From positions 1 to 20,507 of the forward strand of contig JANNXQ010000215.1 of the NCBI GenBank assembly GCA_031409655.1: DNA of 20,507 nt. Direction: 5' to 3'. The notes below the pieces were generated by a model. The model saw only the letters and a list, made by a program, of their open reading frames with translations. It had not been told where the DNA came from and searched no databases. The position numbers and the translations under genes are program-made. Shown piece by piece: positions 1 through 20,507 of the stretch; within the stretch, counting starts at the first letter, position 1; each line of letters opens with the position of its first letter. Source of the DNA: Chthoniobacteraceae bacterium (lineage in GTDB: Bacteria > Verrucomicrobiota > Verrucomicrobiia > Chthoniobacterales > Chthoniobacteraceae).

Positions 1-1
1 G

Positions 2-961
2 CGGGAGGGAAACATCGTCGTCGTCTCGCCGATGGAGGACACGCCGGGCTTCCGGGCCGGGCTGTTGCCGGGAGATCAGATCGTGAAGATCGACGGCGAA
101 TCCACGGAGCGCATGGAACTCGGCGACGCGATCAATAAACTCCGCGGCGAGCCCGGCCAGAAGGTCACGCTCACCGTGCTGCGCCCGACGACGAAGGAGG
201 TGAAGGACTACACTCTGGTCCGCGAGAACATCCGCGTGACGAGCGTGAAGGAGGCGAAGATCCTGCCGCCGGACATCGGGGGCTCCTTTAAGATCGGCTA
301 CGCGCGCATCACGCAATTCAACGTGCCGACCGCGGAGGAACTGGGGAAGAAACTCGACGCGCTGGAGAAGGAAGGGATGCAGGCTTTCGTGCTCGATCTG
401 CGCTACAATCCCGGCGGTCTCCTGAACTCCGCCGTCGATGTCGCCGGACAGTTTCTCCCGCCGAAGACCCTCGTCGTCTCCACGGAAGGGCGCGCGCCAT
501 CGCAGAGCCGCTCCTATCGCTCCAGCGATAACATCAAGCAGCGGCCAAAGTATCCCGTGGCCATCCTCATCAACAACGGCAGCGCCAGCGGCTCCGAGAT
601 CGTCGCGGGCGCGCTGAAGGACTTGAACCGCGCGATCCTCGTCGGCGAGACGACCTTCGGCAAAGGCTCCGTGCAAAGTGTTATTCAGCTCCAGGACGGA
701 TCGGCGATGCGCCTGACGACGGCGAAATATTACACGCCCAGCAAGCAGGTCATCCACGAGCACGGCGTGGAGCCGAACATTCGCGCGACCCTCACCGCCG
801 AACAGGAGCGCATGCTCATGCTCCATCGCCGCGAAGACGCCGCCGAGGCCTCGGAGCGCAAGGAACTCGACAACTTCCGCGACACTCAGCTTGAGCGCGC
901 CGTGGATGCGCTGAAAGGCGTGATGATCTACACGGAGAAGACGAGCGGGGGGAGGAAGTAG
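2..961 (+). CDS. S41 family C-terminal processing peptidase (CtpA/Prc-like), 5'-truncated by window edge
   Basis: Frame is open from position 2. PDZ tail (GLLPGDQIVKIDG), LDLRYNPGG, catalytic Ser motif GSASGSEIV and Lys motif TFGKGSVQ. Confidence 0.93.
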   Translation, partial: REGNIVVVSPMEDTPGFRAGLLPGDQIVKIDGESTERMELGDAINKLRGEPGQKVTLTVLRPTTKEVKDYTLVRENIRVTSVKEAKILPPDIGGSFKIGYARITQFNVPTAEELGKKLDALEKEGMQAFVLDLRYNPGGLLNSAVDVAGQFLPPKTLVVSTEGRAPSQSRSYRSSDNIKQRPKYPVAILINNGSASGSEIVAGALKDLNRAILVGETTFGKGSVQSVIQLQDGSAMRLTTAKYYTPSKQVIHEHGVEPNIRATLTAEQERMLMLHRREDAAEASERKELDNFRDTQLERAVDALKGVMIYTEKTSGGRK

Positions 962-996
962 ATGGTGAATGGTGATCGGTGGATGGTGGATGGTGG
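962..996. repeat. Degenerate heptamer tandem tract, 5 units
   Basis: Units atggtga atggtga tcggtgg atggtgg atggtgg directly after the S41 stop codon. Confidence 0.75.
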
Positions 997-1053
997 TGCC
1001 TGCGGGACCGCTCCCTGGTTCTGAGCACGGACGGCCAGACTTTCCGCCCGGCG

Positions 1054-2055
1054 ATGTCTGCTCCGCTGCTGCTCGCGATCGAGACTTCGTGCGATGAGAC
1101 GGCGGTCGCCGTGCTGCGTGGTGAGACTTTGCTCGCGAGCGAAGTGGCGTCGCAGATCGCGCTCCATGCGCAATATGGCGGCGTCGTGCCGGAGGTCGCT
1201 TCGCGGAATCATCTGCGAATGCTGAAGCCGGTGATCGATGCGGCGCTCGCGCGGGCGGGTGTGCGGATCGAGGACGTGGAGGCTTTCGCCGCGACGAGTG
1301 GGCCAGGTCTCGCGACTTCGCTGATGATCGGGACGTGCGCGGCGAAGGGTCTCGCGGTGGCGTGCGGCAAGCCCTTCCTCGCGATCAACCACATGGAAGG
1401 ACACCTGCTCTCGCCCTTCTTCGCGACCGCGGAAGGTGTCCGCCCGGCGCTCGCGCTGATCGTCAGCGGCGGCCATACGATGCTCGTGGAAATCGAGGCG
1501 TTCGGACGTTACCGGCTGCTCGGGCAGACGCAGGACGACGCCGCGGGCGAGGCCTTTGACAAAGTGGGCAAGCTGCTCGGCCTGCCCTATCCCGGCGGGC
1601 CGAACGTGAACCGCATCGCTGCCGGAGGAAATCCGACCGCGCACGACTTTCCCCGAAGCATGCTGGACTCCGGCGATTTCAATTTCAGCTTCAGCGGGCT
1701 GAAGACCTCGGTGCGTTACCTTCTGCCGAAACTCACCACGCCGAATCTGCCGGACCTCTGCGCGTCCTTTCAGGAAGCCATCGTGGACGTGCTCGTGGAG
1801 AAATCGATCCGCGCCGCCGCGGCCGTGCGGCGTCGCGTGATCGCGCTGAGCGGCGGCGTGAGCTGCAATACACGGCTCCGCGAAAAGATGAGCGCCGCGT
1901 GCGAGCGCTGGGGTCTCGAACTGCTCATCGCCGAGCCGAGCCTCTGCACGGACAACGCCGCCATGATTGGCTACGTCGCCGCGCTCAAGCTCGCGCACGG
2001 AGAGTCCACGTCGCTCATCACCGACATCGATCCAAATCTCCGGCTCGTGAGCTGA
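1054..2055 (+). CDS. tsaD: tRNA N6-adenosine threonylcarbamoyltransferase TsaD
   Basis: IETSCDET, YGGVVPEVASR, metal-binding HMEGH, SGGHT, DDAAGEAFDK, FSFSGLK, DNAAMIG. ATG 1054 preferred over the ORF-track start, which lies in the heptamer tract. Confidence 0.97.
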   Translation: MSAPLLLAIETSCDETAVAVLRGETLLASEVASQIALHAQYGGVVPEVASRNHLRMLKPVIDAALARAGVRIEDVEAFAATSGPGLATSLMIGTCAAKGLAVACGKPFLAINHMEGHLLSPFFATAEGVRPALALIVSGGHTMLVEIEAFGRYRLLGQTQDDAAGEAFDKVGKLLGLPYPGGPNVNRIAAGGNPTAHDFPRSMLDSGDFNFSFSGLKTSVRYLLPKLTTPNLPDLCASFQEAIVDVLVEKSIRAAAAVRRRVIALSGGVSCNTRLREKMSAACERWGLELLIAEPSLCTDNAAMIGYVAALKLAHGESTSLITDIDPNLRLVS

Positions 2056-2060
2056 ACCCC

Positions 2061-2183
2061 GGGAGCGCCGCCGTCCTCGTGCGGCATCTAAAATTCTGCG
2101 CGCAGCGCCCATTTCCTCCGCTCTGCCGAAGCGGGTGCGCTCCGCGCCAGGGGCACGATGCCGCACGGGACGGCGGCGCTCCC
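2061..2183. repeat. Inverted pair of REP-like elements (GGGAGCGCCGCCGTCCCGTGCGGCATC type)
   Basis: 2061-2088 gggagcgccgccgtcctcgtgcggcatc and 2157-2183 gatgccgcacgggacggcggcgctccc are reverse complements apart from a 1-nt indel. They lie between the convergent tsaD and DUF58 genes. Confidence 0.85.
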
Positions 2184-2187
2184 AGCC

Positions 2188-3159
2188 TCACACCTTCCCG
2201 CGAAATCCCAGATACGCCTCGATCGCGTCCAGATACGGCCGGCGCGTGTCGATGAGCCGGTGCTGGATCTGTCGCTGATCCGCCGCCTGCGCCAGCGCGG
2301 CGATCGAGTGCTGCATCTTCGCGCGATAGTTTTCGCGGATGTCCTCGGGGTCCACCTGCACCTGTTCGCCCGTCTCCATGTCCGTGAATTTCGCCGCACT
2401 GAAGGCCGGCAGATTCAGCTCATCGGGATCGGTGACGTGCAGCAGCAGGATCTCAAATTTCCGATGCACGAACTGCGCGAGCGCGTCGAAGAGCGGCTCG
2501 GTGTCGTCCAGGAAATCCGAGAGGATCACGATGCGCCCGCGTTTCTTGAAGAGCGCGTTGCACTCGCTCACCGCCGCCGCGATGCCCGTGGTCTTAGCCG
2601 GGCGCACGCGCTCGAGTTCAGTGACGATGCGATGCAAGTGCCGCCGCGTGCCGCCCGGCGCGAGATACTGCGTCACCTTTTGCCCGAAGAGCACCAGCGC
2701 CGCCTTGTCCGCCTGCGCCATCATCAGATACGCGAGCGCCGCCGCCGTTTTTGCCGCGAGCAGAAACTTCGGCTGCCGCCCGCCGCCCGCGTAGCGCATC
2801 GAGCCGCTCGTATCCACCATCAGGTAGGCCACCATGTCTGTCTCCTCTTCAAACTGCCGCACATACAGCCGCCGCGTGCGGCCGTACACGCGCCAGTCCA
2901 GCCGCGAGACATCGTCGCCCGCCACGTATTCCTTGTAGTCGGCAAATTCCGCGGACGATCCCCGATACGGCGATTTGTGTTTGCCCGAGTAGTAGCCCTC
3001 CACCGTCGCCTTCGCGAAGACCAGCAGGTTTTCGAATCGCTCCAGCTCCTGCAGATTCAGCAGCAGCGGCGGCGGCTCCGCAGCCCGCGCGCGTTTCGGC
3101 AGCACCCGCACCGTGGACGCAGGATGGCCCGGTTTGGGCGGAAGGGGCGGCGGCTCCAT
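2188..3159 (-). CDS. DUF58 domain protein (MoxR-associated, vWA-like)
   Basis: VEGYYSGKHKSPYRGSSAEFADYKEYVAGDD..LDWRVYGRT..YVRQFEEET, VDTSGSM, ILSDF. ATG at 3159. Confidence 0.93.
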   Translation of the reverse strand: MEPPPLPPKPGHPASTVRVLPKRARAAEPPPLLLNLQELERFENLLVFAKATVEGYYSGKHKSPYRGSSAEFADYKEYVAGDDVSRLDWRVYGRTRRLYVRQFEEETDMVAYLMVDTSGSMRYAGGGRQPKFLLAAKTAAALAYLMMAQADKAALVLFGQKVTQYLAPGGTRRHLHRIVTELERVRPAKTTGIAAAVSECNALFKKRGRIVILSDFLDDTEPLFDALAQFVHRKFEILLLHVTDPDELNLPAFSAAKFTDMETGEQVQVDPEDIRENYRAKMQHSIAALAQAADQRQIQHRLIDTRRPYLDAIEAYLGFRGKV

Positions 3160-3236
3160 GCAGGCTAGCCGTAGCGGATTTCGCCTCGTGAGCAAGCTCC
3201 CGCGAGGCGCGGTAGTGGCTCAATTTGAAAGAACCC

Positions 3237-3391
3237 CTGTCATTCCGAGCGGAGCGGAGCGGAGTCGAGGAACCTCACGCTCCTGCGGGCAGCGGCGGTG
3301 CGGAGCTCGTCGAGCGGTTCGGCTCCGCGCGACCGCTGCCCACAGAAGTAAGAGGTTCCTCGACTCCGCTCCGCTCCGCTCGGAATGACAG
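3237..3391. repeat. Long palindromic element (MITE/REP-like) with perfect 40-bp terminal inverted repeats
   Basis: 3237-3276 ctgtcattccgagcggagcggagcggagtcgaggaacctc is the exact reverse complement of 3352-3391. There is an imperfect inner stem at about 3280-3306/3322-3348. Confidence 0.9.
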
Positions 3392-3474
3392 ATTTGGTTT
3401 CCCGAATCCATCGCAAGATGAAGCATTAGCTGAAGCGCGCACCTTTGCCGCGCCCGCGGTGTTCCAGTCCGACC

Positions 3475-4683
3475 ATGAAACGCTTCGTCTCCTGCCTGCT
3501 TCCCCTCCTGCTCAGTTTCGCCACACTCTCCGCGCAGTCGGCGGGTGAAAAGATCGACTTTGAAAAAGCGCGCCAGCTCAACCAGCGCAGCGAGCGTGGG
3601 GAGACGCTCAGTGCCGAGGACGCCGCCTACCTCGAGCGCGCGAAAGCCCTGCGCCAGAAGTCCGGGGCCGATGGCCCCGATATGCAGAAAGCCCGCGCAC
3701 TCCACGAACGCAAAGCGCGCGGCGAAACGCTCTCCGCCGAAGATCAGGTCTATCTCGACAAAGCCATGGCCGCCCGCGCCAAGGGCGGCGGCGCCGCGCC
3801 GAATCAGCGCAAAGCCCCCGAGCGCCTCACGCCGCTCAGCGACATGACCGCCGCGGATCGTTACGAAGGCGAAGACGGCGGCCTCTACGGAGCCGGCAGC
3901 AATGTTCCTCCCGCCGCGCATCGCCAGGCCGCCGCCGCGCAGCTCGCCCGCATCCAGCCGCTCGACGCCAGCGGAAAACCCGCCGCCGATGGCCGCATCG
4001 TTTTCGTCTCCATCAGCATGTCAAATGCGACCCAGGAATTCTCCACCTTCAAGCGCCTCGCCGACGCCTCCGCGCTGAAATCCGCAAAGGTCACCATCGT
4101 CGATTGCGCGCAAGGCGGGCAGGCCATGGCCCAGTGGGCGCCGCCCGCCGCGCGCCCGTGGCAGGAGGCAAAAGATCGCCTCGCGCGCGCCGGCGTCACC
4201 TTGCCGCAAGTGCAGGTCGCGTGGATCAAACTCGCCAACGTCGCCCCCGGCGGCTCGCTCCAGGAGCACGGCAAAAAACTCGAAGCCGACACCCTCGCCG
4301 TCCTGCAGAATGCGCGCGCCCTTTTCCCCAATCTCCGCATCGCCTACCTCGGCAGCCGCATCTGGGCTGGCAACGCCACCACCGGCCTCAACCCCGAACC
4401 CTACGCCTACGAAAGCGCCTTCGCCGCCCGCTGGCTCATCCAGCGCCAGATGAAAGGCGACCCCGCGCTCGCTTTGGAAAAATCCCCGCTGCTCCTCTGG
4501 GGCCCCTATCTCTGGGCCGAAGGCACCCGCGGTCGCAAGCTCGACACCCTCACCTGGCAACCCACCGACTTCGGCCCCGACGGCACCCACCCGAGCGACA
4601 GCGGCCGCGAAAAAGTGGCGAAGGTCCTGTTAGATTTCTGCACCACCGACCCGCTGGCGAAGGATTGGTTCGCCGCTAAGTAA
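3475..4683 (+). CDS. Secreted hypothetical protein with two N-terminal 33-aa helical repeats and a C-terminal SGNH-hydrolase-like domain
   Basis: Signal-peptide-like MKRFVSCLLPLLLSFATLSA; duplicated KAR....RGETLSAED..YL motif; SISMSN / AQGG / KLAN / DGTHPS resemble SGNH blocks I, II, III and V (inference). Confidence 0.75.
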   Translation: MKRFVSCLLPLLLSFATLSAQSAGEKIDFEKARQLNQRSERGETLSAEDAAYLERAKALRQKSGADGPDMQKARALHERKARGETLSAEDQVYLDKAMAARAKGGGAAPNQRKAPERLTPLSDMTAADRYEGEDGGLYGAGSNVPPAAHRQAAAAQLARIQPLDASGKPAADGRIVFVSISMSNATQEFSTFKRLADASALKSAKVTIVDCAQGGQAMAQWAPPAARPWQEAKDRLARAGVTLPQVQVAWIKLANVAPGGSLQEHGKKLEADTLAVLQNARALFPNLRIAYLGSRIWAGNATTGLNPEPYAYESAFAARWLIQRQMKGDPALALEKSPLLLWGPYLWAEGTRGRKLDTLTWQPTDFGPDGTHPSDSGREKVAKVLLDFCTTDPLAKDWFAAK

Positions 4684-4724
4684 GCGCGCGTGCCCGTCCG
4701 CGATCGGGCCGCGCTGGGATTTCT

Positions 4725-5273
4725 TCAAGCGCTCATCGCGATCGGGCGGCGGATCATCGCGCCCGGCCGCCGAGCATGAGGAGCGGGGGAAGACTTGGAG
4801 ACTTGGAGAGGAGGAGACTCGGGCGCGAAAATAATTGAAAAAAGTTTCCGGGAAGGCAGCTCCGGCGCGTCACCAGCTATTAGGTTACAACGATCCCGAA
4901 ACTCCGGGACGTCATAATCTGATAGCTCCTGGCGGAACCGAAGGTCCGGTGCATCACAAGCTAATAGCTCGTAAGACCTCGGAGACTCCGGCACGCCGCC
5001 AGCCATTAGGTTGTGGCGGTCCTGTAACTCCGAGTCGTGAAAACCTGTTAGCTTTTGCCGGGTCGGAAGCTCCTGGGTACTAAAACCTATCAGGTTGTGA
5101 CGAGTCTGATCCTCGGAGGTGCCACGAGCTACCAGCCTGTGACGCTCCCCACTCTCCCACCCGGCAAGAGCTACCGGATTGCGCCGCCACCGAGCCGGGG
5201 AACCGCCACGAGCCATCAGCTTGTGACGCACCGGACCTTCGGTCCCGTCAAAAGCTATCAGCTTGTGGCGCAC
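4725..5273 (-). CDS. Possible 14-aa repeat protein translated from the 42-bp array (doubtful)
   Basis: GTG-started frame is open through the whole array (RHKLIAFDGTEGPV-type repeats). It may only be a by-product of the 42-nt period. Confidence 0.2.
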   Translation of the reverse strand: MRHKLIAFDGTEGPVRHKLMARGGSPARWRRNPVALAGWESGERHRLVARGTSEDQTRHNLIGFSTQELPTRQKLTGFHDSELQDRHNLMAGGVPESPRSYELLACDAPDLRFRQELSDYDVPEFRDRCNLIAGDAPELPSRKLFSIIFAPESPPLQVSKSSPAPHARRPGAMIRRPIAMSA

Positions 5274-5279
5274 CGGAGC
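4860..5279. repeat. Tandem array of ten degenerate 42-bp units with palindromic consensus
   Basis: Units start at 4860, 4902, 4944, 4986, 5028, 5070, 5112, 5154, 5196 and 5238 with no indels. Consensus by eye: CTCCGGTGCGTCACAAGCT-ATC-AGCTTGTGACGCACCGGAG-N. Confidence 0.9.
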
Positions 5280-5482
5280 CTCGATCTGCCACCCGCCATC
5301 GCCCCGTCCCCCAGGGAAAACACCCAGCCCCGCCCAGGCGAGAGATCCCGGTCTGGCGGAGAGCGATGGGTAACGGCTTGAGGCACCTCGCAGCGGATTC
5401 GCCGCCTAGCAGAGCCTGCGCCACCTCCGCGCCGCGCCCCAGCGCTTGACGCCCGCCCGCCCCCTCGCTCTCACTTCCCCCC

Positions 5483-8044
5483 ATGCCCACCCGCCCGAAG
5501 CCCCCCACCCCCGGCGAAGATTCCCCCGGCATGGCCGAGGCGCGGAAACGCATCGAGCTGGCCCGGCGCGAGGGGAGCACGGGGCTCCGCTTGAATGGCC
5601 TGAAGCTCACTAGCGTGCCGGAGGCGGTGTGGCAGTTGAGTGCGCTGCGAGATCTTCGTCTCAACGGCAATCAACTGACGAGCGTGCCGGAGGCGCTGGG
5701 CCAGTTGAGTGCGCTGCGAGCGCTTGACCTCTCCAGCAACCAACTGACGAGCGTGCCGGAGGCGCTGGGGCAGTTGAGTGCGCTGGATTGGCTTCGTCTC
5801 GACGGCAACCGACTGACGAGCCTGCCGGAGGCGCTGGGGCAATTGAGGGCGCTGCAAGTGCTTTGGCTCATGGACAACCGCCTCGTGAGTCTGCCGGGCT
5901 CGCTGAGAGATTTGCCCAAGCTGGAGCGCTTGGGCCTGCACGGCAATCCGGCCCTGAAGCTCTCGCCCTCCGTCCTCGGGGCCGATTCGCGGGAGGTAAC
6001 CACCGGATTCGCCTCCGCGAAGTCGATCCTCGATTTCTATTTCAGCCGGCAGACCAGCCAGACGCGCCCTTTGAATGAAGTGAAGCTGATCCTCGTGGGC
6101 CGGGGCGGCGCGGGGAAGACCTCCACGGTGCGGGCCTTGCGCGGCGACCCCTTTCGCGAGGGCGAGGAGAGCACGCCGGGAATCGCGCTCTGCGACTGGG
6201 TGATGAAGGGATGCAAGGGGCAGCCGGTGACGGCGCATGTGTGGGATTTCGCCGGGCAGGTCATCACGCACGCGCTGCATCAGTTTTTCTTCAGCGTGCG
6301 CAGTGTGTATGTGGTGGTGCTCACGGGCCGGGAGAATCATGAGCGGGAGGACGCGGAATACTGGCTGCGGCTGATCCAGGCCTTTGGCACGGATGAGGAT
6401 GGCAAGGGCCCGCCGGTGCTGGTGGCGCTGAATAAGTGGGATGTAGAAGGCTGCCGCCCGCGAGTGGATCGCGGGGCGCTGCTGGAGCGGTATCCTTTCA
6501 TCCGCGGCTTTGTGGAGCTGGACTGCAAGTCGAAGAAGGGCGTGGTGAAGCTGCGGGCGGCGCTGTGCCGGGAGGTGGATCGCCTGAAGTGGGTGCGCGA
6601 TCCTTTTCCAATGGAATGGGATGCGGTGCGCCGCGCGCTGGGCGACGGACGGAAGAAGCAGGCGCATCTCACCTACCGCGAATACCGCGCGCTGTGCGCG
6701 AAGCACGGCGTGAAGGACGAGGGCGAGCAGGATTCGCTGGCGGAGATCCTGCACAATCTCGGCGCGGCGCTGAACTACCGGAATGATCCGCGTCTGCACG
6801 AGGCCACGGTGCTGCAGCCGGAGTGGCTCACGGAGAACGTGTATGCGCTGATGCGCCGCGCGGAGAAGCAGGCCGGCGTGCTAAAGCAGGCGGATGTGGA
6901 TAAGGTGCTGCGGAAGGAAAAGGACCAGGCGATGCGGGCGTATCTGGTGCGGATCATGGAGCGCTTTGAGATCGCCTATGCGCCGCGGTCGGCCGCGGCG
7001 GGGGTGTGGCTGGTGCCGCAGGCGCTGCCGGATGCGCAGCCAAAGGGCGTGGAGGTCTTCCGCGATGCAAAAGTGGCGACGCGGCTGCGCTATTCGTACG
7101 AGGCGCTGCCGGAGGGGCTGGTGGCCCGGGCGATCGTGCGGCTGCATGAATTCATCGAAGAGGCGAGGGGGAAGAAGCTGCAATGGGGCAGCGGCGCCGT
7201 GCTGACGCGCGAAGGCGCGCGGGCGCTGCTGCGCATGGAGCCGGAGAGCAAGGTGATGATCGTGGTAACGGGCCCGGCGAAAGCGCGCCAGCAACTCGCC
7301 GGACTCTGCCAGGCGGAGATGCGGGACATTCACGAGGAAATCCCCGGGCTCGATCCGCTGGAAGAGACGCAGGTGCAGGGCGCGTGGGTGGCGACGGCGA
7401 CGCTGGAGCTGGATGAACGGAACGGGCGGAAGACGGGCGTCTCGATCAAGGATCGCGGCACGGTGGACGTGGACCCCGCGGAACCGAACAACGCGTATTC
7501 GGAAAAGCCGGCGCGGAATGATGGGGTGTGGAAGCCGAGTGTCTTCATCAGCTACTCGAAGAGCAACGTGACGCAGCGGAAGCGGCTGGAATCCGAGCTG
7601 AAGATCTTGAAGAACGAGGGCCTGCTGGCCGGCGCGTGGCAGGACCGGATGATCGACCCTGGCGACAAGTGGGATGACAAGATTCAAGACGAACTGGCGA
7701 AGGCCGACGTGGTAATCGTTCTCGCGAGCGTGGCCGCGCTCTCGACGGATTACATCACCCAGCACGAAATCCCGAAGGCGCTGGAGCTGCACGAGGCGGG
7801 GGAGACGATCGTGGTGCCGGTGGTGCTGGAGGCGTGCCGCTTCGAAGAGAGCGCGCTCGGACCCCTGAACGCCCTGCCGGAAAAAGGGAAGCCGCTCACG
7901 ATGTGGAGGCCGCAGTCGAATGGCTGGAAGACGGTGGCGGACGGACTGGCGAAGGTCTTCAAGAAGGTGATGGCAAAGGAAGGCGCGGGAGCCGCGCGGC
8001 CCGAGCGCCCGGCGCGGGGCGGGGGAGCGAGAGGGCAATTGTAG
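5483..8044 (+). CDS. Roco protein: LRR - Roc GTPase - COR - TIR (TIR_2-type)
   Basis: 23-aa LRRs (LTSVPEALGQLSALxxLxLxxNQ); Roc motifs GRGGAGKTS, STPGI, WDFAGQ, NKWD; COR (LHNLGAALNY..VLQPEWL, LVPQALP, YEALPEGLVARAIVRLH); TIR VFISYS..WQDRMIDPGDKWDDKIQDELAKADVVIVLAS..STDYITQHE. Alternative start at 5531. Confidence 0.93.
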   Translation: MPTRPKPPTPGEDSPGMAEARKRIELARREGSTGLRLNGLKLTSVPEAVWQLSALRDLRLNGNQLTSVPEALGQLSALRALDLSSNQLTSVPEALGQLSALDWLRLDGNRLTSLPEALGQLRALQVLWLMDNRLVSLPGSLRDLPKLERLGLHGNPALKLSPSVLGADSREVTTGFASAKSILDFYFSRQTSQTRPLNEVKLILVGRGGAGKTSTVRALRGDPFREGEESTPGIALCDWVMKGCKGQPVTAHVWDFAGQVITHALHQFFFSVRSVYVVVLTGRENHEREDAEYWLRLIQAFGTDEDGKGPPVLVALNKWDVEGCRPRVDRGALLERYPFIRGFVELDCKSKKGVVKLRAALCREVDRLKWVRDPFPMEWDAVRRALGDGRKKQAHLTYREYRALCAKHGVKDEGEQDSLAEILHNLGAALNYRNDPRLHEATVLQPEWLTENVYALMRRAEKQAGVLKQADVDKVLRKEKDQAMRAYLVRIMERFEIAYAPRSAAAGVWLVPQALPDAQPKGVEVFRDAKVATRLRYSYEALPEGLVARAIVRLHEFIEEARGKKLQWGSGAVLTREGARALLRMEPESKVMIVVTGPAKARQQLAGLCQAEMRDIHEEIPGLDPLEETQVQGAWVATATLELDERNGRKTGVSIKDRGTVDVDPAEPNNAYSEKPARNDGVWKPSVFISYSKSNVTQRKRLESELKILKNEGLLAGAWQDRMIDPGDKWDDKIQDELAKADVVIVLASVAALSTDYITQHEIPKALELHEAGETIVVPVVLEACRFEESALGPLNALPEKGKPLTMWRPQSNGWKTVADGLAKVFKKVMAKEGAGAARPERPARGGGARGQL
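5603..5947 (+). repeat. Five 69-bp LRR-encoding tandem repeats
   Basis: Units at 5603, 5672, 5741, 5810 and 5879. The framework caactgacgagcgtgccggaggcgctggg.cagttgagtgcgctg is nearly identical in the middle units. Confidence 0.9.
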
Positions 8045-8111
8045 GGCAAGCGCTCCGCTTGCCTGCGCTTGCCTCCGCTGACTTGGCAGGCGGGGCGCCT
8101 GCCCTACAATT
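8037..8111. repeat. Inverted GTAG-type REP doublet
   Basis: 8037-8063 aattgtagggcaagcgctccgcttgcc matches the reverse complement of 8085-8111 (aattgtagggcaggcgccccgcctgcc) with 3 mismatches. Each arm is GTAG followed by a hairpin. Confidence 0.85.
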
Positions 8112-8122
8112 CTCGCGTTCCC

Positions 8123-8179
8123 CTCGTTCCCAAAGTGCGGAGTTTTGGGAATGCTCCTGCTGGGCGCAACTGTGTTGCG
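8123..8179. repeat. Double-hairpin REP-like element (CTCGTTCCCAA...TTGGGAA type)
   Basis: Stems ttcccaaa(8127-8134)/tttgggaa(8144-8151) and cgcaac(8165-8170)/gttgcg(8174-8179). Single copy in the window. Confidence 0.45.
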
Positions 8180-8215
8180 GTGGCGGGTGGTACGACGATT
8201 CCCGATTTTCCCCGC

Positions 8216-9199
8216 TCAGTAATTTTTCTCCCCGACCACCTGCAGCAGGTCGCTAACGATGTCGCGGGCCTTCTTGCCGGCGCCGGTGGCGCGGTAATTC
8301 GTGATCACCCGGTGCTGTAGCACGGGGAGCGCGACTTCGCGGACGTCTTCCGTTTCCGGGGCGAGTTTTCCTTTGAGCAAGGCTAGGGCTTTGGCGCCGA
8401 GGATGAGGTATTGCGAGGCGCGAGGGCCGGCGCCCCATTCGACGAAGTCCTTCGTGACTTGCGGGGCGGCGGGATTGGCTGGGCGCGTGGCAGCGGAGAG
8501 GCGCACGGCGTAGTCGATGACGTGATCGCTGACGGGGGCGGCGAGGACGAGTTGCTGGACGTCGCGGATGTCCTCGAGCGAGGCCACGGCGTCGAGGGTT
8601 TCAGCGGTGCGCAAGGTGGTGCGGCGGACGATCTCGATCTCCTCCTCGTGCGCGGGGTAGTCGAGCTGGAGCGAAAACATGAAGCGATCGAGCTGCGCTT
8701 CGGGGAGCGGATAGGTGCCCTCTTGCTCGATGGGATTCTGCGTGGCGACGACGAGGAAGGGAGCGGGCAGGGGACGCGATTCCCCGCCAACGGTGACGCG
8801 ATGCTCCTGCATGGCTTCGAGCAGTGCGGACTGGGTCTTGGGCGGTGTGCGGTTCACCTCATCGGCGAGGAGCAGGTTGGCGAAGATCGGGCCGGCGAAA
8901 TATTCGAACTCCAGTTTGCGGTCGCGCTCCTGGAGCAACTCGGAGCCGATGATGTCGCTGGGCATCAGGTCGGGAGTGAATTGGATGCGTTTGAAGCTGA
9001 GCGTGAGCGTCTCGGCGAGGCTGCGGACGAGGAGGGTTTTTGCCAGGCCCGGGACGCCGATGAGCAGACAGTGGCCTCGGGAGAAAAGGCTCACGAGCAG
9101 CAGCCGGATGATCTGCTCCTGGCCGACCATCACTTTGCCAAGCTCCGCGACGATCCGCGAATAGACGATGTGAACAGCCTGGGGTGAAAGCGAATCCAT
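8216..9199 (-). CDS. MoxR family AAA+ ATPase
   Basis: GVPGLAKT, RIQFTPDLMPSD, LADEVNRTPPKTQSALLEAMQE, ATQNPIEQEGTYPLPEAQLDRF. Confidence 0.96.
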   Translation of the reverse strand: MDSLSPQAVHIVYSRIVAELGKVMVGQEQIIRLLLVSLFSRGHCLLIGVPGLAKTLLVRSLAETLTLSFKRIQFTPDLMPSDIIGSELLQERDRKLEFEYFAGPIFANLLLADEVNRTPPKTQSALLEAMQEHRVTVGGESRPLPAPFLVVATQNPIEQEGTYPLPEAQLDRFMFSLQLDYPAHEEEIEIVRRTTLRTAETLDAVASLEDIRDVQQLVLAAPVSDHVIDYAVRLSAATRPANPAAPQVTKDFVEWGAGPRASQYLILGAKALALLKGKLAPETEDVREVALPVLQHRVITNYRATGAGKKARDIVSDLLQVVGEKNY

Positions 9200-9214
9200 G
9201 GGAAGTTGGCCGGG

Positions 9215-9243
9215 AGGCTAGCGGGCTGTGGGGCGGATGCCAA
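9215..9243 (-). promoter_or_regulatory. Putative sigma70-like promoter of moxR
   Basis: Minus strand reads TTGGCA-17 nt-TAGCCT, ending 15 nt before the ATG. Confidence 0.4.
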
Positions 9244-9244
9244 T

Positions 9245-9274
9245 TGGCAAACCGAGCGCTGGCAAACCGAGCGC
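9245..9274. repeat. Perfect 15-bp tandem direct repeat
   Basis: tggcaaaccgagcgc occurs twice in the divergent moxR/RRM intergenic region. Confidence 0.8.
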
Positions 9275-9489
9275 AGGCGAGGTGCGAAAAGGTTTTCGAG
9301 AATACCCGTTGCTATTGCGGGCGGGCATGGTCCTTTGGTGGCGCAGATTCAGAGTCAGTACGGTGTTGGTAGATTGCTAGTTGAGTTCGTAACGCGGTTC
9401 ATCCCGTGGACTTCTTTCAGTGGCGATTTGAAATCCGATTCACGGGAACAGCCATTCGCTCCGCATTCGCAAAAGAAAGAACCACAGTC

Positions 9490-9804
9490 ATGTCCACCAA
9501 ACTCTACGTCGGGAATCTCTCCTTCCAAGCCACCGAAAACGAGATCCAGGATCTCTTCGCCGAAGCCGGCACCGTCACCGAGACGGCTTTGATGCAAGAT
9601 CGCGCCACGGGTCAGTCCCGCGGTTTCGGCTTCGTCACCATGTCCAGCGCTGACGAAGCGCAGAAGGCGATCAGCCTCTTCCACGGCAAGTCCGTGGGTG
9701 GCCGCCCGCTGACCGTCAATGAAGCCCGCCCTCGTGAAGACCGCTCCGGTCCTCGTGAAGGTGGCGGCAATCGCGGCGGCGGCGGCTACGCCCGGCGCGA
9801 CTAA
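9490..9804 (+). CDS. RRM (RNP-1) RNA-binding protein with Gly/Arg-rich tail
   Basis: RNP2 LYVGNL, RNP1 RGFGFVTM, GRPLTVNEARPRE, GGGNRGGGGY tail. ATG at 9490. Confidence 0.96.
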   Translation: MSTKLYVGNLSFQATENEIQDLFAEAGTVTETALMQDRATGQSRGFGFVTMSSADEAQKAISLFHGKSVGGRPLTVNEARPREDRSGPREGGGNRGGGGYARRD

Positions 9805-9825
9805 GATCCCGAGCTAGTCAGTTTT

Positions 9826-9857
9826 CAAAACGCCCCGACGCGAGTCGGGGCGTTTTG
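9826..9857. terminator. Intrinsic terminator after the RRM gene (possibly bidirectional)
   Basis: caaaacgccccgac-GCGA-gtcggggcgttttg is a perfect stem with a GNRA loop and A/T tracts on both sides. Confidence 0.85.
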
Positions 9858-9898
9858 CATTTCCGGCGACCCGCGATCCGGCACTTTCGAGCACAAGC

Positions 9899-9930
9899 AA
9901 AAGGGCGGACGACTTTCGCCGTCCGCCCTT
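9899..9930 (-). terminator. Intrinsic terminator of clpC
   Basis: Minus strand reads gggcggacggc-GAAA-gtcgtccgccc-TTTT, just downstream of the clpC stop. Confidence 0.8.
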
Positions 9931-9953
9931 GATGATTTGTTGCCTGGTCTCGA

Positions 9954-12446
9954 TCAGCTCGCCCCGGCGGGTTCGCCGCTGGCGCTGGCCGGGACATTGA
10001 AGGTGAGCTTTTCACCCTCGGCGCTGACGTTGGCGAGGTCGCCAGCCTTCAAATTGCCGCGGAGGATTTCCTCGGCCATCGGGTCTTCGAGGTAACGCTC
10101 GACGGCACGGCGCATCGGTCGCGCGCCGTATTGCGGGTCGTAGCCCTTGGCGATGAGGAGATTCTTGGCCTTCTCGTCGAGGATGAGGTCGATCTCCTTG
10201 AGCTTGATCCGGTCGAGCACCTTCTTGATTTCGAGGTCCACGATCTTCAGCAACTCGGGCTTGCCGAGCGTGTGGAAGACGATGAGGTCATCGAGACGGT
10301 TCACGAACTCGGGCTTCAAGACGCGCTTGGCCTCGTCGAGGATCTTCTCCTTCATCACATCGTAAGCCTGCTCGTCCTTCGTGGAAACGCCGAAGCCCAT
10401 GGTGGTGGACTTCTTGATCAGCTCCGCGCCGATGTTCGAGGTCATGATGATGATCGTGTTCCGGAAGTCGATCTTGCGCCCGAGCGAGTCGGTGACTTTG
10501 CCCTCCTCCAAAATCTGGAGGAGCAGATGCATCACGTCGGGGTGCGCTTTTTCGATCTCGTCGAAAAGGACCACGCTATAGGGGCGGCGGCGGACGGCTT
10601 CGGAGAGCTGGCCACCTTCTTCGTAACCCACGTAGCCCGGAGGCGAGCCGATGAGGCGGGAGGCGGTGAATTTCTCCATGTACTCGGACATGTCGATCTG
10701 GATGAGCGCATCGCGGTCGCCGAACATGAACTCAGCGAGGGTCTGGGCGAGGAAGGTCTTCCCGACGCCGGTGGGGCCGAGGAAGATGAACGAGCCGATC
10801 GGACGGCGCGGATCTTTCAGGTCGGCGCGCGAGCGGCGCAGGGCCTTGCTGATGGCGACGACGGCTTCCTGCTGGCCAATGACTTTGCCCCGGAGTTCGT
10901 CCTCCATCTTGAGCAGCTTGTCGGTCTCGGCCTGCTCCATGCGCTTGAGCGGAACGCCGGTCCACTTCGAGATGACATGCATGATGTCGTCTTCGGTGAC
11001 CATGACTTCCTTCTCTTCGCGAAGTTCACGCCATTCGATGAGGATGCGTTCGAGCTTGTCCTTCGCCTGTTTCTCGCTGTCGCGCAGGGCGGCGGCTTTT
11101 TCAAAGTCCTGCGCCTTGATGGCCGCTTCCTTGTTGCCGCGGATGACTTCGATCTCCTTCTCGACGTTCTTCACATCGGGCGGGCGGGTCATCGAGCCGA
11201 TGCGGGCGCGAGCGCCGGCCTCGTCCATGACGTCGATTGCCTTGTCGGGCAGGAAACGTCCGGTGAGGTAGCGATCGCTGAGCTTCACTGCCTGTTCGAG
11301 AGCTTCCTCGGTGTAGCGGGCTTTGTGATGCGCTTCATATTTTCCGCGCAGTCCTTTTAGGATCAGGATCGCCTGCTCGACGTTGGGAGCTTCCACTTTC
11401 ACCTGCTGGAACCGGCGTTCGAGCGCGGCGTCTTTCTCGATGTATTTGCGGAACTCGTTGAGCGTGGTGGCGCCGACGCACTGCATCTCGCCGCGGCTGA
11501 GCGCGGGCTTGATGATATTGCTGGCATCCATCGCGCCTTCGGCCGAGCCGGCGCCGACGATGGTATGCAGCTCGTCGATGAAGAGGATGACGTTCTTGGT
11601 CCGGCGGATTTCATCCATCACGGCCTTGATGCGTTCTTCAAATTGCCCGCGATACTTGGTGCCCGCGACCATCAGGGCGAGGTCGAGGCTGATCACTTTC
11701 TTGTCGCGGAGCAACTCGGGGACATTGCCAGTGGAGATTTCCTGCGCGAGTCCTTCGACGATGGCCGTCTTGCCGACGCCCGCTTCACCGATGAGCACCG
11801 GGTTATTCTTCGTCCGGCGGCAGAGCACCTGGATCACCCGCTCGATCTCGCTTTCGCGTCCGATCACGGGATCGATCTCGCCCTTTTTGGCCAGCTCCGT
11901 GAGATCCCGGCCAAAGGCGCGCAAGGCAGGCGTCTTCACGTCTTTCTTGCTGCCGCTGCCAGAACCAGATTCAGATGGCGCGTCCTGCTCGCCGTCCGGG
12001 GGAGTGAAATTGGGGTCGAGTTCCTTGAGGATTTCATTGCGGGTGCGTTCGATATCGACTTCGAGATTTTTGAGCACGCGCGCGGCCACCCCTTCACCCT
12101 CCCGCAGCAGGCCGAGCAGGATGTGCTCGGTGCCCACGTAGGAGTGGTTCAGCGACTTCGCTTCCTTCCCGGCGAGCGCGAGCACTTTCTTGACGCGCGG
12201 CGTGTAGGGAATATTGCCGACCATCTTCGTTTCCGGTCCGGAGCCGACCTGCTTTTCGACTTCCATGCGGACGGTTTCGAGGTCGAGGCCCATCTTCTGG
12301 AGCACATTGACGGCGACGCCCTGGCCAAGCTTGATCAGCCCGAGCAGAAGATGCTCGGTGCCCACATAATTGTGGTTGAAGCGGTCGGCTTCCTTGCGAG
12401 CAAGCGCGAGGACCTGTTGGGCGCGTGGAGTGAAGTTATTCATCAT
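9954..12446 (-). CDS. clpC: ATP-dependent Clp protease ATP-binding subunit ClpC
   Basis: Two Clp-N repeats ([11 protein letters not shown]), NBD1 [11 protein letters not shown]-like linker ([13 protein letters not shown]), NBD2 GPTGVGKT, ClpP-binding loop MGF. Start at 12446 or 12443. Confidence 0.95.
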
Positions 12447-12691
12447 TTTAGGTTCGCATTCCGCGGGGGCCCGCCACCTACCTCGCACGTCGCGCAGGTT
12501 GCAGCAGACTCACGGAACACGACGCACCTTGGTGCGGAACCGGAAGGGGTGCAAGGAGTGAGCCGCGTCATAAGTAAATTTTTCACAAAAAATATCTGAC
12601 CTGCCGATGCCCGATGGCTTTCCGCTCGCGAGGGCGCAGGGCCGGGCTAAGATTCGCCCCGTCTGAGGAGTCCTCCTCCGCACTTCCCGTC

Positions 12692-15600
12692 ATGCGTTTC
12701 CTTCAGAGAAAAATTTCCGCGCTCGCGCTGTTCCTGTGCCTGATGGCGCTCGGAGTTTCGACGCCGCGCCTCGTGGGAGCGGTCGCCGGGAAGGTGGATT
12801 TCAATCGCGACATTCAGCCGATCCTTTCCGAGAACTGCTACCACTGCCACGGTCCGGACGAGAAGGGGCGCAAAGCGAAGCTGCGCCTGGATCGAAAGGA
12901 AGGCGCGCACGGGAAAAACGAAGACGGCGTCGCGATCGTGATGCCCGGCAAAGTCGCGGAGAGCGAACTGATCACGCGCATCCTCAGCACGGACCCGGAC
13001 GAGGTCATGCCGACGCCGAAATCGAACCGGAAGCTCACCGACGCGCAGAAGGAATCGCTGAAGCAGTGGGTCGAGCAGGGTGCGCCTTGGGCGGAGCACT
13101 GGGCGTTCATTGCGCCAGTCCGACCGCCGCTCGCGGAAATCCGAAATCCGAAATCCGAAATCCCATCGACCGCTTCGTCGGTGCGCAGTTGGAGCAGGAG
13201 GGGCTTTGGTTTTCGCCACCGGCTGCGCCGGAGAAAATCATCCGCCGGATGACGCTCGATCTCACGGGGCTGCCGCCGACGCTGGAAGAAGTCGGGACCT
13301 TCGTGAGTGAATACACCGCGCAACCGGCAGCGAGCATTGAGCGTCTCGCCGACCGCCTCCTCGCTTCGCCGCGCTATGGTGAAAGGATGGTCTGGGAGTG
13401 GCTGGATGCGGCGCGCTACGCGGACACCAATGGCTACCAGGGCGATCCCACGCGCTCGATGTGGTATTGGCGCGATTGGGCGATCAAGGCGCTGAACGCG
13501 AACCTGCCGTTTGACCAGTTCACGATCGAACAACTCGCGGGCGATCTGCTCCCGAATCCGACTCAGGAACAAATCATCGCCACCGGCTTTCATCGCAATC
13601 ACATGATCAACGGCGAGGGCGGACGCCTCGCCGAAGAGTCCCGGGTGGATTACGTGCAGGATCGCGTGGAGACCACGGGCACGGTCTGGCTTGGCCTCAC
13701 TTTCAACTGCTGCCGCTGCCACGACCACAAGTACGACCAACTCACCCAGCGCGAGTACTACCAGCTCAGCGCCTTCTTCAATTCCATCGAAGAAACCGGC
13801 GGCAATGACGCGGGCGGGCTCGCCAACCCGGTCCTTTCCTTTGCCTCGCCTGAGGAGCAGAAGAAAATCGACGAACGGAAACTCGCCGAAAGCGGAGCGT
13901 CGAAGGCCGTCATCGCGTTGGAAAAAAAGCTGCGTGCCGAGCAGCCGCAATGGGAGGCGGCGATGCTCGCTGGCGGTGTTTCCAAAGCGGAGGCCGGGTG
14001 GCAACCGCTGACCCCGATCGAAGCCAATGCCGAGCACGGCTCCAAGCTCGCCATCCAGCCAGACGGCAGTGTGTTGGCGAGCGGGCCGGCTCCGGACAAA
14101 GACGCGTACGTCGTGCTGGCCCACACCGAACTGGCGAATATCACGGGGTTTAAGTTGGAGGCCATTCCGGATGATTCTTTGGATAGCAAAGGTCCGGGCC
14201 GTTCGCCTGGGGGTGGGAATTTTGTCCTCACCGAGATCGCGCTTCAGGCGAGCGGCAAGAACATCGGCCTCACTCCGGTCCATGCAGACTTCGAGCAGCA
14301 GGGATTCACCGCGAGTGGGGCCGCGGATGGCAAGCCGGAGACGGGCTGGGCCATCGCCCCCGCCACCGGCAAACCGCATGCCCTCTATCTCGAGGCCCGC
14401 GAAAAGATGGGCTACAAGACGCAGGTCGAACTCGCTTTCCGCTTGCGTTTTGACTACGGCGGCGGACACACCTTGGGGCGCTTCAGGATTTTCGCGACGA
14501 CGGATCTTCCCGCGCTCTTCCGCCCCATCCCGGAGGCGGTGCGGCTGACGATCGCTAAGCCCGTCGAGCAACGCACCAAGGCGGAAACTGAAGCGACCGC
14601 CAAATTTTTCCTCGAGACGAACCCCGAACTCAAAGCCGCCCGTGCGAAGAGCGACGCGGAGAAGAAGGCCCGCCTGGCAGCGGAAAAAGCGGCGCCGCGC
14701 ACGATGGTCATGCGCGAGCGCGCAGAGCCGCGTGAGACCTCCGTTTTGATCAAGGGCGCTTACGATAAATTCGGCGACAAAGTCACGCACGGCACGCCCG
14801 CCTTTCTGCCAAAGCTCCCCGCCGAGGCTCCGCCGGACCGCCTCGCGCTCGCCCGCTGGCTCGTCTCGCCGGAGCATCCGCTCACCGCGCGGGTGACCGT
14901 GAATCGTTACTGGCAGACGTTCTTCGGGCAGGGCTTGGTGAAGTCCGCGGATGACTTTGGCGTGCAAGGGGAGAAGCCGACGAACCCGGAATTGCTCGAC
15001 TGGCTGGCGCGGGAGTTCATCGAAAGCGGCTGGGATGTGAAGCGCCTGCATCGCCTCATGGTGACCAGCGCGACCTACTTGCAGGAATCGAAACTCGTAC
15101 CCGGCATTGCCGAGCGCGACCCCGAGAACAAGCTCCTCTCGCACGGTCCGCGGTATCGGCTGCCGAGTTGGATGCTCCGCGATCAAGCGCTCGCCGTCTC
15201 CGGCTTGCTCGTCGAGAAGGAGGGCGGTCCGCCGGTGAAGGTCTATCAGCCGGAAGGCGTGTGGGAGGACGCGACGTTCGGGCAGATCAAGTTCACCCAA
15301 GATCACGGCGAAGCGCTCTACCGCCGCAGTCTCTACATTTTCTGGCGGCGCATCGTCGCTCCCACGCTCTTCTTCGACACCGCGAACCGGCAAAACTGCA
15401 CGGTGAAAATGGGCCGCACGAACACCCCACTGCACGCCTTGGTCACGCTCAATGACATCACCTACGTCGAAGCCGCGCGCGTCTTCGCCGAGCGCCTGCT
15501 GAAGCAGGGCGGCGCCACCGACGCTGAGCGGATCGCGTATGCCTTCCGACTCTGCACCGCGCGCGCTCCGCGCGAAAAGGATGCCGCGATCCTCACCGCG

Positions 15601-15771
15601 GCCCTCGCGAAATACCGCGAACAATACGCCGCCGATCCCGGGTCCGCCGCCAAGGTCATCGCGACCGGCGAATCAAAACCCGACGCCGCCCTTTCCCCTC
15701 CGGAACTCGCCGCTCACACCAGCCTCGCGTTGCTCCTGCTGAATCTCGACGAGACGCTCAGCAAGGAGTAG
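12692..15771 (+). pseudogene. PSD1/planctomycete cytochrome c domain protein (PSCyt1 + DUF1549 + DUF1553), frameshifted at a heptamer tract
   Basis: First frame: signal peptide, VDFNRDIQPILSENCYHCHGPD..WVEQGAPWAEHWAF. Second frame from about 13160: NPIDRFV..IRRMTLDLTGLPPT..YGERMVWEWLDAARYADTNG, CCRCHDHKYD, HPLTARVTVNRYWQ, LLLNLDE. The junction falls in (GAAATCC)4. Confidence 0.88.
13136..13163 (+). repeat. (GAAATCC)4 simple sequence repeat
   Basis: Four perfect heptamer units read directly from the sequence. Confidence 0.95.
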
Positions 15772-15775
15772 CCCC

Positions 15776-15800
15776 GGGAGCGCCGCCGTCCCGTGCGGCA
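15776..15800. repeat. Third copy of the GGGAGCGCCGCCGTCCCGTGCGGCA REP-like element
   Basis: Identical to the reverse complement of 2159-2183. Lies between the convergent PSD1 and sulfatase genes. Confidence 0.85.
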
Positions 15801-15824
15801 ATCCTGCCCGCGCGCGGCGCCACG

Positions 15825-17330
15825 CTACTTTTTCTTTTTCTTCCTCGGTTCGAGCGGCGTGGATGGATTTGCGCCCGCGGCCGCACGGAGAGCCTCAGCC
15901 TGTGCGGCCTCCGGCGTGCCCGGTTGCGGGCGCCAATCGCGCTCCGGGACGAAGCGCGCTTCCGCTTTCAACTCTTCGAGCGTCTCGAGGCGGCGGCCCT
16001 GGTCGTTCGTGTCTTCGATCCATTTCTCCAAAGCACCGCGCAAACGTTCACGCGCCTTTTGATGCGCGGGGTCGGCGGATTTTGCGAGGTTTTTGATTTC
16101 GTCGGGATCCGTCGTGAGGTCGTAGAGTTCCTCCTCGGGCGAAGTGGGCTGGCAAAGCTGCTCCTGCGCCGGTGTGAGTTTTCCCTGGGTGTGCAGTTCC
16201 GAGAGGAGCGACCACACGGGATACTGCTGCTGCTTGTACTCGTTGTAGGCGAGGAAGGGAACCCATGGGGTGAAGTTGCGGATGTAGCGGTAGCGGGCAT
16301 CGCGCACCGTGCGAAGGCGCATCACGGTCATGTCGCAGCGGTCGCGATGGCCGAAGACGTACTGCGGGTCGGGTTCGCAGCGGTCGCCGAGGAAGATGCG
16401 GCCCTGCATTTTCGCCGGCTTTGGCGCGCCAGCCACGGCGAGCATCGTCGGCGCGAGGTCGATTCCCTGGAGCATGCGTTCATCCACTGAGCCGGGTGTG
16501 AAATGCGCGGGAGCGGCAGATTTTTTCGGCCAGCGGATGATCAGCGGCACGAGGTGTCCCTCCTCGTAGCAGAACTGTTTTCCGCGGACGTGCGCCTGCC
16601 CATTGTCGCCGAAGAAGATGACCACGGTATTCTCCGCGAGCCCGGAGGTTTCCAACTCGCCAAGGATGGTCCCGATTTTTCCATCCAACTCGGTGGCAGC
16701 GTCCAAATATTCCGCCCAGTCCGCCCGCGTCGTCGCATGATCGGGGTAGTAGGGTGGGATTTTCACCTTCGCCGGATCGGCGTGCTTCGGACTCTTAAAA
16801 TTGCGGTGCGTCTCCTTGAAATTTACCTGCGCGTAAAATGGCTGATGTTTGGCGAGATCGCTCCAGTCGTTGGAATCGAAAAGCGGGGCTTCCACTTTGA
16901 AATTCCAGTCCGTCTTGCCCGAGCCTTTGAAGCCAAAAGATTCCGGCAGCTTCACGACATTCGCGGTGAAGTAGCCTGCGCCGCGCATCCAGTCGCAGAG
17001 CGTTTTCACTCCGTCCGGGAGGGGTTGCTTGTTCGCGGTGCGATGATTGTGGGTGCCGATCGTCGTCGAATACATGCCGGTCATGAAGGCCGACCGACTG
17101 ACGGAGCAGACCACGCCATTGTAGAAATGCGTGTAGCGGACGCCTTCCGTGGCGAGGCGGTCGAGATTCGGCGTCGAGACTTCCTTCGTCCCGTAGCAGC
17201 CAAGGTGTTGTCCGAAGTCTTCCGCGATCAGCCACAGAATATTCGGTCTGGCAGCTTTGGTCTCCGCGGCTTGGGCTGCGCCGAGAGTGGCGAAAAGGAG
17301 AACGGTGAGCGTGCGGAGGGCAGGGGACAT
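15825..17330 (-). CDS. Secreted sulfatase (S1 family)
   Basis: Signal peptide, RPNILWLIAED, TPNLDRLA.EG, CSVSRSAFMTG, GKTD, ENTVVIFFGDNG, RGKQFCYE, EELYDL..DPDEIKNLA. ATG at 17330. Confidence 0.93.
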   Translation of the reverse strand: MSPALRTLTVLLFATLGAAQAAETKAARPNILWLIAEDFGQHLGCYGTKEVSTPNLDRLATEGVRYTHFYNGVVCSVSRSAFMTGMYSTTIGTHNHRTANKQPLPDGVKTLCDWMRGAGYFTANVVKLPESFGFKGSGKTDWNFKVEAPLFDSNDWSDLAKHQPFYAQVNFKETHRNFKSPKHADPAKVKIPPYYPDHATTRADWAEYLDAATELDGKIGTILGELETSGLAENTVVIFFGDNGQAHVRGKQFCYEEGHLVPLIIRWPKKSAAPAHFTPGSVDERMLQGIDLAPTMLAVAGAPKPAKMQGRIFLGDRCEPDPQYVFGHRDRCDMTVMRLRTVRDARYRYIRNFTPWVPFLAYNEYKQQQYPVWSLLSELHTQGKLTPAQEQLCQPTSPEEELYDLTTDPDEIKNLAKSADPAHQKARERLRGALEKWIEDTNDQGRRLETLEELKAEARFVPERDWRPQPGTPEAAQAEALRAAAGANPSTPLEPRKKKKK

Positions 17331-17412
17331 GCGGTGAGGGTGCGCGAGGGAGAGGCGGGGATCAACGCCGCGCTTGCGGAAGCGTCGCCGAACCATTGGG
17401 CTTACCAAAACG

Positions 17413-17449
17413 CAGAAAAGCCGCACCAGCGAGTGGTGCGGCCTTTCTG
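17413..17449 (-). terminator. Intrinsic terminator after rpsR
   Basis: Minus strand reads gccgcacca-ctcgc-tggtgcggc-TTTTCT, 20 nt downstream of the rpsR stop. Confidence 0.75.
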
Positions 17450-17468
17450 TCTTCGACGGTCTCGGGGA

Positions 17469-17708
17469 TCAGCGCATCAGCAGCGCCTGGCGGGCGCGCT
17501 TGATCTCGCGATTGATCTTCCGATGGAAGTGGGCGGGCATACCCGTGAGCCGGCGAGCAAGGATTTTCCCGCTCTCGGTGACAAACTTCTTCAGGATGTC
17601 AGGATTCTTGTAATCGATCGCCTCAAGGACGATGTCGATCCGCCGCCGCGGCATGATGCGGTTGGCTTTGCGGAAATTAGTGCGGCGTTGCGGAGTCTTG
17701 GGTTGCAT
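17469..17708 (-). CDS. rpsR: 30S ribosomal protein bS18
   Basis: [42 protein letters not shown]. Confidence 0.96.
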
Positions 17709-17720
17709 GAAATTGCGGGC

Positions 17721-17894
17721 TTACTTGGTCTCGCGATGCAGGGTGTGCTTCTTGAGGTTCGGGTTGTACTTCTTCTTTTCGAGCCGATTGGGGGTGTTCG
17801 GGCTCTTCTTATTGCGCGTCGAAATGTAGCGCGAGACGGGTTTGCCGAGGGCTTTCGCCTCCGTGCATTCGAGGATGATAAAATCGCGGGCCAT
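17721..17894 (-). CDS. rpmG: 50S ribosomal protein bL33 (57 aa, below the ORF-track cutoff)
   Basis: Manual translation: [57 protein letters not shown]. Lies directly upstream of rpsR. Confidence 0.95.
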
Positions 17895-17900
17895 GATGGG

Positions 17901-18713
17901 TTATTCCTTTTCTTCCTTTGCTTCGGTGGTGGATTCTTCTTCGTCGCCGTCTCCACCTTCCTCATCGGTGAGACCGAAGAGGGAGGTCACCGGGACGCGG
18001 GTGCGGCTGACTTTGTTTTGTTTTTCGAGCTGCGACTGGCACTCGACGGTATAGCGGGCAAAGGGGAGCGCCTCGAGGCGCGGCTGGGAGATCGGCTTGC
18101 CGGTCATCTCGCAGATGCCGTAGCTGCCGAGTTCGACGCGCTTGAGCGCTTCCTCGATTTCATACAGCGCGTCCTGCTCCTGAGAGAGGAGGCTGAGGGC
18201 AAAGTCGCGATCGTAGGCGTCGCTGCCGGCGTCGGCTTGATGCATGCCAAAGGCGCTGGCCTCGCTGCCTTCCGCGCGCGAGCGAAGATTGTCCTTGGCC
18301 ACGCCGGCCATGGCGTCGAGCAAGGAATCGCGGAGCTGGAGGAGGCGATCCTTCTGCTTCAGCAGAAAGGGCGTCACCTTGAATGGCTTCGGCGCCGCGC
18401 CATTCAAAGGCTCGGCGTGAACCGCGGGTTTCGCTCCAGGCTTCGCAGCGGGCTTTGCGGCGGATTTTGCGGGAGATTTTGCTGAGGGTTTGGGTTCGTT
18501 TTTTTTCACACCGTTCACTTTCGCCGGCTTTCCAGCTTTGGCCGCATCACGCTTCACCGCTTTTGCGGGTGAGGGCTTGGCTGCCTTGATTGGTTTCGCT
18601 GGTTTCTTCACAGCCTTCACTGGCTTCACAGTCTTGGAAGCCTTCGAGACCTTGGCAGTCTTCGTCGGCTTCTTCGCTTTTGGGACTGGTTTGGCGGTCT
18701 TGGATTTGGCCAT
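17901..18713 (-). CDS. DksA/TraR family protein with Lys/Ala/Pro-rich N-terminus
   Basis: Coiled coil with HQADAGSD tip, LYEIEEALKRVELGSYGICEMTGKPISQPRLEALPFARYTVEC, and a histone-H1-like first ~100 aa. Confidence 0.92.
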   Translation of the reverse strand: MAKSKTAKPVPKAKKPTKTAKVSKASKTVKPVKAVKKPAKPIKAAKPSPAKAVKRDAAKAGKPAKVNGVKKNEPKPSAKSPAKSAAKPAAKPGAKPAVHAEPLNGAAPKPFKVTPFLLKQKDRLLQLRDSLLDAMAGVAKDNLRSRAEGSEASAFGMHQADAGSDAYDRDFALSLLSQEQDALYEIEEALKRVELGSYGICEMTGKPISQPRLEALPFARYTVECQSQLEKQNKVSRTRVPVTSLFGLTDEEGGDGDEEESTTEAKEEKE

Positions 18714-18772
18714 AACGGAGGGGGAACAAAAAAACTGGGGTCGGGGCGTATCTAGGGAAAAATGAGGCGCGT

Positions 18773-18801
18773 TACTTACGGGCTTTCGCTAGGGGGCGCA
18801 A
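18773..18801 (-). promoter_or_regulatory. Putative sigma70-like promoter of the dksA-rpmG-rpsR cluster
   Basis: Minus strand reads TTGCGC-17 nt-TAAGTA, about 60 nt upstream of the ATG. Confidence 0.3.
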
Positions 18802-18842
18802 GGGTGAAATCCACCTATTTTCCCCGTCGCGGAGCCCACATT

Positions 18843-19637
18843 TCACGAGCTCGCGCTCGAATAGTGACGCAGGGCGAATTTCCAAAAAATGCGGCTGGCC
18901 AGCGCGACGAAAATGGCCGCGCCGGTGAGCTGCGCGAGGCCAAACCAGGGGGACTCAAAGGCCCGCGCCAGCGTGCGTGCGGGCACATTCGCGACGATGA
19001 TCACCGGCACCACGTAGGTGAAGATCACCTTGAAGATGCCGTGGAAAATGGAGTCCGGGAAGCGCGCGATATTGAAGACATTGTAGTACCCGTAGATCAG
19101 TCCCTGCGCGCGGACGATCCAGAAGGCGAGGGTGGAGAGGAAAAAGAGGATGGCGTAGTGGATGACGACCCCTAGCGCGATGGCGCCGGTGAAGAGGGCG
19201 AACTGGTGGGCCTCCGGGAGGACCTGCAGCTTGAAGAGCGCAAAGCCGACGATGGCGACGCCGACGAGCGCGTTCACGAGATTGTCGAAGCCAAAGCGCC
19301 GCGTGGAGACGGCAAATTGCGCGTCGATCGGCAGCAGCAGCATGAGATCGAGTCGCCCGGTGCGGATGAGTTCCGGGAGTTCCGCGAGATTCACGTAGAA
19401 GAAAGCCTGGAAGATCTGCGCCGTGATCTGGTGTGTGCCCACGAGGAGCACGCACTCCCACTTCGACCACCCGCCGATGCTGTCCACATGCCCATAGAGC
19501 ACCTCGAGGAAAATGATCTGCCCCACGAACCAGAGGAACTCCACGACCATCCAGAGCGTGAAGTTTGCCTTAAAGCTCATCTCGCGAATGAGCGAATTCC
19601 GGATCATCAGCCAGTAGATCTCGAGGTAGCGTTTCAT
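18843..19637 (-). CDS. ABC-2 type transporter permease (DUF990/ABC2_membrane_6-like)
   Basis: Multiple TM segments, IGGWSKWE, IRTGRLDLMLLLPID, RFPDSIF, ALRHYSSASS. ATG 19637 overlaps the upstream stop (ATGA). Confidence 0.88.
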   Translation of the reverse strand: MKRYLEIYWLMIRNSLIREMSFKANFTLWMVVEFLWFVGQIIFLEVLYGHVDSIGGWSKWECVLLVGTHQITAQIFQAFFYVNLAELPELIRTGRLDLMLLLPIDAQFAVSTRRFGFDNLVNALVGVAIVGFALFKLQVLPEAHQFALFTGAIALGVVIHYAILFFLSTLAFWIVRAQGLIYGYYNVFNIARFPDSIFHGIFKVIFTYVVPVIIVANVPARTLARAFESPWFGLAQLTGAAIFVALASRIFWKFALRHYSSASS

Positions 19638-20464
19638 CCCCCGAAGGCCTGATACTTCCGCACGCCGCGTGACCAGAGGACGCGCGCGCAGATGGCGGTG
19701 ATCGCGAGCCAGCCGGCTTGGATCGCGAGGCCCTCGACCAGCGCGCGGCCTTGGATGCGCTCCATGGCGATCTGCGCGGGGAAGAAGAGTTCGTAGGTGA
19801 AAGGCGACCACTTCACGAAGCCCTGGAGCCACGCGGGCATGACATCGAGCGGGAAGACGTGGCCACTCAGGAAATACTCGAAGGAGTAAACGATGAAAAT
19901 GATCGTGGAGATCTCCAGGACCCAAAACGCGATGAGGGCCAGGGAGTAGGCGATCAGGAATTGGATGCCCGCGGCCATCGCCGTGGAGAGGAAGAGCACG
20001 GGCCAGGTGATGCCGTGCTCGGGCCAGCGGATCGCCTCGCGGAAAAACCACGCCAGGCCGATGATCGGGATCAGGACCACGGCGATGTAGAGCAGCCGAT
20101 AGCTGGCGTAGAGCGAGAAGCGATACGCGAGATAGTTCATCGGCTTCGTCAGGAAGGAACTGATCCGGCCTTCGCGGATCTCGCCGGCGATTTGCCACTC
20201 GTCTTCCGTCGGCGTGATGAGGTTGTCGATGAAGACGGTGATGAGGAAATAGAAGATCATTCCCTGGTAGTCGTAGCCTTCGATCGACTTGCCGCTTTTG
20301 GCGAAAATGGCCTGCCAGAGGAAGACGGTGCCGATCAGCGGGACGATGCCGAAGACCATCCGCAGGAGAAAATTCCAGCGATAGACGAAGGTGTTCTGGA
20401 GCCCGATGTCGAAGACCTTCCAGTAAGTTGAGAGTCGAGAGTTGAGAGTTGAGAGCCGCGCCAT
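19634..20464 (-). CDS. ABC-2 type transporter permease (DUF990/ABC2_membrane_6-like)
   Basis: YRWNFL, IREGRISSFLTKP, FLSGHVFPLDVMP, GVRKYQAFGG and TM segments. Confidence 0.88.
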   Translation of the reverse strand: MARLSTLNSRLSTYWKVFDIGLQNTFVYRWNFLLRMVFGIVPLIGTVFLWQAIFAKSGKSIEGYDYQGMIFYFLITVFIDNLITPTEDEWQIAGEIREGRISSFLTKPMNYLAYRFSLYASYRLLYIAVVLIPIIGLAWFFREAIRWPEHGITWPVLFLSTAMAAGIQFLIAYSLALIAFWVLEISTIIFIVYSFEYFLSGHVFPLDVMPAWLQGFVKWSPFTYELFFPAQIAMERIQGRALVEGLAIQAGWLAITAICARVLWSRGVRKYQAFGG

Positions 20465-20507
20465 GCGAGGATGGATGCGTGTTTCCGAAAGGCGGCTCTC
20501 AACTCTC
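20427..20507. repeat. Heptamer tract (GTTGAGA)x4 with an inverted arm starting at the window end
   Basis: gttgaga gtcgaga gttgaga gttgaga at 20427-20454. 20493-20507 cggctctcaactctc is the reverse complement of 20444-20458. Confidence 0.8.

Follow-up and report, generated by a model that had tools for sequence, protein, structure and literature searches.

P0001, the product of a single gene in the 20,507-nt stretch of DNA that we analysed as a whole (the window), carries a TIR domain behind leucine-rich repeats (LRRs) and a Roc-COR GTPase. The protein probably works on its own as an immune receptor (probability about 0.6). An invader protein bound by the LRRs would act through the GTPase cycle to assemble the TIR domains, which would then destroy NAD+ and arrest the infected cell. 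The observations behind this proposal are the domain order, the G1-G4 motifs, an invariant glutamate, an accessory insertion that carries the gene and the variation of the LRR face.

Gene and domain architecture

The open reading frame is uninterrupted throughout, and every domain of the LRR-Roc-COR-TIR protein that the first-pass annotation had placed here was recovered with Pfam above curated cut-offs (Table 1). The matches comprise LRR_8/LRR_4/LRR_14 at about aa 48-150, Roc at aa 201-320 (E 5e-20), COR-A (E 1.7e-32), COR-B (E 1.9e-15) and TIR_2 at aa 687-795 (E 2.3e-12). Roc is followed directly by COR, the domain arrangement of the Roco family, and the AlphaFold model (mean pLDDT 83.6), which features six LRR strands, has C. 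tepidum Roco 6hlu as its best Foldseek match (E 6.8e-36, 25% identity). Contigs of run X1, which may be the source sample, match positions 4387-5776 and 5812-8175 with 0 differences. The contigs compared held no credible empty-site or LRR-number variant, and their low-likeness joints were mostly repeats. No match to a sigma-70 promoter was found upstream of the gene.

Table 1. Positions in the window of the P0001 gene, its domains, the surrounding insertion and the flanking genes.
Feature	Position	Strand	Basis
Left-flank DUF58 gene, which normally follows moxR directly	2188..3195	-	Pfam, comparison with relatives
Second REP-like inverted repeat; left edge of insertion	3237..3391		19 match rows on 8 contigs
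Ten self-palindromic degenerate 42-bp units; probably non-coding; in same insertion as the LRR-Roc-COR-TIR gene	4859..5280		Repeat analysis
LRR-Roc-COR-TIR CDS, product P0001, 853 aa	5483..8044	+	ORF, Pfam, codon-model score +248
Six 23-aa LRRs, aa 31-168, 69-bp DNA repeat; predicted ligand-binding region	5573..5986	+	Pfam, AlphaFold model, variation pattern
Roc (AP-GTPase): G1 aa 206-214 (K212), T231, D255-x-x-G258, N317-K-x-D320, atypical G5 D347-C-K	6074..6553	+	Pfam, motifs, alignment
COR-A subdomain, aa 376-515	6608..7027	+	Pfam PF16095
COR-B subdomain, aa 534-628	7082..7366	+	Pfam PF25497
TIR domain, aa 687-826; S690, D721, Y757, E762	7541..7960	+	Pfam, PADLOC, TIR profile alignment
Predicted catalytic Glu762 codon GAA	7766..7768	+	Translation, alignment, TIR profile
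GTAG-tagged inverted repeat (REP-like); right edge of insertion; supplies stop codon of the LRR-Roc-COR-TIR gene	8037..8111		12 matches in genome including own copy
MoxR AAA ATPase gene, right flank	8216..9199	-	Pfam, comparison with relatives

Models of XopAC, XopAE, SlrP and internalin also match the LRRs weakly, and many homologues are labelled 'internalin A' by JGI, as would fit export of the protein to manipulate a eukaryotic host or predator in the manner of TcpC-type TIR proteins or LRR effectors. However, the model scores lie far under the curated cut-offs (e.g., 91.6 vs 450) and cover the LRRs only, and we rejected the secreted-effector labels for P0001 on those grounds. Inspection of the sequence by eye revealed no signal peptide or membrane segment, and no secretion genes adjoin the gene, which makes export very improbable.

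The Roc-COR switch

The Roc domain of P0001 carries GRGGAGKTS at residue 206 (G1), Thr231 (G2), DFAGQ at 255 and NKWD at 317, and in a 120-sequence alignment the P-loop lysine K212 is kept in all 113 sequences that cover it. At the G5 position, where the usual motif is SAK, P0001 has DCK (347), and D347 is kept in 120/120 aligned sequences. The earlier reading of intact Roc G-motifs thus holds for G1-G4, whereas G5 is conserved but atypical.

P0001 shares its LRR-Roc-COR core with CtRoco (PDB 6hlu, 3dpu, 8r4b) and Methanosarcina barkeri Roco2 (4wnr), which were matched by phmmer with E 3.4e-60 and 1.7e-57, respectively, but it differs from both in having just six LRRs and a C-terminal TIR domain. 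At the sites of H554 and Y558 in the Roc-CORB hinge triad of CtRoco, P0001 has L297 and F301. Roco proteins alternate between a closed dimer, when nucleotide-free or bound to GDP, and an open monomer, when bound to GTP. Either the dimer or the monomer loaded with GTP may activate the TIR domain. CtRoco dimerises when GTP is absent and becomes monomeric when GTP is present; by analogy, such monomerisation on GTP would run against a simple switch in which GTP turns on a TIR oligomer. A complex prediction with two copies of COR-TIR (aa 371-835) scored 0.31 against a mark of 0.42, a value that speaks neither for nor against binding.

The TIR domain and its predicted product

Using a TIR profile, we found that Glu762 aligns with the catalytic E208 of AbTir (AbTir numbering from PMC11374754), which agrees with the catalytic role that the first-pass annotation had expected of this codon. 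Glu762 is present in all 114 sequences that cover the position, the other 6 of the 120 aligned being gapped there, and a glutamate likewise occupies the catalytic position in 58/58 TIRs from fetched loci and in 16/16 Septu-type fusions. S690, D721 and Y757 fall at the positions of AbTir S140, D167 and W204, and S690, D721 and E762 match the AbTir residues required for NADase activity. Judged from these residues, the TIR domain likely destroys NAD+. Profile matches were obtained to Cat1 (E 2.4e-9) and AbTir (E 2.8e-5). A phmmer search of the PDB with the lone TIR found no TIR, though the profile search did find TIRs, and a single-sequence TIR model of low confidence (pLDDT 57) returned only weak TIR and flavodoxin-like matches in a fold search.

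The catalytic Glu and the S/D residues are common to P0001, Cat1 (9mud), AbTir (7uwg, 8g83) and Thoeris ThsB. In contrast to the W-x3-E of oligomerisation-activated TIR NADases, P0001 has a Tyr before the Glu and one extra residue (Y-x4-E), and unlike Cat1, AbTir and ThsB its TIR is fused to a GTPase without an adjoining thsA, cyclase or CRISPR partner. Tyr757 occurs in 115/115 covering sequences, and the Trp of the WxxxE motif found in 2'cADPR-type cyclising TIRs is absent. According to PMC11374754, which cites Manik et al., AbTir needs W204 to make 2'cADPR, and cyclising TIRs conserve this residue. Because Tyr757 sits where AbTir has W204, plain ADP-ribose is predicted as a more likely product than a cyclic signal.

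This substitution bears on an alternative with the same sensor and switch, in which the TIR would, as in Thoeris, produce a nucleotide signal for a separate effector encoded at another place in the genome, so that NAD+ would not be drained by the TIR itself. Consistent with such signalling, the TIR matches a ThsB model best in PADLOC (E 1.6e-31), no PADLOC model covering the whole protein, and some distant homologues lie in apparent operons with candidate effectors, namely patatin and TPR-S genes at locus L105 and PLD, TPR-S, metallophosphoesterase and CHAT genes at L094. However, no effector gene lies beside the P0001 gene or its closest homologues, and the thsB-thsA pair of Thoeris is lacking here, the upstream gene having no PADLOC match and the downstream gene being that of MoxR. 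The excerpted text of a 2025 preprint on TIR signalling systems does not mention LRR, GTPase or Roc. Together with Tyr757, these points leave the signalling alternative a small probability.

Variation of the LRRs

In the 120-sequence alignment, identity is 48% in the LRRs vs 69-81% in the other domains, and the LRRs number 2-15 per protein in the 105 of 120 whose arrays could be counted. Across 13 genes, pN/pS values of 0.20 for Roc, 0.27 for COR and 0.28 for TIR indicate purifying selection, and within the LRRs pN/pS is 1.07 at concave-face positions vs 0.18 at scaffold positions. A value of about 1 reflects a lack of constraint on the concave face and does not in itself indicate positive selection, and a variable concave face is expected of any ligand-binding LRR, which limits its weight as immune evidence.

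The LRRs also bear on whether P0001 is a foreign-molecule receptor at all, rather than a dormancy or cell-death switch triggered by stress or damage through, for example, a fall in GTP or the state of a host protein. Prokaryotic Roco proteins are described in the excerpted text of PMC6337361 as having micromolar GDP affinity and fast exchange, and with their dimerisation in the absence of GTP, nucleotide pools alone could therefore flip the switch; the lack of clear defence-island enrichment among close homologues (below) fits this idea as well. However, a pure nucleotide sensor needs neither LRR arrays that vary in number and binding face nor up to 14 matches per genome, and we consider such a switch unlikely.

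An accessory insertion between moxR and DUF58

The P0001 gene sits within a 5-kb insertion that splits a moxR-DUF58 pair. The two genes are in tandem in 13 of the 17 relatives that have both, and the distance from moxR to the DUF58 match is 5,068 bp here vs 19-1,138 bp in those 13. The first-pass annotation would have been undermined by homologues in a conserved core-genome context; instead, the gene is an accessory insertion of patchy distribution. No other defence genes were identified in the window.

Both Roco genes of the source genome have a 21/42-bp array and the same pair of REP-like elements as neighbours, neighbourhoods vary between homologue loci, and several of the homologues retrieved are broken or split. 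All of this would suit a selfish or nearly neutral passenger, a mobile gene lodged in insertion hot spots rich in repeats, whose TIR would serve as a scaffold or an addiction toxin without benefiting the host. Against this stand the purifying selection acting on Roc, COR and TIR alike, the invariant catalytic Glu, the lack of a transposase or integrase beside the gene and the lack of relatives among viral contigs, and we regard a passenger as quite improbable.

The first-pass annotation had proposed assays with and without the upstream array. The array is real, and the source genome has about 14 intergenic 21/42-bp arrays of this kind, but the homologues lack it. Within the source genome the unit profile matches only its own locus, and nothing below E 0.5 was obtained in other loci. 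A conserved cis element or guide RNA was rejected, since 0/60 relatives gave a DNA match above 24-36 bp, and the three-unit pattern found in 6/400 class genomes consisted entirely of 7-bp or 21-bp simple repeats or different units. A protein was also rejected, since both long frames score negative under the codon model (-28.5, -18.1) and Pfam matches nothing in the minus frame. There is no Rfam family at 4859-5280, and the RNA fold (z = -10.8) was discounted as evidence of an RNA because strong folding follows from palindromic units. Judged from these comparisons, the array is a neighbour in the same insertion and no conserved part of the LRR-Roc-COR-TIR system. Since it does not travel with homologues, testing the receptor with and without it has little basis.

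Distribution and neighbourhoods of homologues

Roc-COR was detected in 23/120 genomes of the family and in 0/3 of the same genus; the control gene tsaD was detected in 20/20 relatives. Positive genomes have 1-14 matches each (2 in the source genome G000, 14 in G019 and 7 in G026), which are not exact copy numbers, and scanning the genome contigs with one query gave one locus. P0001 is ordinary within its family, its domain layout recurring in at least 115 close homologues. The tail seems interchangeable: non-TIR tails were seen at seven loci, L002 among them, and the second Roco of the source genome has one.

Unrelated housekeeping genes surround the closest homologues (64-76% identity). PADLOC matches occurred in 28/223 neighbours of homologues vs 7/130 controls (p = 0.04), many of them generic kinases, helicases or housekeeping enzymes. 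After 14 repeated or split rows were dropped, the count was 24/209 against the same controls (p = 0.08), and for genome-matched loci it was 5/63 (p = 0.53), so that these counts do not support an enrichment of close homologues in defence islands. Support from defence-island co-occurrence, to which the first-pass annotation had looked, is therefore weak.

A published prediction and other single-gene receptors

Avs and other STAND NLR-like receptors place sensor, nucleotide switch and effector in one gene. P0001 differs from Avs in that its switch is a Ras-like Roc-COR GTPase instead of a STAND ATPase, with the sensor first and the effector last, and Pfam gave no NACHT or NB-ARC (STAND) match in P0001.

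A family of counter-invader proteins with LRR, AP-GTPase, COR and effector was predicted, computationally only, by Kaur et al. 2021 (PMC8195603, section 15, Fig. 6D). Its domain order is identical to that of P0001, with no architectural difference, and the rapidly varying N-terminal LRRs, variable C-terminal effector and paralogue expansions described for it are all common to the P0001 family, which has rapidly evolving LRRs, TIR_2, non-TIR and TIR+AAA_21 tails and multiple paralogues in single genomes. The Figure 6 source data of PMC8195603 hold the string AP-GTPase+COR+TIR 368 times and include B7Z37_03775 (our P0061), which is 66% identical to P0001 over 811 residues; an architecture-string search of the same data found no fusions to a Septu-type ABC ATPase. 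P0001 is a good example of this published prediction and no new idea. The searchable literature yielded no published experimental test of the LRR-Roc-COR-TIR architecture.

Taken together, the immune-receptor reading of the first-pass annotation gains from the accessory insertion, the patchy and expanded distribution, the variable LRR face, the invariant Glu and the Septu fusions of relatives, and it loses novelty to the 2021 prediction and weight to the neighbourhood counts. The proposed mechanism borrows dimer-monomer switching from related Roco proteins and activity as filaments from AbTir-type TIRs; the LRRs would bind an invader product, presumably of phage, and the TIR would be active and gated. 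The resting form would most likely be a GTP-loaded monomer that holds the TIRs apart until ligand-driven clustering or hydrolysis brings them together; the opposite polarity, with the closed dimer as the off state, may also apply.

Septu-linked relatives

COR, TIR_2 and AAA_21 occur together in 16 of the 120 listed proteins, as fusions to a Septu-type ATPase. At locus L108 a Roco-TIR-AAA_21 fusion precedes a PtuB-like gene, and at L109 and L125 a Roco-TIR gene precedes AAA_21 and PtuB-like genes, the AAA_21 gene of L109 having been recovered after it was missed by the simple codon-scoring script used for gene calls in the loci, which misses some genes. The excerpted text of PMC12640716 describes Septu (PtuA/PtuB) as an effector module in Retron-Eco7; in relatives of P0001, Roco-TIR is fused to or directly precedes PtuA-like and PtuB-like genes. 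The link is confined to distant homologues (36-42% identity to P0001), and the P0001 gene itself has no Septu partner.

These relatives suggest, tentatively, a broader possibility, in which bacterial Roco proteins would be a class of anti-phage receptors with a GTP-gated LRR chassis and swappable killers (a TIR NADase, or TIR with Septu PtuA/PtuB in at least 16 relatives and 2 operons). The switch may oppose that of NLRs, with the GTP monomer at rest and the dimer firing after hydrolysis or GTP loss. The literature searched showed no biological role for prokaryotic Roco proteins, which serve as structural models for Parkinson's-linked LRRK2; if true, this proposal would supply the first biological function for prokaryotic LRRK2 homologues and would suggest that the Roc-COR module arose in immunity. 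As a compact six-LRR member with an enzymatic tail, P0001 would offer NAD+ loss as a direct read-out of how Roc-COR nucleotide state controls an effector, which would put the 2021 prediction to the test. For phage testing, the Septu-fused relatives are the better-supported starting point.

Anatomy and conservation of the Roco-TIR protein

The LRR-Roc-COR-TIR layout proposed in the first-pass annotation was borne out by Pfam: the domains follow one another as proposed, and each exceeds its curated cut-off. Motif reading of the 853-residue protein found G1-G4 of the Roc domain intact, as had been claimed; the G5 position, for which the usual consensus is SAK, is D-C-K, which is atypical yet conserved (D347 in 120/120 aligned sequences). 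Codon 7766-7768 is GAA and encodes Glu762, where the catalytic residue had been expected. An AlphaFold model (mean pLDDT 83.6) contains six LRR strands, with the Chlorobium tepidum Roco (CtRoco) as its top structural match. Contigs of run X1, perhaps the source sample, showed zero differences over the array and nearly the whole Roco gene. We conclude that the gene is real and intact, and that it is probably functional.

A search with the Roc-COR-TIR region scored 7,999 candidates and gave 448 matches. TIR_2 is present in 115 of the 119 matches listed besides the query (58-83% identity), and those named are from Verrucomicrobia, Planctomycetota and one Pseudomonadota. In a 120-sequence alignment that includes the query, E762 is kept in 114/114 and K212 in 113/113 covering sequences, and the TIR Glu is kept in 58/58 TIRs of the more distant fetched loci. 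A profile of 23 TIR sequences finds Cat1, AbTir and plant TIRs; it pairs E762, D721, S690 and Y757 with AbTir E208, D167, S140 and W204, respectively. AbTir activity requires all four residues and goes along with filament assembly, and its cyclic product requires W204 (PMC11374754, in part). Whereas AbTir has Trp at this position, the family has Tyr in 115/115 covering sequences; because this Tyr is fixed, plain hydrolysis by the TIR domain would be favoured over a cyclic product.

Mean identity to the query in the same alignment is 48% for the LRRs, 81% for Roc, 73-74% for COR and 69% for TIR. LRR counts range from 2 to 15, with none countable in 15/120 proteins, chiefly fragments, and entropy is highest at positions 3, 5, 7 and 8 of the LxxLxLxxN unit. 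Across 13 genes, between-repeat pN/pS fell from 1.07 at these positions to 0.68 at the remaining variable ones and 0.18 at scaffold positions, and between-gene pN/pS was 0.20-0.28 in Roc, COR and TIR (uncorrected proportions, with pS near 0.6). This pattern is one of a changeable predicted binding surface on a conserved enzyme core, and is compatible with evolution without positive selection.

The Roco-TIR gene lies in a predicted insertion

The Roco-TIR gene is accessory. Roc-COR matches (E <= 1e-20) occur in 23/120 family genomes, with 1-14 per genome, and in 0/3 same-genus genomes (one just 74% complete); the control gene tsaD is present in 20/20 relatives. Orthologues of moxR and the DUF58 gene are both present in 17/120 genomes, where they stand in tandem in 13 (matches 19-1,138 bp apart) and on separate contigs in four. 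Because of this tandem, as compared with a gap of 5,068 bp in the window, the hypothetical gene, the array and the Roco gene appear to form an insertion between moxR and DUF58. Both REP types of the window also adjoin the second Roco gene of this genome, on contig C241, whose tail is weakly DUF4404-like: its neighbours in Atlas features include a DUF4404 cluster (score 0.90) in which 21% of members carry the family, which is no more than a lead. In the same-genus genome G001, the orthologue of the hypothetical gene (67%) lies in a different context: the gene that follows it encodes a uracil phosphoribosyltransferase, and neither an array nor a Roco gene is there. Another genome, G019 (72% complete), holds 14 Roc-COR matches on contigs C556, C316, C410, C260, C580 and others, five of which are 69-76% identical to the window protein over Roc-COR-TIR.

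Features of the window, its genome (G000) and other fetched Roco loci (L-numbers); domains in residues
Feature	Location	Strand	Remarks
REP-like inverted repeat	3237-3391		Left edge of insertion
Hypothetical, probably secreted hydrolase-like protein	3445-4683	+	Pfam matches all sub-threshold; inside insertion
Array	4859-5280		Ten 42-bp units, each an imperfect palindrome
CDS, LRR-Roc-COR-TIR protein	5483-8044	+	Open frame
Domains of this protein	LRRs, Roc 201-320, COR-A 376-515, COR-B 534-628, TIR_2 687-795		Pfam
REP-like inverted repeat	8037-8111		Right edge of insertion; Roco stop codon within GTAG tag
Second Roco gene of G000	L002:6667-9360 (C241)		~180-aa tail, unlike TIR, no Pfam family
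Short lone LRR gene of G000	L004:5603-6256 (C12)		217 aa, resembles Roco LRR region, without Roc-COR
Degenerate intergenic arrays of G000	C108, C124, C128, C132, C178, C187, C215, C22, C241, C256, C273, C277, C38, C44, C66, C75, C86		Contigs
nSTAND1 + LRR protein	L047:3594-7112 (genome G012)		Two genes upstream of Roco-TIR gene
Roco-TIR, PLD, TPR-S, metallophosphoesterase, CHAT	L094:4255-14467		Co-oriented cluster; also L091, L096, L097, L103
Roco-TIR, patatin, TPR-S	L105:2341-10894		Co-oriented cluster
LRR-Roc-COR-TIR-AAA_21, then PtuB-like	L108:1925-6831		PtuB-like gene overlapping
Roco-TIR, then AAA_21 and PtuB-like	L109:6062-10802
Roco-TIR, then AAA_21 and PtuB-like	L125:2-3927

Gene neighbourhoods and Septu-linked relatives

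We compared the neighbours of 82 de-duplicated Roco loci (at most two called genes per side, 223 proteins) with 130 control genes from 20 stretches of six related genomes. PADLOC matches (E <= 1e-10) numbered 9/101 plus 19/122 (28/223) versus 7/130 (p = 0.04), where the control spans fewer taxa than the neighbour set and several matches are generic. Without 14 rows, which came from a split Roco piece and from four repeats of a single neighbourhood, the count was 24/209 (p = 0.08), and the co-occurrence with defence islands that had been proposed as a check did not emerge among neighbours from related genomes alone (5/63, p = 0.53). Close homologues adjoin panC, dnaJ, RNase E/G, a 2-oxoacid dehydrogenase E2 gene and transporters. 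Based on these counts and housekeeping-type neighbours, Roco-TIR does not appear to be a defence-island gene as the term is usually understood. The co-oriented clusters of the L094 type and of L105 are candidate multi-gene conflict systems.

Distant relatives provide the best contextual tie of Roco-TIR to anti-phage defence: loci L108, L109 and L125 share a Septu-type AAA_21 ATPase and a PtuB-like gene. Among 120 proteins listed in a search with the L108 tail (Septu-linked proteins handled as P0121-P0140), at least 16 combine COR, TIR_2 and AAA_21, and at least three combine COR and AAA_21 without TIR. The TIR Glu is kept in 16/16 fusions of the first kind, and the TIR-AAA_21 tail is also found behind a PNP/nucleosidase domain (P0124, P0125, P0127).

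The Roco-TIR family has already been predicted to act as immune receptors (PMC8195603), and the window gene is a further member. The AP-GTPase+COR+TIR string occurs 368 times in the Figure 6 source data of PMC8195603, which name B7Z37_03775 (P0061 here; 66% identical over 811 residues), and AP-GTPase+COR is mentioned in verrucomicrobial ternary systems (PMC7159879, in part). For TIR+ABC and COR+ABC, the covered part of that source file has 0 occurrences, and its five COR+TIR+ places name other domains; since this is only part of the PMC8195603 data, they may include the Septu fusion in another place or under another label. The available main text of preprint 10.64898/2025.12.03.692087 holds no passage on LRR, GTPase or Roc, and a literature search with most subscription journals outside its reach found no experimental test joining Roco with anti-phage activity. 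The present analysis adds the empty-site evidence for insertion, the active-site Tyr in place of Trp, the Septu fusions seen in relatives and the setting apart of the array from the Roco system.

A proposed model for receptor activation

The first-pass annotation envisaged an NLR-like receptor with a GTPase switch; the present analysis shows the anatomy, motif conservation and accessory status of the gene. CtRoco is chiefly dimeric when nucleotide-free or GDP-bound and monomeric when GTP-bound (PMC5714945, in part); GTP moves the LRR ~135 degrees away and unfolds the dimer part of CORB (PMC11052575, in part), and prokaryotic Roco proteins bind GDP with micromolar affinity and exchange nucleotide rapidly (PMC6337361, in part). 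The simple NLR analogy fails because TIRs need association while GTP favours monomers. We propose that the LRRs would bind an invader protein and shift the GTPase cycle, whereupon the TIRs would assemble and NAD+ would be drained. We favour a GTP-loaded resting monomer, from which ligand-driven clustering would bring the TIRs together, over the opposite polarity, in which the TIR would be released from a closed dimer. To the overall receptor-NADase model we assign a probability of roughly 0.6.

The upstream array belongs to a genome-wide class

The array appears non-coding, with unit symmetry of 54% at the best offset versus 31-36% at the next best, no Rfam match and no second copy in genome G000. 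Arrays with periods of 21, 42 or 63 bp occur in 14/796 intergenic gaps of at least 400 bp in this genome, with 0 at five control periods; these periods account for 13/17 of its periodic gaps, and most of its arrays are mutually unrelated in sequence. Among 72 LRR-bearing Roco loci, only 19 of which have at least 400 bp of upstream room, a 21-bp array lies directly upstream clearly at L053 and borderline at L084, with unrelated sequences. Because similar-period arrays recur in G000 and are rare upstream of other Roco loci, the array is one case of a genome-wide feature and appears separate from the Roco system. Both Roco genes of G000 have an array within 1 kb upstream, for which a regulatory role is possible; we read these arrays as marking shared insertion hot spots. 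The periods of 21 and 42 bp correspond to two and four helical turns. Several G000 arrays closely precede small genes encoding 150-280 aa, of which one has an fn3 domain and most have no Pfam match, or IS200/RAYT-like or nucleotidyltransferase genes.
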